Sequence record: PZ386966.1
Direction: 5' to 3' (one strand)
DNA: 64,000 nt
From: a phage
This document shows, one piece after another, positions 1-64,000 of the stretch. The translations under genes were made by a program, and so were the position numbers. How positions within the stretch are numbered: the first letter of the stretch is position 1; each line of letters starts with the position of its first letter. The notes below the pieces were generated by a model. That model worked only from the letters and a program-made list of their open reading frames with translations, was not told the DNA's origin and did no database searches.

Positions 1-1602
1 ATGGACTTAAATGCTGTTAAGCAGAAGCGAGTGGAAGATGTTAGGAAAGTCCTAGCTGGAGAGTTGGGGCTTTCTGATGAAGTAAAAGAAATTATCAAAT
101 CATTCGGTAAAGACCCCTCTAAATTCCTTCCAACTCAAATTCTGACTTTATTAAGATACACACCAGACCAAGTTCGCCTTATCTTTAAATTGATGACTGA
201 TAAGAACTATGTAGCTCCTCAGCCGGGTTCTCAAGAGGTCTTTTTAAACACTAATGCTGACTTGGTTCTCTATGGTGGTGCTGCTGGTGCTGGTAAGACT
301 GCTGCATTGTTAATGGACTCTTTAAGATTCATTGAAGACCCTAACTATAATGCTGTGTATTTCCGTCGAAACACAACACAGCTACAAGGTGGTTTATGGC
401 CTGCTGCAAAGAAACTATTTGGTAAGTTTGGTGGGATTCCTCACGAGCAGAAAATGACTATTACATTCCCTTCTGGGGCGACTATCAAGTTTACCTACCT
501 AGAACTTGAAAAGCACGCTGAAGGTCATCAGGGTATTGAATACTCAGCTATTTACTTTGACGAAGGTACGCACTTCTCTGCTTCACAGATTTCATACCTA
601 CAGACTCGTCTACGTTCTGGGGCTGAAGGTGATTCATACATGAAGATTTCTATGAACCCAGACAGAGACCATTTTATTTACGATTGGGTAGAGCCATTCT
701 TAGATGAAGAAGGTTACCCAGACCCTGAAAAGTGTGGTCGTATTCGTTGGTATGTAATGAATGATGGTGTTATGGTTTCTGATTGGGAGAGAGACAAGAT
801 TCTTGAAATGTTTCCTCTTGAGATTCCTCAAACATATACATTCATCTCTGGTACGATTGATGATAACCCAATTCTTGACTTCTTAGAACCTAAATATCGT
901 GGTAAGTTGGAAAACAACACCCCTGTAAACGTTGCAAGACTTCGTTTCGGTAACTGGAAGGCTCGTGCAGAAGGTTCAAACTATTGGCAAAGACAATGGT
1001 GTGAAATTGTTGATTCACTTCCAGAAGATGTATTCGATGTCAGAGCATGGGACTTAGCAGCAACTTTACCATCTGAGATTAACCCTAATCCAGACTGGAC
1101 AGCAGGTGTTAAGATGGGTAAATCTAAAAAAGACGGTTGCTATTATATCATTGATGTAGTAAGATTTAGAGATAGACCCTCTGGAGTCGAAACACAAATT
1201 AATTTGACTGCTGAAAGTGACGGTAAGCGAACTGGTATTTTTATCCCTCAAGACCCAGGCGCTGCTGGTAAATCCTACGCAACATCCCTCATCAGGAAAC
1301 TTGCCGAGAAAGGTTATCGAGCAAGGGCTAAACCAACAAATAAAGATAAAGTTACCCGATTTGCGGGGTTTTCTGCTGCTTCTGAAGCTGGACTTGTAAA
1401 AGTCTTGAGAGGTAGTTGGAACGAAGCTTACTTCCAAGAACTTGAAGGTTTTTGTGGTGATGGTAAAACTAAAGATGACCAAGTGGATGCTACCAGTGAT
1501 GCTTTCAACAGTCTTAACGAAGTTAAATTATTCAAGCCACCATCAATGGGTGCTCACACAGACTTAGTGAGAGGAAACCCATATGAGGGGCTTAGACGTT
1601 GA
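1..1602 (+). CDS. terminase large subunit
   Basis: Walker A-like 'YGGAAGAGKT' near N-terminus; first gene of the structural module, followed by portal. ORF starts at window position 1, so the N-terminus could be truncated. Confidence 0.7.
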   Translation: MDLNAVKQKRVEDVRKVLAGELGLSDEVKEIIKSFGKDPSKFLPTQILTLLRYTPDQVRLIFKLMTDKNYVAPQPGSQEVFLNTNADLVLYGGAAGAGKTAALLMDSLRFIEDPNYNAVYFRRNTTQLQGGLWPAAKKLFGKFGGIPHEQKMTITFPSGATIKFTYLELEKHAEGHQGIEYSAIYFDEGTHFSASQISYLQTRLRSGAEGDSYMKISMNPDRDHFIYDWVEPFLDEEGYPDPEKCGRIRWYVMNDGVMVSDWERDKILEMFPLEIPQTYTFISGTIDDNPILDFLEPKYRGKLENNTPVNVARLRFGNWKARAEGSNYWQRQWCEIVDSLPEDVFDVRAWDLAATLPSEINPNPDWTAGVKMGKSKKDGCYYIIDVVRFRDRPSGVETQINLTAESDGKRTGIFIPQDPGAAGKSYATSLIRKLAEKGYRARAKPTNKDKVTRFAGFSAASEAGLVKVLRGSWNEAYFQELEGFCGDGKTKDDQVDATSDAFNSLNEVKLFKPPSMGAHTDLVRGNPYEGLRR

Positions 1603-1609
1603 TAGCTAG

Positions 1610-3085
1610 GTGAGAAGAATGGCAGATATTACAGAAACACAAGAAAGCTTACCACCATTTAGAATGGGTGAAGTAGGTTCTTTGGGTCTGAAGGTTAAGA
1701 ATGGAAGAATCTATGAAGAACCTCGTCAGGCACTAAGGTTCCCTGAAAGTATTAAAACTTTCCAATTAATGATGCGTGACCCTGCTGTAGCAGCATCTGT
1801 AAATATTATTAAGATGTTTGTCAGAAAAGTCAACTGGAGATTCGTACCTCCAAAGGGAAAAGAGCAAGACCCTAAAATGCTTGAAAGAGCAGACTTCTTT
1901 AATTCTTTAATGGATGACATGGAGCATGATTGGGCAGATTTTATTAACTCTGTAATGTCATTCTGCACTTATGGGTTCTGTGTTAACGAAAAAGTTTATA
2001 AGAAACGTCAGGGTAAAAAAGGAAAGTACCAGTCAAAATTTGATGATGGTTTAATCGGGTGGGCTAAATTACCAATCAGAAACCAGTCAACACTTGATAA
2101 GTGGTATTTTGACGAAGACTTTAGAAAAGTTACTGGTGTTAGACAGAATCTGAGAAATGTTTCACATATTGCTGGAGCAATTAATCTTGGAGAAAGACCT
2201 CTAACAAGAAAGCTTCCACGAGCTAAATTTATGCTGTTTAAGTATGACGATGAATATGGAAATCCAGAAGGGCGTTCACCATTACTTAATGCTTATGTAC
2301 CGTGGAAATATAAAGTACAGATTGAAGAGTATGAAGCTGTTGGTGTTTCAAGAGACTTAGTAGGTATGCCAAAGATTGGTTTACCACCAGACTATCTGGA
2401 TGAAAATGCAGAGCCTGAAAAGAAAGCCTTCGTACAATACTGCAAAACTGTTGTTAATGATATGATTGCTAATGACAGAGCGGGTTTAATCTGGCCTAGA
2501 TATATCGACCCAGATACTAAAGAGGATATCTTTGAGTTCTCATTAGTTTCTAGACAGGGTGCTAAAGCATACGATACAGGTTCTATTATTGATAGATATT
2601 CCAAGCAGATTATGATGGCATTCATGTCAGATGTTCTTGCTATGGGTCAGTCAAAATATGGTTCATTCTCTCTTGCAGATTCTAAGACAAGCCTATTAGC
2701 AATGTCTGTAGATATTCTGCTGAAGCAAATTAAGAACGTAATTAACCGTGATTTAGTTGCACAGACTTACGCTCTTAATATGTGGGATGATGAAGAACAT
2801 GTACAAATCACATATGATGATATCGAAACTCCAGACCTTGAAGCAATTGGTTCTTATATTCAGAAGACTGTTGCAGTAGGTGCTTTGGAAGTTGACAAAG
2901 AGCTATCTAACAAACTTAGAGAGCATATTGGTCTTCCTCCTGCTGATGAGTCTCAGCCAGTATCTGAAAAGCTTTCTCCAAATAGCCAAAGCCGTTCAGG
3001 AGATGGTTATAAGACCGCTGGAGAAGGTACTGCAAAGACACCTTCAGCGAAAGACCCAAGCACAGCAAATAAGGCAAATAAATAA
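1610..3085 (+). CDS. portal protein
   Basis: 491 aa ORF immediately after terminase; position and size typical of portal; acidic/basic C-terminal tail. Confidence 0.5.
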   Translation: MRRMADITETQESLPPFRMGEVGSLGLKVKNGRIYEEPRQALRFPESIKTFQLMMRDPAVAASVNIIKMFVRKVNWRFVPPKGKEQDPKMLERADFFNSLMDDMEHDWADFINSVMSFCTYGFCVNEKVYKKRQGKKGKYQSKFDDGLIGWAKLPIRNQSTLDKWYFDEDFRKVTGVRQNLRNVSHIAGAINLGERPLTRKLPRAKFMLFKYDDEYGNPEGRSPLLNAYVPWKYKVQIEEYEAVGVSRDLVGMPKIGLPPDYLDENAEPEKKAFVQYCKTVVNDMIANDRAGLIWPRYIDPDTKEDIFEFSLVSRQGAKAYDTGSIIDRYSKQIMMAFMSDVLAMGQSKYGSFSLADSKTSLLAMSVDILLKQIKNVINRDLVAQTYALNMWDDEEHVQITYDDIETPDLEAIGSYIQKTVAVGALEVDKELSNKLREHIGLPPADESQPVSEKLSPNSQSRSGDGYKTAGEGTAKTPSAKDPSTANKANK

Positions 3086-3585
3086 TGGCTGAAGTTATCT
3101 CTATTTCAAATGCTACACGAGTGCATTCGTATAGGGGTGTTCTTATCATTACTGATAAGTTATCTGTAGAGGCTGGCTCAAGGGTCAGCCTTTCAGGTTA
3201 TGTTAGTGATGGTGGAACCTCTGACGTTTTCACTATTTGCAGGTTACTTGATGCACCAATGAGTGGAAAACCGTTTATTTCAGGAAATTGTAGTGAAATT
3301 GTTAAAATTCCATTTGACAGTTCATGCCTTTTGGGTGTAAAGTTATATAACTGCGAGAATAAACGTATCAATGTTAATAGCATTGAAGCCGCTTTCATTA
3401 CCCTCGATACTGCATTTCAATCTCCAATGACAGTTAATAAAGAAACAAACAGACTTGAATACATTTTTTCACAAAATGATTACAAAGTACTTGTCAAAGG
3501 CAAAGTATATGATATGATTGTAAATGTGGTAGATGAATCTGGTAACCATTCAACAGTCCTTAAACAAAAAGTAAGGTTTAATTAA
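3085..3585 (+). CDS. hypothetical protein (beta-rich, possible accessory capsid/Ig-like protein)
   Basis: Start overlaps portal stop (ATGA-type coupling); no catalytic motif recognised. Confidence 0.4.
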   Translation: MAEVISISNATRVHSYRGVLIITDKLSVEAGSRVSLSGYVSDGGTSDVFTICRLLDAPMSGKPFISGNCSEIVKIPFDSSCLLGVKLYNCENKRINVNSIEAAFITLDTAFQSPMTVNKETNRLEYIFSQNDYKVLVKGKVYDMIVNVVDESGNHSTVLKQKVRFN

Positions 3586-3917
3586 TGGGAACATTAACTA
3601 TTGATGGTAAGAATAAAATCCTCGCCACGCTAACCCCAACGACTATTATTTTACACAATGTAGACCCAACGGCAGACCCTACAGCAAATAAGGTTACTCA
3701 GCCAGTGGCTATTTATTTTTCTGAACCGGATAATGGCTTAATTGCCTCAGAAGACACAGTTAACATTACTGTTCCAGCTTCTGCAACGGTCTCACACTAT
3801 AGCTTGTGGGATGCTAACGATAAATGCGTGGCAACTGGTGCTCTTAGCAAACCTCAATTCTTTGCTGAAGAAGGTATCTATGTTATCTCTTCAGTCTCTG
3901 TAGATTTAAACAAATAG
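3585..3917 (+). CDS. hypothetical protein (beta-rich)
   Basis: Translationally coupled to the upstream ORF; no motif recognised. Confidence 0.4.
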   Translation: MGTLTIDGKNKILATLTPTTIILHNVDPTADPTANKVTQPVAIYFSEPDNGLIASEDTVNITVPASATVSHYSLWDANDKCVATGALSKPQFFAEEGIYVISSVSVDLNK

Positions 3918-3928
3918 GGTGAGTAAAA

Positions 3929-5275
3929 ATGAGTTCGAATATCTTCAGACTTGCTGATAGATTATTCAACCAACCTTTACTAGCCACTGAATCATTAGCT
4001 CACTCAGCAGCAACTTATGTGAATAACAGATTGCTGGGTGATGTCCAAGCAGCAGTAAACTTTGATAAACCTAAAGGTGAAGCAAGAAGTCTTTTAAAAG
4101 TAAAAGATGACATTGCTATTATCCCTATTATGGGTGGTTTAACCCATCGTATGACATTCATTGATGCAATGTGCACAGGTGGTTTAAGCTCTTATGAAGG
4201 TTTACGTAGAGGCTTTGACGAAGCTTTAGCAGATGAGTCAATCAAGACTATTGTTCTGCACATTGATTCTGGTGGTGGTGAAGCTTCAGGTTGCTTTGAA
4301 TTAGCACGTCACATCATGGCTTCAAGAGGCCAAAAGAAAATTATTGCTTATGTAGATGAGTTCGCTTGTTCCGCTGCATATGCTCTTGCATCTTCTGCTG
4401 AAGAAATTATTGCATCACCAGATGCAGATGTTGGTTCTATCGGTGTAATCATGGTTCATCAGGAATTAACTAAGGCATTTGAAAAGAATGGCGTAACAAT
4501 TAACGTCATCAAAGCTGGTGAGTTTAAAGGTATGGGTTCACCATTCCAAGCACTTTCAGAAGAAAGCAAAGAAAGACTTCAAAAGAGAATTAATGATACC
4601 TACGCAACCTTTACAGGTTTTGTAGCTGAATCTCGTAATCTCTCTGAAGAAGCTGTAAAGAATACTGAGGCGAATGTTTATTCTGCTCAGGAAGCTCTTG
4701 AACTTGGTTTAATTAACTCAATCATGTCTCAAGATGATTTCTTAAATTACTTACAAGGTTCTGAAGAGGCTCCTGTAAGTTTAAACGTTAACAATTCAGG
4801 TGAAGAAATGACTGAACAAGAAAAGCAAGAACTAGAAGCTTTGCGTCTTCAGGTTGCTCAAATGAAAGCTAAAGAACAGGAAGCTGCTTTGTCAGATTTG
4901 ACTAATAAGATTTCTGCTTCTGCTGAAGCTTTTGGATTTGATGCAAAAGAAGCTGCAACGACTATTTTAGGTGCTGGTCTTGACAACCCTCTGAGTGTTC
5001 TGTTTATGAATGCTATGGAAGGTGCTAACCAGAAACTTAATGAAACTATCGCGTCCCACGCTTCTGCAATGGAAGAAAAAGAATCAGAAATTACCAAGCT
5101 GAAAGAAACTGCTGGTGCTGTTCTTGAACATTCCAACGCTATGGAAGAAGTGGGTAATGACGGCGAAGCTGATTTAGTTGAAGAAGAAAAAGAACCAGCT
5201 AAGAATGCTTACGAAGACACCGCTGAACAACGCAAACTGGCTCTCCAGAATGCTCTAAAATCTCTTATCAAATAA
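3929..5275 (+). CDS. prohead protease (S49/ClpP-like) fused to coiled-coil scaffold-like C-terminus
   Basis: 'DSGGGEASG' and 'CSAAYALASS' resemble S49 (SppA/lambda gpC-type) motifs; C-terminal half is E/K/A-rich coiled-coil like a scaffolding domain; sits between portal and capsid genes. Confidence 0.6.
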   Translation: MSSNIFRLADRLFNQPLLATESLAHSAATYVNNRLLGDVQAAVNFDKPKGEARSLLKVKDDIAIIPIMGGLTHRMTFIDAMCTGGLSSYEGLRRGFDEALADESIKTIVLHIDSGGGEASGCFELARHIMASRGQKKIIAYVDEFACSAAYALASSAEEIIASPDADVGSIGVIMVHQELTKAFEKNGVTINVIKAGEFKGMGSPFQALSEESKERLQKRINDTYATFTGFVAESRNLSEEAVKNTEANVYSAQEALELGLINSIMSQDDFLNYLQGSEEAPVSLNVNNSGEEMTEQEKQELEALRLQVAQMKAKEQEAALSDLTNKISASAEAFGFDAKEAATTILGAGLDNPLSVLFMNAMEGANQKLNETIASHASAMEEKESEITKLKETAGAVLEHSNAMEEVGNDGEADLVEEEKEPAKNAYEDTAEQRKLALQNALKSLIK

Positions 5276-5286
5276 GGAACACAATA

Positions 5287-5664
5287 ATGGCATATCAAGG
5301 TTTTACTAAGTTAGGTAAAAGAGAACCTCTGAATGATATCATTCTTTGGGAACAGGTTACCCCAACAGGCCACTCTCGTAAAGAGTACACCCCACAGGCA
5401 TCTACAGAATATCGTGTAGGTGAGGTTCTGAAGGCAGACGGTACTAAAGTTACAGCAGGGCAAGAAGCTCAGGCTGATTCGGTATGTATCGTTAACTTCT
5501 ATGCAGACCTGCAACTGTCTTACCACGGTCAGTTGAAAGTTGTTGGTATTTACCGCGACGCAGAACTAAAAGACCTGCTTACTCTTGAGTCAGGTGTTGA
5601 TGCTGCCGCAGTCAAGACAGCTCTGGCTGCTAAAGGTATCGATTTCGTACCAACTGGCCTGTAA
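5287..5664 (+). CDS. hypothetical head protein (possible decoration protein)
   Basis: 125 aa ORF between protease/scaffold and major capsid gene; assignment by position only. Confidence 0.3.
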   Translation: MAYQGFTKLGKREPLNDIILWEQVTPTGHSRKEYTPQASTEYRVGEVLKADGTKVTAGQEAQADSVCIVNFYADLQLSYHGQLKVVGIYRDAELKDLLTLESGVDAAAVKTALAAKGIDFVPTGL

Positions 5665-5697
5665 TAACAATAATAAGACATTCTGGAGAATTTTACA

Positions 5698-6801
5698 ATG
5701 TTGACTAATTCTGAAAAAAGCAGATTTTTCCTTGCTGACCTGACTGGTGAAGTCCAGTCTATCCCAAATACTTATGGGTATATTTCCAACTTAGGTCTGT
5801 TCCGTTCAGCACCAATCACCCAAACTACTTTCCTTATGGATTTGACTGATTGGGATGTTAGCTTGCTTGATGCGGTAGACCGTGATAGCCGTAAAGCAGA
5901 GACTAGCGCACCTGAGCGTGTTCGTCAAATCAGCTTCCCAATGATGTACTTCAAAGAAGTTGAAAGCATTACTCCTGATGAAATTCAGGGTGTACGTCAG
6001 CCAGGCACTGCAAACGAACTGACTACCGAAGCTGTAGTACGTGCTAAGAAGCTGATGAAGATTCGTACCAAGTTCGATATTACTCGTGAGTTCCTGTTTA
6101 TGCAAGCTCTGAAGGGTAAAGTTGTTGATGCTCGTGGTACTCTGTATGCTGACCTGTACAAGCAGTTCGACGTTGAGAAGAAGACTGTTTACTTCGACCT
6201 TGACAACCCTAATGCTGACATCGACGCTTCTATTGAAGAACTGCGTATGCACATGGAAGACGAAGCTAAGACTGGCACTGTAATCAACGGTGAAGAAATT
6301 CACGTAGTTGTTGACCGTGTATTCTTCAGCAAGCTGACTAAACACCCTAAGATTCGTGATGCCTATCTTGCACAGCAGACCCCACTGGCTTGGCAACAGA
6401 TTACTGGTTCTCTGAGAACTGGTGGTACTGACGGCGTTCAGGCTCACATGAACACTTTCTACTACGGTGGTGTTAAGTTTGTCCAGTACAACGGTAAGTT
6501 CAAAGACAAGCGTGGTAAGGTTCATACTCTGGTGAGCATTGATGGTGCTGGTGCAGAGGTTGGTGTAGGACACGCTTTCCCTAACGTTTCTATGCTGGGT
6601 GAAGCAAACAACATCTTCGAAGTGGCTTATGGCCCATGCCCTAAGATGGGTTACGCAAATACACTTGGTCAGGAACTGTATGTATTCGAATACGAAAAAG
6701 ACCGTGATGAAGGTATTGACTTCGAAGCTCACTCTTACATGCTGCCATACTGTACTCGTCCTCAGTTGCTGGTAGACGTTCGTTCTGACGCTAAAGACTA
6801 A
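5698..6801 (+). CDS. major capsid protein
   Basis: 367 aa ORF directly after protease/scaffold; strong RBS context; size and position typical; recalled similarity to lambda gpE-type capsid proteins is unverified. Confidence 0.6.
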   Translation: MLTNSEKSRFFLADLTGEVQSIPNTYGYISNLGLFRSAPITQTTFLMDLTDWDVSLLDAVDRDSRKAETSAPERVRQISFPMMYFKEVESITPDEIQGVRQPGTANELTTEAVVRAKKLMKIRTKFDITREFLFMQALKGKVVDARGTLYADLYKQFDVEKKTVYFDLDNPNADIDASIEELRMHMEDEAKTGTVINGEEIHVVVDRVFFSKLTKHPKIRDAYLAQQTPLAWQQITGSLRTGGTDGVQAHMNTFYYGGVKFVQYNGKFKDKRGKVHTLVSIDGAGAEVGVGHAFPNVSMLGEANNIFEVAYGPCPKMGYANTLGQELYVFEYEKDRDEGIDFEAHSYMLPYCTRPQLLVDVRSDAKD

Positions 6802-6822
6802 TATTCTTAAGGAGGGTTATGA

Positions 6823-7272
6823 ATGTGTTATACAGGCGACCCAGCCAATAACCCTCTTGATAGAGTAAGAATCCTCTGCACAGACACCAATAATGACGAA
6901 ATTCTTATTGAACAGTCTGTGCTAGAGTGGTTCTACCTAGAATCTGGAAAGGATGAAAAGAAAGCAGCCATCAAAGCTCTTAAATATTTACTCTTTCAAG
7001 TAGCCAAGATGGGAGATGAGAAGGTTGGTGGTGTTTATTTACGTAACTCTTCCAGATTCAAGTCTCTGAAAGCTGTTTATGACGACCTTGTTAAAAGCTC
7101 TGTTTCAGGACTACCCTATGCAGGTGGTATTAATCAGTGTGATATTGACATGCGTCGTCAGAATCCTTGCTCTGTCAAGAAATACACAGAATATGGTGAT
7201 GCTGCCAGATACGAAGGCAGAGATTACTGCAACCGTGTTAATGGCGTATTTATTATCGAGCGAGATGAATAA
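6823..7272 (+). CDS. hypothetical structural protein
   Basis: Co-directional ORF with RBS 'aaggaggg' upstream; no motif. Confidence 0.4.
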   Translation: MCYTGDPANNPLDRVRILCTDTNNDEILIEQSVLEWFYLESGKDEKKAAIKALKYLLFQVAKMGDEKVGGVYLRNSSRFKSLKAVYDDLVKSSVSGLPYAGGINQCDIDMRRQNPCSVKKYTEYGDAARYEGRDYCNRVNGVFIIERDE

Positions 7273-7754
7273 TGGTTAAAAGGGTTATTCACCCCGCTAG
7301 AGCAAAATTAGTCGGGGCTATGAAGAACTTGCAAACGGCTAATGCTCAAGTTGGGTATTTTCAAGAACAAGGTCAACATAGCTCTGGTTTTTCTTATCCT
7401 GCTTTAATGTATTTACAAGAAGTTATTGGAATCCCTTCAGCTTCTGGTAAAGTATATCGTAGGTTGTTTGAAATCACTATGATGCTAAACAAACAGACCT
7501 TGTTAGAGCAGACTAAGAAGAATCTATATAAGCAACTTAGCAGTCTCAACACAGACCCTTCAAATACCTTAGAAGCATTTGCAAAGAATGCTCAAAAGGT
7601 AATTAAAAGAGGTTTTGGTAATTCTGCTATCCTCCCTCCTAACGCACCTTCCACAGTCAAGAAAAAAGGCTTTAATGCACCTCTTGTTGAGACAGGTGAC
7701 TTAAGGGATAGCCTTGCTTATAAAATTTCTACTAAGAAGGGTATTAAGAAATGA
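7272..7754 (+). CDS. hypothetical head-tail connector/completion protein
   Basis: Position between capsid and sheath genes; start overlaps upstream stop. Confidence 0.35.
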   Translation: MVKRVIHPARAKLVGAMKNLQTANAQVGYFQEQGQHSSGFSYPALMYLQEVIGIPSASGKVYRRLFEITMMLNKQTLLEQTKKNLYKQLSSLNTDPSNTLEAFAKNAQKVIKRGFGNSAILPPNAPSTVKKKGFNAPLVETGDLRDSLAYKISTKKGIKK

Positions 7755-8152
7755 GACTCTTAAACAGACACAGCTTTGTAGTAAAGCGTAAAGTCTCTGA
7801 AGACGGTTATTATAATGATGATGGTGATTGGGTAGCTTCACAAGATATTGTAGAGGTTAACTGTAAAGGTAATATCCAGCCATATATCAAAGGTTCTGTA
7901 AAGAATGGTACACAGATTGCTTTACCGGAAGGTATCAGGCTTACCGATACAAGAATCCTGTATACCACATATAAACTTAGAACTTCAGATGATGTAGAGT
8001 GGAATGAGTCTGATATTGTTATGATTGATGGTCATGAGTATGAAGTATTTATGACTATGGATTGGTCACAGCAATTAGCCCATACATCCCATTATGAATA
8101 TATCATTATTAGAAGGGATAAAATGAATGCAGTTAGAAACAGCAGAACTTGA
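7751..8152 (+). CDS. hypothetical head-tail joining protein
   Basis: Position; overlapping start (ATGA). Confidence 0.35.
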   Translation: MRLLNRHSFVVKRKVSEDGYYNDDGDWVASQDIVEVNCKGNIQPYIKGSVKNGTQIALPEGIRLTDTRILYTTYKLRTSDDVEWNESDIVMIDGHEYEVFMTMDWSQQLAHTSHYEYIIIRRDKMNAVRNSRT

Positions 8153-8726
8153 AAAAGGTCTAGTTAGAACCTTAGTGGGTGTTATTGGTCACAGATTAGC
8201 TCGTGATAAAAATAATAGGCCAAACGTAATTAGAGCTTACCCTTCTGATAACTCAAATGACAAAGGTTTAAAACCTGACCAGCCATTTATCACTGTATAT
8301 TGTCAAGATGCTGCAACACCTTATGGTTGGGTTCTTGATAAGTTTGTTGAGGATGATGTAGTTTGCTACAGAATTGCTTTTCAGATTCCAGTATTAATTA
8401 CGGTGAATGGTAAAGGTGCTCACAGTATTATGCTTGAGCTTAAACAACGATTAGAGATGAGTTCAGTCAGAGATTTAATCCTTGAAGAAACAGGAGCTAC
8501 AGTATTAGACACTGGAGCTATCCCGAATGACTATACTTATCTCAATACAGATTTCGAAAATTCTGCACCTCTTGTTGTAACTCTTGTAAAAAACTCAGTC
8601 CTGAAGGATGAACGTGGAAGTATTATTGAACGTGTCATTGTTGATGGTGAGTTGGTTTATGAAGAAGGACAAGAGCCACCAGAATATACTATCCATCTAG
8701 ATGTAGACTCCAAAGGGGTAAAATAA
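8127..8726 (+). CDS. hypothetical tail completion protein
   Basis: Position upstream of sheath gene. Confidence 0.35.
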   Translation: MQLETAELEKGLVRTLVGVIGHRLARDKNNRPNVIRAYPSDNSNDKGLKPDQPFITVYCQDAATPYGWVLDKFVEDDVVCYRIAFQIPVLITVNGKGAHSIMLELKQRLEMSSVRDLILEETGATVLDTGAIPNDYTYLNTDFENSAPLVVTLVKNSVLKDERGSIIERVIVDGELVYEEGQEPPEYTIHLDVDSKGVK

Positions 8727-10079
8727 ATGTGGAATCCAATTGTTAATGTAGATATTACATTGAACACCGCAGGAACTACAAGAGAAGGTTTTGGTTTGCC
8801 ACTATTCTTAGCTTCAACAGATAACTTTGAAGAAAGAGTGCGTGGTTACACTTCCTTAACTGAAGTTGCTGAAGATTTCGATGAGAATACTGCTGCATAT
8901 AAGGCTGCTAAACAACTTTGGAGTCAGACTCCTAAAGTAACTCAGCTTTATATTGGTAGACGCGCTATGCAGTACACTGTATCAATTCCTGATGCCGTTA
9001 CCGAAAGTACAGACTACTCAATTACTGTAGCTGCTGGCGGTGGAATTTCTCAACCATTCCAGTATACAGCACAAAGCTCAGATACTGCTGAGGTAGTTTT
9101 GCAACAGTTTAAAACACAGATTGAAGCTGACCCAACAATCAAAGATAAGGTTTCTGTGAACGTAACTGGTAGCAATGGTTCTGCCACAATGATTATTACC
9201 AAAGCTGGTGATAATGACTTTGTGAAAGTAACAACCACAGCACAGACTGTATATATTGCAAGTACAACTGCCGATACAGCATCAACTGCTCTGGCAGCTA
9301 TCGAAGCTTATTCTACCGACTGGTATTTCATTGCAGCAGAAGACAGAACTCAACAGTTTGTCTTAGCAATGGCTTCTGAGATTCAGGCTCGCAAGAAAAT
9401 CTTCTTTACAGCTAACTCTGATGTAACAGCCCTGCAAGGTACAGAATTAGCCAGTGCAAATGATGTTCCAGCACAGCTTGCTAAGAATATGTACACTCGT
9501 ACAGTTTGCTTGTGGCATCACGCAGCAGCAGAAGATTACCCAGAGATGGCATACATTGCTTATGGTGCTCCGTATGATGCAGGTTCAATTGCTTGGGGGA
9601 ATGCTCAGCTAACTGGTGTGGCAGCTTCTCTACAACCATCTAATCAGAGACCTCTGACAAGTATTCAGAAGTCTGCTTTAGATGCACGTCACTGTAACTT
9701 TATTGACCTTGATGGTGGTGTTCCAGTGGTTCGTAGAGGGATTACTTCTGGTGGGGAATGGATTGATATCGTCCGTGGTGTTGACTGGTTAGAATCAGAC
9801 CTGAAAACTTCTCTGAGAGACTTGCTAATTAACCAGAAGGGTGGTAAGATTACTTATGATGATACTGGTATTACCCGTATTCGTCAAGTCATTGAAACCT
9901 CTCTGCAAAGAGCAGTCAACAGAAACTTCCTGTCATCTTACACAGTTAATGTTCCTAAAGCCTCTCAAGTTGCTTTAGCAGACAAGAAAGCTCGTATCCT
10001 GAAAGACGTTACCTTCGCAGGTATCTTAGCAGGGGCTATCTTGGATGTTGACTTGAAAGGTACAGTGGCTTACGAATAA
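8727..10079 (+). CDS. tail sheath protein
   Basis: 450 aa ORF followed by a ~150 aa ORF, two small ORFs and the tape measure gene: the canonical sheath-tube-chaperone-TMP order of contractile tails. Confidence 0.5.
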   Translation: MWNPIVNVDITLNTAGTTREGFGLPLFLASTDNFEERVRGYTSLTEVAEDFDENTAAYKAAKQLWSQTPKVTQLYIGRRAMQYTVSIPDAVTESTDYSITVAAGGGISQPFQYTAQSSDTAEVVLQQFKTQIEADPTIKDKVSVNVTGSNGSATMIITKAGDNDFVKVTTTAQTVYIASTTADTASTALAAIEAYSTDWYFIAAEDRTQQFVLAMASEIQARKKIFFTANSDVTALQGTELASANDVPAQLAKNMYTRTVCLWHHAAAEDYPEMAYIAYGAPYDAGSIAWGNAQLTGVAASLQPSNQRPLTSIQKSALDARHCNFIDLDGGVPVVRRGITSGGEWIDIVRGVDWLESDLKTSLRDLLINQKGGKITYDDTGITRIRQVIETSLQRAVNRNFLSSYTVNVPKASQVALADKKARILKDVTFAGILAGAILDVDLKGTVAYE

Positions 10080-10094
10080 TAGAGGTAAATTGGA

Positions 10095-10541
10095 ATGGCT
10101 ATGTATCAGCAATATTCCCCTAAAGACGTTGTATGTAGCTGGAATGGTATTGCCATTGAAGGCTTTGCCCCAGACTCATTCTTACGTCTACAGAGAACAT
10201 CACCACTAGTAACACCAGTTGTTGGTGCAGGTGGTCAGGTTGCTCTGACAAGAAATGCAGACAAGACAGGTACTATTGAGATTGAGTTAATGCAGACCTC
10301 TCTCTCTAACCAGATGCTTTCTGCAATTCAAGCTAAACAAGACAATATGGAACTTGAAGAAGATATCTCTTCTAACTTCGTAATCTACGACCCATCAGGC
10401 TCTGTTCTGGCAACTGGTATTAACGCTTGGTTGCAGGAGTTACCACAGATTGAACTTGGTCGTGACCAGAACTCTAAAACTTGGATTTTTGGTTGTGAGA
10501 AGTTAGACTACACTTCTACAATTCCAGCGTCAAGTGTTTAA
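10095..10541 (+). CDS. tail tube protein
   Basis: 148 aa ORF after sheath, followed by a strong terminator as is typical of highly expressed sheath/tube pairs. Confidence 0.5.
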   Translation: MAMYQQYSPKDVVCSWNGIAIEGFAPDSFLRLQRTSPLVTPVVGAGGQVALTRNADKTGTIEIELMQTSLSNQMLSAIQAKQDNMELEEDISSNFVIYDPSGSVLATGINAWLQELPQIELGRDQNSKTWIFGCEKLDYTSTIPASSV

Positions 10542-10553
10542 TAAATCCTATAA

Positions 10554-10588
10554 GGGGGAGACTTTAAAAGGTCTTCCCCTTTTTTGTT
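10554..10588 (+). terminator. rho-independent terminator
   Basis: Hairpin 'ggggagac...gtcttcccc' followed by 'ttttttgtttctttt'. Confidence 0.6.
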
Positions 10589-10614
10589 TCTTTTAAAAGT
10601 ATTAAGGAATCACA

Positions 10615-11013
10615 ATGAAAACAGAATCTAGAGTAATTAATGGTAAGAAAGTAAATATCGTTCTGCTTGGGGCAAGAGATGGTATTAAGATGTCTATGAA
10701 GTTGGGTAAAATTGTTGTTCCAACTTTTGCACAGATGCTGTCAAGTCTGACTGACAAGGGTAAGAAAGAAGCTCCGACGGTTCCATTTAAAGAACTTGTT
10801 GAAGCTTGTTTTGACAGAATTGAAGAAATTAACCTTGAAGAGATGGCTACCTTATTATTTCAAGGGGCAACTGTTGACGACTTCCCACTTAATATTGATA
10901 CGTACTTCCAAGCAAACTACGGTGAGTTTATTGATTACTTAGCATTTGCGCTGGAGGCAAACTTCGGAAGTTTTTTCGAAGCAAGCATTTTCAAAAGCCT
11001 AACTTCTCAGTAA
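10615..11013 (+). CDS. tail assembly chaperone (position-based)
   Basis: Small ORF between tube and tape measure genes. Confidence 0.35.
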   Translation: MKTESRVINGKKVNIVLLGARDGIKMSMKLGKIVVPTFAQMLSSLTDKGKKEAPTVPFKELVEACFDRIEEINLEEMATLLFQGATVDDFPLNIDTYFQANYGEFIDYLAFALEANFGSFFEASIFKSLTSQ

Positions 11014-11015
11014 AC

Positions 11016-11254
11016 ATGGGTAACACTCTACAGACACCACTAACTGATGCTGCTGTAGAGGCAACCTATGAAGAAGCAGACGAGATGAAATTTGTGCTTG
11101 CTATTTATGGTATGGAAGGGTGTAAAGAAACACTTGACCAACTCTTTGCTATGACATTCTCTGATTTATTATCATTGAGACAATTTCTTGAGATTCAGAG
11201 GTCGTATAAAGAGGAAATTGCTTACAACGAACTTAGAAGAGCAGGAAAAATGTA

Positions 11255-11255
<1 letters not shown>
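11016..11255 (+). CDS. hypothetical protein (possible second chaperone ORF)
   Basis: 79 aa ORF directly upstream of the tape measure gene; no overlap with the previous ORF, so no frameshift is inferred. Confidence 0.3.
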
Positions 11256-19253
<7,998 letters not shown>

Positions 19254-19255
19254 TA

Positions 19256-20422
19256 ATGGCAGTAGGTGAAATTCAAATTAGTGCCTTGCCTCAAGCAGCC
19301 TTACCAATTGACCTTAGTGATATCTTCCATCTTAAGCAGGGTATTGAGGATAAGAGATGTACTCTTGAGCAATTACTTGCTCCACACTCAAGCCTAAGAA
19401 ATAACCCCCACGGTGTTACTAAAACACAGATTGGTTTAGATAATGTTATTAATGCTCTTCAGTTAGTTGCTGCAAATAACTTATCAGACATTACTAATGT
19501 TGATGAGGCAAGAGCAAATCTACAGATTATGTCTTCAGAAGAGGTTAATAGCCTTATTCAACAGCATATTAATGATAAGAGTAATCCACACAATACAACT
19601 AAAGCACAGGTTGGTTTAAGTAATGTTCAGAACTGGACAACATCCAACCTTTATAATGAAGATGCAGATAAGTACGCTACAGCAAGAGCAGTAAATAACT
19701 TGTACAAGGCTGTTCAGGCTTCTTATCCAGTAGGTACTATCCATCTCTCTATGAATCCTGCAAACCCCTCTACATATTTAATTTGTGGAGGTACTTGGGA
19801 GTTAGTTTCAAGAGGAAGAGCACTTGTAGGTTATGATAGTGCTTCTAGGCCAGTTGGTAGTAACTTTGGCTCAAGTAGTATTAGCTTATCTAGTAACAAC
19901 CTACCATCACATAGCCATTCAATCTATCTAACTGGTGGTGGGCATACTCATGGTGCTACTATTACTATTGATGGCTTTGATTACGGCAATAAGAGCACAA
20001 ACAGTTTCGATTATGGAACAAAGACCACTAATAGCACTGGTGCTCACACCCACTCAGTGAGTGGTTCAACAAATACCACAGGTAATCACACACATACTGT
20101 AGGTGGTCGTTACGGAGGTGACTCTATTGGTGGTAAACAACGTGTTCAGGTCTCAGGGACTGCTCAGGTTTCCAGTGTAGCTGGTGACCACTCACACACT
20201 ATTAGCGGTTCAACAAATACCACAGGCAATCACCAACACACTGTTGCAATTGGTGCTCACACGCATACTGTTGCAATTGGTGCTCATACCCATAAAGGCA
20301 CAGTAACTTTGCAGTCATCTGAGCATACTCACTCAGGTACTACAGGCACTACAGGTGCTGGTCAAGCATTTAGCGTTGAACAACCATCCTTTGTGGTTTA
20401 TGTATGGCAAAGAACCGCTTAA
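19256..20422 (+). CDS. tail fibre protein with fibre repeats, collar domain and His-x-His C-terminal module
   Basis: Repeats 'NPHGVTKTQIGLDNV' and 'NPHNTTKAQVGLSNV' (phage fibre repeat type); collar-like 'YPVGTIHLSMNPANPSTYLICGGTWEL'; C-terminus full of HTH/HSH triads. Confidence 0.65.
   Translation: MAVGEIQISALPQAALPIDLSDIFHLKQGIEDKRCTLEQLLAPHSSLRNNPHGVTKTQIGLDNVINALQLVAANNLSDITNVDEARANLQIMSSEEVNSLIQQHINDKSNPHNTTKAQVGLSNVQNWTTSNLYNEDADKYATARAVNNLYKAVQASYPVGTIHLSMNPANPSTYLICGGTWELVSRGRALVGYDSASRPVGSNFGSSSISLSSNNLPSHSHSIYLTGGGHTHGATITIDGFDYGNKSTNSFDYGTKTTNSTGAHTHSVSGSTNTTGNHTHTVGGRYGGDSIGGKQRVQVSGTAQVSSVAGDHSHTISGSTNTTGNHQHTVAIGAHTHTVAIGAHTHKGTVTLQSSEHTHSGTTGTTGAGQAFSVEQPSFVVYVWQRTA
20240..20293 (+). 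repeat. 27-bp perfect-frame tandem duplication inside tail fibre gene
   Basis: 'actgttgcaattggtgctcacacgcat' followed by 'actgttgcaattggtgctcatacccat', encoding TVAIGAHTH twice. Confidence 0.8.
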
Positions 20423-20472
20423 AAATTCTTTTACAGGGGGCTGTATAGCCCTCTTTCTAGAGGACAAAAATA

Positions 20473-22809
20473 ATGGCAGATTACAAGTTGAGTGAATTAA
20501 ACTCAATCGATACAATCCGTTCAGATGACCTTCTTCATGTCAGGGTTAAAAAGAGACCTGAAATGCTGGGTGATGAAGACCGTCGAATGACCTATCAAGA
20601 TTTCTTAGCATCTTTTAAGCTTGAAAGATTTGTTCAGATTGCTGGTAGTACTATGACTGGTGACTTAGGGATTGTTAAGTTACTTTATGGTGGTAAGGCA
20701 GTATTTGACCCAACAGGTTCTTCTGAGATTACTATGGGGGATGTTTTAAAGACTTTTAAACTTAATGCAAATGGTCTTAAACTAACTATTGCAGATGCTT
20801 CAAGGTCAGCAACTGTTTATCATACTCTGAATAAGCCAAGTCCTAATGAGCTTGGTATGAGAACTAATGAAGAGAATGACGCAAGATATGCAAGACTTGC
20901 TGTCACAAACACATTCTCTGGGACTCAGCAAATTCAAGGTGATGCTAACTTACTTCGCCTTAGAAACCAAAATGCAAATAATGCACAATATATTGAAGGT
21001 GTAGACCTAGATGGTTCGGCTAGATGGTGGGTCGGTATTGGTCGCAATGGCGGTGATACAGTAAACCTGTATAACAACAAATACGACTCAGCCTTGACTG
21101 TTGCAAGTAATATTTCTGTTAATAAATCTTTAGTAATCACTGGTCAAGTCCAACCCTCTGATTTCTCTAACTTAGATGCTAGATACTTTACTCAGACAGT
21201 TGCTAATCAGAGATTTGCACAGTTAGCTGGGGATAACACTTTTACAGGTGCTAATACTTTCACTAACCTTGTTGTTAAGAAGAACGCTAATGCTCTTACT
21301 TTGCAGAATACTGATGCAAGTACACCACTTTACATTCTCGGTAAGAAGTCTGATGGAACAAATAAATGGTATGTTGGTACAGATTCTGAAGATACACGTC
21401 TAAACATTTATAACTACCTTACAGGTTCGCAGGTTTCACTAGGTACAACTATTGGTATCAATAAAACCGTGCAAATCACTGGGCAGGTTCAACCCTCAGA
21501 TTTCTCTAACATTGACTCTAGATATATTCCGGCAGCAACATTAAGTACAATTGCAAGAACTAATGCTACCAACACATTCTCTGCACGACAAGTTATTAAC
21601 TCTGATGGTGAAGCTCTTGCGCTAAGAGCAAAGACTACCTCGTCATTGTTCATTAGAGGTCTTGCTTCTGATGGAACTAATAAATGGTATGTCGGTAATG
21701 GTGGTGCTAATGACGACTTAAGTCTGTTTAACTTCAAAACAGGTAAATATATTTCCGTTAGTTCATCAATCGTCATGAATGCCACTTTAGCAATCACTGG
21801 ACAGGTTCAACCCTCAGATTGGTCTAACTTAGATGCCAGATATTTTACCCAATCAGCAGCTAATCAGAAATTTATGTATGCAGGCTCTACAGGAACAGCT
21901 AGTGAAGTAGGTGATAACAAAGGTGTCGCTTGGAATGCTAAAACTGGTCTGTATAATGTTACAAGGTCTAATGGAGGTTCAACACTACTTGTTTTCCAAA
22001 TGTATCAGGGTTCAAGTTCTACTCCTTCTGCTCAATTAAAATTCGACTACAGGAATGGGGGATTTTGGTACAGGTCATCAAGGGACGGCTTTGGTTTTGA
22101 AGAGGGCTACACACAGATTTATACAGAAAAGTATAAACCAACCCCTTCAGCTATCGGTGCATACACTAAAGCAGAAACTGACCAGAAGATTGCACAGGCA
22201 GTAAGTGACTCTACAGACCTTAATAAAATCTATCCAGTAGGTATTGTAACGTGGTTTAACAGTAACGTTAACCCTAATACAGCACTTCCTGGGTTAACTT
22301 GGACGTACCTGAACAATGGTGTAGGTAGGACAATCAGGGTTGCAGCAGCTAATGGTTCAGATGTTGCTACAACTGGAGGTTCAGATTCTGTTACGTTAGC
22401 AGTTGGAAACTTACCTTCACACACTCATAGTTTCTCTGCGACAACCTCCAGCTTTGACTACGGTACTAAAACCACTAACACTACTGGTGCTCACACCCAC
22501 TCAGTGAGTGGTTCTACTAACAACACTGGTGCTCATACACATACAGTTGGTGGTCGTTATGGTGGTGACTCTATCGGTGGTAAACAACGTGTTCAGGTAT
22601 CAGGTACTAATCAGGTATCTAGCTCTGCTGGTGACCACTCACACACTGTATCTGGTACTGCTGCCTCTAACGGAAACCATGCTCACACAGTTGGTATTGG
22701 TGCTCACAGCCATACAGTGAGTGGTAACACTGGAGGTACAGGTTCTGGTTCAGCATTTAGTGTAACTAACCAGTTCTATAAGCTGATGGCTTGGGTAAGA
22801 ACTGCTTAA
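20473..22809 (+). CDS. long tail fibre protein with triplicated internal domain and His-x-His C-terminal module
   Basis: Three ~110 aa repeats each ending 'ITGQVQPSD(F/W)SN(L/I)D(A/S)RY'; collar-like 'YPVGIVTWFNSNVNPNTALPGLTWTYL'; C-terminal ~90 aa about 80% identical to the C-terminus of 19256-20422. Confidence 0.65.
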   Translation: MADYKLSELNSIDTIRSDDLLHVRVKKRPEMLGDEDRRMTYQDFLASFKLERFVQIAGSTMTGDLGIVKLLYGGKAVFDPTGSSEITMGDVLKTFKLNANGLKLTIADASRSATVYHTLNKPSPNELGMRTNEENDARYARLAVTNTFSGTQQIQGDANLLRLRNQNANNAQYIEGVDLDGSARWWVGIGRNGGDTVNLYNNKYDSALTVASNISVNKSLVITGQVQPSDFSNLDARYFTQTVANQRFAQLAGDNTFTGANTFTNLVVKKNANALTLQNTDASTPLYILGKKSDGTNKWYVGTDSEDTRLNIYNYLTGSQVSLGTTIGINKTVQITGQVQPSDFSNIDSRYIPAATLSTIARTNATNTFSARQVINSDGEALALRAKTTSSLFIRGLASDGTNKWYVGNGGANDDLSLFNFKTGKYISVSSSIVMNATLAITGQVQPSDWSNLDARYFTQSAANQKFMYAGSTGTASEVGDNKGVAWNAKTGLYNVTRSNGGSTLLVFQMYQGSSSTPSAQLKFDYRNGGFWYRSSRDGFGFEEGYTQIYTEKYKPTPSAIGAYTKAETDQKIAQAVSDSTDLNKIYPVGIVTWFNSNVNPNTALPGLTWTYLNNGVGRTIRVAAANGSDVATTGGSDSVTLAVGNLPSHTHSFSATTSSFDYGTKTTNTTGAHTHSVSGSTNNTGAHTHTVGGRYGGDSIGGKQRVQVSGTNQVSSSAGDHSHTVSGTAASNGNHAHTVGIGAHSHTVSGNTGGTGSGSAFSVTNQFYKLMAWVRTA
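20940..21850 (+). repeat. three in-frame ~330-bp direct repeats within fibre gene
   Basis: DNA motif 'atcactgg.caggt.caaccctc.gatt..tctaac' recurs near 21136, 21475 and 21793; coordinates approximate. Confidence 0.6.
22454..22725 (+). repeat. shared His-rich fibre-tip module (copy 2; copy 1 at about 20006-20300)
   Basis: Near-identical DNA and protein ('FDYGTKTTN.TGAHTHSVSGSTN.TG.HTHTVGGRYGGDSIGGKQRVQVSGT.QVSS.AGDHSHT') in both fibre genes. Confidence 0.75.
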
Positions 22810-22816
22810 TCCCTTG

Positions 22817-22845
22817 TTGACTGATTGTTAAGATGGTGTTAATAT
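22817..22845 (+). promoter_or_regulatory. sigma70-like promoter candidate
   Basis: 'ttgact' then 17 bp then 'taatat', followed by inverted repeat aagatggtg/caccatctt (22834-22875). Confidence 0.35.
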
Positions 22846-22888
22846 TCTTTATGGGTATTCTCACCATCTTGGCTGATGAGGTGATTAA

Positions 22889-23086
22889 ATGCCTACAATC
22901 CTAGCAATTCTCCTAAAAAATCTAGGTAGTTTCTTCTGGAAACTCATTTTATCCCTTCTGAGTGAATACATGATTGAGAAAGTGTTCTTTAGGCTTGCAA
23001 GATACCTTGCGAGTAAAACAGACACACCTATTGATGATGAGTTCGTAGATAACTTAGAAAAAGCTTTTAAGGGGGAGAATAAATGA
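22889..23086 (+). CDS. small membrane protein (holin-like candidate)
   Basis: 65 aa with hydrophobic N-terminal segment; sits after the tail fibre genes. Confidence 0.3.
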   Translation: MPTILAILLKNLGSFFWKLILSLLSEYMIEKVFFRLARYLASKTDTPIDDEFVDNLEKAFKGENK

Positions 23087-23454
23087 AGTGGCTAGAGGAA
23101 GCTTTTAAAAATAATATTGGTGCAATTGTAGTTGGTATTTTTAGTGTTATTGGGATGTATACCACCATGCAAGTTTCGGATGGTAAACAAGAAGTGTCTA
23201 TCACAACAAAGTTACAACAGCTAGATAATTATTCCAAAAGCAATTATTCAGCTATTCGTGATTTACAGTCTGATATGAGGCTGCTTCAGCTAGGGATGGA
23301 GAACCAGAAAGTCCAGTTAGAGAATGTTAAGGGAGAGAACGCAAAACTTACTAAGACTCTTGATAAATTCTCTGATAGTGTGAACAATCTGGCTCAATCA
23401 GTATCAGCCCTCCAAGCTATTACTGAAAAGAACACAAAGAATACTGAAAAATAA
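23083..23454 (+). CDS. membrane-anchored coiled-coil protein
   Basis: N-terminal TM helix 'IGAIVVGIFSVIGMY' then Q/L-rich coiled coil. Confidence 0.4.
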   Translation: MKWLEEAFKNNIGAIVVGIFSVIGMYTTMQVSDGKQEVSITTKLQQLDNYSKSNYSAIRDLQSDMRLLQLGMENQKVQLENVKGENAKLTKTLDKFSDSVNNLAQSVSALQAITEKNTKNTEK

Positions 23455-23462
23455 AATTTTAA

Positions 23463-23490
23463 GGCTCCTTTTTACGGGAGCCTTTTTGTT
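23463..23490. terminator. bidirectional rho-independent terminator
   Basis: Hairpin 'ggctcc ttttta cgggagcc' plus T-run, between convergent gene blocks. Confidence 0.6.
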
Positions 23491-23491
23491 T

Positions 23492-24391
23492 CTACTTGCC
23501 TACTGACAAAGGTGCTTCAATCTTTCCTGCATGTTGGTAGTTACTAATTCCACCGATAAAGTCACTTGCGGTAAGATGTTTCAGGTCACTTAAAGTATTA
23601 AGTTGTAGACCAATCTCAAAAGTTGGTGCATGGAACTCTTCATTGTTCATCAGTTCATAAACCTGCTTCATATGATTCTGATAAATCTGAGTATCCCCAA
23701 AGACACCTATCAAGTACCGTGGAGTGTATCCAGTCATCTTACAAAGAACTTCCAGAATAAAACCATAAGATGCAATATTAAACGGAAGTCCTAAAAAGGT
23801 GTCTACTGAACGCTGATACCACTGTAAGTCAACTTCACCCTCGTTAGTAATATAAATCTGAAACAGAACATGGCAAGGTGCTAGAGCCATTGAGTTTGCT
23901 GCAATATCTGCTGCATTCCAAGCATTCACAAGCATGTAACGGTCTGTGATATCACCCTTCATCTTCGTTACTAAGGTCTCTAGCTGGTCTACAACACAAC
24001 CGTTATGACCTTCAAAGTTTCTCCACTGAACTCCGTAGATTCTTCCACCTGCATCTTCTAACCAATCTTGTTCAGAAGAATAGTTAGAGCTTAACCAACG
24101 TTTAAAATCATCTGACCAGATAGTCCAGCGTTCCCCATCATTTTCATCCCAAGTGCGATAACGGAGTTCGCCAAGTTTATTCTCACCATTCAGGAACCAT
24201 AAAGCTTCCCCAATAACTTGCCGTGTAAACACCTGTTTAGATGTTAAGAGTGGGAAACCAGTACGCATATCAAAACGAAACTTAGGTGGAGCAAATGCAG
24301 AGATAACATCTCCAGTTCGTGTAGTACGCAGTTCACCGACTGATAAAACATGGTTCAGGATATTTTTGTAACTTGTATCTGCTTGTGACAT
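23492..24391 (-). CDS. thyA: thymidylate synthase
   Basis: 'ALAPCHVLFQIY' (active-site PCH), 'YQRSVDTFLGLPFNIASY', 'GDTQIYQNHM', 'YGVQWR'; Asn in 'PFNIA' indicates dUMP specificity. Confidence 0.8.
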   Translation of the reverse strand: MSQADTSYKNILNHVLSVGELRTTRTGDVISAFAPPKFRFDMRTGFPLLTSKQVFTRQVIGEALWFLNGENKLGELRYRTWDENDGERWTIWSDDFKRWLSSNYSSEQDWLEDAGGRIYGVQWRNFEGHNGCVVDQLETLVTKMKGDITDRYMLVNAWNAADIAANSMALAPCHVLFQIYITNEGEVDLQWYQRSVDTFLGLPFNIASYGFILEVLCKMTGYTPRYLIGVFGDTQIYQNHMKQVYELMNNEEFHAPTFEIGLQLNTLSDLKHLTASDFIGGISNYQHAGKIEAPLSVGK

Positions 24392-24392
24392 A

Positions 24393-24938
24393 TCAAAAGT
24401 GTCCTTTTACTTGTGGAACATAAATTTCAAAAGTTGCTTTACCATCCTCTGATGGTTTTGACTGTACCTTTGTAAATACACGGTTATCATACAGCTTCTC
24501 AAAGAAGTTTTCAAAAGGTAAATGCACAGTGACCTCTTCAGTAACTTTATGGAAAACAGTATGGAACACTACATCAGCATACGGTAAAGCATCGACAAGG
24601 ACACCTGCACCACCAATTACAAAGACATCTTCATCAATAGAGTTATCAAGATACTTCAAAAATGCTCCAAATGACTCTTTACTGGCTTTAGCATACATTA
24701 CATCATCTTTGCCAAAGTCTATGCCTAAGTATGGTACAGAATTTGTTAAGATGAGGTTTGCACGTTCTGGTAAAGGCTTACACCCCAGAGTCTTGAAAGT
24801 CTCATTACCCATCACTACTAAGTTATTTTTAGTGAGTTTCTTAAACTCTTGCATGTCCTGTTTATGTCGAGGCCACGGCATACCAGTTGGAGTACCAAAC
24901 TCCCCATTTTCACCACTTGCAAAGATTAATTTAATCAT
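24393..24938 (-). CDS. frd: dihydrofolate reductase
   Basis: 'MPWPRH', 'VVMGNETFKTLG', 'PLPERANLILT', 'VIGGAGV' match DHFR motifs; adjacent to thyA. Confidence 0.6.
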   Translation of the reverse strand: MIKLIFASGENGEFGTPTGMPWPRHKQDMQEFKKLTKNNLVVMGNETFKTLGCKPLPERANLILTNSVPYLGIDFGKDDVMYAKASKESFGAFLKYLDNSIDEDVFVIGGAGVLVDALPYADVVFHTVFHKVTEEVTVHLPFENFFEKLYDNRVFTKVQSKPSEDGKATFEIYVPQVKGHF

Positions 24939-25195
24939 TTTGTAAATCCTTTCTTAATGAACCAGTTGACGACACTCTTCACAACTTTACTACGATGGTA
25001 GATAAAATGTGGAGATGGTTGGTATGAACCATAAGCCCAGAAAGCGATAATTTCATTACACCCTGTGCATCGGGTACTTTCTTCAGCAATATGACCGTTG
25101 ACTATTTCACTTACCTCACCTTGTAAGTCTGTACACCCACAATGTGGACATCGGATAGGTGTTCCATCAGACTCATAGCAGTGTTCAATTTTCAT
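24935..25195 (-). CDS. zinc-ribbon protein
   Basis: 'CPHCGC...CTGCNE' four-Cys arrangement. Confidence 0.4.
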   Translation of the reverse strand: MKIEHCYESDGTPIRCPHCGCTDLQGEVSEIVNGHIAEESTRCTGCNEIIAFWAYGSYQPSPHFIYHRSKVVKSVVNWFIKKGFTK

Positions 25196-25711
25196 TTATT
25201 TAACCTCAAAAACTGGCTCAAGAGCCAATATAAAGTCTACACAGTCATCTTCTTCATCCAGAATACCATCAAAGTTCTTAGGAACGAAGTCGAAGAGGCT
25301 CATAACAAAACAGTCAGAAGTGACCCTGATAGTCCCTCCAATGTTCTCTACAGTCAACACTGTACGACTTTCTTTTACCTCCCTCAGAAGATTACTCACA
25401 AAGTCATCTAAGAAGTACTTCATCAGTGACTTAAAACCTTTAGGGTAATCTGTACCAGAGTATGTTTCAATCTGAGGTACAAGCTTAACATTTATACTAG
25501 TCTTTGTTAAGAATGCACTAGAGAACATACTATCAGGTAGCTTACAAACAGTCTTTCCAGTACCTTCATGTTCAATCTCAACAAAACCAGCTTCGTCGCC
25601 ACATGTGACTATTTTAAAAGATGCTTCATTCTCATGCTGCGAAGCCATAAACTTTTTGAGCATCACTTTAAGGAAATCTGCATGAGCATCTTGTAAGAAG
25701 ATATCAATCAT
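25196..25711 (-). CDS. hypothetical early protein (acidic)
   Basis: 171 aa ORF in leftward operon; no motif. Confidence 0.4.
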   Translation of the reverse strand: MIDIFLQDAHADFLKVMLKKFMASQHENEASFKIVTCGDEAGFVEIEHEGTGKTVCKLPDSMFSSAFLTKTSINVKLVPQIETYSGTDYPKGFKSLMKYFLDDFVSNLLREVKESRTVLTVENIGGTIRVTSDCFVMSLFDFVPKNFDGILDEEDDCVDFILALEPVFEVK

Positions 25712-25724
25712 AGTTAATCACCTA

Positions 25725-26084
25725 TTATGGGAACAGACACTTAATGTCATCGTTTTTGAAAACGAAACTTGTGTAGTTATGACCATCAACATCCAGCCAA
25801 ACAGCCTGAACATCTACACCATCAAGATTTTGGTAAAGCTCTTTGATGAAGTGGTCTTTTACAATCTGACTGCTAGTTGTTTCCAACTTAATGTTAGAGA
25901 TTGCTGAACCTACAGCCATATAGCCCATGACACGTTTCTTCTCAGTATGCTTAATCTTACCATCTTTGTAAGCCATAATGAGATTGGAAAGAATCTTTAC
26001 ACCATAATACTTCTCAAGGTGAGTAGGTACACCATAAAAGCCTAATGCAAAGTTTTCAGAGTGGATAATGTTTTCACGTTTCAT
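25725..26084 (-). CDS. hypothetical early protein
   Basis: 119 aa ORF; no motif. Confidence 0.4.
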   Translation of the reverse strand: MKRENIIHSENFALGFYGVPTHLEKYYGVKILSNLIMAYKDGKIKHTEKKRVMGYMAVGSAISNIKLETTSSQIVKDHFIKELYQNLDGVDVQAVWLDVDGHNYTSFVFKNDDIKCLFP

Positions 26085-26085
26085 A

Positions 26086-26415
26086 TTAATCTGCCAACCT
26101 TAAATTGAAATTAACACCAAATTTTTCACATACTTCCAACATATACTCAAGGGAGACGTTACCAGTGAGGTGGATTATGTTGGATACACGAGCCTGAGAG
26201 ATACCACAAATTTTAGCAACTTGCTCTTGAGAAAGACCTCTGGATTTAATCTCTCTCTTAAAACGATGTGCAACGAAGTCTCTCATTTCGTCTACATCCA
26301 TTGGACAAATATAACTCTCCATTTCAGCCTCTCTATCAGCCTCCCAATCATCTTGTGGGGCATAAGGGTCAAAGACCTCATTCATCTTTCTTCTTCCGTT
26401 TGCGTGAAGTGTCAA
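26086..26415 (-). CDS. Xre-family helix-turn-helix protein
   Basis: 'LSQEQVAKICGISQARVSNIIHLTGNVSLEYM' is a classic HTH_XRE pattern; acidic N-terminus. Confidence 0.5.
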   Translation of the reverse strand: MTLHANGRRKMNEVFDPYAPQDDWEADREAEMESYICPMDVDEMRDFVAHRFKREIKSRGLSQEQVAKICGISQARVSNIIHLTGNVSLEYMLEVCEKFGVNFNLRLAD

Positions 26416-26590
26416 TCAATGAATCTATGTTTGTAGCCCTAACCTTTTCACGTTCATCGTTAAGATAATCATCAAGAGCCTTTTCAATCTGTGAATCATC
26501 TTGACAGATAACTGTAAAGATTGTAAAGCCGTCTGTATCATCAATTATCTTACCATAACCGCTTCTGGGATGTAACTTTTTAAGAGCCAT
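26378..26590 (-). CDS. hypothetical protein
   Basis: 70 aa ORF overlapping the start of the HTH gene; weak. Confidence 0.25.
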   Translation of the reverse strand: MALKKLHPRSGYGKIIDDTDGFTIFTVICQDDSQIEKALDDYLNDEREKVRATNIDSLIDTSRKRKKKDE

Positions 26591-26591
26591 A

Positions 26592-26975
26592 TCAAATACC
26601 TGTGCAACTTCTGTTTTCTAAGAAATACTCAACACCATACATAGCTTTTTGCATCAAATCTTCTTTAAACTGGATACGGTGGTTGAGCATAGCCTGTACA
26701 TCAATATCATCACGGTGTTTCTCTTTAATATTTGCAGATTGCAGGAAATACTCTGCAAGAACGTGATACTGATAGTCAGTTACCTTATCAGTCATCTCTG
26801 TCAAAGATTCTTCAGAGATTGGTTTAAGTAGCTCACCATTAGCTAGAGCAACACCTTTTACAATCTGGCAAGTGTCTTCTGGAACACCTGATAAGTCCAC
26901 ATTTGGGAGTTCTGTTGCATTGACTGGTAAATTCATTGCCATAACCATTGCAGCAGCTAATAAAATCTTTTTCAT
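26592..26975 (-). CDS. secreted/periplasmic protein
   Basis: N-terminal signal peptide 'MKKILLAAAMVMAMNLPVNA'. Confidence 0.45.
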   Translation of the reverse strand: MKKILLAAAMVMAMNLPVNATELPNVDLSGVPEDTCQIVKGVALANGELLKPISEESLTEMTDKVTDYQYHVLAEYFLQSANIKEKHRDDIDVQAMLNHRIQFKEDLMQKAMYGVEYFLENRSCTGI

Positions 26976-27259
26976 AATGACCTCAAAGTTATATTGAATT
27001 TTGTATCACATTGAGTATAAAAATAAGCTATAACACCTGACTTGTCAACAGACTTTATAGCTTATTTGGCAGATTTTTTATAAGGCTACTACCATCCTTC
27101 CATACCAGACTACACCATGCCAGACCAGACTTCACATCACCTTACCGTGCAATACATCACTTGAAAACCCTCTTAGAAGACTCTTAAGTGATGTTGGTGA
27201 GTACCCGTTGGTTTATGCTGCTCAGTATACTCACCAAATTTTCTATGTCAACAACTTTA

Positions 27260-27403
27260 TATAAAAGTCCTGATAACTATATGCGTTACAAAACAGAAGA
27301 TTGTGAACAAGACACCCATTGCAAAGGATGTGTTCAAAAGCTTACTTGCAACGTATGACAATACAAAGACAACCAGTATAAATAGAATGACTGTACTGAA
27401 CAT
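27260..27403 (-). CDS. small two-helix membrane protein (not in ORF track, 47 aa)
   Basis: ATG at 27403 directly after ligase stop; translation 'MFSTVILFILVVFVLSYVASKLLNTSFAMGVLFTIFCFVTHIVIRTFI' is strongly hydrophobic. Confidence 0.3.
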
Positions 27404-27406
27404 AGT

Positions 27407-28543
27407 TTACTCATAATCCCTAATAACTAGCCCTACAGGAAACTGTAAAGAACCTTTACGAGTCATCTTCTGGAACTGAACAGTTAAAGGTTTCCCGATA
27501 AACTCTTCAGGATGTTCAGCAAGATACTGTTTCTTCTCGTGTGTAGTTTTCCATGAAACATCTACAAAGACGTTAGGAAGAGTCTCTACAACGAACTTAC
27601 CATGACCACGCTTATCGGTCTTTACACCAGTCACTTTAAACTCTTCAGTGTGCATCTTCTTGTGCTTAATCAAGAAGTATGAACGGTGACAACACTCATA
27701 GAAGGAGTCTTCAGAGATTGAACGGTACATTGCACCTTCAAACTTAACTTCAACCCACTTATCATGAGCTTCATCAAACTCTTCCCAAGAATTTACACGA
27801 CGAGACTTAACAGGGACAACTTTACAGCCGTCTCTAAAGTCATTCAATGGTGAAGTCTCAATAATATCTCTACGCTCAGGCCACGGCTTAGTGCTGTCAC
27901 AGATATCGTACCAGTAGAACTGGAGTAGATGTCGGTCTGGATTGTCTTCATTTTTAATCATGGAGACAATATCTTCTAAGTCCCACCCATGAGCATAAAT
28001 CTCTCCATCAAATTCATCAACGTCTTTATGGAGCCTCAACATAGTCATAATGTCAGGTGTTAGCTCAGTAGGTATTTTATAAACAGTATTCTCACGAGAA
28101 TAAGCCGTGAAACTAACTGAATCATCACCTCTTGAAATTCTACAACGTACACCATCAAGTTTTGGTTGAGCATCAGCAGGGAACTTCAGATACTTTGCAT
28201 GACTAACCTTTGCAGCATCATGAGCAAGCTGTACACCTACCTTCTCAGTACTCTGTGCAGACTCTTTTGTGTAAGCATAACCTTTACGGTCAACTTGCTT
28301 TTTATACTTAGCAGCAACTTCAAAGAGAGCTTGCTGTTCAGCGTTACGCTCATTCTTTTTACCGATGTTTTTAGGTTCTGCTGTGTACTCTTCAAACATC
28401 ATCTTGCCATTTTCTTTACCGTAGGTTGTAATAACTTTGTCACCTACAGCCACACATGACCAGACATTGAAAGAGCCATCTTTATTTTGTTTGTATAGAA
28501 TTGTCATTTTATTCCTCTGAGTGATACCAAGTATTGCAAGCAT
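27407..28543 (-). CDS. ATP-dependent DNA ligase
   Basis: Adenylation motif I 'KLDGVRC' (KxDGxR); size 378 aa typical of T7/T4-type ligases. Confidence 0.6.
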   Translation of the reverse strand: MLAILGITQRNKMTILYKQNKDGSFNVWSCVAVGDKVITTYGKENGKMMFEEYTAEPKNIGKKNERNAEQQALFEVAAKYKKQVDRKGYAYTKESAQSTEKVGVQLAHDAAKVSHAKYLKFPADAQPKLDGVRCRISRGDDSVSFTAYSRENTVYKIPTELTPDIMTMLRLHKDVDEFDGEIYAHGWDLEDIVSMIKNEDNPDRHLLQFYWYDICDSTKPWPERRDIIETSPLNDFRDGCKVVPVKSRRVNSWEEFDEAHDKWVEVKFEGAMYRSISEDSFYECCHRSYFLIKHKKMHTEEFKVTGVKTDKRGHGKFVVETLPNVFVDVSWKTTHEKKQYLAEHPEEFIGKPLTVQFQKMTRKGSLQFPVGLVIRDYE

Positions 28544-28700
28544 TACATGCGTAAAGCTCTAAGTCATTTTTATCAGGTTTATGAAAGCAGTTTGCTCCGC
28601 AGTGGCAACGAAACGGCTTTCCACCAACTGTCAGGGTGAAGGATTGAACCTTTCCATCAGGAGTTCGTACAGCATTTTTATGCTTATCTTCTTTGTTCAT
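28509..28700 (-). CDS. small zinc-binding protein
   Basis: 'CHCG...C...CNAC' Cys/His cluster. Confidence 0.35.
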   Translation of the reverse strand: MNKEDKHKNAVRTPDGKVQSFTLTVGGKPFRCHCGANCFHKPDKNDLELYACNACNTWYHSEE

Positions 28701-29002
28701 TTTCTCTTACCACCAATCTCTACGTCAACCACTTGAACATCACCAGCAACATCAAACTTATGAATGATGCTTTCCACAGTGTAAGTCCAACCATCAATGC
28801 GAACTAACTCACCTTCTCGTGGGACGATTGGATTACGTTGAGCTACAGTTGTAGTGGAGTGAACAACATCATAACAATAGATATAGTTTACTAATACTTC
28901 CATCGTGAAAACCTCACTCAATAACCGTGGTATGTGATTGACCATTTTTGCCATAGCTATAAGATGTTGTTGTTTGAGAGTTTGGACATCTGACAACAAC
29001 AA
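28697..29002 (-). CDS. hypothetical protein
   Basis: 101 aa ORF; N-terminus overlaps lipoprotein ORF, so the true start may be an internal Met. Confidence 0.3.
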   Translation of the reverse strand: MLLSDVQTLKQQHLIAMAKMVNHIPRLLSEVFTMEVLVNYIYCYDVVHSTTTVAQRNPIVPREGELVRIDGWTYTVESIIHKFDVAGDVQVVDVEIGGKRK

Positions 29003-29171
29003 TATCCCTGCTTATAGCGTCACCATTGAGTTTGTAGATTTTGCAGTCTTGCATCTCTGGAGGTAGGCTGTAAGAAGCATCTTTGTTTTCATAAGAAGGG
29101 TTGCAGCCAGCCAGAAAAATTACTCCAAGTGCAACCATTACTTTCACATGGCTCTTAATCTTATTGTTCAC
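28914..29171 (-). CDS. lipoprotein
   Basis: Signal peptide with lipobox 'FLAGC' ('MVALGVIFLAGCNPS'). Confidence 0.45.
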   Translation of the reverse strand: MNNKIKSHVKVMVALGVIFLAGCNPSYENKDASYSLPPEMQDCKIYKLNGDAISRDIVVVRCPNSQTTTSYSYGKNGQSHTTVIE

Positions 29172-29303
29172 GATAGTCTACCTCTCTGTATGTTTTTAAA
29201 TAGTGAGTGATGAGTTCTGGTAATTCACTACGTTTAACGTTTGAACGAAGAAGTGTCCAGTCAAAACCTTTACCAACCCTTCCCCAGAGACTGTACAGTT
29301 TCT

Positions 29304-29537
29304 TCATATCAACTCCAGAATATTAATACGTTCGCCCTTAAGAACTCCAGTACGGTCTCTTGCAATCTTGCCGTCAACAATAAGGATATGTGCAGCCCTT
29401 AAAGAGTCACCATTAAAACCTTTTACGAACTTGCTAGGCATCACTACAATGGACATCTCCTGAATCAACTCTGGAGTATAGCAATTATCGTGAAGTTGCT
29501 GAATAACGTCTGCAAGTGTCATTTTTGATGTCTCCAA
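29304..29537 (-). CDS. hypothetical protein
   Basis: 77 aa ORF in leftward operon. Confidence 0.3.
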   Translation of the reverse strand: METSKMTLADVIQQLHDNCYTPELIQEMSIVVMPSKFVKGFNGDSLRAAHILIVDGKIARDRTGVLKGERINILELI

Positions 29538-29728
29538 TACTCAATGTCAATAAGTTCTTGTGCAATGCTTTTCAGATTACCTTTCAAGAAAACCTTCTCA
29601 GAACCTGAAAGAGATGAATTGTCAATTAACCTGTTCATTCTCTCAAACAACTTCTGCTTACGGTTCTTAATAGTTTCCTTTGAAGCACCTTTCATCATCG
29701 CTGCATGGGTTCTTCCACGGTGGCTCAT
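29519..29728 (-). CDS. hypothetical basic protein
   Basis: 69 aa ORF. Confidence 0.3.
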   Translation of the reverse strand: MSHRGRTHAAMMKGASKETIKNRKQKLFERMNRLIDNSSLSGSEKVFLKGNLKSIAQELIDIEYWRHQK

Positions 29729-29789
29729 AAGTCCTCCTATATAAGATATAGTATAAGGTACTCTTCCATGAGCACCTTGTCAATACTAA

Positions 29790-30349
29790 TCAGTGTACCT
29801 CAAGCCAATTCTTACCAACTTTACCAGTACCAGTTACAAGCGTTTCCTCCTTAAGTCCTAAGTTTCTTGATGCCTGACCATACATCCAGTCAATCACTGC
29901 TTTAACATCTTGTGTCATCTCTTCTGGGCACTCCCAACTATTCTCATCGTGGTATGCTAGAAGCAATCTAGCACCAATGGCTGGTTTTCGACCATTCAGC
30001 TTTGTAAGACCCTCTTCACAAGTTCTTCTACAAGCGAGGTTGATAGCTTCATTCTGAACCTGACTTTCCGAACCCATGAGCAAGTAATTTAAAAGTTTGT
30101 GCGGAGATTTACACCACAACCATGCACCTGCTACCTTTACAAAACCACCCTTAGATATTGCAGCAGTCTTACCAAACACCTCTTCAAGAGCCTTCTTAGT
30201 GGCTTTGAAGTCTGCTTCCAAATTATCTATCAACTTTTTAATCTTAGGAAGGCGTACAAAGTAAGTTTGCTTAGTTAAAGCACCTTCTTCGGTTGTTGAT
30301 GCTTTAATCGTCTTGGCAAACTTCTCATCACCTGCCCCAAACAATACAT
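29790..30349 (-). CDS. DNA polymerase family A, C-terminal exon (exon 2)
   Basis: Track ORF begins at a TTG, not ATG; frame opens right after an in-frame TGA; N-terminus 'LFGAGDEKFAKT' completes Pol A motif B (T7 'YGAGDEK'); 'LLLAYHDENSWECPEE' is motif C (HDE). Confidence 0.6.
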
Positions 30350-31154
30350 CTGGTCAATACACTCGCAAGGTGTACCAGTTCTCTTATGAACTTCTCCGCA
30401 TTTCTACGGAGTGTCGGACTATATCACGTAGTAGTAATACTACCGTTGCACTTGGGAATGGTCATTAGCTTACCAACCTACTCTACTCAGTTCATACATT
30501 AAGTATGCTTTTCGATAGTCTCTGAACGTTTCTCTGTTAGGAATCTCTATAATCATGTTATTTACTCAGGTAGTCAATTGCCCTTTGCATATTATCAACG
30601 CTATCTGCAAGTAACCCTAAAGCCCTATTGCAATTGTGGCACAACATACCTCTTACTTTTCCGGTTTTGTGGTCATGGTCAACGACAAGTTTAGCTTTAT
30701 GCCGTGAACTATTCATGATAAAACCTTCACCGCCACAAATTTGACATTTGTAATCACAGTTGCGAAGTAGGTTTTCAACCTCTTCTCTTTCTAAACCATA
30801 TGTTCTCAGGTAGTAATTCTTAACTCTACCTTTCTCTCCGCAATGTGAAGAACAATAAACTTGCCTTGCTGTTCTAGGCATGAACACCTTCTCACAGCTA
30901 GGACATTTCTTAGTAAGAACCCTATGTTCTGCTCTTCTGTCAAATTTTAATACGCAACTTCTGCACCGTTTTTGATTGTATTGGTATGGTTTAAACTCTG
31001 CACCACACTCAGTACACAATCTTTCTTTGTAACCTGCCATTGTCTCTCTCCTTTGCTTTAGGAGTCCTAACAGAGACTTCGCTGCTGATTACCATATCTT
31101 TACAGACTTAGGCTTCCAGCAATTCACAACGTTTTACATGCGCCACTGACGCAT
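30350..31154 (-). mobile_element. group I intron (IA-like) interrupting the DNA polymerase gene, with HEG in P6 region
   Basis: Minus-strand conserved elements in canonical order: P-like 'aattgctggaagcc' (31111-31124), Q-like 'aatcagcagc' (31081-31090), R 'gttcagagacta' (30516-30527), S 'gatatagtcc' (30416-30425). Proposed 5' splice after a U and 3' splice after a G restore an in-frame motif B. Exact boundaries inferred. Confidence 0.6.
30558..31040 (-). CDS. intron-encoded endonuclease VII-like (HNH-type) homing endonuclease
   Basis: 'VVDHDHKTGKVRGMLCHNCNRALG' matches the T4 endo VII catalytic motif; N-terminal CxxC zinc ribbons; lies between the two polymerase exons. Confidence 0.6.
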   Translation of the reverse strand: MAGYKERLCTECGAEFKPYQYNQKRCRSCVLKFDRRAEHRVLTKKCPSCEKVFMPRTARQVYCSSHCGEKGRVKNYYLRTYGLEREEVENLLRNCDYKCQICGGEGFIMNSSRHKAKLVVDHDHKTGKVRGMLCHNCNRALGLLADSVDNMQRAIDYLSK

Positions 31155-33324
31155 AAATGCCATTTTTGGCTTTCTTACGACCTTTGCTAATTTCTTGAAG
31201 AAGATTTGTATCCTGAGTGGCTCGACAGGTCAAGATGTCTTCCTCTTTATTAAGGCTGAAGTAAATACTATTTAAAGTATGCGCATCAGTTCCTGAGTAC
31301 ACCACGTACAAGTCATTTTCCGAATCATAATGCAAATACTTGTCAATCTCTGGGTTTAGATACTGGTCAAAATGTTTGCAATAGTATCTGCCATCATCTT
31401 GTTTGACAAACTCAACCTCTTCTTTACCCTCTGTTACTGCTTTAGTGAACTCTTTATCACCCATAAAGTTACACAGCAGTACAAGTTGCGCGCTATTCAT
31501 ATCTGCTGAAACAATATTAGTTCCCTCTTCACAAGTCCACACCTCCCTCATAGGTGCTCCATAGACAGCAGCACCAGACGGTACGTTTACAATACCATAT
31601 TGTGTCATACGTCCAGTTGAAGTACCAAACACCATTGCACCAGCACTAAGGCGACCATCAGGACGAATCTGGTTCAACCATCCTTTTTCATCATCCTTTG
31701 AGTTCTCAATAGTTCTGCGTCGGTGCATCAAAGTGTAGTACTTAGCAATCTTCTGTCCAAGCTCACCTTCAATCGTATCATAAGATGATTCAGTAAGTTT
31801 TGGTGAAGTACGAATTAAGCAAGGTTCAAGTAAGTCTGTGTACTTCTTAACAGACCAGTTATGCTCAATGTACTGGACACCTTCATGTTCAACATAGCTC
31901 AAGCCACAACGCTCAACCATCTCATCCCATTTAGGATGCTTGGTAATCATCTTTTTGTTGTCTTTGAAACGACAAACCTTAACAGGACGACCATCAGAGT
32001 CTTTCTTATAGTTCCAGTCATCAGGAATCCAACCAACTGATTTCAAGTAGTCCTTCACAACAGCCACCTGAGTCATTCGAGAAACTTCAAACTCAATTGG
32101 TGTATATGGTGCATCAATCAAACCTGTGTAGCGACTTGACTCAAGTCCAAAGTGGTTAACAACATGACTGTTATAGTACTTCACAGTTTTAACTGTTTTT
32201 ACTGGCTTCCAGTCTTTGCATTTCTTACCAATCTTTGCATTCAACTCGTTGCAAATTGCACGAGCATCCTTCATTGCTACAAAACCTTCCTTGTACTCTT
32301 CGCCAGTTACAGTGTTGGTTGGTGTATAGCAATTCCGCTTTTCAATGTTAAAAATCTTTGTAGTTGGCTTACCAAATGGCTTGATTTCATATGTCTGCAT
32401 CTCACCGTTACGTACCTGCTGACGATACTTTGTCTTAGGGTACTTGGTAATTCTTTTCAGTCCATCTGCATGACCAAACGCTTCAACATACTCATTCCAA
32501 GCTTTTGCAAACTCTTCTCCAGTGACTTTACCTTTGGTCTTAATAGTTGGTGGAAGGTGTGGTTCAACTTCTGAAGCAAGCTCATTAGTCAACTTGTCAA
32601 GTTCCTTTACATGGAACTCCATAAGCTCTTTATCAGCTTTCCAACCATTGATAGCCTGTTGACTCATCCAGAAAGATGTCTCTTTAGCTCGCATATAGGT
32701 TTCATAAGTGTCTATGCCACACTTCTTTAACTTGAGATATTCATTATCCAGTGCGCGTTTAGTTTTGGCGTTAATACGGATATCTTCTACAACACGAGTG
32801 AAGATTTCTGCATTCCACACACCCCAATGTTCAATCTCTGGTTTACGGACACCAACACGAGCACCCCATGCTGCCAAGCCATGAGCACCTTTATAGCCTT
32901 TTGGAGTTGGTCTATCCATCCACTGAACACGAGACTGGATAAGAGAGTCCTGAAAGAAATTACTCCACGGCTTACATTTTGGATTATCGAAGTTCCACAA
33001 ATCAGGTGCAATATGATTGAAAACCCACCAGTCATACCCCAGACCATTATGGATACAAAGCCGTTTTGCCTTTAACGCAAACTCAATACCTTCACGTAAA
33101 CCACCCTTAATGTACTTGGTATACTTGTGACCGAGGATAGGCTCATCTGTAAAGACCCATACAGGTGGCTCCTCATCGTCAGATTTATAGTCTGCGAAAG
33201 CCATGACGTGGACTTTAGTGAACTCAAGGAGTAAACCATCAGTTTCTGTATCACCAACTAAGTGTAAGTTTTTAAAATCTACGTTTTCCATTTGTACTCC
33301 CTCTAATTCGTTAACCCCATACAT
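31155..33324 (-). CDS. DNA polymerase family A, N-terminal exon (exon 1; uninterrupted ORF runs to 31108)
   Basis: Exo I-like 'DTETDGL', motif A-like 'VSADMNSAQLVLL', start of motif B 'RKKAKNGIY'; ORF then continues into intron sequence and stops. Confidence 0.65.
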
Positions 33325-33350
33325 TACTGCAAAAAATTATAAAAAGCAAG

Positions 33351-33380
33351 TTGACAATGTACTTGACAAGGTGTTAATCT
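33351..33380 (+). promoter_or_regulatory. promoter candidate in divergent control region
   Basis: Two 'ttgaca' copies (33351, 33363) with a weak -10 'ttaatc' 17 bp downstream of the first. Confidence 0.3.
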
Positions 33381-33462
33381 TTGCGAAGTGGGTTTTTACT
33401 TAAAAGGTTACTTAACAGTTTAACTATACAGACACTTTAAAACTCTTAAAAGATTATTTAAT

Positions 33463-33503
33463 AGCTTTTAAAAAGCTTTAAAGTATAACGTATAGAATAC
33501 GTT
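33463..33503. promoter_or_regulatory. two palindromic operator-like sites
   Basis: 'agctttt a aaaagct' (33463-33477) and 'aacgtat aga atacgtt' (33487-33503) in the AT-rich gap between divergent operons. Confidence 0.4.
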
Positions 33504-33547
33504 AAGATAAAAGATTAAAACTTAATAGTTACTTAAAAGAGGCTTAC

Positions 33548-33970
33548 ATGCAGAAAATGTTTGTTCACCCAGACATAGCTGACTTTGTTAGGGCTTTGCA
33601 GAAGTTGGAAGAACTTGACATTGCTGCTCAACGGGAATATGCTCACCATCACAGGAGAATGGTTGATATACAACATGAAATAGAGTTGTCTGAAAACTAC
33701 GAAGATGACTTAAAATGCTCTGTATTTGAGCATATGAAAGATGTTGCTACAGCTAGACGTAAAGCTAAAGATACGGTTGCTTTACTAGATTCTCTTAAAA
33801 AGAGGTTGCAAAGTGGTACAGACCTGTGTAGTCTAGCGTCACTGATTAACGATGTTGAAACTTCTTGGGATAGACATTACTATCCACGTTCTGAAAAGAC
33901 GCTTGACTTTTCTTCATCTGAAAACTTAAAATGTTCTAGAAAGAAACTTAACCAACTGAGAGAGAAATAA
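33548..33970 (+). CDS. hypothetical protein
   Basis: First ORF of rightward operon; no motif. Confidence 0.4.
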   Translation: MQKMFVHPDIADFVRALQKLEELDIAAQREYAHHHRRMVDIQHEIELSENYEDDLKCSVFEHMKDVATARRKAKDTVALLDSLKKRLQSGTDLCSLASLINDVETSWDRHYYPRSEKTLDFSSSENLKCSRKKLNQLREK

Positions 33971-33971
33971 T

Positions 33972-34784
33972 ATGAATACTACTGTAGACCAAATGCTTAA
34001 AGAAAAAGGTATTGACGAAGCATTCTTAATCAATGCCGTAGAAAGCATGGCTATGATTCTTCGTGGAAACAACTATACAGAACAGTTTATTCCTGAGAGT
34101 TACAACTTACCTAAAGATAAGTCTGATAACGGTGCTTTTGCAGAACAGGTTAACATGATGTTGACAGACCATGCACTAGCTCTTGCATCTATCGCTGTTG
34201 GTGTTGATGCACTTGCTGAGTTCATTTTTTATGAAATGCAGAAGAATGACTATATCAGGATGTCAGACGAAAATAAGGAACTGTTGCTGACTCAGGATAC
34301 TGATTCCCTTATTGATACAATCATTGCATCAACAAGTGCTGTTATGGCTGCTCTTGAGAAGCGCATGGAAGAGAAGCTGTCACGATATGAAAAGCTTGAT
34401 TGGGGTGTAGAAGAGTTAACCCCACGAATCAAAGAGATTATCCAGCAAACTAAAGAGTCTTTAGAAGAAGCTGTGAAAGATGATTCTGTAGCTAATGTAG
34501 AACCACTACAGGTGAAAGTTGCTCTGATGATTCCAGCTATTTCTACAATGATGAATATCGTTGCACTAATCCAACTTTCTCAGATGTTGGGGGCAAGCAT
34601 TGAGTTCATTGAGGAGATGACTGGTGGTGTCAGTATGCAAGCAATCAATGATGTTTTGGTAAACATTGGCGCTTCAATCATTGAAGAGAAGCTACGTATT
34701 AATTTTGGTGATGATTTTGTGAAGCAAGTCTCAGCTATGGCTGAAAAAGAGCAATCACAGATTACTAGTGAACAACTGCACTAA
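33972..34784 (+). CDS. hypothetical protein
   Basis: 270 aa; no motif. Confidence 0.4.
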   Translation: MNTTVDQMLKEKGIDEAFLINAVESMAMILRGNNYTEQFIPESYNLPKDKSDNGAFAEQVNMMLTDHALALASIAVGVDALAEFIFYEMQKNDYIRMSDENKELLLTQDTDSLIDTIIASTSAVMAALEKRMEEKLSRYEKLDWGVEELTPRIKEIIQQTKESLEEAVKDDSVANVEPLQVKVALMIPAISTMMNIVALIQLSQMLGASIEFIEEMTGGVSMQAINDVLVNIGASIIEEKLRINFGDDFVKQVSAMAEKEQSQITSEQLH

Positions 34785-34801
34785 GTCTTTATAAATCTTA
34801 C

Positions 34802-34826
34802 AAGCCTCCTTAGTTGGGGGCTTTTT
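34802..34826 (+). terminator. rho-independent terminator candidate
   Basis: Hairpin 'aagcctcc ttagtt gggggctt' plus 'tttt'. Confidence 0.4.
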
Positions 34827-34845
34827 AGTAATTAAGGTAGAAAGA

Positions 34846-35589
34846 ATGAGTAAAATTATCGCATTTACTGGAAAGGCACGTTCTGGAAAAGACACCTCAT
34901 GCTCTATTGTGAAGGATATCTTAGAAGATGAGTACGGTTACAACGTTGCGGTGATGGCTTTTGCAGACAATCTTAAACTCTCTGCATCAAAGATATTTGA
35001 CCTGACTTGGAATGACCTGTACGGTGAAACTAAAGAGACACCACAAGTCTTTGACTTATCATACTATAAACTCATGCCTAAAGTTACGGAAGCTATGGAG
35101 TTCACCTTCAAAGATGAACGTTATCATATGGACTTTAAACTCTTGTCAGAGTTGACTGGGCGATTAATCATGGAACTTAAGAAGGTCGCTAAACCGACTC
35201 TATTAACGCGTCTAGGACTCAGTGAGAAGTATAAATTCTCTTCAAGACAAATCCAACAGATTTGGGGAACTGAAGTTGTCCGTAAAGTCATGGGTGACAG
35301 GTTCTGGTCTAAAGACCTTGAGAAACGAATGGTTAGATTCTTTGATGTTTGCTCACTTAGAAATGAAGAAGGTGTTGTTTTAATCAGTGACTTAAGGTTT
35401 GATTCTGAAGCTGAGTGGCTGAGCAGATTTGCACACCAAACTATTGAAGTAAAAAGAGACAATGCGGATAAGATTTCATCACACGTTTCAGAAAACGGTA
35501 TTTCCACCAAATATGAGCGTGACATTATTCATAATAATGGTACTCTTGCAGACCTTGAAAGCAAGCTAAGAGCTATCCTGAAAATTTAA
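34846..35589 (+). CDS. deoxynucleoside monophosphate kinase
   Basis: P-loop 'FTGKARSGKDT' at N-terminus as in T4 gp1 ('LSGVKRSGKDT'); similar length. Confidence 0.55.
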   Translation: MSKIIAFTGKARSGKDTSCSIVKDILEDEYGYNVAVMAFADNLKLSASKIFDLTWNDLYGETKETPQVFDLSYYKLMPKVTEAMEFTFKDERYHMDFKLLSELTGRLIMELKKVAKPTLLTRLGLSEKYKFSSRQIQQIWGTEVVRKVMGDRFWSKDLEKRMVRFFDVCSLRNEEGVVLISDLRFDSEAEWLSRFAHQTIEVKRDNADKISSHVSENGISTKYERDIIHNNGTLADLESKLRAILKI

Positions 35590-35597
35590 AAGAGAGA

Positions 35598-35798
35598 ATG
35601 AAGATGAGAGTAAAAGATAATTTCAAAGTTATTGACCATCGTTTAGTGGAACTCTCATCTCTTTCCAATGAGGTAATGATTGAACGCCTTAAGAGAGTTG
35701 AATCACGAAGGAAAGAGATTGCAGATGAAATTCATGAACTGGACAAGATTGAAAATGGATTGAAGGCAGAACTACAACGAAGAGGTGCTAATGTCTAA
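35598..35798 (+). CDS. hypothetical coiled-coil protein
   Basis: 66 aa ORF. Confidence 0.3.
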   Translation: MKMRVKDNFKVIDHRLVELSSLSNEVMIERLKRVESRRKEIADEIHELDKIENGLKAELQRRGANV

Positions 35799-37776
35799 AG
35801 GTCGTAAATTGAAAGAGGCTGGTCAGTTTATTGGTCATTGTGCATGTCCACGTTGTGGCTCATCAGATGCTGGTTCAATCTACCATCATGATGATGATTC
35901 TTATTCGATGACTTGCTTTAGTTGTAATAAAGGTTTCCCAGAGTGGGATTTTGATAAAGGACAAATCGTGAGCACTTATTCTACTGGTTCAGATAATAAA
36001 AACCGTACTTTCCGTGGAATGGATTTAGATGACGTAAAAGAAAACCTAGAAGCAATGGACTTGAAAGACAGGAAGATTCCTGCAAAAGTCCTTGAACGTT
36101 TAGGCATCAAGGTTGACATTGATAGTGACGGTGAAATTGACGCACATTTCTACCCAACTTACAAACGCAATGAAGATGGCAAACTAGAACATGTTGGCTA
36201 CCGTGTTCGTCACCGTTACCCAGAAGACCATCCAAAAGAACACCTACGTGGTAAGTTAAAAGACTTTTCAGGTGGTGTTGGAGATATCAAAGGTGAACTG
36301 GCAATGTTCGGTTCATGGATTGCTCCAGAAGGTGGCAACCGTCTATTCATCTGGGAAGGTGAGATGGAATGTGCTACAGCAATCTACATGACTTCTCTGG
36401 CAATTAAAGATAAGTCTCGTCGTAAGAATTACTGTCACGTATCTGTTCCATCAGGTGCAAACATTAAGTCTATCAAAGACAACTATCAGTACATCACATC
36501 ATTTGATGAGATTTACTTGTGCTTTGATAACGATGAAGCAGGTGCTAAAGCTACCAAAGAGGCTGCTGGTATCCTACCTATTGAGAAGGTTCGTTTATTC
36601 CAGTATCCAGAGGGTGTAAAAGACCTTAATGAATGGTGGACAAAGTTCTATAAAGAGAAAGATACAGTTCTGGAAGGATTTAAGCAGCGTATCTACAATG
36701 CACCTCGTTACTGTCCTGCTGGTATCAAGAACTTCGCAGATGGTTTTGAGGCAATGAAGAATCGTGGTCAGATTCCATTGATTCCTTTCCCAGAATCTTT
36801 CGGAGATTTGAACAGACTGACTTATGGTGGTTATGGTCTAGGTGAGATTACAACTCTGGCAGCACCATCTTCAGTGGGTAAATCAGCATACACTCGTGAA
36901 ATGATTTACACAGCTTGGAAAGATACCGATTACAATATTGGTGTAATTCCTGTAGAAGATACCTATGAAGAGTTGATGGAGATGCTCTGTGCAATCCACC
37001 TGAGCAAGCAGATTTCTGAGATTCCTTATGACGAACGTGATTGGGATGAATTGAAGGAAGCACATGCAGAACTGTCTAAAGGTCGTCGTATCCACATCGT
37101 TGACCATCAAGGTGCAATTGACCAAGATAACCTGCTGGAATTTGTTGACTATCTTGTTAATAGTTTAGACTGTAAGATTATTATTCTTGACCCTATTACG
37201 TTGGCTCTGTCACGTTCAGATACGGATGAAGAGGAAGTTTTGTCTGAACTATTGCGTCGTTGCAAACGCTACCAGTATGCACAGGTAAACGTCTGCCACG
37301 TTCGTAAGAGCGCAGGTGGTCAGAAGGCTAACTCTGAAGGTGGGGATATCTCTGAAGAGGATATTAAAGGCTCTGGTGCGTATTTCCAGATTTCTATGAA
37401 CAACATTCTGTTAATGCGTAACAAGGTTGACCCAGACCCTGTTAAGAAAAACTTGACAAAAATCAAGTTAACTAAATGCCGTCGTCATGGCAAGTCAACG
37501 GGTATTGCTGGTCATACTTGGTACAATCCAGATACAGGACGTCTCATTAAAGCATCTGGTTGTGGAGTTGATATTGATGGTGCAGCAGAGAATATTCGCC
37601 AACAGTTTGGCATTGGTGAAGCTGAAGACCATTACGATGACTCTTTGCCACATTATGAGGATGAAGTGTTTGACCGTGAGACTGGTGAAGTCTATACTGA
37701 AGAGCAGCGTCAAAGCTCAACGATTCCACCTGTATTAAGTGAGGATGCAGATGACTGCCCATTCGAAACTGAGTGA
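35785..37776 (+). CDS. primase-helicase (T7 gp4-like)
   Basis: N-terminal zinc finger 'CPRCGSSD...CFSCNKG', TOPRIM-like 'LCFDNDEAGAKAT', helicase Walker A 'APSSVGKSAYT' and Walker B-like 'IIILDPI'. Confidence 0.7.
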   Translation: MLMSKGRKLKEAGQFIGHCACPRCGSSDAGSIYHHDDDSYSMTCFSCNKGFPEWDFDKGQIVSTYSTGSDNKNRTFRGMDLDDVKENLEAMDLKDRKIPAKVLERLGIKVDIDSDGEIDAHFYPTYKRNEDGKLEHVGYRVRHRYPEDHPKEHLRGKLKDFSGGVGDIKGELAMFGSWIAPEGGNRLFIWEGEMECATAIYMTSLAIKDKSRRKNYCHVSVPSGANIKSIKDNYQYITSFDEIYLCFDNDEAGAKATKEAAGILPIEKVRLFQYPEGVKDLNEWWTKFYKEKDTVLEGFKQRIYNAPRYCPAGIKNFADGFEAMKNRGQIPLIPFPESFGDLNRLTYGGYGLGEITTLAAPSSVGKSAYTREMIYTAWKDTDYNIGVIPVEDTYEELMEMLCAIHLSKQISEIPYDERDWDELKEAHAELSKGRRIHIVDHQGAIDQDNLLEFVDYLVNSLDCKIIILDPITLALSRSDTDEEEVLSELLRRCKRYQYAQVNVCHVRKSAGGQKANSEGGDISEEDIKGSGAYFQISMNNILLMRNKVDPDPVKKNLTKIKLTKCRRHGKSTGIAGHTWYNPDTGRLIKASGCGVDIDGAAENIRQQFGIGEAEDHYDDSLPHYEDEVFDRETGEVYTEEQRQSSTIPPVLSEDADDCPFETE

Positions 37777-37846
37777 TAGTTATAAAAGAGAGGGGTTCAC
37801 ACCCTTCTTTGAAGAAAAAAGTTTAAATAAATTTCAGGAAGAGTGT

Positions 37847-37875
37847 TTGACAAAGATTGATAGGTTCTATAGAAT
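37847..37875 (+). promoter_or_regulatory. sigma70-like promoter (TTGACA-N17-TAGAAT)
   Basis: 'ttgaca' 37847-37852, 17-bp spacer, 'tagaat' 37870-37875. Confidence 0.45.
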
Positions 37876-38028
37876 GCTCTACATGAAATGTGATGGAGGC
37901 ATTGAGGTAGAAGAAAAGTTCCATCACAGTATTATCACAGTCACTATTACTATACCTCAGCATAATATTGGTTGGCTGTTTATAATGAAAGAAAATGTGT
38001 TTGAATATCAAGTATATCGGAGAATATC

Positions 38029-38178
38029 ATGAAACACTCTAAAGCATTTGAAAAAGTTTTTGGGGATTCCTTAAAAGCCACTGCTGGAAAACCAGCAAAA
38101 TACTATGAAGAAAAACGTGTAAGAACTGGAAAAACTGCACGTAAAGCAGCCTCTAAAGATAAGCACAACTTCCAGTAA
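38029..38178 (+). CDS. small basic protein (49 aa, not in ORF track)
   Basis: ATG preceded by 'ggaga' RBS; translation 'MKHSKAFEKVFGDSLKATAGKPAKYYEEKRVRTGKTARKAASKDKHNFQ'; downstream of the promoter at 37847. Confidence 0.35.
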   Translation: MKHSKAFEKVFGDSLKATAGKPAKYYEEKRVRTGKTARKAASKDKHNFQ

Positions 38179-38185
38179 TTAGCAT

Positions 38186-38214
38186 TTGACAATAGAGTAT
38201 CAACAAATTAGAAT
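38186..38214 (+). promoter_or_regulatory. sigma70-like promoter (TTGACA-N17-TAGAAT)
   Basis: 'ttgaca' 38186-38191, 17-bp spacer, 'tagaat' 38209-38214; upstream of SSB-like gene. Confidence 0.45.
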
Positions 38215-38250
38215 TGGTACTCTTCATAAATTGAGATAGAGGTTTAAATA

Positions 38251-39108
38251 ATGTCTAAAGTTGTTAAAATGAAAGCTCCGGTAGAGAAGTACAACGGTAC
38301 TGAACGTCAAACTCTGCGTTACCTGCTGAAAGATGTCTGGTTTTATTACCTGAACACTTCACCACGTCCGGGCAAAGGTAAATCTATTGACAAGAAATTC
38401 CCAGGAAAAGATTGTAACTACAGCGTGTCAATTCTGGCAGAAGACGGTAACAAGCTCTTTAAAGAGTTTACTAAGTCTAAGAAGAACCCAGAAGGTTGGG
38501 ATAAAGTTACTACTGAAGCAGTTGATGCAGATGACTTCGAAGAGAAGTTTGGTTGCAAACCACCTTTTGAAGCAGACACTTACTACATCTTGAAAGTAAG
38601 TCGTGCAGCAGCTTATAAAGATGGTGCTGTATGGACAGCTAAACAGTCATTCCCTGTTATGCTTATTGAAGAAGTAAATGGTAAGCGTGTAGCTGTTAAA
38701 CAGCCGATGAAGAAAATTAAAGCTCAAGCATCTGATAAACATGAAGATGACAAGAACTATGATGTAATTCATCCAGATATTGCAGTTGGTAACGGTTCTT
38801 TTGGTAGTGTGATTCTTTCTACTCACTTCTACACTTTTGAGAACAATGTTCTGACAAAACCTATTCAGGAACAGTTTATCATTGATACTCTTGTACCTTA
38901 CACTGGTGGTAACGGTGCTAACGGCGAACCTGAACTGGATGAAGACGAACTGGCTATGCTTGGTCTTGATGGTGTCGAAGATAACGGTGAAATCACTGAA
39001 GAAGACGCAACAGACCATAAATCTTCGAATGAGTCTGATGATGGTGATGATGAAGATTTGCCAGACCCAGATGACGAAGAAGATGAAGACTTCGATACAG
39101 AAGACTAA
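38251..39108 (+). CDS. single-stranded DNA-binding protein (T7 gp2.5-like)
   Basis: Strongly acidic C-terminal tail ending 'DEEDEDFDTED'; position next to primase-helicase and exonuclease. Confidence 0.45.
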   Translation: MSKVVKMKAPVEKYNGTERQTLRYLLKDVWFYYLNTSPRPGKGKSIDKKFPGKDCNYSVSILAEDGNKLFKEFTKSKKNPEGWDKVTTEAVDADDFEEKFGCKPPFEADTYYILKVSRAAAYKDGAVWTAKQSFPVMLIEEVNGKRVAVKQPMKKIKAQASDKHEDDKNYDVIHPDIAVGNGSFGSVILSTHFYTFENNVLTKPIQEQFIIDTLVPYTGGNGANGEPELDEDELAMLGLDGVEDNGEITEEDATDHKSSNESDDGDDEDLPDPDDEEDEDFDTED

Positions 39109-39126
39109 TCTCTAAAAGTTACTTTA

Positions 39127-39155
39127 AAGCCCTGTACTTAGTATGGGGCTTTTTC
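39127..39155 (+). terminator. rho-independent terminator candidate
   Basis: Hairpin 'aagccct...ggggctt' followed by 'tttt'. Confidence 0.4.
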
Positions 39156-39170
39156 ATATGGAGAGCCATA

Positions 39171-40217
39171 ATGGAGAAGTACACATTAACAAAACTTCCC
39201 GATTCAGTTACACATGTTTTTATTGACTCTGACAGTATTGCCTATAAAGGTGCTTGTGTAGTTGAGAAAGCAAAATATAAATATGTCAATAAACTCACAG
39301 CAGAAGAATCTGAACCATTTGATAATGCGAAAGATGCTGCAAGATGGTTAGCAGACCAGAGAATCCTTGTGGAAGAACTTGGCCTGACATTTGATGAAGA
39401 TGAATGGGAAAGACAAACTTGGAAAGAAGCTAAGAGTGAAAAAGAAGCTATCATGGCTACTCAACAGGTGCTTCAGGAATGGCTTAAGGTGGTTGGTAAA
39501 GAGAGAACTTGGGTAGGTTATTTAACAGAGAAAGGTGTGCATAAACATAAAGACATTAAAGGTCTTGAGCACCAATATCAAGGGAACCGTAAAGATGCTG
39601 TCACACCAACACACTTAGTCGCTTGTCGTGAATATCTTCTGTCAAGACCAGAGTTCAAATTGATTCTTGATGGATTTGAAGCTGACTCTATCGTTATCGC
39701 TAAAGCTGAAAAGATGGGAAAAAAGGCTGCCTTAATGAGTATTGATAAAGACCTTCGCCAAGCTGAAGGTACTTACTGCATTGATATGACCTATGAAAAA
39801 TCACCTTTAATTTTCATTGCTGATAACAACGTTGGTGAAATTTGGGATTGTCCAATAAAATCGACACCAAAAACTAAGAAGACAGTTGGTGTAGGTTTTA
39901 AATTTCTTTGTTATCAAGCTGTGGCTGGTGATAATGCGGATAATTACTTTGGTTTAAAGGGTGTTGGCAAAGCTGCTGTGATGAAGGCTCTTGAAGGGAA
40001 AACAACTTACAAAGAGTGCCTTGATGCAATTTACGAGCTATATGCTAAGAAAGACTCCTACACTTATGTATCATGGGATGGTCAAACAATTACCAGAACA
40101 CCTTTAGAATTAATGCAGCAACACTTTTTCTTAGCTTATCAGGAAAGAAATAAGAAAGACGATTTTACTTTTGATAAGTATGGGTGGACACCAAATGTTA
40201 ACTCAACAAACTCTTAA
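39171..40217 (+). CDS. 5'-3' exonuclease / flap endonuclease
   Basis: H3TH-like 'VAGDNADNYFGLKGVGKAAVMKAL'; acidic N-terminal 'FIDSDSIAYK'. Confidence 0.55.
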   Translation: MEKYTLTKLPDSVTHVFIDSDSIAYKGACVVEKAKYKYVNKLTAEESEPFDNAKDAARWLADQRILVEELGLTFDEDEWERQTWKEAKSEKEAIMATQQVLQEWLKVVGKERTWVGYLTEKGVHKHKDIKGLEHQYQGNRKDAVTPTHLVACREYLLSRPEFKLILDGFEADSIVIAKAEKMGKKAALMSIDKDLRQAEGTYCIDMTYEKSPLIFIADNNVGEIWDCPIKSTPKTKKTVGVGFKFLCYQAVAGDNADNYFGLKGVGKAAVMKALEGKTTYKECLDAIYELYAKKDSYTYVSWDGQTITRTPLELMQQHFFLAYQERNKKDDFTFDKYGWTPNVNSTNS

Positions 40218-40695
40218 AGAGTACCTGCGCTATGACCCCGAAACAGGGGTCTTTACTTGGTTAGTTGATAGAAAAGGTAAGGCCAAAGCTGGCTCAGTAG
40301 CAGGTTTGAAACACCATAGCGGTTATATCTATATAAAACTCTTCGGGAAAAGATACGCAGCACACAGACTGGCATTCTTGTATATGAAAGGATACCTCCC
40401 AAAATTTGTTGACCATAAGAATGGTATCAGGCACGACAACTGGTTCGACAATTTGAGAGAGTGTAGCAGGTCAGACAATAACTGTAATGCAGTCAAAAGA
40501 AGAGATAATAAATCTGGTGTGAAGGGTGTATATTACCACAAGCAAAGGGGTAGATGGGCTGCACAAGTCAAGCATAATAAAGTTTGCTATCATCTAGGTT
40601 TATTTGACTCTATCGCTGAGGCTGAATCAGTTGTCAAAAAGAAAAGAGAAGAACTCCATAGAGAGTTTACAAATCACGGAGAAGCTTATGAATGA
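40171..40695 (+). CDS. HNH homing endonuclease with AP2 DNA-binding domain
   Basis: 'YDPETGVFTW' N-terminal motif, HNH_3-like 'VDHKNGIRHDNWFDNLRECSRSDN', AP2-like 'SGVKGVYYHKQRGRWAAQV'; overlaps end of exonuclease gene. Confidence 0.6.
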   Translation: MISMGGHQMLTQQTLKEYLRYDPETGVFTWLVDRKGKAKAGSVAGLKHHSGYIYIKLFGKRYAAHRLAFLYMKGYLPKFVDHKNGIRHDNWFDNLRECSRSDNNCNAVKRRDNKSGVKGVYYHKQRGRWAAQVKHNKVCYHLGLFDSIAEAESVVKKKREELHREFTNHGEAYE

Positions 40696-41192
40696 TTAAA
40701 GTTAAAGGTTTTGGGAGTTGTCCAACTTATGGACATTGGGTTTCACTATGTGGTGAAGTTGACCCAGCAAAGCACTTTGGTTTTGTCTACCTAGTGTACT
40801 GCAAAAAGACTGGACAGTACTATTTGGGTAAGAAACAGCTTAATAGCGTAACCAAAAGAAAAGTTGCTGGCAAGACTCGGAAGAAGATAGTCACTAAGGA
40901 AAGTGATTGGATGACTTACGAGACTTCTTCTGAGTATATTAAAAAAGATATTGAGAGCTTTGGAAAAGAATTTTTTGACTTTTACATTATCCAAACCTAC
41001 TACACAAAAGGTGGTCTAGTTTATGGTGAAGCAAACCTTCAACATAAGTTCGATGTGATGACAAAAAGGATTGACTCGAAGCTCAGACTCTTCTACAATG
41101 CCAATATTGCAGCAATTAAGTTTATTACTAAAGAAACTTATGAAGATGCTGAAAAAAGAATCCATAAGGTAATGAAAGCAAATCGTGCTTGA
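40692..41192 (+). CDS. GIY-YIG-like nuclease (putative)
   Basis: 'FGFVYLVYCKKTGQYYLGKK' resembles the GIY...YIG core; remainder not recognisably conserved. Confidence 0.3.
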   Translation: MIKVKGFGSCPTYGHWVSLCGEVDPAKHFGFVYLVYCKKTGQYYLGKKQLNSVTKRKVAGKTRKKIVTKESDWMTYETSSEYIKKDIESFGKEFFDFYIIQTYYTKGGLVYGEANLQHKFDVMTKRIDSKLRLFYNANIAAIKFITKETYEDAEKRIHKVMKANRA

Positions 41193-41198
41193 TAACTA

Positions 41199-41462
41199 TT
41201 GAGAGAGAATAAAATGTTTAACAAAAGTAAAGCTGTGAGTCATGTAGCAAAAGTTGACAGCAAGATTGAAGAACTTGAGCGCATCCTTGCAAATGCTAGA
41301 GAGTCAATAATTAAAGAAGTTGAAGCTGTTGAGTCTCAAATGCAGCACCTAATGCTTAAGCGTCAAGAGCTACGTGAGCATCTAGAATATATTGAAACAC
41401 GAGAGCTAAAGGTTAACAAATATTTTAAGGAGTCCGAATGTTTAACTCAAGAGAATCAGTAA
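41199..41462 (+). CDS. hypothetical coiled-coil protein
   Basis: 87 aa. Confidence 0.3.
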   Translation: MRENKMFNKSKAVSHVAKVDSKIEELERILANARESIIKEVEAVESQMQHLMLKRQELREHLEYIETRELKVNKYFKESECLTQENQ

Positions 41463-42193
41463 AAAACTGGAACCTTCGTTGTGGAAACACTCAAAAGCAA
41501 CCTTACAGTAATGAGTATTGGGAATCTTTAAAATCTCAATCTCTGTGTATGCTTGAAGAAGCAAAAGAGCTTGTAAAAGCAATTGAAGAGAAAGACCCCA
41601 TTGAGACACTGGATGCTCAGGCAGATTTGCAATATGTTCTTGACGGCTTGATTTATCTGTCACAACATGACCATAACGGTGCTATGAAAGCTGTTTGCCA
41701 TAATAATGACCTGAAGTACACAGATGACTATGAAGAAGCTTTAAAACGTCTTGCAGACATTGAAAAGCGTACTGGTCAAGAGTGTATTATCAGAATGTCA
41801 GTAGTTGATGGTAAAGAGTGGTATGCTATTGTTCGTGCAGCCGATGGGAAGATTATGAAGCAATCAAATCTCCCTAAAGTACAGCTTGGTGAATACATTG
41901 TAGAACTTGAAAGCCAAGAACTTTTTGTGGTAGTATCTGAGACATGCGTTATCTGCAAAGGTATTGTAGGTAGCTTAAAGGATTTGGGTGTAGATGGTTT
42001 TGTAGAAGTTAATCCAATTACCTCTAAAGCAGATAAAGACTTCTGTAAAGAGAATGGACTATGGATTGCAGATATTGTCTACTATGATGGTGAGCAGTTC
42101 CATGTAACCTCATACCCGAAACTGAATTATGATGCTAATAACCTGAAGTGCTGGTTAAAAGGGGTTGGTTATAATGGATTCACAGAACATTAA
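41438..42193 (+). CDS. MazG/HisE-like all-alpha NTP pyrophosphohydrolase domain protein
   Basis: 'LCMLEEAKELVKAIEE...LDAQADLQYVLDGLIYL' resembles the EExxE / A-D-L-L-Y helix pair of MazG-type NTP-PPases; C-terminal 150 aa unknown. Confidence 0.35.
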   Translation: MFNSRESVKNWNLRCGNTQKQPYSNEYWESLKSQSLCMLEEAKELVKAIEEKDPIETLDAQADLQYVLDGLIYLSQHDHNGAMKAVCHNNDLKYTDDYEEALKRLADIEKRTGQECIIRMSVVDGKEWYAIVRAADGKIMKQSNLPKVQLGEYIVELESQELFVVVSETCVICKGIVGSLKDLGVDGFVEVNPITSKADKDFCKENGLWIADIVYYDGEQFHVTSYPKLNYDANNLKCWLKGVGYNGFTEH

Positions 42194-42497
42194 TAAAGAG
42201 GGTGTGGCTCAGAAGAGCCACTTCTCAAACTACAATATTTCTATGACGGTGTTTATGAATGACCCGTTACTTGAAAAGTATGGTGAGACTCCAGATACAC
42301 TTCTGGATAATGAACAAGTTTTAAAAGCAGTCCTGTACAAATACGGGATTGACATTGAGAAAGAGTATTCTTTTGAAATATGCCAACACAGGAATACTTT
42401 TGGTAAAGTTGTGATGGCTCCACTTTTTATGGGTGTAGAAAGGACTGACTACGGTTGGTTATATCTAAAAAGAAACTTGGAGAAATACCGTGTCTAA
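42165..42497 (+). CDS. hypothetical protein
   Basis: 110 aa. Confidence 0.3.
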   Translation: MVIMDSQNINKEGVAQKSHFSNYNISMTVFMNDPLLEKYGETPDTLLDNEQVLKAVLYKYGIDIEKEYSFEICQHRNTFGKVVMAPLFMGVERTDYGWLYLKRNLEKYRV

Positions 42498-42828
42498 AGC
42501 AAAAAAGCTATCTTATGATGACATTATCTCAGGTGTTAAGTTAGGTGTTGACAGCATCGGACAAGACGTTAAGCACGGAGACACAGTTATGTACTGTGAT
42601 GACCGAAGAGGGAGAAGTGCAATCTTGTTTGGAAGAATTGTTTGCAAGATGCGAGGTAATTACGTTGTTGCAGACATGGATGTGAACGTTACACAAAAAC
42701 TTGAAACAATTACGGATAATAATACATCATCATGGTTCTCCCTGAACTGTATGCACACTTCTTCAGTCACAAAAGTAAGTGATAAGTTTTACGATATGTG
42801 GCAGAATGAGCAAATTTTCAAGATTTAA
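42490..42828 (+). CDS. hypothetical protein
   Basis: 112 aa. Confidence 0.3.
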   Translation: MSKAKKLSYDDIISGVKLGVDSIGQDVKHGDTVMYCDDRRGRSAILFGRIVCKMRGNYVVADMDVNVTQKLETITDNNTSSWFSLNCMHTSSVTKVSDKFYDMWQNEQIFKI

Positions 42829-42834
42829 ACTAGG

Positions 42835-42857
42835 GAGCCTCTTCGGAGGCTCTTTTC
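42835..42857 (+). terminator. rho-independent terminator (UUCG tetraloop)
   Basis: 'gagcctc ttcg gaggctc' plus 'ttttc'. Confidence 0.55.
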
Positions 42858-42874
42858 ATCTGTAGGATTCGAAA

Positions 42875-45109
42875 ATGATTAAGACAATTAAAAAATCAAA
42901 TGGTACAGTAGTAAGCTTTGACCCAGAAAGACCGAATAAGTGGGCGTCATGGGCAGATAAACATGGAATTATCTGGTCAGAAGTCACTATGGAAGCTGTG
43001 AAACGTGTTTATGAAGGATGCACCACAAAAGAGATGCACCAAGCCATGATTGATGTTTGTGTTGATAAACAAACTCAAGAGTACTCAGAGATGGCTGGAC
43101 GGCTACTTTTGGGTATCATCTACAAAGAAGCCTTTGGAGGCTTTACTAAGGTTCCTACGCTGGTTACCTTTGTTAAAAATATGGAGAGAGCAGGACTTTG
43201 GGAGAAGATGGATTATTCACAGGAAGAGCTTGAATACCTGCAAGGTTACATCGTACACTCAAAAGATATCTCTTACGGTTATGCAGTCTTGAAACAGTTC
43301 AGAGACAAGTATGGTATCCGTGATATTAAAACTGGAAGACTTTTTGAGTCACCACAGTTTATGTTTATGGGTATGGCTATGAAAGCCTTTGAGAAGCAAC
43401 CAAAGCACCGTAGACTGCAAGATGTTATCAAGCTGTACACTTACCTGTCTGACCTGAAGATTAATGCTCCTACACCTTATTTAAACGGTTTAAGAGCCAC
43501 CAAGTCAGGCTATGCGTCATGCTGTTTGATTAAGGCAAATGATACTGCTGAGTCCCTCGGTATTGCTGCAAAGGTTGCTTATGATATGACCACAAAGCAA
43601 GCTGGTATTGGTATGCTGATGGAGACACGTACCATTGGTGATGGTATCCGTCAAAATACGATTGAGCACATGGGTAAACTACCTTATTACAAGCTTGTAC
43701 GCTCATCTGTAGAGGCAAACAAACAGAAGAGTCGTGGTGGTTCAGCTAATAACTTCTACACTGCTCTAGACCCGCAGATTGAAGATTTACTGCGTTTGAA
43801 GCACCCTACAACGGTTCCTTCTAAACGTATTAATGAGATGGACTACTCATTCGGCACAAACGATTATTTCTGGCAGTGTGTTCAGTATGATACAGATTGG
43901 TTGCTATTCTCTTACAAAGATGCACCAAAACTCTATGACATGTTCTACACAGCATCTGCTGATGAGTTTGCTATGGCAGTTGGTCACGCAGTACATTCAG
44001 GAGTTAAGCACAGACGAGTCAAGGCTCGTGAAATTGCTAAGCTGTTTATTCAGCAGCGTTATGCTACAGGTCGTGTGTATCCATTCTTCACTAACAATGC
44101 AAACACACATACACCATTTAAAGAGCCTTTGAAGATGTCAAATCTTTGTATGGAAATTGTGTTGCCAGTGTATGGTTTTGAGAAAGAGACAGACCTTTAC
44201 AGAGATGATGCTGTGAAAGAGGATGGTGAGGTGGCTCTTTGCTTCCTAGCTAGTTTGGTTGCAGGGAGAATTTCAGAAGATGAATACGCTGACGTTGCTT
44301 ATTATGCTCTTGCAATGGTTGACTCCGTTATTGACCTTATGGATTATCCGTATCCGTCGATGCGTAACCATGTTCAGAAGCGTCGTTCTGTTGGGATTGG
44401 CCTTACAAATGTGGCTCATTACCTTGCGAAGAACTATGTGAACTACTCTTCACGAGCAGGTAAGACGAAGCTTCATGAACTTGCAGAGATGCACTCTTAC
44501 TATCTGCATGAAGCCTCTCTGAGACTGGCTAAAGAGCGTGGTGTTCCAGAATACATGAAGTTCACTAAGTATCCTGAAGGCTGGGTTCCTCCAAAGACAG
44601 CTAACAAGAAAATTGATGAAAAGCATGATGCAAAACTACGATATGATTGGGATGACTTAGCACAACGTATCAAAGAAAATGGTGGAATCCGAAACTCTGT
44701 ATTAGAAGCTTACATGCCTAATGAGAGTTCTTCACTAGCAACTAATACGACAAATGGCTTGTATCCAATTCGTGACTTTATTTTAACTAAAAAGTCTGCA
44801 ACTGGTAACGTACTGTTTATTGTTCCAGATTATGAAGAGTTGAAGTATGTCTATGAAATTGCTTGGGATATTGACACCTTTGATATGATTGATTGTTATG
44901 CAATTGTTCAAAAGTTCACTGGTCAAGCTATCTCTTCAGACTTCTATGTTGACTATGCAAAGTCTAAGAAGGTATCATTGTCTCAAGCTTTGAAGTACAT
45001 GATTTATGCCAACTCGGTAGGTATGAAAACCATGTACTACCTTAACAGTCGCATTGGTGTAGGTAAATCTGCACTGCAAGATGCTTATTGCGAGGGTTGT
45101 GGTGTTTAG
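42875..45109 (+). CDS. nrdA: ribonucleotide reductase class I large subunit
   Basis: 744 aa; catalytic 'NLCMEIVL' (N-C-E triad region); C-terminal Cys pair 'CEGCGV'; followed by nrdB. Confidence 0.75.
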   Translation: MIKTIKKSNGTVVSFDPERPNKWASWADKHGIIWSEVTMEAVKRVYEGCTTKEMHQAMIDVCVDKQTQEYSEMAGRLLLGIIYKEAFGGFTKVPTLVTFVKNMERAGLWEKMDYSQEELEYLQGYIVHSKDISYGYAVLKQFRDKYGIRDIKTGRLFESPQFMFMGMAMKAFEKQPKHRRLQDVIKLYTYLSDLKINAPTPYLNGLRATKSGYASCCLIKANDTAESLGIAAKVAYDMTTKQAGIGMLMETRTIGDGIRQNTIEHMGKLPYYKLVRSSVEANKQKSRGGSANNFYTALDPQIEDLLRLKHPTTVPSKRINEMDYSFGTNDYFWQCVQYDTDWLLFSYKDAPKLYDMFYTASADEFAMAVGHAVHSGVKHRRVKAREIAKLFIQQRYATGRVYPFFTNNANTHTPFKEPLKMSNLCMEIVLPVYGFEKETDLYRDDAVKEDGEVALCFLASLVAGRISEDEYADVAYYALAMVDSVIDLMDYPYPSMRNHVQKRRSVGIGLTNVAHYLAKNYVNYSSRAGKTKLHELAEMHSYYLHEASLRLAKERGVPEYMKFTKYPEGWVPPKTANKKIDEKHDAKLRYDWDDLAQRIKENGGIRNSVLEAYMPNESSSLATNTTNGLYPIRDFILTKKSATGNVLFIVPDYEELKYVYEIAWDIDTFDMIDCYAIVQKFTGQAISSDFYVDYAKSKKVSLSQALKYMIYANSVGMKTMYYLNSRIGVGKSALQDAYCEGCGV

Positions 45110-45422
45110 TTTTAACAACTATGAGGGTCGTAAAAGACCCTCTAAAAATAACTTTGGAGAGACCATGAAAGATTTAATAGAAAAACATGAGCGACCTATA
45201 TACTTGCTCCACAAGCCTCGGAAAACGATGTACTATGTGAGTAGCACAGACATGATGATAAAACAAAATGATGACTCATGGGTTGCTGGTATCTCTTACA
45301 TCTCTACAGCAGATGGTAAAATCTACGCAAGACCTTATGAGATGTTTAACAAAGAAAATTGGGAAGTTTTAGACAGAAAACAAGCCTTAGAAATGATAAA
45401 GAAAGGAGAAATCACGCTATGA
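45081..45422 (+). CDS. hypothetical protein
   Basis: 113 aa ORF between nrdA and nrdB. Confidence 0.3.
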   Translation: MLIARVVVFSFNNYEGRKRPSKNNFGETMKDLIEKHERPIYLLHKPRKTMYYVSSTDMMIKQNDDSWVAGISYISTADGKIYARPYEMFNKENWEVLDRKQALEMIKKGEITL

Positions 45423-46492
45423 TTAACCAGCACCCAATCTTTTTAGGTGGTGAGAGAAAAACTTTTGACTCACTTAATAAGCACTACCCAAAAATCTTTG
45501 AACTTTATAAACAACAAAAAGCACAAGATTGGTCAGAAGATGAGTTCCCTTTTGAACAATCACGTCTTGATTTTGAGAGTGTCCCAGCATCAATGTCAGG
45601 TGTAATGCTTGAGATTCTTAAGTGGCAATGGGAAGCAGATACTCAAGTTGCTAAGAGCTTGGCATTTGCCTTTGCACCCTTTATCTCTGATGACATTTAT
45701 GCAACTGCAATTATGAAGCAGTCTGAGATTGAAAACCTACATGCTCTTACTTACTCGGAGATTGTAAGACAATGTATTAAAAACCCTGAAACAATCTTAG
45801 ATGAGATTAACCAGAATGTTGCTGTGCAAGACCGATTAAAAACTGTGAATCGTGTTCTTGAAGAATTACTGGATGAAGGGATAAACTACCGACTGAGTTA
45901 TGTCCGTGATTCACTTCTGGACAAAGACCCTTTACACTTCCATAAAGTGATTCTGAAAGGTCTATTTGCAGTGACTGCACTGGAGGGTATATCTTTTATG
46001 GCATCCTTTGCATGTACTTTTGCACTTGATGCTCAAGATAAATTTCAGGGTATTGCTCAAGCTGTCCAGAAGATTATGCTTGATGAAATCCTTCACACTA
46101 AAATTGATATTGAAGTTTTAAAAGAAACTTTAAGAGATGATGCGTGGCAGAAAGCTTTTCAACAAATTCTTCCAGAGATTAAAGTAATCTTAGATGAAGT
46201 AGTTGAAAGTGAAGAGAAATGGTCGTATTATATCTTCTCCGAAGGACGTGCTGTAGTTGGCTTAAATACAAAGCTTCTTCATGAGTGGGTTTACTATAAT
46301 GCTGCCCCACTGTATGATATGTTTGGCATTCCCAGAGATTTTGTAGCTCCTAAAGAACCACCTTTGAAGTACATGATTAAGAAGATGGAAATTGATAAAG
46401 AGCAGAATGCTAATCAGGAGCAACAGAACGGTGCGTACCTATTGAATACTGTTGTAGATGATTTGAATAGTGGATTTTTAGAGGTTCCTTAA
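45419..46492 (+). CDS. nrdB: ribonucleotide reductase class I small subunit
   Basis: Ferritin-like di-iron protein; start set at internal Met 'MINQHPIF' (ATGA overlap with upstream stop) rather than the track's 45359. Confidence 0.6.
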   Translation: MINQHPIFLGGERKTFDSLNKHYPKIFELYKQQKAQDWSEDEFPFEQSRLDFESVPASMSGVMLEILKWQWEADTQVAKSLAFAFAPFISDDIYATAIMKQSEIENLHALTYSEIVRQCIKNPETILDEINQNVAVQDRLKTVNRVLEELLDEGINYRLSYVRDSLLDKDPLHFHKVILKGLFAVTALEGISFMASFACTFALDAQDKFQGIAQAVQKIMLDEILHTKIDIEVLKETLRDDAWQKAFQQILPEIKVILDEVVESEEKWSYYIFSEGRAVVGLNTKLLHEWVYYNAAPLYDMFGIPRDFVAPKEPPLKYMIKKMEIDKEQNANQEQQNGAYLLNTVVDDLNSGFLEVP

Positions 46493-46734
46493 TGACTTAT
46501 GTAATTTACTCCAAAACTGGATGCCCTCAGTGTGAGACTGCAAAGAATTTCGCAAAAGTTCGTGGTATTGACCATGTTGTGAGAATGTTAGGGCAGGACT
46601 ATGAACTATCAGACCTGATGGATATTGCACAGATGCCAGTTCGTCAGATGCCATTCATCATGAAAACCGATGGACAAAACCTAAAACCTGTTGGGACGCT
46701 ACAGAATTTTATGGCAGAGGTGAATAATGCTTAA
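46492..46734 (+). CDS. glutaredoxin/NrdH-like redoxin
   Basis: 'CPQC' active site in an ~80 aa protein directly after nrdB. Confidence 0.55.
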   Translation: MTYVIYSKTGCPQCETAKNFAKVRGIDHVVRMLGQDYELSDLMDIAQMPVRQMPFIMKTDGQNLKPVGTLQNFMAEVNNA

Positions 46735-46933
46735 ACGCATTTGGGAAGGTTTGGTTGTTGATGCACCAGCTATTGTGATTGGTATGCTTATTGTTAACCT
46801 ATTTACTGACTTTGAACAAGGTTCATTGTTTGGAGCCATGTTACTATGGGTTATCTTCGAAATATTAGAGATACAGTTAGGTATCACTGAAAAACTAAGA
46901 GAACTCTTTGCGAAGTTTTCTAAAAAGATTTAA
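46727..46933 (+). CDS. small membrane protein
   Basis: 68 aa, two hydrophobic segments. Confidence 0.3.
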   Translation: MLKRIWEGLVVDAPAIVIGMLIVNLFTDFEQGSLFGAMLLWVIFEILEIQLGITEKLRELFAKFSKKI

Positions 46934-46940
46934 AATGAAA

Positions 46941-46962
46941 GGGTCTCTTCGGAGACCTTTTT
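46941..46962 (+). terminator. rho-independent terminator (UUCG tetraloop)
   Basis: 'ggtctc ttcg gagacc' plus 'ttttt'. Confidence 0.55.
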
Positions 46963-46981
46963 AGCATGTAAAGGGGAAATA

Positions 46982-49126
46982 ATGAACAAAGTACAGATTA
47001 TTAAAAAGAATGGCTCACTCGAAGAACCTGATATCAAAAAAGTTTTAGCAGCAGTCACAAAGTCAGCTAATAGGATTGGGTATAAAGAACTCCCACCAGA
47101 TGTTACTCAAGCTCTTGAGTCAGCATTTATGAGGATTCTGGTAAAGTCCACTAAGCAGAATAATTTGCTAATTTCTGTAAACGATATTCACAGTATTGTT
47201 GAGGGTGCTTTGGCAGAAGTCAATCACGAAATTTATGAGTCTTACTCAACATACAGAAATTACCGTAAAGAAGTTGCTCAAAATTGGGATGAACTCTACC
47301 AGAAGACCAGAGATACACTCTTCTTAGGTGACAGAGAGAATGCTAACTTTGACAGCAGTTTAATTTCTACAAAAGGTTCAATTATTCGTGGTTACCTGAC
47401 TAAAGAAATCTTTAAACAGTACCATTTAACACCAGAGGAACTTGAAGCCATTGAAAAAGGGTTTATCTATATCCATGATTTAAGAGACCTAATTTTTGGT
47501 GGTATCAACTGTTGCCTGTTTGACATTGGTAAAGTACTGAAAGGTGGCTTTGAAATGTCTGGCATTGAATATTGTGAACCAAAGTCTGTGCTATCAGCCT
47601 TACAGGTTATTGGTGATGTAGTTCTTTCAGCAACTGCACAGCAATTTGGTGGCTTTACTTTAGCAGAGATTGATAAGGTACTTGTACCGTATGCTAAGAA
47701 GTCTCTACGCTATCATGCTGAGAAAGCAGCATCTTATGGTATTCCTAAAGAACATTACCACAATTATGTCATGGAGCAGCTACAGATTGAACTGACTCAA
47801 GGTTTCCAGTCACTTGAAATGAAACTAAACACTGTACCTTGTAGCCGTGGGGATTTTGCATTCACAACTTTGACATTCGGGTTACTTGACTCAGATATGT
47901 CCAATGAAGATAACCGACTACAATACATGATTGCAAGTACTCTCCTAGATGTTCGTATGAATGGACAAGGTAAGAGTAAGAAACCTGTTGTATTCCCTAA
48001 ACTGGTTTATATTTATGACCAGAAGAGACATAATGAGAATATCTGTCAAGGACACCTGTACAGTAAAGCCATTGAGTGTTGCTCTAAAGCAATGTATCCA
48101 GATTTCTTAAGTGTATCTGGTCATGGTGCTGTAGCAGAGGCTTTTGAGCGTTCTGGTAAGGTTATTTCACCGATGGGTTGTAGAGCCTTCTTATCTCCAT
48201 ATTTTAACGAGAGTGGAGAAGAGTTCTATGTTGGTCGTGCTAATATTGGTGCTGTATCTTTGAACTTACCAATGATTTATCAGCACGCCAAAGAGAATGG
48301 ATTAGATTTCTGGAAAGAGCTTGATAAGTACCTAGAAATGATTCGCAGCTTCCACAAGAAACGTTACGAAATGATTGCTAATATACCAGCAAGTTCTAAC
48401 CCTCTTGCATTCACACAAGGTGGTCTGTACAAAGGGAATAAGAAACCTACTGACAGGGTTGGTTGGGATATCGTGAAGTCCTTCACAGCTTCTTTTGGGG
48501 TTACTGCGCTTGATGAGCTATCTGTTCTTGCTGAAGGTAAACGACTTCATGAAGTTGGAAGCTGTAGTTTTGCATACGATGTTCTGGAATACATCAACAT
48601 GAAAACTGAAGAGTTTAAAAATGAAGACGGCTTCTTATATGCAGTCTATGGTACTCCAGCAGAATCACTTTGTGGAACTCAGCTAAAACAGTTCAGAGAT
48701 ATGTTTGGCGTTATCAAAGGTGTTTCTGATAAGGAATACTTTACAAACAGCTTCCATATGAATGTTGCAGCAGACATCTCACCATTTGAGAAGCAAGACT
48801 TAGAAGAACCATTCTTCCATATCTGTAGAGGTGGTAGAATCCAGTATGTAAGAGTAGCTAACCCAGAAAACTTATCAGCACTTAAAAGTTGTATTACGAG
48901 AGGTATGTTGAAAGGTTTCTATCAGGGACTTAACTTTGACTTAGCAATCTGTGAACATTGTGGTAACAGACCAAAGGCTGATGTTGAAGAATGTGAGGTT
49001 TGCCATTCACACGACATCTCTGTGATTAACAGGGTGTGCGGATATCTTGGGTGGACTAAGATTAAAGGTGAATCCCGAATGAATGATGCAAAAATCGCTG
49101 AGATTCGTGACAGAGTTTCTATGTAA
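46982..49126 (+). CDS. nrdD: anaerobic ribonucleoside-triphosphate reductase (class III)
   Basis: C-terminal glycyl-radical motif 'RVCGYLG' and zinc ribbon 'CEHCGNRPKADVEECEVCHS'. Confidence 0.8.
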   Translation: MNKVQIIKKNGSLEEPDIKKVLAAVTKSANRIGYKELPPDVTQALESAFMRILVKSTKQNNLLISVNDIHSIVEGALAEVNHEIYESYSTYRNYRKEVAQNWDELYQKTRDTLFLGDRENANFDSSLISTKGSIIRGYLTKEIFKQYHLTPEELEAIEKGFIYIHDLRDLIFGGINCCLFDIGKVLKGGFEMSGIEYCEPKSVLSALQVIGDVVLSATAQQFGGFTLAEIDKVLVPYAKKSLRYHAEKAASYGIPKEHYHNYVMEQLQIELTQGFQSLEMKLNTVPCSRGDFAFTTLTFGLLDSDMSNEDNRLQYMIASTLLDVRMNGQGKSKKPVVFPKLVYIYDQKRHNENICQGHLYSKAIECCSKAMYPDFLSVSGHGAVAEAFERSGKVISPMGCRAFLSPYFNESGEEFYVGRANIGAVSLNLPMIYQHAKENGLDFWKELDKYLEMIRSFHKKRYEMIANIPASSNPLAFTQGGLYKGNKKPTDRVGWDIVKSFTASFGVTALDELSVLAEGKRLHEVGSCSFAYDVLEYINMKTEEFKNEDGFLYAVYGTPAESLCGTQLKQFRDMFGVIKGVSDKEYFTNSFHMNVAADISPFEKQDLEEPFFHICRGGRIQYVRVANPENLSALKSCITRGMLKGFYQGLNFDLAICEHCGNRPKADVEECEVCHSHDISVINRVCGYLGWTKIKGESRMNDAKIAEIRDRVSM

Positions 49127-49136
49127 AACTTGACAT

Positions 49137-49175
49137 GGTGGTGTGAGTCTTGATAGGCTTACACCACCTTTTTTA
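49137..49175 (+). terminator. rho-independent terminator
   Basis: 'ggtggtgtgag...cttacaccacc' plus 'tttttt'. Confidence 0.55.
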
Positions 49176-49280
49176 TTGGATGTTAGATATGGCAGAGAAC
49201 ATCATTGGCCTATTCATAGGCTCTGTCTTACTAGGGTTCTTTTTAGGACTCTCTTATTGTGAATTAAGAGGCAAGCTAAA

Positions 49281-49481
49281 ATGTTTAAAATATCAAAAAC
49301 GTTGATATACATACTACACATAGTAATCTTCTTCTTTGGTGTTAGTGTTATGGTGTGGGGTTTCTCAGACCCACAATGGAGTTTCTCATATCATGGTCAG
49401 ATGGATTTATGGTCATGCTTCAAACCATTTTTAGGGTTAGCTATAGCATTCAGTGCATTACCAACTAAGGTGAAATTATGA
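49281..49481 (+). CDS. small membrane protein
   Basis: 66 aa, hydrophobic helices. Confidence 0.3.
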   Translation: MFKISKTLIYILHIVIFFFGVSVMVWGFSDPQWSFSYHGQMDLWSCFKPFLGLAIAFSALPTKVKL

Positions 49482-49873
49482 TTAAGTTGAGCCAAAAACA
49501 GTTAGAGTGGATTAAAGATTATGCCTCAGAGTGTGGCTCTTGCAAAAAGAATCACGTAAGATACTCAACATTCCACACGGTCTTCACATTGTATATTGGT
49601 GACAATGTTCTAAGTGATTCTGTAGAAGATAGTGTAGCATTACCTAATGAATTACTTGATAAACTAGCTGTAGTCACTGGAACTTGGTCTGAAGAAGACG
49701 GTCATGAATTATCTGACGATGTTGTCTTCTACACCCTTGAAAACATCATGAATCCAGAGTACATTATGCTAATGACTTGCGCACAAGATTGTGTACCATT
49801 ACAAAACTTTATTAAAGAGCACTGTGAAGAGTTTATTACTAAACAGGTTCCTTGTCAGGTGGTGTTTGAATGA
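49478..49873 (+). CDS. hypothetical protein
   Basis: 131 aa; Cys-containing. Confidence 0.3.
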   Translation: MIKLSQKQLEWIKDYASECGSCKKNHVRYSTFHTVFTLYIGDNVLSDSVEDSVALPNELLDKLAVVTGTWSEEDGHELSDDVVFYTLENIMNPEYIMLMTCAQDCVPLQNFIKEHCEEFITKQVPCQVVFE

Positions 49874-50169
49874 GTAAAACAATTCGAAGAAAAGGTTTAA
49901 AGAACGTTCATGGACTTTATGAGTGGAGAAATGAGGTACGGAACAGAGAAAACGCTTCAGATGTCTACTTCCATTCTGATATGATGTCCAGAAAAGGTGG
50001 CTCTTATGACTTTACAAGTCAGCCTTGTAGAGAGATTAAGCAGGCTACTAAACGTCTTACAAGAACACAAATCAGTCAGCTTTCTAAGACATCCTTCTTA
50101 GATGAAGATTTTGACATTGACAGCAAGTCTCCAAAGAAAGCTGCTCAGAGCACTTATATGTATTGGTGA
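49870..50169 (+). CDS. hypothetical protein
   Basis: 99 aa. Confidence 0.3.
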   Translation: MSKTIRRKGLKNVHGLYEWRNEVRNRENASDVYFHSDMMSRKGGSYDFTSQPCREIKQATKRLTRTQISQLSKTSFLDEDFDIDSKSPKKAAQSTYMYW

Positions 50170-50178
50170 GGTAACTAG

Positions 50179-50664
50179 ATGAATTACATGGAGATTCGAC
50201 CTTTTGATACAGCTAATGGTGAAGGGGTTCGTGTAAGCCTCTTCGTAGCTGGCTGTAAACATCACTGTGAAGGCTGCTTTAACAGGGAGTCTTGGAAGTT
50301 TAATGCTGGTAAAGTGTTCACTTACGCAAACCTCTACGGCATCATTAGGTTAATGGATGATGAGGCCATCAGTGGGTTGTCAATACTTGGTGGGGAGCCT
50401 CTGGATGATAGAAATATTCAAGAGGTGACCGACATATGCAAACGTATTAAAACCATTTACCCAGAAAAATCTATCTGGCTCTGGACAGGTTTTCAGTTAC
50501 ACGAAAAAATTCACCTAGATGTGATGAAATATGTTGACGTGGTGATTGATGGTAAGTATGATTCATCTAAACCAACAGTTAAACCATATCGTGGTTCTGA
50601 TAACCAAAACCTCTGGAGAAAAGAGTATGGGTGGCAAGGCGATTGTCAATGGCGAGCAGAATGA
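50179..50664 (+). CDS. nrdG: anaerobic RNR activating protein (radical SAM)
   Basis: 'CKHHCEGCFN' CxxxCxxC radical-SAM cluster motif near N-terminus; 161 aa. Confidence 0.75.
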   Translation: MNYMEIRPFDTANGEGVRVSLFVAGCKHHCEGCFNRESWKFNAGKVFTYANLYGIIRLMDDEAISGLSILGGEPLDDRNIQEVTDICKRIKTIYPEKSIWLWTGFQLHEKIHLDVMKYVDVVIDGKYDSSKPTVKPYRGSDNQNLWRKEYGWQGDCQWRAE

Positions 50665-50902
50665 TTATTCTGGTAAGTGGACTTACGACATCAACAAGTT
50701 AGATGCTTGGATGATTTATACGAGAGAAAAATTTGGTTCACGTTCATTATGTGCTCTTGCAACGATTGTAAAGAATGTCACGTTTGTCATTCATGAATCA
50801 GATAAGTTTGGAGACTTCTACAGGGTTCAAAATATCAGAGAAGGTATCACCCCAATAGGTATCACTGAAGAAGAACTTCATAAGTTCTGTATTAAACTTT
50901 AA
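50627..50902 (+). CDS. hypothetical protein
   Basis: Track ORF 50546-50902 trimmed to internal Met 'MGGKAIV' to limit overlap with nrdG. Confidence 0.3.
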   Translation: MGGKAIVNGEQNDYSGKWTYDINKLDAWMIYTREKFGSRSLCALATIVKNVTFVIHESDKFGDFYRVQNIREGITPIGITEEELHKFCIKL

Positions 50903-50917
50903 TGAGAGAGGCTAAAA

Positions 50918-51184
50918 ATGGGAATTTTAGGTAATATGAAAGCTGGCTTCTTGAAGGCACTGACAAAAGCAGTAGCAATTGTTTCTATGACTGGAAAGCA
51001 AGTTGGTGTAGATGCTTCAGCAGTTGCACAGGTTCTTGCAAGCCAAATAGAACAGCAGCCTTACATCCACGTTGGACGTGGTAAAGGTGGTAAGAAGCAG
51101 GCTCATCGTAAATCTGGTGCAGCAGCAATTAAACGTGCAGCTAAGAAAGCTCGTAACCGTAAACGTAACAAGAAGGCTAAATAA
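50918..51184 (+). CDS. small protein with highly basic C-terminal tail
   Basis: C-terminus 'HRKSGAAAIKRAAKKARNRKRNKKAK'. Confidence 0.35.
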   Translation: MGILGNMKAGFLKALTKAVAIVSMTGKQVGVDASAVAQVLASQIEQQPYIHVGRGKGGKKQAHRKSGAAAIKRAAKKARNRKRNKKAK

Positions 51185-51186
51185 TC

Positions 51187-51507
51187 ATGAGCAAAGTTTA
51201 TAACACTCGTAAATTGCAGATTTTCGTACTGTGCCAGTTTATGGCTAAAGAGTATAACTACTACTACTGTGGTACAGGGTTCATTAGTGACGATGATGGC
51301 TCATATCTACCATTCAAAGAAGCTGTAAAACTCTTCAATGAAGAGGAAAGCTCTAAGAAAGATATCGAAAAGGTCAAGCTAACCTATAGCAAGAAAGATA
51401 AGAAGATTATCTGCCTAGATAACTTTGTAAAAGTTACTGGAGAAGCAAAAGAGTTTATGGATGAGAGTGAGATTTCATTCACAAGCATCTTGAAAGTAGC
51501 TCAGTAA
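51187..51507 (+). CDS. hypothetical protein
   Basis: 106 aa. Confidence 0.3.
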   Translation: MSKVYNTRKLQIFVLCQFMAKEYNYYYCGTGFISDDDGSYLPFKEAVKLFNEEESSKKDIEKVKLTYSKKDKKIICLDNFVKVTGEAKEFMDESEISFTSILKVAQ

Positions 51508-51520
51508 ACAGATACTATAA

Positions 51521-51548
51521 GGGAACTGTAAAGGTTCCCTTTTTATTT
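51521..51548 (+). terminator. rho-independent terminator
   Basis: 'gggaac tgtaaag gttccc' plus 'tttttatttt'. Confidence 0.55.
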
Positions 51549-51558
51549 TGGAGATGAT

Positions 51559-52074
51559 ATGTATCTGTCAAATCTAAAACGTTCTGCTGCAATGACAGTA
51601 TTAAGACTCAGCTTTGAGGAACGTCAAGAGTTCATTGACTCCCACCAATACGACCCTTCTAACTCCAATCACATGATTCTATGGAATCGTGACAGCACTC
51701 GTGAGAGAGCACTATTCCGCTACTACCCACATTACACCATAGATAACCTGTATGAATGTTTTGTTGTGAAGAACACCATTACAGTACTCAATAAACTTTG
51801 CAGATACACAGGTAGTCAATCCTTCACATTAGGACACCACAAACCTGTTACAAAGGGTGGTGAGCATCACTGTGCAAACTGGTTTATCCAGACTAAACTT
51901 GATAACCAGAAGCAAGGAGATAACCTTCTAAGCACACCTAAGATGACCTATGAAGAGCAAGAGAAATATATCAAAAATAATATGCCAGATGTGCTTGACA
52001 ACAACTATACAGATTTGGCAATATCTCTCCTGTTGAAGTTCGAGACAGTTTATAGGGCAACTTATAATGGCTAA
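51559..52074 (+). CDS. HNH-like nuclease (putative)
   Basis: 'LGHHKPVTKGGEHHCANWFIQTKLDNQKQGDN' resembles an HNH core (HH...GG...N...N..K). Confidence 0.3.
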   Translation: MYLSNLKRSAAMTVLRLSFEERQEFIDSHQYDPSNSNHMILWNRDSTRERALFRYYPHYTIDNLYECFVVKNTITVLNKLCRYTGSQSFTLGHHKPVTKGGEHHCANWFIQTKLDNQKQGDNLLSTPKMTYEEQEKYIKNNMPDVLDNNYTDLAISLLLKFETVYRATYNG

Positions 52075-52345
52075 AGAAAAGTGGGAAATTTTACCATTAG
52101 TCAGTGAAGGTGGTAATGGTTGTGAAATGTATATGATACGGGGTCATGTTCCAGAACCAATTGCACTTGAGATGGTAAACAACTTTACAGATGGTTCATA
52201 CAAAGATTTAGGGGAACCAACTGTCAAGCAACAATGGGTTAAACCTGTACCAGACAGCACAGGTAACTGTAGTGTACTTTACCACGTTGTAGACCCTGTA
52301 AAATGCAAATCTGCAATGGCAGTAACAAACGTAACTTTTGATTGA
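52067..52345 (+). CDS. hypothetical protein
   Basis: 92 aa. Confidence 0.3.
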   Translation: MAKEKWEILPLVSEGGNGCEMYMIRGHVPEPIALEMVNNFTDGSYKDLGEPTVKQQWVKPVPDSTGNCSVLYHVVDPVKCKSAMAVTNVTFD

Positions 52346-53238
52346 GAGAGAAAACTATGAAAACTGTTATTGAAGCCGTCGTCACAGCACAAGAGAAATT
52401 CTTCCACACAGAAAAATTTAATATCATTCAATTCCCATCTGGAGAAATTGGTGGAAACTTCTCTGAAGATTTTGTTAAGTTTACTGAACGTAATGCTGGT
52501 AAGATTGACAATGTTATACTCACTGTGCAGGGGTATGACAAAGATACACTGTTTGCATTAGCTTTGGCTAAGGATGCCGTTGACAGTCTTGTTCCCCAGA
52601 AATCAGCGATGAAAACCGTTGTTTTCGGATACTTACCAAATGCTCGATATGACCGTCATATGTTCAAAGGTGATTCAGCAGCACTGAAAGTTTTTGCCAA
52701 CCTCGTTAATGCAATGGGTTTTGATGCAGTATGTGCTCTTGACCCTCACAGTAATGTTGCAGAAAACTTATTTAAGTGCTTTCAGAGCATGAAGCAAAAA
52801 GATGTTGCAGCACACTTTGCAAGTGACCCACGCATTGATTTCTTGGTAGCACCAGATGCAGGTGCAGCTAAGAAGACTGAAGATGCCGCTAAAGAGGTAG
52901 ATAAACCCTATATCACAATGTCTAAGGTTCGCAATCTTAAGACTGGAGAAATCACTGGTATGCGAGTCCTTGACGATGTTGATTTGACCGATAAAACTGT
53001 CATGATTCTTGATGATATCTGTGATGGTGGTCGAACCTTCGTGGAGGCAGCTAAACACCTACGTGAAGCAGGTGCAAAACGTGTGGAACTCTATGTAACT
53101 CATGGTATTTTCTCTAAAGGTGTTGAAAGCTTACTTGACAACGGTATTGACCATATCTACACTACAAACTCTTTAGGTGAAGCTAAAGACCGTGGCTTAA
53201 CACATTATGGCCAAGTTACTGTAGCAACCATTGATTAA
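52342..53238 (+). CDS. ribose-phosphate pyrophosphokinase (Prs)-like protein; candidate Adps of NARP1
   Basis: Phosphoribosyltransferase-type binding loop 'VMILDDICDGGRTF' and Prs-like C-terminal domain; 298 aa; directly upstream of the NAMPT-like gene. Confidence 0.6.
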   Translation: MREKTMKTVIEAVVTAQEKFFHTEKFNIIQFPSGEIGGNFSEDFVKFTERNAGKIDNVILTVQGYDKDTLFALALAKDAVDSLVPQKSAMKTVVFGYLPNARYDRHMFKGDSAALKVFANLVNAMGFDAVCALDPHSNVAENLFKCFQSMKQKDVAAHFASDPRIDFLVAPDAGAAKKTEDAAKEVDKPYITMSKVRNLKTGEITGMRVLDDVDLTDKTVMILDDICDGGRTFVEAAKHLREAGAKRVELYVTHGIFSKGVESLLDNGIDHIYTTNSLGEAKDRGLTHYGQVTVATID

Positions 53239-53246
53239 AACTTATA

Positions 53247-53267
53247 GGGGCTTAAAAGCCCCATTTT
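53247..53267 (+). terminator. weak terminator/attenuator hairpin
   Basis: 'ggggcttaaaagcccc' then 'atttt'. Confidence 0.35.
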
Positions 53268-53282
53268 GAGAGAGATTAAAAG

Positions 53283-55064
53283 ATGACTAAATCACTTTAT
53301 GCAGTACCAGCAGGTCTTAATGCAGATGCTTACAAGGCATCACATATATATCAGTATCCAGATGCTACGCAATATCTTATGTTGAACCTGACACCACGTA
53401 GTGACAAATGGTTTAACAGCCCCTTAGCAATTGATGGTGTGGTGGCTTTTGGTATTCAACGTTTTGTTAAAGATTACTTGATAGACCACTGGAACGCAAC
53501 TTTCTTTGAGCGTGATAAAAAAGAAGCAGTTGACGAAATCTTAGAAGTCATGAATGGTGTTCTGGGTAAAGATGCTATCGGTCGAGAGCATTGGGAAGCA
53601 CTTCACGACTTAGGTTATCTACCAGTTGAAGTATACGCTGTAGAAGAAGGCACAGTTGTCCCTATGCGTGTTCCGATGATTGTTTTCCAGAACACTGTTT
53701 CAGGTTTCCATTGGGTAGCAGGTTATCTGGAAGATGCTTTCTCTGCTGAGATTTGGAAGGCTTGTACCATTGCAACTATTGCATTGCACTACAAACGTAT
53801 CTGTAAGAAGTGGGCTGACCTTACTTGTGACAACGACTTGCATTTACCTTATCAGTGCCATGACTTTGCTATGCGTGGTATGTCCGGCTTTACTGATGAC
53901 GCATTTAACGCTGTAGGCCACTTAACCAGCTTTAAAGGAACTGATAGCTTTCCTGCTGTGTATACGGCTAAACGAATCTATGGACAGTCCTACCCAATCT
54001 CTGATATTGGTAGTTCTGTACCAGCCACTGAGCACTCTGTAATGTGTGCAAACATTGCTTGGGAAGGTGGTAATGAATTGATTGAAGAAGAAAGACGCTT
54101 CAAAGGTGAGTTGCAAACCTTCCGTCGCTTCTTAACAGAGACTTACCCGACTGGTATTGCAAGTATTGTTTCAGATACTTATAACTTCTGGAGAACTGTG
54201 TCAGAAATCTTACCAGCACTTCGTAAAGAAATTATGGAACGTGATGGTAAACTGGTAATTCGTCCTGACTCTGGAGACCCTGTACACATTGTCACAGGTT
54301 ATAAAGCAATCCACTTAGAGTGTGCTAAAAAGGCTTATTATGAGCACCTAAGCAAGCTGGAAGCCAGCGACACAATGTTGAATGCTGTTCTGAACATGAA
54401 GCTTGAAAACATCAACTATGGTATTGCTGGATGGCTACTGTCAGAAGGCTACGAAATGGTTGTTGACAGAGAAGACTTTGAAGCTGCTGATACGGTGATG
54501 TTGAAAGATGCTTATATGGTTGGTTCTGCAAACGTTGTAACACGCCCTGTAGCGGAGATTGATGGAGCTATTAAGACACTGTACAACATCTTTGGGGGAA
54601 CTATTAACTCTAAAGGGTTTAAGGTACTGGATGAGCATATCGGTCTTATCTATGGCGACTCTATCACGCTGGAACGTGCAAACGAAATCCTGAAGCGTCT
54701 GTATGAAATGGGTTTTGCAAGCTCTAACGTAGTGTTTGGTGTAGGCTCTTACACTTACCAGTACATGACTCGTGACACCTTTGCATTTGCTGTCAAAGCA
54801 ACTCTTGCAAGCATTGGTGGTAAAGAGATTATGCTTGCAAAAGACCCTAAAACAGATAGTGGTGTTAAGAAATCTGCTTTTGGTGGTGTAGCACCTATGT
54901 GGGACGGTGATAAGCTGAAAGCTGTAGATGGCTATGGGTTCCAGAGTTTTGCAGATGTACTTGACCACCCAGCTTGTGCCTTACGTTTAGTCTTTAGTGA
55001 CTCTGAGCAGTTCGGTTACACAACTCTTGGTGATATTCGAAATAATATTGACAAGCAGCTTTAA
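53283..55064 (+). CDS. nicotinamide phosphoribosyltransferase (NAMPT/NadV)-like protein; candidate Namat of NARP1
   Basis: N-terminal 'NADAYKASHIYQYPDAT' matches the NAMPT 'DSYKVTHYKQYP' signature; 593 aa. Confidence 0.7.
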   Translation: MTKSLYAVPAGLNADAYKASHIYQYPDATQYLMLNLTPRSDKWFNSPLAIDGVVAFGIQRFVKDYLIDHWNATFFERDKKEAVDEILEVMNGVLGKDAIGREHWEALHDLGYLPVEVYAVEEGTVVPMRVPMIVFQNTVSGFHWVAGYLEDAFSAEIWKACTIATIALHYKRICKKWADLTCDNDLHLPYQCHDFAMRGMSGFTDDAFNAVGHLTSFKGTDSFPAVYTAKRIYGQSYPISDIGSSVPATEHSVMCANIAWEGGNELIEEERRFKGELQTFRRFLTETYPTGIASIVSDTYNFWRTVSEILPALRKEIMERDGKLVIRPDSGDPVHIVTGYKAIHLECAKKAYYEHLSKLEASDTMLNAVLNMKLENINYGIAGWLLSEGYEMVVDREDFEAADTVMLKDAYMVGSANVVTRPVAEIDGAIKTLYNIFGGTINSKGFKVLDEHIGLIYGDSITLERANEILKRLYEMGFASSNVVFGVGSYTYQYMTRDTFAFAVKATLASIGGKEIMLAKDPKTDSGVKKSAFGGVAPMWDGDKLKAVDGYGFQSFADVLDHPACALRLVFSDSEQFGYTTLGDIRNNIDKQL

Positions 55065-55077
55065 AAGTATATGATAA

Positions 55078-55101
55078 GAGGCTCCTACGGGAGCCTTTTT
55101 A
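55078..55101 (+). terminator. rho-independent terminator
   Basis: 'ggctcc tacg ggagcc' plus 'ttttt'. Confidence 0.6.
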
Positions 55102-55117
55102 ATTTCTGGAGAATGCT

Positions 55118-55462
55118 ATGGACAACCTTTCCATATGGTTTAACAATAAACCTGTACAACCGAAATACTTACAAGTTGCCTATACAGACATCCTTAAAGT
55201 TCTCGGTAAAGAAAAGTTTGAAAAGTTTTGTGAAGGTATCTACAATCACCACTGCCAATTTGCTACAAAAGAAGGTATGTTTGTCATAGAACAGTTCTTT
55301 GGCAGAGACCCAGATGACTCCGAAGAGATTAGCTTTGTAATGAAATACATGATAGAGTATATTGAAAATCGTGGATTCGAAGTTAATCCTGAATTTTATG
55401 AGCATGAGGGTGTACCTTTAGCAAAAGGTTTCGATGGCATACTCATTAACTGGACTTGGTGA
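55118..55462 (+). CDS. hypothetical protein
   Basis: 114 aa. Confidence 0.3.
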   Translation: MDNLSIWFNNKPVQPKYLQVAYTDILKVLGKEKFEKFCEGIYNHHCQFATKEGMFVIEQFFGRDPDDSEEISFVMKYMIEYIENRGFEVNPEFYEHEGVPLAKGFDGILINWTW

Positions 55463-55803
55463 AAACTATGAAAATCAAAGAGATGAACATCAACATTATC
55501 TTAGAAGAACGTTGGGAAAACATTAAGAAGCCTGAAGGTGGTAAAAAGTTCCTTAACAAAATTTTAGTAGCAGCTAAAGAAGAACTGACTGGCAAGATTG
55601 CAGCAGCAATCACAATAAAAGTCTGTGTAAAAGGTCTTCCACAACATCACCAATTTGCACTTGACGAGTTTAAAGAAAGCTTCTACAATCCAAACAAACA
55701 GATGCTTGAAAGTAACTTTGCAGTATCTACAAGTATCGTCCATGACAGAAGCTTTATCCTTTACAAGAATATGAGAGGTGAGTCATGCAAGCATATTGGA
55801 TAG
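55456..55803 (+). CDS. hypothetical protein
   Basis: 115 aa. Confidence 0.3.
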   Translation: MVKTMKIKEMNINIILEERWENIKKPEGGKKFLNKILVAAKEELTGKIAAAITIKVCVKGLPQHHQFALDEFKESFYNPNKQMLESNFAVSTSIVHDRSFILYKNMRGESCKHIG

Positions 55804-55961
55804 AAATTTTACTATCACTTGGTAGTGTAGCAGTGTTTGTTTACCTTCTTTGCAAGTACTATGCAGAGTACAAGAAGTGTGACTACTGCAATGGGGAAGG
55901 GTATACAAGGGCAGGTTGTTGCCCTATGTGTGGTGGTTCTGGTAAAATGTTTAATAAGTGA
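55785..55961 (+). CDS. small membrane-anchored DnaJ-type zinc-finger protein (58 aa, not in ORF track)
   Basis: Hand translation 'MQAYWIEILLSLGSVAVFVYLLCKYYAEYKKCDYCNGEGYTRAGCCPMCGGSGKMFNK': TM helix plus CxxCxGxG ... CxxCxGxG. Confidence 0.3.
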   Translation: MQAYWIEILLSLGSVAVFVYLLCKYYAEYKKCDYCNGEGYTRAGCCPMCGGSGKMFNK

Positions 55962-55989
55962 TTTAACAGTAAACTAAGAGGAAAGTATT

Positions 55990-58356
55990 ATGCGCATGGT
56001 AAACGACCACGCAGAAGTGATTAAGAGTTCAACTTCTTTGGAGACATCTCAAGCACAGATTACAATGACACCTGAAATGTTCAGCCTTTTGAGTTCAGGT
56101 GTATACACATTCAAAGAAAGGGCAGTGATTCGTGAACTGTCATGTAACGCAGTAGATGCTCAAAAAGAAGCTGGAAAAGAGAACATCCCATTCCATGTGC
56201 ATTTACCTACTCGATTTGAGCCTTACTTTGAAGTCCGTGACTTTGGAACTGGTTTAACCCATGACAAAGTAATGAGTTTGTATCTGAACTATGGGGCTTC
56301 TACGAAGAATGACTCCAATGATTACATTGGTGCAATGGGTATCGGCTCAAAATCCCCATTTGCAATTGCTCAGTCATTCACAGTATCTAGCTATGTTGAT
56401 GGTGTTGTTAATAAGTACTCTGTTTACCTTGAGAATGGTATCCCTCAAGTAACTAAGCTTACTACCAACCCAACAAATGAACCCAATGGTTTAGCTGTAC
56501 GTGTAGCAGTTGCTGACCATCGTATTTCAAAGTTCTTTGAAGAGGCTGGTCATGTATACTCATACTTTGCTGTAAAACCAGAAAGTAACATTGTATATGA
56601 TGATGTATTAGCAGATATGAATGTCATTGCCCGTGAAGAGGGTGTTTATGATGCTATGATTCATAAGCAAAGCTGGCGTTCTAGTGGCAACAGGACAGAG
56701 TTTAATGTGGTGATGGGTAATATTTCCTACCCAGTGAACATGGAAGCATTACTTGGTGATGATTTCTTCAAAGTCTTGCCAGAGTTTTTCCGTAGGAGCG
56801 TAGACCTTGTAAACATCTACATGCCTATTGGTTCAGTGGCTATTGCAGCTTCTCGTGAAGCATTGCAGATGAATGACACGACAAAAAATGTTATCATCGA
56901 GGCTACTAAAAAGATAACTGAAGCCATTACAAAGGATGTTATCAAGAAAGTTAACAGTCAACCTACACTCATGGATGCTGCACAGGCTTATGCTGAGTTA
57001 CGTTTAAACTCACGAGAGATGTTTAATGCTGTGTGTCCAAAGCTAGAGTGGGGTGGTGTTAAGCTTGATTCTCTGGAAGAAGAATTACTAAACATTCGTC
57101 GTGGGATTATCTACGCAGAAGACGGCTCAGTCATTTATGAACGTGACGGTAAAGGTAATATTAAGGTTGATAGGAACGGGAATAATATCCCCAAAGTAGA
57201 TTACCTATACAATCCAGTTGCTTATGTCAAGTTCAACTCTTTGGAGAGTAAGATTCGTGCAACATCGCTTTCCTACACTCAAGAGGCGAGTATGTTCAAT
57301 ATCTTTGGCGCAATGCGTAAAAGTCAAATTGAACAGTTTTTGTTTGTTATAAACGACCGTCGCAATAAAAATGGTACTGAGAAGACTGTAGGCCGCAATC
57401 AGATTCTGCGTGGTGCATGTCGAGACTACGCTAACGAGTCAAGCCTGTTCCACAGATACAATGGTATTGTGTTTGTATTCTCGACTGAAAAAGAGTTAGA
57501 TGATTTAATCAACCTACATAAACTTGATAAAAGTTTGTTAAAGATTGTGAAGATGTCTGATAAGGAGCACCATTATCAGCGTAAAGAAGCTGTGAGGGGT
57601 GTTGTAAAACTCTGGAAAGCTGTTCCATCAGAAACTAAAGCTTCATACACAGAGGTGTCAGAAGACCTAGATACAATTGAAGAACCCCAGCTTTATATCA
57701 AGGCAGTAGGCGACACAGTTGATGGTGAATGTTTTTGCTCATCCCCAGAAGATGTAGCTAAAACAATTGCTAATGTTATAGGAAAAACAGTCTATGTTTT
57801 CCGAAAAGCAAATTGGAAAAAGATACCAGAAGACTGGATTGGAGTAGATGAGAAGCTATTGAATGACAGCTTAACTGATGTTCACTGGATTAATCATAAC
57901 AGGTATATGACACGTATCTATATGAATGGTGTCCTTGACCTTACAAGTAGTTGGATTATTGCCAGAAACTTTACGTTTAATAACAAGAAGATTTCTCGCG
58001 GGTATTGCTATTCACGAGATACAAACAAAACCATCTTCTTAGAAGGTAATGAGAATGCTGTTGAGGCAATGTTTGGTAAGATTCAGTATGTGGCTGCACC
58101 GTTTGCATACACTTACACTACCAGTGTTCTTCAGGATTTGAAGTCATGCCTTGACAATGATACAAAACTGTACAAAAAGATTAAGAAAGCGGGTGACCGC
58201 ATGGTTATTAAACTGACAAACTACCTTTCAAAAAGAAAACAAGAAAACTTCTTGCTTTCCCATTTAGATTGGAATAAAGTGTCACCCATCGAAGTGAGTA
58301 AGTTCTTAGGCTTTGATGTGAAGTGTGTTCCAGAAGGAACTACAGTTTACGATTAA
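55990..58356 (+). CDS. rIIA: rIIA protein (GHKL-type ATPase)
   Basis: 'RAVIRELSCNAVDA', 'RDFGTGL', 'NDYIGAMGIGSKSPF' align with recalled T4 rIIA 'RAVVRELITNMIDA', 'RDFGPGM', 'NDFIGGFGLGSKSPF'. Confidence 0.75.
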   Translation: MRMVNDHAEVIKSSTSLETSQAQITMTPEMFSLLSSGVYTFKERAVIRELSCNAVDAQKEAGKENIPFHVHLPTRFEPYFEVRDFGTGLTHDKVMSLYLNYGASTKNDSNDYIGAMGIGSKSPFAIAQSFTVSSYVDGVVNKYSVYLENGIPQVTKLTTNPTNEPNGLAVRVAVADHRISKFFEEAGHVYSYFAVKPESNIVYDDVLADMNVIAREEGVYDAMIHKQSWRSSGNRTEFNVVMGNISYPVNMEALLGDDFFKVLPEFFRRSVDLVNIYMPIGSVAIAASREALQMNDTTKNVIIEATKKITEAITKDVIKKVNSQPTLMDAAQAYAELRLNSREMFNAVCPKLEWGGVKLDSLEEELLNIRRGIIYAEDGSVIYERDGKGNIKVDRNGNNIPKVDYLYNPVAYVKFNSLESKIRATSLSYTQEASMFNIFGAMRKSQIEQFLFVINDRRNKNGTEKTVGRNQILRGACRDYANESSLFHRYNGIVFVFSTEKELDDLINLHKLDKSLLKIVKMSDKEHHYQRKEAVRGVVKLWKAVPSETKASYTEVSEDLDTIEEPQLYIKAVGDTVDGECFCSSPEDVAKTIANVIGKTVYVFRKANWKKIPEDWIGVDEKLLNDSLTDVHWINHNRYMTRIYMNGVLDLTSSWIIARNFTFNNKKISRGYCYSRDTNKTIFLEGNENAVEAMFGKIQYVAAPFAYTYTTSVLQDLKSCLDNDTKLYKKIKKAGDRMVIKLTNYLSKRKQENFLLSHLDWNKVSPIEVSKFLGFDVKCVPEGTTVYD

Positions 58357-58361
58357 AGTGT

Positions 58362-58391
58362 TTGACAAGGGGCTTTGAAGCCCCTTAGAAT
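58362..58391 (+). promoter_or_regulatory. sigma70-like promoter with hairpin in the spacer
   Basis: 'ttgaca' 58362-58367, 18-bp spacer formed by hairpin 'aaggggctttgaagcccctt', 'tagaat' 58386-58391; upstream of rIIB. Confidence 0.4.
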
Positions 58392-58435
58392 AGCCTCACA
58401 AAATGATTTATTAACTAACAAGAGAGAGTAATAAG

Positions 58436-59545
58436 ATGACTACTAAAACTAAAGCACAGATTGACGCAGAAATTTACAAACTGGTTAAAGAGGGTAAGCT
58501 GACTAAAACAGCTATTGCACAGAAATTTAACACCTCAACCCGTTCAGTCGGTCGTGCTGTAGAGCGTCATGAAGCAACCTTAAAAGGTAAGAAAAAGGTA
58601 GCTTCTAAACCAGCTACGAAGACTTTGAAGCAAGTTGCTAAATCAGTTAAAAAGAAAGCTGGAAAACCAGTTGAAAATGTTGTTAAAGAGACTGTACAAA
58701 AGGCTCCGGTAAATAAACTACACGAAGCTATGCAGAATGGTAACCAGATTGAGTATATGATTACTGGCGATTCTGTTATCATGACTTTCGGTGCAGATTC
58801 TGAAATCATTGAATCTACCCATCCGAACTATAAAGAAATCGTAATGGCTGTTGTATCCGGTGAGTATAAGAAAGCTTTCGAACTGATGAACATTCGTAAG
58901 TCTATCGAAAACTTCACTCAGGGTGCTATCACAATCAAAGGTGACAAGCTATTCTACGGTGCTGTTGAGATGCGTTCTACTCTGGTTGACCGTATTCTTC
59001 ACATGATGAAGACTGGAGATAAAGGTTTTGAACGCCTTGTGATGTTCTTCGAAAAACTGATGGAAAACCCATCTAAAGACTCTGTAGAACAACTTTGGGG
59101 CTTCGTATCTCACCTTGATGTTGAAATTGATGAAGAAGGTTACATCATTGGTTGGAAGAAAGTATCTACTCGTGAAGGCAAGCTGGTTGACTCCCACACC
59201 TACAGAGTACCTAATGATTTGGGTAACATTGTAGAAATGCCACGTTGGATGGTTGATAATAACCGTAACGTGACTTGCTCTCAAGGTCTTCATGTTGGTG
59301 CTTGGGATTATGTTCGTTGCTTCTCAGGTGATACAATCCTGAAGGTTCGTGTCCATCCACGAGACGTTGTATCCGTACCAACTGATTACAATGATATGAA
59401 GATGCGCTCGTCTCGTTATGAAGTTGCAGCAATCGTTGATAATCAACGTAAAGTGCTGAAAGCATGGGATGGCAAGACTGAAGCTTTGCATGTCATCGTT
59501 GGCACTGCTGGTGAACTCATCTCTCAACGTAAACGTGAAATCTAA
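58436..59545 (+). CDS. rIIB: rIIB protein
   Basis: C-terminal 'KVRVHPRDVVSVPTDYNDMKMRSSRYEV' aligns with recalled T4 rIIB 'KVKVHPRDVVSIPIDYNDAKMRTCQYEV'; immediately follows rIIA. Confidence 0.75.
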   Translation: MTTKTKAQIDAEIYKLVKEGKLTKTAIAQKFNTSTRSVGRAVERHEATLKGKKKVASKPATKTLKQVAKSVKKKAGKPVENVVKETVQKAPVNKLHEAMQNGNQIEYMITGDSVIMTFGADSEIIESTHPNYKEIVMAVVSGEYKKAFELMNIRKSIENFTQGAITIKGDKLFYGAVEMRSTLVDRILHMMKTGDKGFERLVMFFEKLMENPSKDSVEQLWGFVSHLDVEIDEEGYIIGWKKVSTREGKLVDSHTYRVPNDLGNIVEMPRWMVDNNRNVTCSQGLHVGAWDYVRCFSGDTILKVRVHPRDVVSVPTDYNDMKMRSSRYEVAAIVDNQRKVLKAWDGKTEALHVIVGTAGELISQRKREI

Positions 59546-59562
59546 TAAGTAATTTCTTAAAA

Positions 59563-59586
59563 GGCTGCTTCGGCGGCCTTTTTTAT
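59563..59586 (+). terminator. rho-independent terminator (UUCG tetraloop)
   Basis: 'ggctgc ttcg gcggcc' plus 'ttttttattt'. Confidence 0.6.
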
Positions 59587-59614
59587 TTGTATTTTGTGCA
59601 GAGTGCTGTATAAT
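59587..59614 (+). promoter_or_regulatory. promoter candidate
   Basis: 'tttgta' then 16 bp then 'tataat' (59609-59614); contains 'tgtgcag' motif. Confidence 0.35.
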
Positions 59615-59645
59615 TGTTGTCACGATAAACTAAACAGGAGAACCA

Positions 59646-60194
59646 ATGAAGAAATTGATTCTAGGTTTGTGCTTAATGTTTACAGCACACTTATCTTATG
59701 CAGTTGACTGCCCAGAGCTATCAATTAGCCAAAAAGTAAACATGTTAAAAGCTTACCAGTATGGTGAGAATAACATGGGTAAAGGTTGGGGTATCACTCT
59801 AGCTGCTATAGCCTTACAAGAGTCAGAGTTAGGTCTGAAGGTAGAGAATAAAAAGACACATGATTATGGTATTTTCCAGAATCACTTGAAGACTGTTGTA
59901 AAGCGTAACAAAATTAGTCCTAATGTGGCTAAAAAGAAACTCTTAAGAGACTTTGACTATGCTGCAAAGGAAACGCACAAAGAACTTGAATTTTGGACAA
60001 AGGTGCATGGTCAGCCAAAGTCAAAGAAAACTTTACAAAAAGTTTTAGCATCATATAATGCTGGGTATTCGTACAGAATCCCTAAAGCTAAAAAATATTC
60101 TCAAGATGTCTATAACAACATGAAAGTTATCGCTCAATGTGAATTTGCAACAAACATTTCTAAGGTAAATCATGAAAAAATTAAGAAAGTCTGA
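59646..60194 (+). CDS. secreted lytic transglycosylase-like protein (endolysin candidate)
   Basis: Signal peptide 'MKKLILGLCLMFTAHLSYA'; SLT-like 'ALQESELGL...YGIFQNH'. Confidence 0.45.
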   Translation: MKKLILGLCLMFTAHLSYAVDCPELSISQKVNMLKAYQYGENNMGKGWGITLAAIALQESELGLKVENKKTHDYGIFQNHLKTVVKRNKISPNVAKKKLLRDFDYAAKETHKELEFWTKVHGQPKSKKTLQKVLASYNAGYSYRIPKAKKYSQDVYNNMKVIAQCEFATNISKVNHEKIKKV

Positions 60195-60867
60195 TGAAGT
60201 ACTGTGTCATGCTTATGACTTACATCCTCATGAGTTAGGTCTTGATTCCTGTGTATGGACTCCAGAACAGTGTAGGGATTTTGAAGACACTGCAAGAGAA
60301 GTTGTATGTTCACTTGAAGAGTTTCACACATCAGAGCCAATTGTGAATGTTGTAGATAAAGAGACTGGACAAACTATAGGGGTAAGTCGTGATAGTTTAG
60401 TCATAGTCAATAAAGACCTTGTAGAAAAAGGTAACCTCATCTTAGCAGATATTGATGGTGTTCTTACAAATTTTAATCACGAAGATTGCTCAACGGAATT
60501 GACTGATGGGTCATTCTCACAGTACACTAATCTTCTTGACTCTGTAAGAGCAAAACCAACGTATGTTTTTAGTATTATTGATGCAATTGCTAATCATGCT
60601 GCCATTGGACTCTTGACAGCGAGAGGTGAATCTCAGAGAATACCTACTGAGATGTTTTTAAGGCATAACATAGAGCATGACTACATGCTTTTTATGCGTG
60701 GTTTTGGAACTAACTCTATAAGTGCAGAAAGTTTGAAAGTGAGGATGATTCAATCTTGCATTCTGCCTTACTTTAATATAGTATGTTTTATAGAAGATAC
60801 AGAGAAGAATGTGCAGAAGGTGAACAGAATCCTTCCACACATTAAAACCATGTTAGTTAAACATTGA
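60172..60867 (+). CDS. HAD-superfamily phosphatase domain protein
   Basis: HAD motif I 'LADIDGVLT', motif II 'GLLTARG', motif IV-like 'FIEDTEKN'; N-terminal ~95 aa unassigned. Confidence 0.45.
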   Translation: MKKLRKSDEVLCHAYDLHPHELGLDSCVWTPEQCRDFEDTAREVVCSLEEFHTSEPIVNVVDKETGQTIGVSRDSLVIVNKDLVEKGNLILADIDGVLTNFNHEDCSTELTDGSFSQYTNLLDSVRAKPTYVFSIIDAIANHAAIGLLTARGESQRIPTEMFLRHNIEHDYMLFMRGFGTNSISAESLKVRMIQSCILPYFNIVCFIEDTEKNVQKVNRILPHIKTMLVKH

Positions 60868-60877
60868 GAGAAAACTT

Positions 60878-61342
60878 ATGAACAATATCATTACGGTAGC
60901 ACTGGACGATACGGTAAACAAATCGGCAGTAGTTCGTAAAATGATTCAAGGTAACTTTGAAGGTAAAATTTTTCGTGCTGTTAATGTAAAAGCTGATGGC
61001 AGCATTCGTGAATATCGTGCATTGTTGAATGTTAAAAAACACGTAAAAGGTGCTGGTTCAACGACTGCACACAAAGAAAACCTGATGACTATCTATGATA
61101 TGGGTAAGGCTTCAGAGTTAGGTGCTGAAGGTATCGTTAAAGAAGGTGCTCCGTATCGCTCTTTCAATCTGGAAACTACTCTTATGCTTTCCTTTACAAG
61201 TGGTTCTAAAACAATCACTTACCTCTTTACTGATGCTGCAACGGTATCTGCTATTAAGGATAGCACTGTCAAAGCTGGCGTAGTTGCTGCTGCAAAAGCT
61301 TCTTCGATGGCTGCGAATATCCTTGCTAAAGTCCTCGGTTAA
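60878..61342 (+). CDS. hypothetical protein
   Basis: 154 aa. Confidence 0.35.
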   Translation: MNNIITVALDDTVNKSAVVRKMIQGNFEGKIFRAVNVKADGSIREYRALLNVKKHVKGAGSTTAHKENLMTIYDMGKASELGAEGIVKEGAPYRSFNLETTLMLSFTSGSKTITYLFTDAATVSAIKDSTVKAGVVAAAKASSMAANILAKVLG

Positions 61343-61354
61343 GGTTAAGATACA

Positions 61355-61376
61355 GGCTCCTTCGGGAGCCTTTTTC
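61355..61376 (+). terminator. rho-independent terminator (UUCG tetraloop)
   Basis: 'ggctcc ttcg ggagcc' plus 'tttttcattt'. Confidence 0.6.
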
Positions 61377-61394
61377 ATTTCAGGAGATTGTTAA

Positions 61395-61742
61395 ATGACA
61401 TTTAAAGAGTTCTGTCAAGCTACTTTCATAATTGTTTTCTTAGTTGGGGCAGGTGTCTGGGGGGGATACTCTTACAGAGACTACCAAGTTGCTGAAACTG
61501 AGCTAAACAATCAAAAGCTCATAAGTGTTGCTAAAGATGCTTATCAGGAAGGTTTAGTCACACTCAGCACCAATTACAAAAATGATTTGAAAGATGTGCT
61601 TGCTAAGAATAAGCATACAAAAGAGGTACTAACATATGAAAAAACTAAGCCAGAGTTTTATAATGTTTGTGTTACTGATAACTATGTCAGGGTGTTCAAC
61701 GAACAAAGTGAGCAGTACATTCAAAAACTCCCAAGTAAGTGA
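61395..61742 (+). CDS. i-spanin-like protein (Rz-like)
   Basis: N-terminal TM helix 'FIIVFLVGAGVWGG' followed by coiled-coil-prone periplasmic region. Confidence 0.4.
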   Translation: MTFKEFCQATFIIVFLVGAGVWGGYSYRDYQVAETELNNQKLISVAKDAYQEGLVTLSTNYKNDLKDVLAKNKHTKEVLTYEKTKPEFYNVCVTDNYVRVFNEQSEQYIQKLPSK

Positions 61743-61905
61743 GAGTGATAAGTACACTCAAGAGGAATCACGGTATATCATCAAAGGCAACACAGGCAGT
61801 GATGTAGCAGCAGCCCTTGAGTTCTATCGTGACGGCTTTTACCAGTGCACAATCAAAGCTAACAACCTTATTGACATGATTTTATTAGGGAATAAGCAGC
61901 AATGA
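61636..61905 (+). CDS. o-spanin-like lipoprotein (Rz1-like), overlapping upstream gene
   Basis: Lipobox 'LITMSGC'; begins inside the previous ORF in another frame and extends beyond it; longer and less Pro-rich than typical Rz1. Confidence 0.35.
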   Translation: MKKLSQSFIMFVLLITMSGCSTNKVSSTFKNSQVSESDKYTQEESRYIIKGNTGSDVAAALEFYRDGFYQCTIKANNLIDMILLGNKQQ

Positions 61906-62171
61906 CAGAGAATGAAGATACTTTTTACGTAGAAGGGTACTTACTGTTACCGCGACCAAAAGAAACTTATATGCGAATTGACTTCATACCAACCATTATG
62001 GATAATGTGATGTGTCATATCTTTATGCATGGTGTCACAGCACAGCTTAAGCATGTTGGTAAAGACTGCAAAATAAAGGTTGACACTCATCCAGAAATCA
62101 AAGAGAATCACTACACATGGTTCTTACCAGATTCTAAAGAAATCTTAGCAGTTCTTAAAACGAGGAAGTAA
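61902..62171 (+). CDS. hypothetical protein
   Basis: 89 aa. Confidence 0.3.
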   Translation: MTENEDTFYVEGYLLLPRPKETYMRIDFIPTIMDNVMCHIFMHGVTAQLKHVGKDCKIKVDTHPEIKENHYTWFLPDSKEILAVLKTRK

Positions 62172-62173
62172 CT

Positions 62174-62500
62174 ATGCAGATTAATGGAAGAGACTTTGTA
62201 GCCGTTTACTACGAGAAAGATAAAGAAGTTGGCGTAGCTCAAGTATCTTATGGTAATGGTAAGTTGTTGTATGGGACAATCGCAGTAGTCGGAACAAGAA
62301 GTGATACAAAAACTTTTAAAGACTGTGTTGACCTTCTTGAAGAATCCATCCATAATCATTGGTGTCTGATATGGATGACTGACAACGAAGTGATAGAACG
62401 CTTCAAAAAGATTGGTATCAACATTGATAGTATTGAGCATGTTGACTTATATGAGCTAACTGAGAAGGTAAACTATGAAAGTAATACTAGCCAGAGATAA
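62174..62500 (+). CDS. hypothetical protein
   Basis: 108 aa. Confidence 0.3.
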   Translation: MQINGRDFVAVYYEKDKEVGVAQVSYGNGKLLYGTIAVVGTRSDTKTFKDCVDLLEESIHNHWCLIWMTDNEVIERFKKIGINIDSIEHVDLYELTEKVNYESNTSQR

Positions 62501-62702
62501 AAAGACACGGAAAATTATCCGGTCAGCAGTATTCATTGGAAGAAATGAAGTGATTCCTTTTACAGCAAATGATGTGATAGTCTACAGGAAAAAATTAGCA
62601 TTCAGTTATTGCTTACGTGGCTTCATCTCCCAACCGTTGGAAGACTTTAAAAGCCGTTGTGGTAAAGGTATCATCATTCAAGAGGCAATTATTCATGGCT
62701 GA
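62475..62702 (+). CDS. hypothetical protein
   Basis: 75 aa. Confidence 0.25.
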   Translation: MKVILARDKKTRKIIRSAVFIGRNEVIPFTANDVIVYRKKLAFSYCLRGFISQPLEDFKSRCGKGIIIQEAIIHG

Positions 62703-62895
62703 TTTCTGCAAGAAGTGTGCAATAGAACATTTTGGTGTTGATACAGGGGACTTGAAAGGTCTCTTCACCAAAGAAGAGTTTGAAGCTGGTTCAGCTATGC
62801 CAGTTATCTGTGAAGGTTGTGGTGCAGGTTATGTAGACCATGAAGGTAACCGTGTAAAACCATCCGAAGATATGCAACGTTGGGAGCATTATTAG
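62617..62895 (+). CDS. small zinc-binding protein
   Basis: 'CKKCAIEH...CEGCGAGY'; overlaps previous ORF, so one of the two may be spurious. Confidence 0.3.
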   Translation: MASSPNRWKTLKAVVVKVSSFKRQLFMADFCKKCAIEHFGVDTGDLKGLFTKEEFEAGSAMPVICEGCGAGYVDHEGNRVKPSEDMQRWEHY

Positions 62896-62896
62896 T

Positions 62897-63682
62897 ATGG
62901 GTATTGTAAAAATCATCAATGGTGATATCTTTGCAGCATTTGATAAAGGTAAGTTTGACGTCATCGGTCACGGTTGCAACTGTATGAACCTAATGGGTGC
63001 AGGTATCGCTGATAAGATTTCTAAACTTTACCCAAAAGCATATGAGACCGATACAGAAGTTTATCTATATGCAGGCGGTATAGGTCACAAACCCTGTGAA
63101 AATTTACTGGGTAATTTCTCCGTAGCACGTTTAAAACAAGGCCGTATAGCTAACCTTTACACTCAGCTTAAGACTGGTAAAGATGCTCGATATAGTGCTT
63201 TAGAGTCATCTTTGAAACAGCTTAACAGATACTGTGAAGTCAATCAGTTGAAGAAAGTCGGGTTACCTATGATTGGTGCAGGTATCGGTGGGCTAGACCC
63301 CCAAGCCGTCACAGTTATCATCAATCAGGTGATGAAGAGTGTAGATGTGTATCTGTATGTCTATGAAGGAGAGATGTACCACAAGTTACACTCAGGTTGG
63401 GAGAACTACTGTGAACCAGAATACTTTGCAGGTGTAGCAGTGTTCACGGATAATGCAGTTACCCTCTTCAGACGAAGAAAAGGTAAGATACATCAAAGTA
63501 ACCCTCCGGTTGAAAAGATGTCTCTAAGTAACGCTCTAGTTACCCACCTGTCGAAGAGCAATCACAGAATTGCAGTAACATTTGGCAGTGATGCAGATAC
63601 TTACATCTATGCAAGAACTGATGAGGATATCGAGACAGTTTTCTCTTCGCCGGAAGTTACCTTCTTAGACGCAAAGAACTAA
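62897..63682 (+). CDS. macro-domain (ADP-ribose-binding/processing) protein
   Basis: 'INGDIF...DVIGHGCNCMNLMGAGIADKI' and 'ALESSLKQ...VGLPMIGAGIGGLDPQAV' follow the macro-domain pattern (GDI..DAIVNAAN..GGGV ... SIAFP.IGTG..G.P); ~100 aa C-terminal extension. Confidence 0.5.
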   Translation: MGIVKIINGDIFAAFDKGKFDVIGHGCNCMNLMGAGIADKISKLYPKAYETDTEVYLYAGGIGHKPCENLLGNFSVARLKQGRIANLYTQLKTGKDARYSALESSLKQLNRYCEVNQLKKVGLPMIGAGIGGLDPQAVTVIINQVMKSVDVYLYVYEGEMYHKLHSGWENYCEPEYFAGVAVFTDNAVTLFRRRKGKIHQSNPPVEKMSLSNALVTHLSKSNHRIAVTFGSDADTYIYARTDEDIETVFSSPEVTFLDAKN

Positions 63683-63763
63683 GAAACTCTGTAGAATATT
63701 CACAAGAGACTAAGCCTTTCTTATCTGGTAAATTTTTCAGGTAAGGAGGGCTTTTTTATTTCA

Positions 63764-64000
63764 GGATTGTGCAGGTAGAGTTCTGTAGAGAAATCTGTAG
63801 AGAAAATTTTGAACTCCAAAGAGAAAATTCATTTTCAAACTGTGCAGGTAATCTCCAAAGAGCTTTTTCATTTTCAAAACGTGCAGACCCCACTCAGGTC
63901 GGGCAAGAAAAATCATTTGAGAATTGTGCAGGTAGGTTTTTATAGACAGCCAGACCAACCCCTCTCCCCCTCTTACTCCCCCTCTCCCAAAGAGTCAAGA
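63764..64000. repeat. iteron-like direct repeat array plus polypyrimidine tract, running off the window edge
   Basis: 'tgtgcaggta' at 63768, 63841, 63925 (variant 'cgtgcag' at 63880); ~37-bp units 'ctccaaagag...cattttcaaa..tgtgcaggta' at 63814 and 63853; 'tctgtagag' twice; 'tccccctct' twice (63965, 63977). Confidence 0.7.

Follow-up and report, generated by a model that had tools for sequence, protein, structure and literature searches.

Based on our comparisons, the fibre locus of the window (the whole 64,000-nt stretch of phage DNA that was analysed) is very probably the standard short and long tail-fibre pair of a Felix O1-like myophage of the genus Felixounavirus, with tips built on the plan of T4 gp37. 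It is a textbook-like case of a fibre architecture already in print; the newsworthy claim of the preliminary description of this DNA, that a metal-binding rung had just arisen, is wrong. The evolutionarily active element would be the head cassette of the tip, bordered by conserved DNA that encodes His-x-His (HxH) rungs.

Gene content and relatives of the fibre locus

A megablast search with the locus matched 235 phage records, nearly all of them Felix O1-like, at 91-95% nucleotide identity. Synteny was compared with Felix O1, and the gene order proved to be that of its ORF73-77, the Felixounavirus order in which a J-like wedge is followed by a baseplate protein of 285 aa, a protein of 100 aa and the two fibres, short before long:

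16622-19253, plus strand: upstream baseplate genes for a 489-aa J-like wedge, a 285-aa wedge/baseplate protein and a 100-aa protein (ORFs, Pfam, PHROG)
19256-20422, plus strand: short tail fibre, 388 aa, orthologue of Felix O1 gp76 and Bas63 gp26 (ORF, PHROG, Pfam, 2XGF)
20473-22809, plus strand: long tail fibre, 778 aa, orthologue of Felix O1 gp77 and Bas63 gp27 (ORF, PHROG, Pfam)

The earlier assignment of two tail-fibre genes was confirmed: both ORFs are adjacent on the plus strand, at exactly the coordinates previously given, and both match PHROG tail-fibre families strongly and over their full length (short fibre with phrog_2097, tail fiber, E 1.6e-138; long fibre with phrog_4277, aligned at 1-778 of 780, 1407 bits). 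Pfam matches in the long fibre are to PF20744 (three), PF12604 and PF03335 (three). The short fibre is 98% identical to a cluster of 81 sequences; its 1167-nt gene and synteny recur in Felix O1 and 7 other phages, and all the Felix O1-clade phages that were examined have a short fibre of 388 aa. Upstream, the 489- and 285-aa sizes equal those of Bas63 wedge 2 and wedge 1 (PMC12609058), and by its position the 100-aa protein before the short fibre would be the Bas63 long-fibre platform, gp25. Minus-strand and alternative-frame ORFs of 60-102 aa inside the fibre genes overlap these genes and were taken as spurious. A promoter and terminator scan gave no signal above shuffled expectation within either fibre gene. 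The two ORFs downstream of the long fibre have PHROG matches to families of unknown function only, and no chaperone was recognised there; the Sf14 paper reported no Mu-type chaperones.

Felix O1 (gp76/gp77) and Bas63 (JohannRWettstein; gp26/gp27) belong to the same genus, share the gene order and the 388-aa short fibre and are 91-95% identical to the window in nucleotides over the locus, the long fibres comparing as 778 versus 782 aa; the differences from the window are allelic only. The Felix O1 paper of 2010 described nucleotide repeats of 51 and 32 bp common to both fibre genes (PMC3185647), and the Bas63 paper of 2025 described T4-gp37-like collar, needle and head tips with HxH motifs as well as repeated long-fibre shaft domains (PMC12609058). 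The shared module and the shaft repeats discussed below are thus already known from these publications.

The fibre tips compared with T4 gp37

The following parts of the two tips were delimited:

19715-20065, plus strand: short-fibre collar, Pfam PF21939 Gp10_C (aa 154-270, E 6e-17), reaching the first ascending rungs
19910-20095, plus strand: short-fibre ascending needle strand with four HxH motifs (H219, H230, H264, H278) and two FDYG motifs (motif scan, T4 gp37 alignment)
20099-20185, plus strand: short-fibre head cassette, aa 282-310, VGGRYGGDSIGGKQRVQVSGTAQVSSVAG (T4 tip alignment)
20186-20332, plus strand: short-fibre descending needle strand with five HxH motifs (H312, H326, H335, H344, H357; motif scan, alignment)
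22411-22743, plus strand: long-fibre needle and head, aa 647-757, with six HxH motifs (2XGF E 2e-14, motif scan)
22546-22632, plus strand: long-fibre head cassette, aa 692-720 (module alignment)

The previously suggested likeness of the tips to that of the T4 long fibre is borne out by phmmer, which aligned short-fibre residues 146-359 with residues 18-227 of the 2XGF chain (E 9e-26) and long-fibre residues 647-757 with residues 104-218 (E 2e-14); T4 gp10 structures match the short fibre at aa 143-228. Collar, needle and head are homologous to those of T4 gp37, and a double IGxHxH rung occurs in both. In the short fibre, an HxH motif stands opposite each of the seven in T4, and two more (H219 and H357) have no T4 counterpart. 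In the long fibre, H650, H674 and H688 lie on the ascending and H722, H736 and H745 on the descending side; five of these six align with T4 and the sixth lies upstream; the long fibre lacks the last T4 rung and has one descending rung fewer than T4. The dense HxH content noticed in both tips stands, with nine motifs counted in the 388-aa short fibre and six in the 778-aa long fibre. The head sequences differ from that of T4. In T4, four proteins make up the fibre, with gp37 as its distal segment, dependent on the chaperones gp38 and gp57A; each fibre of the window is one protein.

We infer that each fibre protein would form a homotrimer that binds metal. From the collar, each chain would run up the needle through G-x-H-x-H rungs, turn through a head of about 29 aa and return down through further rungs. 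In T4, one axial iron ion is held at each rung by two histidines from each of three chains. By homology, there could be up to nine metal sites in the short fibre (four ascending and five descending) and six in the long fibre (three and three), the predicted nine being an extrapolation. The term beta-helix used for the tip in the preliminary description is loose: the T4 needle is built of six intertwined beta strands. An AF2 model of the short fibre, run as a monomer with a 25-sequence alignment, had a pLDDT of 43.7 and a pTM of 0.22; it is uninformative for an intertwined trimer and no evidence against a needle lined with histidines. In T4 gp37, H929 and H931 are iron ligands, and seven irons lie along the needle (PMC6957217). 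Cryo-EM of Bas63 revealed a collar, an HxH needle and a head in both the short and the long fibre, with seven HxH reported in its short fibre against nine in that of the window (PMC12609058).

The tandem TVAIGAHTH units and the shaft repeats

On its descending side, the short fibre has a tandem repeat:

20240-20266 and 20267-20293, plus strand: two tandem 27-nt units, TVAIGAHTH twice, aa 329-337 and 338-346 (TRF, codon table)

TRF reported a period of 27, 2.0 copies and a 92% match. What had been called a perfect duplication of 27 bp is perfect only in the peptide: the DNA of the units agrees at 25 of 27 positions, the two differences, CAC/CAT and ACG/ACC, being synonymous. It had also been proposed that the duplication is fresh and adds a rung, and that the triplicated domain of the long fibre likewise reflects ongoing change in copy number. 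An exactly repeated TVAIGAHTH with 25/27 identity in DNA is what such a recent in-frame event could leave; distant clades of the genus do differ in having 2, 3 or 4 IG rungs, and small gp37 duplications can widen the T4 host range, as stated in the part of PMC3157838 that cites Tetart 1996. Against this, two adjacent IGxHxH rungs stand at the same residues, aa 329 and 338, in all 37 orthologous loci compared (29 from IMG/VR and 8 from GenBank), and T4 gp37 also has the double rung, as SVGIGAHTH-TVAIGSHGH. Nine HxH motifs, found in 25 of the 29 IMG/VR short-fibre loci, are the family norm, and the length of 388 aa is clade-wide. The same two synonymous differences as in the window occur in at least six relatives (VSe102, Sl26, Si3, BPS17W1, BPS17L1 and PMBT20), independent isolates with Russia and Germany among their recorded origins. 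Identity between the units is 24/27 in Felix O1, AN17P8 and UAB_Phi87 and 27/27 in Mushroom. The proposed comparison of copy number among relatives gave two units in all 37 loci, and the IMG/VR search returned four two-copy matches and none with one or three copies. Neither identical copies (25/27) nor copy-number polymorphism (37 loci), as signs of a recent tandem duplication, were found.

The long-fibre shaft has three repeats:

20857-21192, plus strand: shaft repeat 1, aa 129-240 (shuffled pairwise alignment, Pfam gp37_trimer)
21193-21531, plus strand: shaft repeat 2, aa 241-353 (repeat finder, pairwise alignment)
21532-21849, plus strand: shaft repeat 3, aa 354-459 (repeat finder, pairwise alignment)

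The description of three repeats of about 110 aa with a common ending was correct. They end in ITGQVQPSD[FW]SN[LI]D[AS]RY at aa 222, 335 and 441, and PF20744 gp37_trimer matches in three stretches, the best at aa 159-247, with 218 bits against a gathering cutoff of 21.7. The repeats were demonstrated by pairwise local alignment and shuffling, with all z values above 22 (27.5 for repeats 1 and 2, 26.1 for repeats 1 and 3); BLASTP of the long fibre against itself returned the identity match alone and no internal repeats. Any two of them agree at 43-50 of 92-107 aligned residues (about 43-49%). The repeat positions, at about 224, 338 and 447, are kept in all long-fibre orthologues examined and the copy number is fixed, with no indication of ongoing length evolution. 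The shaft would consist of three ancient gp37_trimer copies, with conserved junctions on either side of variable interiors. Five beta-helix repeat domains were reported for the Bas63 long fibre (PMC12609058), as compared with three clear repeats by sequence in the window.

With the long-fibre repeats this divergent and fixed in position as well, recent duplication and continuing copy-number change are highly improbable, a reading that the comparative data already refute. Still less credence is due to the idea that faulty assembly produced the tandem repeat or the shared module. Repeated DNA is prone to mis-assembly, and the long-fibre ORF is split in the records of some relatives (L002, L008); against this, dozens of phages sequenced independently of one another show the same structure, and the shared 51- and 32-bp repeats were already reported for the Felix O1 genome in the Sanger era (PMC3185647). 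Because the repeat is fixed in 37 loci, was found in no one- or three-copy form and shares its synonymous differences with relatives, it is old, adds no rung and does not stem from faulty assembly. The two TVAIGAHTH units would be two consecutive descending rungs, with counterparts in T4 gp37 and in every Felixounavirus short fibre. Within the Felix O1 clade the units are nearly homogenised, a state that would be older than the split of the Felix O1-clade isolates compared.

The shared module and its head cassette

The two fibre genes share one module near their ends:

20006-20272, plus strand: short-fibre copy of the shared module (alignment to 22453-22719)
22453-22719, plus strand: long-fibre copy of the shared module (alignment to 20006-20272)

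In its core, 75 of 89 residues (84%) and 206 of 267 nucleotides (77%) are identical, close to the near-identical module of about 90 aa and 80% DNA identity noted before. The repeat finder returned 199 nt at 83%, and BLASTP of the short against the long fibre gave 56% identity over 185 aa (E 2e-52). The longest exact run between the two genes is 32 nt in the window, compared with 51 nt in Felix O1. The variation does not extend over the whole module but sits in the head of about 29 aa between the rungs. Among orthologues this head is hypervariable, with many alternative types, and HxH rungs 4 and 5 enclose the only part of the alignment where the consensus falls to "x". The short-fibre head aligns with the T4 gp37 tip subdomain at about residues 932-959, and residues of the T4 tip contact LPS and OmpC (PMC6957217).

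By record name, the head type of the window's short fibre occurs in 78 phage records, 72 named for Salmonella and 1 for Escherichia, counts that carry no phylogeny correction; whole-locus matches include 118 Escherichia and 80 Salmonella names. The head cassette of about 87 nt (20099-20185 and 22546-22632) is the likely host-range determinant, and it would predict a Salmonella host for the window phage. The short and the long fibre of the window have one Salmonella-associated head type in common, and from this we infer what the matched heads may mean for function: the two fibres probably recognise one shared LPS-core receptor.

The shared DNA had been seen as a substrate for recombination, and relatives agree with this: identical tracts between short- and long-fibre genes reach 113 nt in UAB_Phi87 and 115 nt in PMBT20, with flanks saturated at third positions, and 51-64 nt in further relatives, and cassettes move between both genes. 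The 113-115-nt tracts indicate, on sequence grounds, gene conversion between the short and long fibre genes. From head distances, the UAB_Phi87 and PMBT20 tracts are two separate events, apparently opposite in direction. Recent conversion is seen only in relatives, and the window has no recent tract; its two heads differ at 19 of 116 nt, and each groups with its own orthologues.

Could ancestry and purifying selection on a constrained fold explain the likeness of the modules with no recombination between the genes? Orthologues are nearer than paralogues across the 234-264-nt module, the window's short fibre differing at 11 sites from that of UAB_Phi87 and at 54 from its own long fibre, and the 32-nt limit on identical tracts in the window fits as well. 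This explanation is nevertheless unlikely in view of the relatives: the 113- and 115-nt tracts, like those of 51-64 nt elsewhere, are sharp-edged amid codons that differ at nearly every third position, a 113-nt run at a background identity of about 77% has a chance of about 1e-13 by our calculation, and the same head types turn up in one phage's short fibre and another phage's long fibre. Concerted evolution of the module as a whole was rejected, orthologues being nearer than paralogues module-wide; conversion would be limited to the tract of the head and to certain genomes. We favour exchange of the head, which homologous recombination or gene conversion would carry among phages and from one fibre gene to the other.

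This scheme recalls the shuffling of T-even adhesins, in which, according to the part of PMC3157838 that cites Tetart 1996 and 1998, a variable specificity segment lies between conserved recombining motifs, as here. In Felixounavirus, exchange is also seen between paralogous fibre genes within a single genome, and our literature search found no earlier report of such exchange. We put the chances at about even that recurrent bidirectional head conversion keeps or re-sets both fibres of Salmonella phages on one head, with the HxH rungs acting as metal staples and recombination linkers and the head as a genus-level determinant of Salmonella versus Escherichia. The cassette edges could serve as natural swap boundaries in engineering Felix O1-type fibres. 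Consistent with movement between the genes, the L003 long-fibre head is nearest to SP116-type short-fibre heads.

A second variable cassette lies between the shaft repeats and the tip of the long fibre:

21886-22215, plus strand: mid-fibre domain, Pfam PF12604 gp37_C, aa 472-581 (E 5e-29)

Residues 464-573 match the tail fibre S of phage Mu (8ju3, E 3e-22); this region lies near the fibre end in Mu, whereas in the window it is mid-fibre, upstream of the gp37-like tip. Short and long alleles of the domain exist, and relatives carry a 51-aa insertion that follows residue 484.

Fibre genes and the identity of the phage

Two adjacent genes and the elements around them are the subject of this analysis:

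19256-20422, + strand, short tail fibre gene (ORF, 388 aa; Felix O1 gp76, Bas63 gp26)
20473-22809, + strand, long tail fibre gene (ORF, 778 aa; Felix O1 gp77, Bas63 gp27)
19403-19447 and 19583-19627, two copies of the 15-aa motif NPH..TK.Q.GL.NV, a DNA repeat in the short-fibre N-terminal half
22889-23454, two small ORFs (65 and 123 aa) matching only PHROGs of unknown function
23461-23484, bidirectional terminator-like hairpin (9-bp stem, T-runs on both sides)

By megablast, the fibre interval matched 235 phage records, almost without exception Escherichia or Salmonella phages of the Felix O1 type, with 91-95% identity in the best full-length matches; a 24-kb stretch around it shows the same match behaviour, and the gene order and sizes are those of Felix O1 ORF73-77. 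Judged by these matches and this gene order, the phage is a Felixounavirus, and the two ORFs, by the same comparisons, are its short and long tail fibre genes. The genes before them encode a Baseplate_J-like protein (489 aa), a baseplate protein (285 aa) and a product of 100 aa; after them come the two small ORFs and the hairpin, which divides this operon from convergent minus-strand thyA and dfr. No fibre chaperone was recognised adjacent to the fibre genes from the PHROG matches of the two downstream ORFs; the 123-aa product is annotated as a holin in some relatives. The NPH..TK.Q.GL.NV motif is common to many unrelated phage fibre PHROGs. Record GU169904.1 ("Staphylococcus phage SA1", 147 kb) includes Felixounavirus DNA, with coverage of 100% for the fibre locus and 94% for the 24-kb query at 91-94% identity, and is probably chimeric or contaminated.

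A T4 gp37-type tip with an old pair of rungs

The sequence of the T4 gp37 receptor-binding tip (2XGF) is matched by aa 146-359 of the short fibre (E 9e-26) and by aa 647-757 of the long fibre (E 2e-14), and all seven T4 His-x-His motifs aligned with His-x-His in the short fibre, bearing out the T4 tip homology of the preliminary description. In T4 gp37, the needle contains seven iron ions, coordinated by H929/H931 and six other motifs, and the LPS- and OmpC-binding tip subdomain is made up of the residues that directly follow H931 (PMC6957217). The fibre biology is already published for this genus: cryo-EM of Bas63 showed in both fibres a collar, an HxH needle whose chain doubles back, and a head (PMC12609058), and the 2010 Felix O1 genome paper had noted the gp37 homology as well as nucleotide repeats of 51 bp and 32 bp that genes 76 and 77 have in common (PMC3185647). 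We propose that each fibre is a homotrimer, in which metal ions bound on the axis by the rungs (G-x-H-x-H units) would staple the needle, with as many as nine ions per short fibre and six per long fibre. The head, a segment of ~29 aa between ascending and descending rungs, would contact an LPS-core receptor, and both fibres may recognise the same Salmonella receptor. An AlphaFold2 monomer run (pLDDT 43.7) was uninformative either way, as expected with an intertwined trimer.

The C-terminal module said to be shared by the two fibres is real, the proteins being 56% identical across 185 aa (BLASTP, E 2e-52). Its core, from FDYGTK to the first IGAHxH rung, has 75 of 89 aa and 206 of 267 nt (77%) identical, and an ungapped repeat finder gave 199 nt at 83% between the two genes. 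There are nine His-x-His motifs in the short and six in the long fibre, almost all within the last 170 residues.

20006-20272, + strand, module core of the short fibre
22453-22719, + strand, module core of the long fibre
20240-20266 and 20267-20293, + strand, adjacent 27-nt units of the short fibre

The 27-nt units had been described as a perfect, fresh duplication adding one rung. They match at 25/27 positions, and both mismatches (CAC/CAT and ACG/ACC) are synonymous; "perfect" was the sole factual error of a largely correct observation. T4 gp37 reads SVGIGAHTH-TVAIGSHGH at the same aligned place, and therefore the double rung is common to T4. Our survey of 64 cluster representatives of short-fibre homologues and 29 IMG/VR loci found that every short-fibre orthologue has the x-x-x-I-G-x-H-x-H unit twice in succession (aa 329 and 338); a few clades have three or four adjacent units. 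Nine HxH motifs are the usual short-fibre total (25/29 IMG/VR loci), and the gene is 1167 nt long in 8/8 GenBank relatives compared. Pattern scans of IMG/VR returned four two-unit matches and none for either three-unit or one-unit forms.

Unit-to-unit DNA identity in short-fibre genes
Clades outside the Felix O1 group: 14-22/27
Felix O1, AN17P8, UAB_Phi87: 24/27
Window, VSe102, Sl26, Si3, BPS17W1, BPS17L1, PMBT20: 25/27, same two differences
Mushroom (locus L040), aa 329-346: 27/27

Given the units in all orthologues and T4, the shared differences, the fixed gene length and the scans, the pair is old, stable in copy number and no assembly artefact, and its partial homogenisation came before the Felix O1-clade isolates under comparison split. 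No rung has been gained relative to these phages. The 27/27 of Mushroom against 24-25/27 in its relatives points to local homogenisation with copy number unchanged. One homologous protein, P0052, is a frameshifted short fibre.

Head cassettes and their exchange

20099-20185, + strand, head cassette of the short fibre
22546-22632, + strand, head cassette of the long fibre

The short-fibre alignment consensus collapses solely between the fourth and fifth HxH rungs, which is the head. Many unrelated head sequences exist among orthologues, and head types occur in either fibre gene, depending on the phage. The GGRYGGDSIGGKQRVQVSGT head is present in both fibres of the window, Felix O1, UAB_Phi87, SP116 and others, and in the short fibre only of BPS17W1, whose long-fibre head is also that of the SPJ41 short fibre (P0008). 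Some E. coli-type Felixounavirus fibres have a head almost the same as the T4 gp37 tip (YIEAWNGTG.GG.KMSSYA.SYR.GGSNTNAAGNHSHTFSF): the long fibre of loci L006 and L011 (~aa 690-725) and the short fibres P0024 and P0025. This implies that cassettes have passed between T4-like phages and those of the Felix O1 type, entering either fibre gene. By blastn, the 120-nt window head matched 78 records, 72 Salmonella-named and 1 Escherichia-named, against 118 Escherichia and 80 Salmonella records for the whole locus, so that, by record names and without phylogenetic correction, host genus appears to be tracked much more closely by the head than by the backbone.

When the module is compared within genomes, the flanks keep a fixed, old pattern of third-position differences, and the head differs in behaviour.

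Longest stretch without mismatch between the short and long fibre genes
PMBT20: 115 nt
UAB_Phi87: 113 nt
SapYZU01: 64 nt
Felix O1: 51 nt (the published repeat)
Mushroom: 34 nt
Window: 32 nt

The UAB_Phi87 long-fibre head has 3 differences from its own short fibre, and every other long fibre is 10 or more differences away, suggesting transfer from short to long; in PMBT20 the short-fibre head is separated by 4 differences from the long fibre of the same phage and by 7 from that of Mushroom, which suggests transfer in the opposite direction. The long-fibre head of locus L003 is closest to SP116-type short-fibre heads. We calculate the chance of a 113-nt identical run at ~77% background identity as ~1e-13; the 113- and 115-nt tracts in relatives thus support the earlier view of the shared DNA as a substrate for recombination. 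In the window, the two heads differ at 19/116 nt and each groups with its own orthologues; therefore, no recent conversion has occurred there. Evolution of this kind has its closest precedent in the T-even adhesin locus: as relayed in PMC3157838, exchanges there take place within conserved motifs and small gp37 duplications alter host range (Tetart 1996, 1998). We found no report of recurrent head conversion between the two fibre genes among the papers searched, and it represents a modest extension of known fibre modularity.

Repeats and length of the long fibre

The triplicated domain is confirmed: three repeats end in ITGQVQPSD[FW]SN[LI]D[AS]RY at aa 222, 335 and 441, with pairwise identity of ~43-49% and z-scores of 22-27 against shuffles, and Pfam PF20744 (gp37_trimer) has three matches in the protein. 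The junction motifs lie at ~224, 338 and 447 in orthologues, and the strict pattern finds 1-3 of the three junctions per orthologous locus and never occurs elsewhere. A 17-sequence alignment, in which junction conservation is 0.85-0.95 versus 0.52-0.67 for repeat interiors, contains no repeat-sized indels, in agreement with the Bas63 paper, which attributes long-fibre variability to sequence divergence, not variable repeat number (PMC12609058). Half of the earlier interpretation stands, on homology and recombination substrate; it is wrong in calling the duplication fresh, in adding a rung and in seeing length as still changing.

Long-fibre length ranges from 777 to 849 aa, the sources being head length, which also varies among long fibres, and a second polymorphic cassette:

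21886-22215, + strand, PF12604/Mu-S-like mid-fibre domain (long fibre aa 472-581)

This domain has short and long alleles, the long ones with ~51 aa inserted after residue 484; the ~840-aa variants exist because of this and smaller insertions, which are found in Sl26, Mushroom, BPS17L1 and loci L005, L017, L020 and L026. Two long-fibre ORFs are truncated, at 453 aa in L002 (Si3) and 541 aa in L008, which suggests frameshifts or sequencing errors in a repeat-rich gene.

Follow-up and report, generated by a model that had tools for sequence, protein, structure and literature searches.

Six small conserved genes between DHFR and ligase in a Felixounavirus probably encode accessory factors that act on the host

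What do six small genes lodged between the DHFR and ligase genes of a phage encode, and do their products act on the host? The question arises from a 64-kb stretch of Felixounavirus DNA (64,000 nucleotides of record PZ386966.1, hereafter the window). Six co-directional open reading frames (ORFs), encoding in coordinate order from 24935 proteins of 86, 171, 119, 99, 70 and 127 aa, occupy 24935-26975 of the minus strand, flanked by the DHFR gene (frd, 24393-24938, minus strand; Pfam DHFR_1, 8e-23) and by an ATP-dependent ligase gene (27407-28543), as the first-pass annotation had described. Their products are referred to here as Zn86, p171, p119, HTH99, p70 and sec127. The locus is already known in the literature, and its genes are direct orthologues, with the same order and operon context, of Felix O1 ORFs 82-87, genes 32-37 of Bas63 (JohannRWettstein) and SUSP1 gp031-037, so that published expression, knockdown, knockout and DRT7-escape data transfer directly to the window. 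Identity to Bas63 is 100% for HTH99 and p119, 98.6% for p70, 97.1% for p171, 95.3% for sec127 and 82.6% for Zn86.

The cluster matched 260 phage records in GenBank (201 with at least 80% of the query covered), and the six-gene order is identical in 30 IMG/VR loci, SUSP1 and about 260 GenBank phages. Gene order is conserved throughout the enterobacterial Ounavirinae, and the description of these proteins as orphans does not hold, the genes being conserved across the phage subfamily. All six are under purifying selection (within-genus dN/dS 0.019-0.153), p119 and HTH99 being the most constrained, and the kept order and the dN/dS values establish them as real genes rather than chance ORFs. Between genera, p70, Zn86, p119 and HTH99 retain 54-79% identity, whereas p171 (32-41%) and sec127 (31-35%) diverge much faster than their neighbours. 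In many relatives a cassette of two genes (encoding 200 and 146 aa; SUSP1 gp039 and gp038) lies between ligase and cluster; the window lacks it, and loci outside the Felixounavirus group contain an extra 166-aa ORF (SUSP1 gp033) that is likewise missing here.

The six genes are packed tightly on the minus strand with two others, in the order sec127, p70, HTH99, p119, p171, Zn86, frd and td, the last two occupying 23492-24938 (thymidylate synthase, 23492-24391), and no relative has the cluster separated from frd and td. Every gene junction falls within -8 to +13 nt (Zn86/frd -4 nt, frd/td +1 nt), so that the eight genes are probably co-transcribed and in part translationally coupled. The first minus-strand terminator found past the promoters lies behind td; this bidirectional intrinsic terminator (23461-23484) ends the leftward operon and has the same sequence as t79/t80 of Felix O1. 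RT-PCR in Felix O1 detected ORFs 83, 84 and 87 (p171, p119 and sec127), with a maximum at 25 min ('middle'), and ORF81 (DHFR), with a maximum at 10 min. Expression is thus reported ahead of the late genes, with middle rather than immediate-early timing for the three small ORFs.

In a transcriptome-wide knockdown by CRISPRi-ART, all seven SUSP1 orthologues (gp031-037) were scored 'Not Fit', as were ligase, td and frd of the same phage (PMC11879866). CRISPRi-ART gives false negatives, and for this reason, together with the equal score of ligase, td and frd, the reported individual dispensability of the six genes in laboratory E. coli is conditional on the assay. With a probability of roughly 60%, we consider the cluster to be the proximal part of an eight-gene enterobacterial Ounavirinae operon whose six small proteins are accessory factors directed at the host rather than housekeeping or structural proteins, with the roles proposed below for HTH99, Zn86 and sec127. 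Of the earlier suggestion of host-takeover and anti-defence factors, the general part fits: the 'Not Fit' knockdown, the viability of HTH99 mutants, the host-dependent fitness effect of Zn86 and the fast divergence of p171 and sec127 all suit a set of accessory, non-structural genes whose products engage the host. The specific part is unproven: none of the six proteins has a demonstrated role against host defences or in host takeover, or a defence system that it is known to inhibit. Remote homology searches and structure prediction returned an Xre fold for HTH99 and a Lar-like match for Zn86, and for p70, p119 and p171 nothing outside the subfamily.

Zn86 (24935-25195, minus strand; ORF82, bas63_0032, phrog_2993), the stop of which overlaps the DHFR start by 4 nt, bears out the zinc-ribbon call: its four cysteines (C16/C19 and C43/C46) are invariant in 25/25 distinct sequences. 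Like Lar, the restriction alleviation protein of the Rac prophage, and the ECs_2282 CxxC family, it is a small phage CxxC...CxxC zinc ribbon, alignable over residues 13-50; unlike them, it has an extra conserved C-terminal half (FWAYGSY.P.P...NWFI.KGF). The ECs_2282_CxxC model matches 7/8 family members and Lar 5/8 at E <=0.01 (best E 0.0022), with scores for Zn86 under the curated cut-offs (Lar TIGR03655 18.3 bits vs 39.6; ECs_2282 20.6 vs 37), which makes it weakly Lar-like by sequence. PhageMaP, a preprint, called Bas63 gene 32 Lar-like with a host-strain-dependent fitness effect, in that in DH10B the gene proved less essential than in any of BW25113, MG1655 and S17-1 (PMC11482910). Homologues in other phages are unlinked to frd or td, and that of RB49 lies directly 3' of a DNA methyltransferase gene. 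As a Lar-like zinc ribbon, Zn86 may ease restriction; a broad anti-restriction role is disfavoured because Bas63 is reported to be remarkably sensitive to several restriction-modification (R-M) systems.

The three proteins p70, p119 and p171 yielded neither homologues outside the Ounavirinae nor a predictable fold, the AF2 model of p119 being unusable. The p70 gene (26378-26590, minus strand; ORF86, bas63_0036, phrog_4473) overlaps the HTH99 start by 8 nt with its stop in every relative, and the C-terminal half of its product is invariant (VRAT.IDSLIDTSRKR.KKDE) and ends in a basic tail. The most constrained protein of the cluster is p119 (25725-26084, minus strand; ORF84, bas63_0034, phrog_4116; dN/dS 0.019), with an invariant GSAISNIKLETT and a conserved C-terminus (FKNxDIKCLFP). 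The acidic p171 (25196-25711, minus strand; ORF83, bas63_0033, phrog_4422) is confined to the Ounavirinae and is disrupted in two relatives (L028 and L031).

The first gene of the operon encodes sec127 (26592-26975, minus strand; Felix O1 ORF87, bas63_0037, SUSP1 gp037, phrog_4332; dN/dS 0.063), for which a signal peptide had been proposed. The call holds at the sequence level for a predicted Sec-exported periplasmic protein, with n, h and c regions and small residues at -3/-1: MKK is followed by a hydrophobic core and VNA|TE (full window sequence MKKILLAAAMVMAMNLPVNA|TE). The n-h-c layout and the A-x-A cleavage site are common to all genera though the sequences differ, the orthologues ending in ASA, AYA or AAA. 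The sequence contains no lipobox, and the cleavage site is not directly followed by a cysteine. The mature protein would be of 107 aa, acidic (pI 4.6), and its two invariant cysteines (C36 and C124) make a disulfide bond possible. In the preferred reading, sec127 would reach the periplasm and probably undergo oxidation there to a disulfide-bonded form. A profile search against the PDB gave five weak unrelated matches only (best E 0.23). In T4, two periplasmic early proteins are Spackle, which acts in superinfection exclusion, and the antiholin RI. By analogy, sec127 is likewise small, predicted to be targeted to the periplasm, borne by a virulent myovirus and made before the late genes, but it has no sequence similarity to either and its fold is not predictable, so the likeness is one of location only. 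So fast a divergence between genera points to a variable partner, in the envelope or borne by the phage, with which sec127 would co-evolve; superinfection exclusion or lysis timing may serve as example roles on the basis of location and evolutionary rate.

HTH99 (26086-26385, minus strand; ORF85, SUSP1 gp035, phrog_1373, Bas63-035) starts at a conserved ATG, the mechanical ORF list running on to a TTG at 26415. Its Xre-like assignment was borne out by scores above the Pfam cut-offs for HTH_3 (PF01381, 39.4 bits vs 23) and HTH_37 (27.9 vs 27), both of which are present in 12/12 full-length homologues (P0001-P0012). The HTH core spans residues ~31-90 and is preceded by an acidic stretch (residues 1-30) with the invariant motif FDPYAP.D..E; conservation within the protein peaks in this N-terminal peptide, which, like the recognition helix ISQxRVSNI, is invariant between genera. 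AF2 modelled the core as four helices with pLDDT 86-91 (N-terminus ~55), and its Foldseek neighbours include HipB, R-M C proteins, HigA2, SinR and DdrO (target TM 0.6-0.75), with a probability of 1.00 for 2a6c, HipB, C proteins and SinR. A regulator of this family had been thought notable in a lytic phage; however, BFVD holds many phage Xre proteins, some from phages that we take to be virulent, so that its presence is not unusual.

HTH99 is identical to Bas63-035 at 99/99 positions, and the data on the latter, like those of PhageMaP, come from a preprint. Loss-of-function mutants of Bas63-035 (start-codon and frameshift) are viable and escape DRT7 abortive infection; co-expression of Bas63-035 and DRT7 is toxic, a toxicity seen only with DRT7 and arising in uninfected cells, where the phage operator is absent; and Bas63-035 alone gave no DRT7 stimulation in vitro (10.64898/2026.04.18.719102). 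Because the phage tolerates loss of the gene, HTH99 is ruled out as an essential regulator of the early programme. Nor is an anti-defence role for the protein supported, its sole link to defence being the opposite one, in which DRT7 is triggered. Within the preferred reading, HTH99 is modelled as a small Xre-type DNA-binding protein, probably dimeric, with an acidic N-terminal peptide that probably serves to dock it to a partner from the cell or the phage. Most likely it would damp a strongly promoted operon, as Aca and R-M C proteins do, or redirect a host factor, and DRT7 would sense either this activity or the protein itself. HTH99 shares with R-M C proteins, Aca and the HipB/HigA antitoxins the five-helix Xre fold, small size and small-gene operon. 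However, its invariant acidic peptide of ~30 residues has no counterpart in these families, and beside the gene lies neither a cognate toxin gene nor one for a restriction enzyme or an anti-CRISPR.

Just upstream of the cluster lie two promoter-like sites of the type used by host sigma-70 RNA polymerase. P1 (27224-27251, minus strand; AAAGTTGTTGACA-N16-TATACT) agrees with the consensus at 11/12 positions and directly precedes the first cluster gene in relatives lacking the adjacent cassette. Its -10 box is surrounded by a perfect 10-nt inverted repeat (27194-27237, minus strand; TTGGTGAGTA / TACTCACCAA), the arms of which change in sequence in three other loci but stay complementary (covariation), and the RNA fold of 27130-27240 has z = -3.2. 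A second, imperfect hairpin (27154-27194, minus strand), annotated as a terminator in phage ASO1A, lies at the left edge of the site that holds the two-gene cassette in relatives. P2 (27020-27067, minus strand; sites at 27048-27020) is a sigma-70-type promoter, TTGACA-17-TATTTT, within a block of ~100 nt that is near-identical between genera, and is framed by a perfect 13-nt inverted repeat (27021-27067, minus strand; AAATAAGCTATAA / TTATAGCTTATTT). This repeat occurs once per locus in 28 loci and is missing from three (L027, L030 and L032). In many relatives the cassette sits between P1 and P2, and L030 and L031 differ in its presence. The arrangement recalls the PeSL cassettes of T4-type phages, in which strong sigma-70-like promoters overlap stem-loops and pairs of these elements flank genes that some phages carry and others lack (PMC2839356, PMC4122927). 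A strong sigma-70-like promoter combined with an overlapping stem-loop is seen here, as is cassette gain or loss between two elements of this kind, and the apparent cassette junction lies at the -10 box (TATACT), near the zone between -10 box and ATG to which PeSL crossovers were mapped (PMC2839356, PMC4122927). The differences are that the carrier belongs to the Ounavirinae rather than to the T4-type phages and that the stems are AT-rich or mixed, whereas PeSL stems are GGGG/CCCC; a strict PeSL pattern scan of the window returned one element only, P2 being spotted by eye.

These repeats bear on the possibility that HTH99 is a mere operon autorepressor comparable to Aca or C proteins, which would bind an operator at the promoter or a little downstream of it and shut the operon off after an initial burst. 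The other five genes would then be cargo without relation to it, and its sensing by DRT7 would be fortuitous. The HTH gene does lie within a strongly promoted operon of small genes, the 13-nt repeat encloses both the -35 and the -10 box of P2, and an AT-rich quasi-palindrome is found in the 5' UTR with both promoter types. Furthermore, the recognition helix is invariant across genera, C.AhdI, C.BclI and C.Esp1396I are among the structural neighbours, PADLOC 'control protein' models match at 5e-5, and non-essentiality is what would be expected of an autorepressor of accessory genes. However, L027, L030 and L032 retain the same recognition helix despite missing the 13-nt repeat, and the P1 arms vary while the helix stays constant; the repeats at P1 and P2 are probably better explained as PeSL-type stem-loops. 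The window contains no recurrent palindrome and no conserved operator is definable for HTH99, candidate sites being 27021-27067, the sec127 5' UTR and 33486-33504. The palindromes near 33463-33503, put forward earlier as targets, do exist (33455-33504; the core of one is conserved in SUSP1), but nothing links them to HTH99. Nor do its five neighbours include a known anti-defence gene, such as an Aca-type operon would carry, none of them having a significant match when compared with Pfam, NCBIfam, PADLOC and the PHROGs function categories. Autoregulation also leaves unexplained why the N-terminal peptide is the best-conserved part of the protein, and DRT7 toxicity occurs in cells lacking a phage operator. 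We therefore regard plain autorepression as unlikely.

A bolder, host-directed reading is speculative and, in our view, improbable as a whole. HTH99 would be an effector aimed at the host instead of a regulator of phage genes: its invariant, disordered acidic N-terminal peptide would capture a host protein (a defence component, toxin or transcription factor), and the Xre domain would serve for dimerisation or for tethering to DNA. DRT7 would be a guard detecting the perturbation, the translationally coupled p70 and p119 would be co-factors, and the operon would form a counter-defence island of the Ounavirinae in which several inhibitor families have gone unrecognised. Such a guard would explain why purified HTH99 alone fails to activate DRT7 in vitro.

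Doubtful, too, is that HTH99 resembles an orphan or paired type II antitoxin, its disordered acidic N-terminus wrapping around a toxin to neutralise it and its HTH providing dimerisation and operator binding as in HigA2 and HipB. The toxin would be either one of the host's for abortive infection or a phage product, p70 or p119. The architecture is compatible, with a low-confidence yet invariant N-terminal peptide before a C-terminal Xre domain in ~100 aa; a PDB profile search matches M. tuberculosis HigA2, which with HipB is among the Foldseek neighbours; the gene is tightly coupled to both neighbours (-8 and +1 nt); and p119 and HTH99 are the two most constrained cluster proteins. The antitoxin-model matches are weak (Y4mF/HipB-coupled 4.8e-5, PezA 1e-4, HigA 3.4e-4) and fall far under the cut-offs (HigA TIGR02607 20.4 bits vs 47.7; Y4mF 23.2 vs 71.65; HipB 14.6 vs 79), and Foldseek scores R-M controllers and plain repressors as high as antitoxins. 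Neither p70 nor p119 matches a toxin family in Pfam, NCBIfam, PADLOC or PDB, so that a toxin among them would have to be of a novel type; the N-terminal motif was absent from bacterial homologues across 185,579 species genomes, and the phage tolerates loss of HTH99. The earlier idea of an antitoxin mimic is thus backed by sub-threshold similarity and by no toxin-like neighbour.

T4 has small ORFs, frd.1-3, adjoining frd. One of these, frd.2, was scored Fit (PMC11879866), which, with the strict operon linkage to frd and td and the overlap of the Zn86 stop with the frd start, could make the six proteins housekeeping subunits or regulators of the thymidylate and DNA-precursor machinery; this is very improbable, since one member is predicted to be exported to the periplasm and another is an HTH DNA-binding protein, Zn86 homologues elsewhere are unlinked to frd or td, 0/6 match a nucleotide-metabolism family in Pfam or NCBIfam, and all six are 'Not Fit' in SUSP1, though frd and td are too.

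For the accessory region of a large virulent phage, these findings hold nothing surprising. Compact and experimentally tractable, the cluster brings together conserved accessory genes of phages that serve Salmonella and E. coli typing and biocontrol. Purifying selection on the five genes other than that of HTH99, their dispensability and the fast evolution of two of them make them reasonable candidates for counter-defence or superinfection-exclusion screens. No trigger of the DRT7 reverse-transcriptase defence other than the HTH99 orthologue has so far been named, and the role of HTH99 for the phage, once worked out, would explain what DRT7 monitors; the invariant N-terminal peptide is the place to start.

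The six minus-strand open reading frames that the first-pass annotation had placed between the dihydrofolate reductase (DHFR, frd) and ligase genes were all present at the positions proposed. From the promoter side, they encode the signal-peptide protein sec127 (26592-26975; 127 aa; Felix O1 ORF87, bas63_0037), p70 (26378-26590; 70 aa; ORF86, bas63_0036), the helix-turn-helix protein HTH99 (26086-26385; 99 aa from the ATG used by all annotated relatives; ORF85), p119 (25725-26084; 119 aa; ORF84, bas63_0034), p171 (25196-25711; 171 aa; ORF83, bas63_0033) and the zinc ribbon protein Zn86 (24935-25195; 86 aa; ORF82, bas63_0032). The cluster thus corresponds to Felix O1 ORFs 82-87, bas63_0032-0037 of Bas63 and gp031-037 of SUSP1, and is flanked by DHFR and thymidylate synthase (ThyA, td) downstream and by an ATP-dependent ligase and a 48-aa hydrophobic ORF upstream. 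Each of the six proteins falls into a separate PHROG family, all of unknown function except the HTH family. The stretch 24393-28543 matched 260 GenBank phage records; 201 of these span 80% or more of its length, with identities mostly in the range 90-96%. These are almost all Felixounavirus or other Ounavirinae, with Escherichia, Salmonella, Shigella and Citrobacter as hosts, which identifies the window as a Felix O1/wV8-like virulent myovirus.

The junctions from sec127 through to td measure +1, -8, +1, +13, 0, -4 and +1 nt, and the first minus-strand terminator past the promoters is a bidirectional hairpin behind td (23461-23484). Given these tight junctions, the promoters upstream and the terminator behind td, the cluster makes up the six promoter-proximal genes of an eight-gene operon ending in frd and td. 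Neither tRNA genes nor Rfam matches were found anywhere in the window. Although the cluster had been described as early, 'delayed-early to middle' fits better, because in Felix O1 RT-PCR, which left out ORFs 85 and 86, transcripts of ORFs 83, 84 and 87 peaked at 25 min and that of DHFR at 10 min.

Several features border the operon. The 48-aa hydrophobic ORF (27257-27403, minus strand; phrog_22006, bas63_0038) lies between the ligase gene and the distal promoter, and has a tblastn match in only some relatives. A 63-aa cysteine-rich ORF (28509-28700, minus strand) overlaps the ligase start and is 74% identical to bas63_0040. In PhageMaP, Bas63 'gene 40' is reported to be a trigger of the hhe system and to become more dispensable when any of several defences is present (PMC11482910); the 63-aa ORF corresponds to it only if PhageMaP gene numbers follow locus tags. 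Several relatives (e.g., phages tootiki, skuden and ekra) carry two annotated 'DNA ligase' features, and some have an additional 1.5-2 kb in the interval; in some genomes the ligase region may be split or may have received a mobile element.

Scanning IMG/VR with a pattern from the HTH alignment returned 30 loci, and the order sec127, p70, HTH99, p119, p171, Zn86, DHFR, ThyA was identical in every one of them and in SUSP1. The gap between p119 and p171 widens to about 500 nt in loci outside the Felixounavirus group (L027-L033). In SUSP1 an extra 166-aa ORF (25776-26276; phrog_9143, no Pfam match) lies between these two genes and has no counterpart in the window. Cross-genus identity was lowest for sec127 (31-35%; within-genus dN/dS 0.063) and p171 (32-41%; 0.153), and higher for p70 (54-65%; 0.115), Zn86 (59-66%; 0.116), p119 (62-71%; 0.019) and HTH99 (64-79%; 0.043); the neighbouring DHFR, ThyA and ligase reached 58-69%, 78-81% and 85-94%, respectively. 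Judged by these sequence comparisons, all six are maintained protein-coding genes. Using tblastn, sec127 and HTH99 were found in about 260 phage records, with all good matches being of Ounavirinae type (Escherichia, Salmonella, Shigella and Citrobacter phages), and no relatives of HTH99 or p119 turned up among 185,579 species genomes of bacteria and archaea.

Transcription of the operon is predicted to start from two sigma-70-type promoters on the minus strand, P1 (27251-27224; TTGACA-16-TATACT, 11/12 positions) and P2 (27048-27020; TTGACA-17-TATTTT). The two are homologous promoter units with stem-loops (27020-27251), which are also seen in L027, L030, L032 and L004 (3460-5410). Their repeats could be read as protein operators or as structural stem-loops. 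The P1 repeat arms vary between phages with complementarity kept, and covary (TTGGTGAGTA/TACTCACCAA in the window; AACATAGCAAGT/ACTTGCTATGTT, CCTGACGGGT/ACCCGTCAGG and CTTAGTGGGT/ACCCACTAG elsewhere). The perfect 13-nt repeat of P2 occurs once in each of 28 loci and is missing from L027, L030 and L032, which nevertheless keep the same HTH99 recognition helix. Because the P1 arms are variable but complementary, and the P2 repeat can be missing while the helix is the same, both repeats look like structural stem-loops rather than operators.

In many relatives P1 and P2 are separated by two genes, encoding 200 and 146 aa; these are equivalent to SUSP1 gp039 and gp038, the latter scored 'Semi-Fit' (PMC11879866). 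The window retains only the ends of this two-gene cassette. Around P2, some 100 nt are nearly unchanged from genus to genus, while the adjacent sec127 protein is only 31-35% identical. This boundary matches the promoter/stem-loop (PeSL) elements of T4-type phages, in which a strong sigma-70-like promoter overlaps a stem-loop and cassettes are gained and lost by recombination (PMC2839356), here in a member of the Ounavirinae. A strict PeSL pattern scan of the window recovered P1 and no further examples, so such elements are local rather than genome-wide in the window. Just upstream of the P2 block lies a variable G/T-rich tract (27095-27150, minus strand) with a rough 6-nt period (GGTNNG-like). 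No relative shares its length or sequence; it is possibly a scar left by recombination, an array of protein-binding sites or a tract with G-quadruplex potential.

The search for operators elsewhere gave isolated candidates. No 6-7 nt half-site forms a palindrome at three or more places in the window, and the palindrome ACGTAT-N3-ATACGT is single-copy. A MotA-box-like motif, AAAGCTTTAAAG, is enriched in the window (32 matches against 15 expected) but scattered. One candidate, an AT-rich quasi-palindrome, lies in the sec127 5' UTR and is common to both promoter types. Another is a perfect 8+3+8 palindrome, TAACGTAT-AGA-ATACGTTA (33486-33504), which includes a TAGAAT -10-like hexamer and shares its core with SUSP1. 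The intergenic region from which the DNA polymerase gene and the first rightward gene diverge (33340-33510) is highly conserved with SUSP1 and contains two overlapping TTGACA boxes (33350-33375) and AAGCTTT-centred palindromes (33455-33485).

HTH99 passes the Pfam gathering scores of both HTH_3 (6e-10) and HTH_37. In its AlphaFold2 (AF2) model, residues 31-90 form a helical core of high confidence (pLDDT 86-91), and the N-terminus, with one short helix, is of low confidence (pLDDT about 55). Foldseek against the PDB gave no match with E <1e-3 and only generic small Xre proteins, namely 2a6c, HipB antitoxins, the restriction-modification controller proteins C.BclI, C.AhdI and C.Esp1396I, DdrO, SinR, HigA2 and CapH; in BFVD the fold search returned the Moogle orthologue, followed by generic phage HTH proteins. 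A toxin-antitoxin reading of the cluster was rejected, as Pfam, NCBIfam and PADLOC revealed no toxin-like neighbour. The recognition helix ISQxRVSNI is invariant, as are F5-D6-P7-Y8-A9-P10, D12, E15, E21 and M22; conservation peaks in the first 25 residues and not in the HTH domain. Residues 1-30 include ten acidic and one basic. Since this N-terminal peptide is conserved yet lacks a confident fold, we infer that it may act as a docking motif.

The notion of HTH99 as an essential regulator did not survive, because the HTH gene is dispensable in the laboratory host; CRISPRi-ART scored the SUSP1 gene 'Not Fit' (fitness 0.37, p 0.20; PMC11879866). HTH99 is identical at 99/99 residues to Bas63-035, whose loss-of-function mutants are viable and reported to escape abortive infection by the reverse-transcriptase defence system DRT7. 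Co-expression of Bas63-035 with DRT7 kills cells while either alone does not; in vitro, the purified protein by itself gave no stimulation of DNA synthesis by DRT7 (preprint 10.64898/2026.04.18.719102). From these data and the identity, the window's HTH99 is an expressed protein, dispensable in a laboratory host, that is sensed as the trigger of DRT7.

Zn86 has four invariant cysteines (C16, C19, C43 and C46). The NCBIfam ECs_2282 CxxC model was matched by 7/8 family members (best 4.6e-6) and the Lar model by 5/8 (best 2e-3), with every score below the curated cut-off, so that Zn86 resembles Lar and is not classable as a member. In PhageMaP, Bas63 gene 32, the Zn86 orthologue if gene numbers follow locus tags, is called Lar-like, and its essentiality is lower in DH10B than in BW25113, MG1655 and S17-1; the authors suggest that it aids evasion of Type IV restriction (PMC11482910). 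The BASEL paper reports a remarkable sensitivity of Bas63 to several restriction-modification systems. Beyond the Ounavirinae, about 100 virulent phages carry the ribbon core, among them RB49-like and other T4-type phages, Cronobacter GAP227, Klebsiella phages and Pseudomonas phiPMW; it sits among small hypothetical ORFs in all five loci inspected (L035-L039). In RB49 (2968-3297; RB49p188) a DNA methyltransferase gene near alt comes immediately before it, stop and start touching. This single case of adjacency would fit a restriction-related role for the ribbon.

The remaining four proteins are less tractable. Profiles of these and of Zn86 found nothing better than E = 0.018 in the PDB, and the matches were unrelated proteins. 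In sec127, the signal-peptide layout and A-x-A cleavage site are kept while the sequence varies, C36 and C124 are invariant, and the mature protein is acidic (pI 4.6). It had no match in Pfam, NCBIfam or PADLOC, and its homologue search yielded only four sequences, all of at least 92% identity, an alignment unusable for structure prediction. Its rapid change from genus to genus, together with purifying selection inside the genus, suggests that it interacts with a variable partner. A role at the envelope, for instance in superinfection exclusion or the timing of lysis, is favoured with low confidence, on the analogy of T4 Spackle and RI. In p70 the C-terminal half is invariant and includes a basic tail, and the gene is always coupled to the HTH gene through the 8-nt overlap. 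The most constrained of the six, p119, gave an unusable AF2 model (10-sequence alignment; mean pLDDT 45.9), its alignment being too shallow to fold it. The acidic, fast-evolving p171 is being lost in some lineages: it is disrupted by a frameshift in an apparently SUSP-like phage (L028, 7166-7656) and by an early stop in a Moogle-like phage (L031, 7151-7657). A HMMER search of 1.84 billion representatives returned only three full-length Ounavirinae-like relatives of p171 and short fragments; a match to a 3108-aa eukaryote-like repeat protein was spurious.

All seven SUSP1 genes gp031-037 were 'Not Fit' in CRISPRi-ART, as were ligase, td and frd, which indicates that the assay is conservative (PMC11879866); the PhageMaP main text does not discuss Bas63 genes 33-37, and their scores are absent from it (PMC11482910). 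In sum, the cluster is an accessory operon, conserved and non-structural, whose genes are individually dispensable. The proposal that it houses host-takeover and anti-defence factors holds in so far as two members are linked experimentally to host defence, HTH99 as a trigger and Zn86 through a host-dependent fitness effect, but no anti-defence activity has been demonstrated. With annotation in hundreds of genomes and three functional studies, the locus is not a new one. What keeps it of interest is the role of HTH99 for the phage, together with sec127, p70, p119 and p171, four proteins without a recognisable fold or function.

Follow-up and report, generated by a model that had tools for sequence, protein, structure and literature searches.

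What occupies the gap at positions 26976–27406, after the ligase gene, in a Felix O1-like phage? The stretch of DNA analyzed here (the window) comprises 64,000 nt from record PZ386966.1, and in about 15 related records inspected, of more than 200 matching the region, the gap is either left empty or marked 'terminator/promoter'. The element is unmentioned in both the Felix O1 genome paper and the Bas63 PhageMaP paper. A preliminary description of the locus, made from the letters of the sequence, had offered a regulatory RNA, a promoter/operator cluster, or a small membrane effector. Judged from its sequence, the gap contains a single VIPR guide RNA (vrRNA) gene with all the parts of a transcription unit. 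The first of the three suggestions was correct insofar as an RNA gene is present; its identity as a vrRNA, with the defining YNNGG repeats and a pseudoknot tail situated between the hairpins, had gone unnoticed. Searches with the covariance models of Rfam 15 gave no significant family match (the sole hit, to Ocean-VII with 10 bits and E = 8, is a chance one), and ARAGORN reported no tRNA or tmRNA in the window.

VIPR (Viral Interference Programmable Repeat) was described in 2026 in phage SUSP1, in two bioRxiv preprints (10.64898/2026.04.26.720920 and 10.64898/2026.04.26.720927). According to these, Vipr is a RAMP-like protein of approximately 20 kDa, copies of which polymerise along the repeats of the vrRNA; double-stranded DNA is recognised through pairing with the two variable bases within a repeat, every third target base being skipped, and binding silences transcription. 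A vrRNA comprises 9–16 YNNGG repeats and an invariant tail, and the vrRNAs of SUSP1 were detected by sRNA-seq and pull-down (10.64898/2026.04.26.720920). A linked vipr gene, usually accompanied by a vap gene, is typical of VIPR systems, as is expression of the vrRNA as a small RNA, approximately 100 nt long, that co-purifies with Vipr.

Anatomy of the guide RNA unit

Read along the minus strand, the unit begins with the promoter P1 and a leader containing a conserved 5' hairpin; eleven YNNGG pentamers and an invariant pseudoknot tail follow, and the AU-rich hairpin at the end is probably the terminator and also contains the promoter P2 of the next operon. The three inverted repeats reported in the preliminary description are present where it had placed them, and each is longer than given there. 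Folded as minus-strand RNA, they yield −15.6 to −16.1 kcal/mol, with z from −3.2 to −4.6 against dinucleotide shuffles.

P1 (27224–27251, minus strand; TTGACA-16 nt-TATACT) matches the consensus at 11 of 12 positions, with a predicted start near 27217. This predicted vrRNA promoter is nearly unchanged in all 27 relatives and stands at the same position upstream of vrRNA1 of SUSP1. The first inverted repeat (27194–27237, minus strand; arms 27194–27203 and 27228–27237, TTGGTGAGTA/TACTCACCAA, 10 bp with a 24-nt loop; −15.6 kcal/mol, z = −3.8) overlaps the spacer and the −10 box of P1 with its 5' arm, and its 3' arm lies in the predicted transcribed leader. Its arms are nearly invariant among the aligned relatives and offer next to no changes in which covariation could show; an operator and a hairpin in a read-through RNA are its candidate roles.

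The second inverted repeat (27154–27194, minus strand; ACATCACTT/AAGTGATGT, extending to an imperfect 20-nt palindrome; −16.1 kcal/mol, z = −4.6) is a 36-nt element directly 5' of the pentamer tract, and its 3' arm shares the register of the pentamers. It is homologous to the 36-bp exact direct repeat preceding vrRNA1 and vrRNA4 in SUSP1, and it is annotated as a terminator (TransTermHP) in the record of phage ASO1A. When this hairpin was examined for covariance across relatives, the changes in the 3' arm were found to be uncompensated in the 5' arm and to fit, instead, the Y, N, and G classes of the pentamer units.

Conservation of the hairpins in relatives, whose absence would have told against the preliminary description, was found for all three inverted repeats. 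The third (arms 27021–27033 and 27055–27067, minus strand; AAATAAGCTATAA/TTATAGCTTATTT, 13 bp, perfect, with a 21-nt loop; −15.8 kcal/mol, z = −3.2) is kept in all relatives and in SUSP1. Its 13 AU-rich pairs are followed by the U-rich UUUUUAU, and it looks like a putative vrRNA terminator; a consensus scan for intrinsic terminators called none of the three hairpins, because their loops measure 19–24 nt. The repeat encloses in its loop the −35 box of P2 (27020–27048, minus strand; TTGACA-17 nt-TATTTT, 10 of 12 consensus matches), and the −10 box overlaps its 3' arm. P2, annotated as a promoter in the ASO1A record, precedes an operon formed by a 127-aa gene (26592–26975), an HTH regulator gene, and others.

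The pentamer tract, eleven degenerate YNNGG units at 27154–27100 on the minus strand, was identified by a repeat scan. It is the only period-5 GGT tract when both strands of the 64-kb window are scanned, with 0.16 expected in shuffles; a period-6 reading of this GT-rich stretch was rejected, since the scan gave none at periods 4, 6, and 7. The preliminary description had passed over this tract (27100–27154), which lies between two of its hairpins. Ten of the units form the guide (27105–27154, minus strand), TATTG CACGG TAAGG TGATG TGAAG TCTGG TCTGG CATGG TGTAG TCTGG, with the NN code AT AC AA GA GA CT CT AT GT CT. The last unit, TATGG (27100–27104, minus strand), is the same in most arrays of the clade (it ends 52 of 63), is the only unit here that does not match the vipr target considered below, and probably belongs to the handle rather than to the guide.

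Unit statistics were compiled from 839 units in 63 arrays of 27 related loci, representing 51 distinct guides. A pyrimidine is found at unit position 1 in 99.8% of the units and a G at position 5 in 99%; the information content is 1.46 bits at the Y position, 0.09 and 0.17 bits at the N positions, and 1.02 and 1.89 bits at the G positions. That is, GGY is kept and NN is hypervariable across homologous loci. In the window, Y and the final G are present in all eleven units and the first G in seven, the remaining four having TG or AG for GG. Perturbation of the GGY motif is reported to abolish silencing, and internal degeneracy is, according to the same authors, frequent in vrRNA repeats (10.64898/2026.04.26.720920). 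Given the former result, the four degenerate units weigh against an active guide; the fourth vrRNA of SUSP1, however, contains just as many imperfect units.

A blind scan of IMG/VR for (GGTNN)7GGT retrieved arrays from many unrelated viral contigs. For 23 of 47 such arrays with a same-strand ORF ending no more than 60 nt upstream, this ORF belongs to the Vipr-type family of the cassette protein found in the relatives. With Vipr as the associated protein, several other readings of the tract were dropped: a site for a TRAP-like ring protein, two-tetrad G-quadruplexes, an R-loop origin, a switch-region-like or RecA-preferred recombination hot spot, and pairing with tRNA 3' ends.

The invariant 3' tail (32 nt, 27068–27099, minus strand; AAGGATGGTAGTAGCCTTATAAAAAATCTGCC) is predicted to fold into an H-type pseudoknot, in which stem S1 joins 27099–27096 with 27085–27082 and stem S2 joins 27093–27089 with 27072–27068. 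All nine pairs are standard in each of the seven distinct tail variants (100% of cells), and three of the nine show compensatory changes between the two tail types; in the control with the 3' partners slid, only 29–52% of cells pair. A 3' pseudoknot is likewise present in the published SUSP1 structures (10.64898/2026.04.26.720927), and a vrRNA with an intact pseudoknot is kept in all 27 loci. The tail in the window differs from that of the last SUSP1 vrRNA by one nucleotide, a C to T change, which gives a U-G wobble at a pair that is C-G in every relative and weighs against an active guide.

Absence of vipr and comparison with the SUSP1 locus

By its repeats and tail the RNA is a member of the vrRNA family, and the locus is not a complete VIPR system, because vipr and vap1 are absent here and present at exactly the same locus in 15 of 27 relatives and in SUSP1. 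Homologues of the two genes were found neither by tblastn nor by profile HMM in the 64-kb window, and the Vipr profile had no match in the rest (24 kb) of pSJ21, the closest relative (positive control SUSP1, 1.3e-81). Approximately 23 kb of this genome lie outside the window, and the absence of vipr there is therefore extrapolated from that 95%-identical relative. The family profile of the cassette protein matches PDB 36pp_D, 'SUSP1 Vipr protein' (E = 2.7e-79), and the proteins of the relatives share 97% identity with SUSP1 Vipr and 99% with SUSP1 vap1. The AlphaFold model of Vipr has a pLDDT of 95; Pfam and PADLOC gave no matches for the cassette proteins and the small ORF described below.

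The gene order in SUSP1 is identical, with the ligase gene, the VIPR locus, and a homologue of the 127-aa gene, so that the window's unit occupies the same slot as the type II VIPR of SUSP1 (PDB 36pp). The window shares with the SUSP1 locus P1 and the 36-nt 5' hairpin, as in vrRNA1, and the tail and the terminator/promoter hairpin with P2, as in the last vrRNA and one nucleotide apart from it. Its 11 units fall inside the published range of 9–16, and its predicted target obeys the 1-nt-skip rule in wobble phase. Unlike SUSP1, which has four vrRNAs, the window has a single one, with no vipr or vap1 seen. In SUSP1 the 1,556-bp cassette is flanked by the 36-bp exact direct repeats.

The gap also holds the small minus-strand ORF that had been proposed as a membrane effector. 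It is real and begins 3 nt after the ligase stop, but it has 48 codons, not 47, and runs from 27403 to 27257. The product has two hydrophobic stretches and matches the profile phrog_22006 over its full length (positions 1–48 of 48, E = 2.8e-30). The conserved reading frame expected of a true gene was observed, with exactly 48 codons in all nine relatives that carry it; dN/dS is 0.06–0.26 in pairs differing in protein, and variable sites number 10, 3, and 17 at the three codon positions. These substitution patterns mark the ORF as a true gene kept by purifying selection. About 13 relatives do not have it, a 62-aa basic ORF (phrog_5428) takes its place in four loci and in SUSP1, and an imperfect direct repeat of 24 nt (D1) lies at its flanks. 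The ORF is not part of the RNA element, because it behaves as an independent presence/absence cassette in both vipr-carrying and vipr-less relatives. What stands of the membrane effector is thus a selected gene with hydrophobic stretches, but as a separate accessory cassette outside the guide RNA unit. The records of several relatives list at least three hypothetical proteins under the match, which may include this ORF.

Coded match to vipr and distribution of the guide

The guide was decoded by the published 1-nt-skip rule. In vipr-carrying relatives it matches codons 157–166 of vipr at 20 of 20 NN positions, with the skipped base at the wobble (codon position 3). In published VIPR systems the skipped bases also fall on codon wobble, and some guides target other VIPR systems (10.64898/2026.04.26.720920). 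The match is complete in four of the 15 vipr-carrying loci and amounts to 17–19 of 20 in the other 11, always at one homologous site; the best of 300 permuted guides, scanned over 121 kb, reached 17 of 20. The wobble position varies among vipr alleles in seven of the ten target codons without effect on the match. The guide family has two NN polymorphisms, both at sites that are also polymorphic in vipr. For instance, the guide variants CT and TT are perfect to vipr alleles with CTG and TTG leucine codons, respectively.

Among the 51 distinct guides, only this family and one guide of the L007 locus match vipr, the latter at 16 of 16 NN positions on the antisense strand, again wobble-phased, and the carriers of both are vipr-less. 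No anti-vipr guide was found in the 15 vipr-carrying loci (45 arrays). The window itself contains no target of the guide at up to three mismatches. An exact 9-unit scan of IMG/VR gave a single hit, in a tail-fibre-like gene on a contig of 37% GC, which was judged to be due to chance because the skipped base is at codon position 1 and both 5' units mismatch. The exact 9-unit scan of one genome per species gave 42 hits, none of them in Enterobacteriaceae, which is consistent with chance.

The guide family was read in at least 13 phages, including the classical Salmonella typing phage Felix O1; all 13 are without vipr at the locus, and none of the 15 vipr-carrying loci has this guide. Among the matches listed, there is zero overlap between 40 guide carriers and 54 Felix-like vipr-carrying records. 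Within the family the NN columns vary least (two of 22, versus eight of 33 other columns), a pattern that, in a small sample, is suggestive of selection on the guide. The Y columns vary in four of 11, always between T and C, and the last G never varies (12 phages tabulated). Some other guides are identical in vipr-less and vipr-carrying phages: that of L026 is the same as in L004 and L024, and that of L025 the same as in L017 and L022.

Explanations of a guide without an effector

We consider it probable, if by no means assured, that the RNA is an orphan anti-VIPR guide, which would act with the Vipr of a co-infecting rival to silence the vipr gene of that rival. A SUSP1-type locus would have recombined between its two 36-bp copies of the 5' hairpin, and vrRNA1, vipr, vap1, vrRNA2, and vrRNA3 would have been removed, leaving a guide that spells codons 157–166 of the vipr genes of related phages. 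If the RNA is expressed, as we infer, the rival's own Vipr could be loaded with it in co-infection, and the loaded protein would silence the rival's vipr and, by polarity, vap1. Such an anti-VIPR counter-measure would need no effector of its own, and it would require co-infection with a vipr-carrying relative. The phage would presumably benefit; what it would gain from a disarmed rival is hard to see, because no guide targeting this phage was found in the vipr-carrying relatives. A fuller version, which we advance more tentatively as a real possibility, is that a 'Trojan' guide of vipr-less Felix O1-type phages reprograms the rival Vipr against its own gene, and that the CTG/TTG (possibly also AAA/AGA) polymorphisms record an arms race.

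The main rival explanation, which we regard as rather unlikely, is that the unit is an inert relic of a full VIPR locus, perhaps transcribed and doing nothing, from which vipr and vap1 were lost when the 36-bp hairpin repeats recombined; it would persist either because the operon that follows needs P1, the hairpins, and P2 or because too little time has passed since the deletion. The exact repeats flanking the 1,556-bp cassette of SUSP1 are what such a loss would act upon, the guides shared by vipr-less and vipr-carrying phages (L026/L004/L024 and L025/L017/L022) indicate recent gain or loss, and the four degenerate units of 11, the U-G wobble of the tail, and the lack of a vipr gene in the window and in the rest of pSJ21 all agree with decay. 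Yet all 27 loci keep a vrRNA with an intact pseudoknot. Moreover, a relic gives no reason for a wobble-phased vipr match at 20 of 20 NN positions, does not account for guide variants matching different vipr alleles, and leaves unexplained a second, unrelated anti-vipr guide in a vipr-less phage, with none in the 15 vipr-carrying loci. The mutual exclusivity of guide and vipr does not discriminate here, as it is predicted by the relic and self-silencing scenarios too.

Self-silencing is at the heart of another explanation, improbable in our view, by which the unit is a fossil of self-targeting: an ancestor had vipr together with its own anti-vipr guide, as feedback or as 'autoimmunity', and the useless vipr was then deleted. 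There is a parallel in CRISPR, where self-targeting spacers were reportedly found by Stern et al. in 2010 to be associated with degraded cas loci. The exclusivity of guide and vipr across genomes fits this course of events, as does the finding that for every guide variant there is a vipr allele with a perfect match, as if that had once been the phage's own gene. It would, however, demand several independent losses, no vipr-carrying intermediate with an anti-vipr guide occurs among the 15 loci (45 arrays), and no self-targeting was seen at NN matches of at least 80% where the preprint tested for it (10.64898/2026.04.26.720920). Finally, the preliminary description's promoter/operator cluster for the leftward operon, if extended here by a terminator, by hairpins that bind a protein or attenuate, and by a GT-rich stretch without meaning, is highly improbable and already contradicted as a complete explanation, for although two good sigma-70-type promoters do lie on the minus strand tied to inverted repeats, a promoter and a terminator are annotated here in the ASO1A record, and an HTH regulator gene follows downstream, it leaves unexplained the conserved period-5 GGY with hypervariable NN, the covarying pseudoknot, the homology to the experimentally detected SUSP1 vrRNAs, and the coded vipr match. 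What remains valid of it is its account of the flanking parts, the hairpins being portions of the vrRNA unit and not independent regulatory structures.

As an orphan guide directed at rivals, the RNA would differ from the described VIPR guides in several respects. Guides of the SUSP1 clade mostly target a satellite phage, whereas the predicted target here is vipr itself, and the guides of the P. fulva clade against other VIPR systems sit in genomes with their own Vipr, unlike here. The vrRNAs of SUSP1 satellites, as described in the main text of the preprint, are similar in being guide genes used in conflicts between related mobile elements; these guides sit in satellites and aim at other satellites, whereas the guide in the window belongs to an autonomous lytic phage and would be directed at an effector gene.

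Virus-borne mini-CRISPR arrays, solitary repeat units, and RNA anti-CRISPRs, reportedly described by Medvedeva et al. in 2019 and Camara-Wilpert et al. in 2023, are comparable as guide or repeat RNAs carried by a virus without an effector and depending on, or interfering with, the effector of another, in conflicts that set virus against virus or virus against host. They differ in having CRISPR repeats with contiguous spacers and in using an effector from the host; also, Racr RNAs are decoys, blocking the effector rather than redirecting it. The PeSL (promoter-early stem-loop) cassettes of T4-type phages, said to have been described by Arbiol et al. in 2010, are similar in that modules of a promoter and a hairpin recur on either side of small variable ORFs in a hyperplastic region, where cassettes are shuffled or deleted by recombination between these repeats. 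These have no pentamer tract, pseudoknot, or guide function, and the likeness is limited to the 36-bp hairpin repeats and the presence or absence of cassettes.

The published survey of VIPR, a minimal system of DNA silencing by guide RNA and possibly older than CRISPR (10.64898/2026.04.26.720920), began from the Vipr protein, and RNA-only genomes would therefore be missed by it. For annotation, the results mean that an RNA gene stands where the inspected records show an empty gap or a terminator/promoter. Many Felix O1-like phages, Felix O1 among them, have the guide and lack the effector, and the code of the guide points to the effector gene of armed relatives. If this guide is active, it follows that a VIPR guide can act in trans when phages co-infect a cell, that there are counter-measures against VIPR, and that the 1-nt-skip code alone can show who fights whom among phages. 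If the Trojan reading is true, VIPR would here have met its first counter-defence, and a guide RNA would have evolved in genomes with no effector of their own.

The ligase-proximal spacer and its repeat tract

This region shares 95% identity with the genomes of two members of Felixounavirus, Salmonella phage pSJ21 and E. coli phage Ro111lw, and matches 258 phage records. Every gene surrounding the element is transcribed from the minus strand: the ATP-dependent DNA ligase gene (27407-28543), a 48-aa ORF (27257-27403), and a 127-aa gene (26592-26975), after which come a 70-aa gene and a gene encoding an HTH regulator. Among 26 related loci, turned to the direction of transcription, the spacer between the ligase and the 127-aa gene is modular and ranges from 273 to 2132 nt. 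After the slot for a small ORF come a predicted promoter, P1, and two hairpins downstream of it, all nearly invariant; the following stretch differs in almost every phage with its pattern kept, and then come an invariant block (GGTATGGAAGGATGGCAGTAGCC...), a 13-bp hairpin, and a second predicted promoter, P2. An insert of 1.4-1.7 kb, present in 14 of the 26 loci, holds two genes, one of 195-200 aa and one of 146 aa.

The variable stretch, read on the sense strand, consists of degenerate (GGTNN)n repeats, which the preliminary description had overlooked; a period of 6 was rejected, as the repeats have period 5. No second tract of this kind occurs on either strand of the 64 kb (0.16 expected in shuffles), and relatives carry one to five tracts of 8-21 units each. 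In the window, Y and the last G are present in every one of the 11 units (27154-27100), with GG in seven and TG or AG in four, the same degeneracy as in the fourth guide RNA of phage SUSP1. The tail (27099-27068) is predicted to be able to form an H-type pseudoknot. All nine pairs are kept across the two tail types of the clade, three of them altered on both sides (AAGG/CCTT vs GTGG/CCAC; GGCAG/CTGCC vs GGTAG/CTACC), and 29-52% of cells pair in slid controls; a U-G wobble at one tail pair is found in the window alone.

A scan of IMG/VR with the pattern (GGTNN)7GGT yielded plain microsatellites and also numerous unrelated viral contigs whose degenerate tracts often form tandem series of 5-17. 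With few exceptions the tracts lie between genes, on the sense strand, and many begin 0-15 nt past the stop of an upstream 175-210-aa ORF. Among 47 cases with a same-strand ORF ending at most 60 nt upstream of the tract, 23 of these ORFs form a single family, to which the 200-aa protein encoded by the Felix-type insert is homologous. The family, with over 500 members, is unnamed and has no Pfam domain; its profile matches PDB 36pp_D, 'SUSP1 Vipr protein' (E=2.7e-79). One uncultivated IMG/VR contig (L136) has seven GGYNN clusters scattered between genes over 10 kb (for example, 2604-3003, 5809-6347, 7424-7853, 9048-9390, 10208-10367, and 12733-12922), with up to 80 units in a single tract compared with the published 9-16, and may represent a different VIPR array architecture, or something else.

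As described in the main text of a 2026 preprint (10.64898/2026.04.26.720920), Vipr, a RAMP-like protein of ~20 kDa, polymerises along the guide RNA (vrRNA), which consists of 9-16 YNNGG repeats and an invariant tail that folds as a pseudoknot in the SUSP1 clade; an accessory gene, vap1, is also described. The NN bases pair with double-stranded DNA, one target base, usually the codon wobble base, being skipped per repeat, and this binding silences transcription. The natural targets are competing phages and satellites and, for some guides, other VIPR systems (10.64898/2026.04.26.720920). The vrRNA is a kind of element already known from the 2026 preprints.

The VIPR locus of SUSP1 occupies the same slot as the gap in the window, in the order ligase, alternative small ORF, P1, hairpins, vrRNA1, vipr, vap1, vrRNA2-4, P2, and the homologue of the 127-aa gene. 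Vipr and vap1 encoded by the cassette in Felix-type relatives share 97% and 99% identity, respectively, with their SUSP1 counterparts. When the window spacer is aligned with SUSP1, its 5' half corresponds to the region preceding vipr and its 3' half to the last vrRNA. A 36-bp exact direct repeat, corresponding to hairpin 2, precedes both vrRNA1 and vrRNA4 in SUSP1, 1,556 bp apart; recombination between the two copies would yield exactly the layout of the window. Searches by tblastn and with the Vipr profile HMM gave no hit, either in the window or in those 24 kb of pSJ21 that correspond to the part of the genome outside it (positive control, SUSP1, 1.3e-81).

Promoters, hairpins, and small ORFs

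The three inverted repeats of the preliminary description are all present and longer than claimed (13, 9-11, and 10 bp); folded as minus-strand RNA, each gives about -16 kcal/mol (z = -3.2 to -4.6). Hairpin 1 (27237-27194, minus strand) overlaps the -10 element of the sigma-70-like promoter P1 (27251-27224, minus strand, TTGACA-16-TATACT), and the predicted P1 transcript contains its 3' arm only. Hairpin 2 (27194-27154, minus strand) abuts the first repeat, with its 3' arm in register with the repeats, and may delimit the mature RNA, or the Vipr filament, at the 5' end. Hairpin 3 (27067-27021, minus strand) lies immediately next to the tail, has U-rich sequence after it, and contains the sigma-70-like P2 (27048-27020, minus strand, TTGACA-17-TATTTT); the vrRNA probably ends, and the next operon begins, at this hairpin. 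No RNA gene is annotated at the locus in any inspected record. In the ASO1A record, hairpin 2 is given as a terminator and P2 as a promoter, and the humlepung record labels one repeat tract 'repeat_region'. In the pSJ21 record, a plus-strand 49-aa ORF (L003 2209-2358; window 27188-27358) coincides in part with the conserved 48-aa gene on the minus strand and with the P1 region; its annotation is probably an error.

The small ORF reported right after the ligase stop exists, starting 3 nt past it, but comprises 48 codons rather than 47 aa. It encodes two hydrophobic stretches, matches phrog_22006 (E=2.8e-30), and retains its frame in relatives (48 codons in 9/9 carriers, dN/dS 0.06-0.26); on these grounds it is a real gene. 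This slot exists in three states across the 26 loci: nine have the 48-aa hydrophobic ORF, four have a 62-aa basic ORF, and about 13 are empty. The 62-aa allele is the same one that SUSP1 carries (L147 2052-2240), and is found at L009 378-566 and in L010, L024, and L026. This ORF (phrog_5428) is very basic and contains Cys, and its GTG start overlaps the ligase stop codon. Since the 48-aa ORF is found both with and without vipr, it is unrelated to the RNA unit. An imperfect 24-nt direct repeat (17/24 identical; 27256-27279 and 27406-27429) brackets the 150-bp small-ORF cassette, and the ligase end (V I R D Y E stop) resembles the small-ORF end (V I R T F I stop). Relatives without the ORF are joined exactly at this repeat, which suggests that the cassette was gained or lost by recombination at short homology.

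Two adjoining minus-strand ORFs at 29790-30344 and 30558-31040, one of 160 aa and one of 184 aa, may be a homing-endonuclease insertion; the 160-aa ORF has many Cys pairs and an HNH-like motif (DHDH...N), and the 184-aa ORF gives the impression of a fragment of a larger replication gene.

Match between the guide and vipr

Decoding by the published method, with each GGY read as one wildcard, gives ATnACnAAnGAnGAnCTnCTnATnGTnCT(nAT). In the Felix-like sequence examined, matches of at least 17/22 fall on only one homologous site, inside vipr, and this site was found in 15/15 vipr-containing loci. The target, ATC ACC AAA GAG GAA CTC CTG ATG GTT CTG, encodes Vipr residues 157-166 (ITKEELLMVL), and it is the wobble base that is skipped in each codon. 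In four loci the ten variable units give a 20/20 match, and mismatches are confined to the last unit, TATGG, which closes 52 of 63 arrays; the best of 300 permuted guides reached 17/20 over 121 kb. Ordinary sequence homology cannot explain this match, because it is non-contiguous (5-nt vs 3-nt period).

Wobble bases vary in seven of the ten target codons of the vipr alleles at no cost to the match, and variation at NN positions comprises AAA/AGA/CGA, CTC/ATC, and CTG/TTG. Three NN variants occur within the guide family: CT is perfect to CTG alleles, TT is perfect to TTG alleles, SUSP1 included, and the third (AG with TT) has the G of AGA alleles. Guide columns vary at 2/22 NN, 4/11 Y (all T/C), 4/11 first G, and 0/11 last G positions, a suggestive pattern that is not significant.

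In a set of 51 different guides, matches to vipr are confined to this family and one further guide. The latter, in the vipr-less contig L007 (IMGVR_UViG_2706796256_000001, 2322-2376; NN = AG GT TC GC TG CT AG AA), matches the antisense strand of vipr at 16/16 NN, wobble-phased over codons FLSHADTL near the 5' end, and is a second anti-vipr guide, independent of that of the window. For nine units of the guide code of the window, IMG/VR contains a single exact match (L148, IMGVR_UViG_3300008217_003711, 8804-8829), located in a tail-fibre-like gene of 961 aa in a virus with 37% GC; as a target it was judged chance, since the skipped base is codon position 1 and two 5' units mismatch.

Distribution and possible role of the orphan guide

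The guide family was read in 13 phages (the window phage, Felix O1, Si3, pSJ21, skuden, SUT_S720, phiWec172, LF82P3, EC106, BPS17L1, VpaE1_ev78, IME338, and mio), with vipr absent at the locus in all of them. A 141-nt query containing the guide gave at least 90% identity in 73 of 231 matching records. Among the matches listed, 40 guide carriers and 54 Felix-like vipr-containing records have no overlap, with about eight expected if independent. VpaE1 (KM657822.1) and VpaE1_ev035 (LR699048.1) possess vipr, whereas VpaE1_ev78 (L157, LR597663.1) lacks it at the locus and has the TT variant of the guide instead; if the 'ev' phages are derivatives that arose by laboratory evolution or recombination, the difference may be a documented case of a recent locus swap.

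We are highly confident that the element, in a genome that lacks vipr, is a homologue of the SUSP1 vrRNA genes and that its code specifies vipr. The main texts of both VIPR preprints describe no effector-less guide against an effector gene in an autonomous phage and mention neither Felix O1 nor orphan guides. Mutual exclusivity of guide and vipr is also predicted if the element is an inert deletion relic or a fossil of self-targeting. Both of these explanations account less well than silencing in trans for the two independent anti-vipr guides, for the tracking of vipr alleles by guide variants, and for the finding that none of the 15 vipr-containing loci carries an anti-vipr guide. The reading we favour, at about even odds, is that the vrRNA would act in trans with the Vipr of a rival phage, silencing vipr.

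Follow-up and report, generated by a model that had tools for sequence, protein, structure and literature searches.

A DUF4884 lipoprotein gene in an exchangeable slot of a Felixounavirus: a possible periplasmic effector with no detected relationship to Llp, Cor or Rtp45

The stretch of phage DNA analyzed here (the window, 64 kb) is assigned to Felixounavirus, that is, to the Felix O1-like phages, from sequence comparison: the 4 kb surrounding the gene described below are 95% identical to Salmonella phage Si3, and the 260 records that match this region are essentially all Felixounavirus. A long block of the minus strand contains the genes for DNA polymerase, DNA ligase, a transcriptional regulator, DHFR and thymidylate synthase together with small ORFs, and one of the latter, located between the ligase and polymerase genes, is the subject of this report. 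An ORF of 85 aa had been predicted from the letters of the window at 28914-29171. These coordinates proved exact and the strand, which had not been given, is the minus strand, with the GTG start at 29171-29169 and the stop at 28916-28914. The gene and its immediate surroundings are as follows:

28914..29171, minus strand: gene of the predicted lipoprotein precursor, 85 aa, GTG start, TGA stop (from the ORF list and the sequence)
29181..29184, minus strand: GAGG, Shine-Dalgarno-like motif read from the sequence, with a 9-nt spacer before the GTG start
29145..29147, minus strand: alternative in-frame GTG start, giving a 77-aa precursor, MKVMVALGVIFLAGC
29161..29307, minus strand: upstream 48-aa ORF, equivalent to Si3 gp076, overlapping the lipoprotein start by 11 nt
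28697..28903, minus strand: downstream 68-aa ORF, with its ATG 10 nt past the lipoprotein stop; conserved flank of the variable slot

The upstream overlap and the short downstream gap indicate an operon-like packing of these genes. Early or middle expression can reasonably be inferred from the position of the gene in a block with replication genes; the counts of promoter-like sites and terminators in the region equaled those of shuffled sequence. Concerning the start codon, the alternative GTG matches the start region of the MWKA.. variants present in other Felixounaviruses, a 1-nt indel separating the two lineages, and both GTG codons lead to the same mature protein. The full precursor reads MNNKIKSHVKVMVALGVIFLAGC followed by NPSYENKDASYSLPPEMQDCKIYKLNGDAISRDIVVVRCPNSQTTTSYSYGKNGQSHTTVIE, the mature part beginning NPSY at the junction between the two.

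The N-terminal region was examined against the usual lipoprotein criterion, namely a basic n-region, a hydrophobic h-region and the pattern [LVI][ASTVI][GAS]C with its Cys at about position 15-25. The corresponding features are:

29106..29171, minus strand: predicted signal peptide, residues 1-22, with K4, K6 and K10 in the n-region and VMVALGVIFL (10 residues) as the h-region
29103..29114, minus strand: lipobox L20-A21-G22-C23, with Cys23 as the predicted lipidation and cleavage site

The ORF thus shows the complete pattern of a signal peptidase II substrate. A six-frame scan of the whole window gave as signal matches this ORF, a 36-aa junk ORF and an o-spanin candidate, so that only two are credible; with so few other matches the signal does not look like a chance pattern. 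In a profile comparison, other lipoproteins matched the signal peptide of the ORF and nothing beyond it. A clear lipoprotein signal ('FLAGC') was part of the original prediction, and it stands: the lipobox LAGC is canonical, and under a strict pattern 216 of 246 homologues have a lipobox ahead of the conserved core, nearly all of the others passing a relaxed one. The reading of the product as a predicted lipoprotein is therefore well supported by sequence.

Which membrane would hold the protein is a different matter. Asn at position +2 after the lipid Cys leads by default to the outer membrane in Enterobacterales, and Asp at +2 is the inner-membrane retention signal in E. coli, Klebsiella and Enterobacter, according to the established Lol sorting rule. 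The window's lipoprotein has Asn at +2. Among the 216 homologues, residue +2 was D in 50, S in 37, E in 35, N in 27 and T in 21, and the commonest single form after the lipobox was 'CDA', present in phages of E. coli, Klebsiella and Enterobacter. In addition, four homologues carry cleavable signals of the signal peptidase I type and no Cys at the lipid position. Since about one fourth of the homologues have Asp+2 and a few have no lipid Cys, anchoring in the outer membrane is not conserved. What the family appears to conserve, as far as signal sequences tell, is a periplasmic location, with variation in the membrane to which the domain is tied. Such a variable anchor, combined with a tether of about 10 residues, would be hard to square with a single target on the periplasmic face of an outer-membrane protein; a soluble, peptidoglycan-associated or envelope-spanning target would fit it better.

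The mature part was described with these features:

28917..29105, minus strand: predicted mature protein, 63 aa, with a variable tether of ~10 residues followed by a ~50-residue all-beta domain
29043..29045, minus strand: Cys43, invariant; located at the base of the first beta-hairpin, where a disulfide with Cys62 is predicted
28986..28988, minus strand: Cys62, invariant, followed by the invariant Pro63 (alignments A2, A3 and A4)
28959..28997, minus strand: the most conserved family motif, VVRCPNSQTTTSY, consensus VVRCPNSxTxTxY..GK (same three alignments)

The AF2 model of the mature protein, in which confidence is only moderate (pLDDT 75.7), has strands at 5-7, 22-26, 35-39, 44-51 and 54-61, with Cys43 flanking strands 22-26 and 35-39, and from it we infer a C43-C62 disulfide. 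The mature part had been expected to hold two further cysteines; it holds exactly two, C43 and C62, and both were invariant in alignments of 10, 44 and 117 sequences. Across the family the lipid Cys, P37, C43 and C62-P63 are invariant, and the invariant or near-invariant positions together comprise the lipid Cys, Y34, L36-P37, D42-C43, Y46, V59-V60, C62-P63, Y71 and K75. The family consensus is Y.LP.(G/E)L.DCKIY ... VVRCPNSxTxTxY..GK, and the window's ORF displays the whole signature: the lipid Cys, the ~10-residue tether, Y.LP..L.DC, the VVRCPNS motif through its final GK and the two invariant Cys. Among 22 Felixounavirus orthologues the median pairwise dN/dS of the mature part was 0.06, with zero amino-acid change in residues 59-69. 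The mature protein is thus under strong purifying selection and is no fast-evolving arms-race surface. The conserved motif could also be a structural core instead of a binding surface, in which case members of the family may have different targets. Neither the PDB profile search nor the PDB fold searches found a structural or sequence analogue with known function, and for that reason any target proposed for the domain is a guess. In the BFVD fold search all matches were members of the family, named for instance 'Lipoprotein' or 'Phage protein'.

The ORF is the orthologue of Si3 gp077 and of Felix O1 ORF91 (NP_944949.1), both annotated 'hypothetical protein', and its mature sequence is identical to that of ORF91. 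It matched phrog_902, of function unknown, at E=4.5e-18 over residues 9-83. Every homologue found in a large protein collection bore the precomputed label PF16225 (DUF4884), including one that is 93% identical to the ORF. A local Pfam-A scan gave no PF16225 match for the query, nor for the labelled homologues; because the local copy misses the family even in the latter, the Pfam assignment rests on the precomputed labels. The NCBIfam scan of the query gave nothing useful. The ORF is accordingly a direct member of DUF4884/phrog_902, and nothing sets it apart from the family. In the literature we found no functional study of DUF4884; an annotation table (PMC12210894) lists an 86-aa phage protein as 'DUF4884 domain-containing protein'. 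Two long proteins with weak representative matches, P0202 and P0213, were rejected as LGFP-repeat or biased-composition artefacts.

By tblastn the family was present in 588 phage records, and an exhaustive HMMER search with only the mature part as query yielded 263 clusters at 50% identity, nearly all of them of 70-130 aa and with the match beginning right after the signal peptide. The lipobox and both cysteines persist in homologues with 30-50% identity from many phage families. The carriers include Felixounavirus, Vequintavirinae (4MG, F5M1E), Justusliebigvirus (FKP3), the jumbo Asteriusvirus BF17, Straboviridae, the T4-like Aeromonas phages Ahp1, Aeh1 and phiAS5, the Acinetobacter Saclayvirus and ME3, 114-kb Vibrio phages, Vibrio phage JSF10 and a Yersinia phage, and family carriers have as host genera Escherichia, Salmonella, Klebsiella, Enterobacter, Vibrio, Aeromonas and Acinetobacter. 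The listed carriers are large, apparently virulent phages of Gammaproteobacteria that belong to many unrelated lineages. That phages differing widely in host and morphotype share this domain speaks for a common target and not for the receptor of each phage. A family member was also seen in a 418-kb metagenomic contig that resembles a jumbo phage.

We looked for neighbours that might accompany the gene: across nine family-carrying lineages no shared neighbour gene was found within 3 kb, so the gene travels, and presumably acts, alone. Within Felixounavirus, the slot was surveyed in 29 IMG/VR contigs anchored on the ligase gene. The lipoprotein was present in 21 and absent from 8 (about 28%), both flanks being syntenic, and an independent lipoprotein scan recovered none of those eight. 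Two of the eight slots were clean deletions, four contained an unrelated 84-aa ORF without signal peptide (phrog_9065), and the remaining two, in contigs L050 and L051, contained a 70-aa ORF resembling Pfam Tad2-like (Thoeris anti-defence 2-like), with a match just below the cutoff (24.9 bits against 25, E=3e-5). Among GenBank phages, 297 records contained the ligase DNA and 199 contained that of the lipoprotein. An empty or replaced slot in relatives, together with these record counts, indicates that the gene is dispensable for the basic life cycle. The slot collects small accessory genes, and the lipoprotein gene is a variable accessory.

The protein was compared with the small phage lipoproteins that exclude superinfecting phages. 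T1 Cor and Rtp45 were taken from their genomes and the T5 Llp sequence was confirmed against PDB 8a60 and 7qjf. With a mature-only hhalign profile (alignment A4, 44 mature-domain sequences) no similarity was found, the probabilities being 0.5% for Cor, 0.05% for Rtp45 and 3.9% for Llp. Llp was not matched at E<=10 in the PDB profile search, though 8a60_B and 7qjf_A are in that database, and the PDB fold searches showed no fold likeness to it. A full-length hhalign match to Cor, at 92.9%, consisted of the signal peptide and the adjoining mature stretch at 8% identity and was gone in the mature-only comparison; it was discarded. Cor, a superinfection exclusion lipoprotein of ~75 aa found in T1 ST30, N15, phi80 and HK022, thus has a signal peptide that aligns with that of the ORF, but the mature parts are unrelated. 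The gene locations differ as well. The T1 cor gene lies directly after the tail-tip genes, rtp45 adjoins the receptor-binding protein (RBP) gene rtp44 and rtp43, and in T5 the llp gene adjoins the RBP gene too, whereas the window gene is not next to any tail, tail-tip or RBP gene. The BASEL paper states that cognate exclusion proteins are generally encoded beside tail-tip or RBP genes (PMC8594841).

The gene, then, is dispensable, strongly constrained and common to phages with unrelated receptors, a combination that suggests a conflict or fitness function directed against a conserved host target. As judged from sequence, it is a real, constrained gene with an export and lipidation signal and is not homologous to Llp, Cor or Rtp45. 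We propose that the precursor would be exported by Sec. As the canonical lipobox suggests, it would receive its lipid at Cys23 and be processed by signal peptidase II, and by the sorting rule of Enterobacterales it would go to the outer membrane. The ~50-residue beta-sheet domain, probably closed by the C43-C62 disulfide, would then hang on its ~10-residue tether in the periplasm, where it would bind some component of the host envelope that Gammaproteobacteria have in common, and not the receptor of the phage itself, and the envelope of the infected cell would be altered to the phage's advantage. In the preferred reading, that advantage would take effect after adsorption, either as exclusion of phages that arrive later or as resistance to lysis from without. 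We regard an accessory DUF4884 lipoprotein of this kind as the best explanation, with a rough probability of 0.3. The exclusion phenotype proposed for it is argued by analogy with other early periplasmic phage proteins, among which T4 Spackle (gp61.3) is the favoured functional analogy, the two structures being unrelated. Spackle is a small early periplasmic protein of a virulent myovirus that causes post-adsorption exclusion by inhibiting the tail lysozyme (gp5) of incoming phages; it is helical and soluble and has a signal-peptidase-I signal. The window's protein, in contrast, is predicted to be all-beta and lipidated, and no Spackle match appeared in the PDB searches. For the choice of target, Rtp45 is instructive: it is a ~6 kDa lipoprotein with one disulfide and a beta-hairpin that binds LptDE from the periplasmic face (PMC12685063; PDB 9RPS). 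As LptDE is a conserved, essential outer-membrane machine, a target of the same sort is plausible for the window's protein, which nevertheless differs from Rtp45 in that the latter blocks the terminal receptor of its own phage and shows no similarity to it.

Nearly as likely as post-adsorption exclusion is a takeover of the envelope without exclusion, and we regard this too as a possibility: the lipoprotein would re-tune or inhibit a conserved enzyme or machine of the periplasm, for instance a peptidoglycan hydrolase, a protease, a nuclease or a component of Lpt, Bam, Lol or Tol-Pal, and would keep the infected cell intact and productive until programmed lysis. The conservation of the domain across hosts, the stand-alone gene and the strong purifying selection are all consistent with it, and a predicted anchor in the inner membrane, in the outer membrane or in neither fits a soluble or peptidoglycan-level target better. 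The PDB fold searches, however, showed no likeness to known inhibitors of lysozymes, proteases or nucleases, and the lack of the gene in more than a quarter of close relatives means that such an effect is not needed for laboratory growth.

A rather unlikely alternative is counter-defence, in which the lipoprotein would neutralise an envelope-located defence of the host or of a prophage, such as an abortive-infection sensor anchored in the membrane or an exclusion protein encoded by a prophage. Variable accessory slots often collect conflict genes, and here the slot is taken in two contigs by the Tad2-like ORF. A shared slot is nevertheless weak evidence, all the more with a match just under the Pfam cutoff, and defences are patchy among hosts, whereas the domain is highly conserved from Vibrio to Acinetobacter phages; a universal target fits that pattern better.

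The original prediction had proposed, as a candidate role, a receptor mask of the Llp or Cor type. Such a lipoprotein would bind the phage's own receptor from the periplasm and stop adsorption to infected cells and debris. We now consider this improbable, although a role in superinfection exclusion as such is possible by analogy. The protein does resemble Llp and Rtp45 in being small, beta-rich, probably anchored in the outer membrane and probably disulfide-bonded, and its gene is probably co-transcribed with replication genes. Llp in particular is made early, lies on the periplasmic side of the outer membrane and has a beta-rich mature part of ~60 residues (PMC9586334), so that both are small phage-encoded lipoproteins with beta-rich mature parts of similar size. 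Against these likenesses stand the lack of homology to Cor, Rtp45 or Llp and of any fold match, the position of the gene apart from the tail and RBP genes, in contrast to cor and rtp45, the sharing of the domain by phages with unrelated hosts and receptors, and the existence of the Asp+2 and Cys-less variants. The receptor itself also argues against a mask. Felix O1 is reported to target LPS, with no protein receptor, and Bas63 needs the LPS core (PMC8594841), whereas Llp and Rtp45 each act on a protein receptor, which they bind at its periplasmic face (PMC9586334; PMC12685063). Their mechanism has no obvious counterpart for LPS, and with such a receptor a lipoprotein of the inner leaflet cannot mask it as Llp masks FhuA.

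A lysis protein, either an o-spanin (Rz1-like) or a lipoprotein regulator of lysis, is very unlikely in spite of the o-spanin-like size and lipobox and of a neighbour gene annotated 'Rz-like spanin' in phage 4MG, since that neighbour is neither homologous nor conserved elsewhere. A classical overlapped spanin pair is located in another part of the window:

61395..61742: i-spanin-like ORF, 115 aa, with an N-terminal transmembrane segment
61636..61905: overlapped lipoprotein ORF, 89 aa, the o-spanin candidate

No transmembrane segment was found in the upstream 48-aa ORF or in the downstream 68-aa ORF, so the gene has no adjacent i-spanin. Moreover, the mature part has four Pro in 63 residues and a predicted five-strand beta domain, and is not proline-rich or unstructured, and 8 of the 29 relatives do without the gene. 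Finally, a chance ORF or a mis-annotation without function, which the short length, the GTG start and the annotation as hypothetical protein could suggest, is refuted by the conservation of the lipobox and both cysteines in distant homologues and by the low dN/dS.

To our knowledge, the small phage lipoproteins with a known mechanism are three, Llp, Cor and Rtp45, and all of them mask the protein receptor of their own phage. DUF4884 is unrelated to them and has a far wider spread, over myoviruses, jumbo phages and T5-sized phages and at least seven host genera. Tentatively, and with somewhat less assurance than the exclusion reading proposed for the window's gene, DUF4884 may be an unrecognised, widespread class of phage periplasmic effectors directed, independently of the receptor, at one envelope component conserved in Gammaproteobacteria, perhaps an essential machine of the outer membrane or of peptidoglycan. 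If so, virulent phages of many families could exclude competitors or control the infected envelope by this means, and the targeting of a conserved component would amount to a generic phage strategy toward the envelope and might reveal a vulnerable, perhaps druggable, site in that of Gram-negative bacteria. Salmonella diagnostics and biocontrol make use of Felix O1-like phages, and a gene for exclusion or envelope modification would bear on the design of phage cocktails. That the gene exists is not new, since databases already list it as a hypothetical protein and as a DUF. Two points were not previously stated in the literature that we found: that the widespread DUF4884 forms a distinct and constrained class of predicted periplasmic lipoproteins of phages, unrelated to Llp, Cor and Rtp45, and that in Felixounavirus the lipoprotein gene occupies an exchangeable accessory slot.

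In Felixounavirus genomes, the lipoprotein gene occupies an accessory slot whose content varies. Among the 29 relatives compared, which were IMG/VR contigs anchored on the ligase gene, the slot was cleanly deleted in two, filled by an unrelated 84-aa cytoplasmic ORF belonging to phrog_9065 in four, and filled in two by a 70-aa ORF with a match to the Pfam Tad2-like (Thoeris anti-defence 2-like) family, scoring 24.9 bits, just under the cutoff of 25. This slot and the other features of the window considered here are listed below.

Features of the window (coordinates, strand, description)
28904-29171, accessory slot; the compared loci that lack the lipoprotein are L037, L039, L040, L046, L047, L050, L051 and L063
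26592-26975, minus, ORF of 127 aa with a signal-peptidase-I-type signal peptide (MKKILLAAAMVMAMNLPVNA followed by TELP)
29790-30344, minus, family-A DNA polymerase part, 184 aa
30558-31040, minus, endonuclease VII/HNH-like ORF of 160 aa, between the two polymerase ORFs
31108-33324, minus, family-A DNA polymerase part, 738 aa
61395-61742, plus, ORF of 115 aa with an N-terminal transmembrane segment, spanin pair member
61636-61905, plus, lipoprotein ORF of 89 aa (MKKLSQSFIMFVLLITMSGC followed by STNK...), overlapping the 115-aa ORF

Two N-terminal forms of the lipoprotein were found among Felixounaviruses (window 29138-29171, minus strand; related loci L013-L033). The first begins at a GTG codon, reads MNNK(I/V)KS... 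and is 85 to 86 aa long, and the second begins at an ATG codon, reads MWKA... and has 78 aa; they are separated by a 1-nt indel that moves the start codon. In the databases, the homologous protein entries P0002, P0005 and P0008 join the lipoprotein gene to the upstream ORF, and entry P0012 is frameshifted past residue 43.

A scan with a Pfam-A copy never recovered PF16225 (DUF4884), even for proteins carrying a precomputed PF16225 label at E<=1e-5. Because these labelled proteins also gave no match, a negative scan for DUF4884 is uninformative. The family alignment of mature domains (A4) and the proteins P0057, P0128, P0088 and others showed that subsets of DUF4884 homologues have additional features absent from the Felixounavirus form: a further pair of cysteines (SCGKNC) where the final hairpin turns, an extended C-terminus bearing the motif DG(V/K)xY(V/I)K, and a helical tail that finishes with ..L(T/N)KLT.E(D/E)RKALG...

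Judged by its signal peptide, the 127-aa ORF, located 2 kb downstream, is a second exported protein of the strand block that carries the lipoprotein gene; it is the unannotated counterpart of Si3 gp081 and Felix O1 ORF87. In the same orientation, the family-A DNA polymerase is split over two ORFs (29790-33324), whereas in Felix O1 it is a single gene of 2721 nt with an HNH gene immediately downstream.

Apart from the lipoprotein gene itself, the 89-aa ORF is the sole ORF in the window with a credible lipobox, and together with the overlapping 115-aa ORF it constitutes a classical overlapped spanin pair (61395-61905, plus strand).
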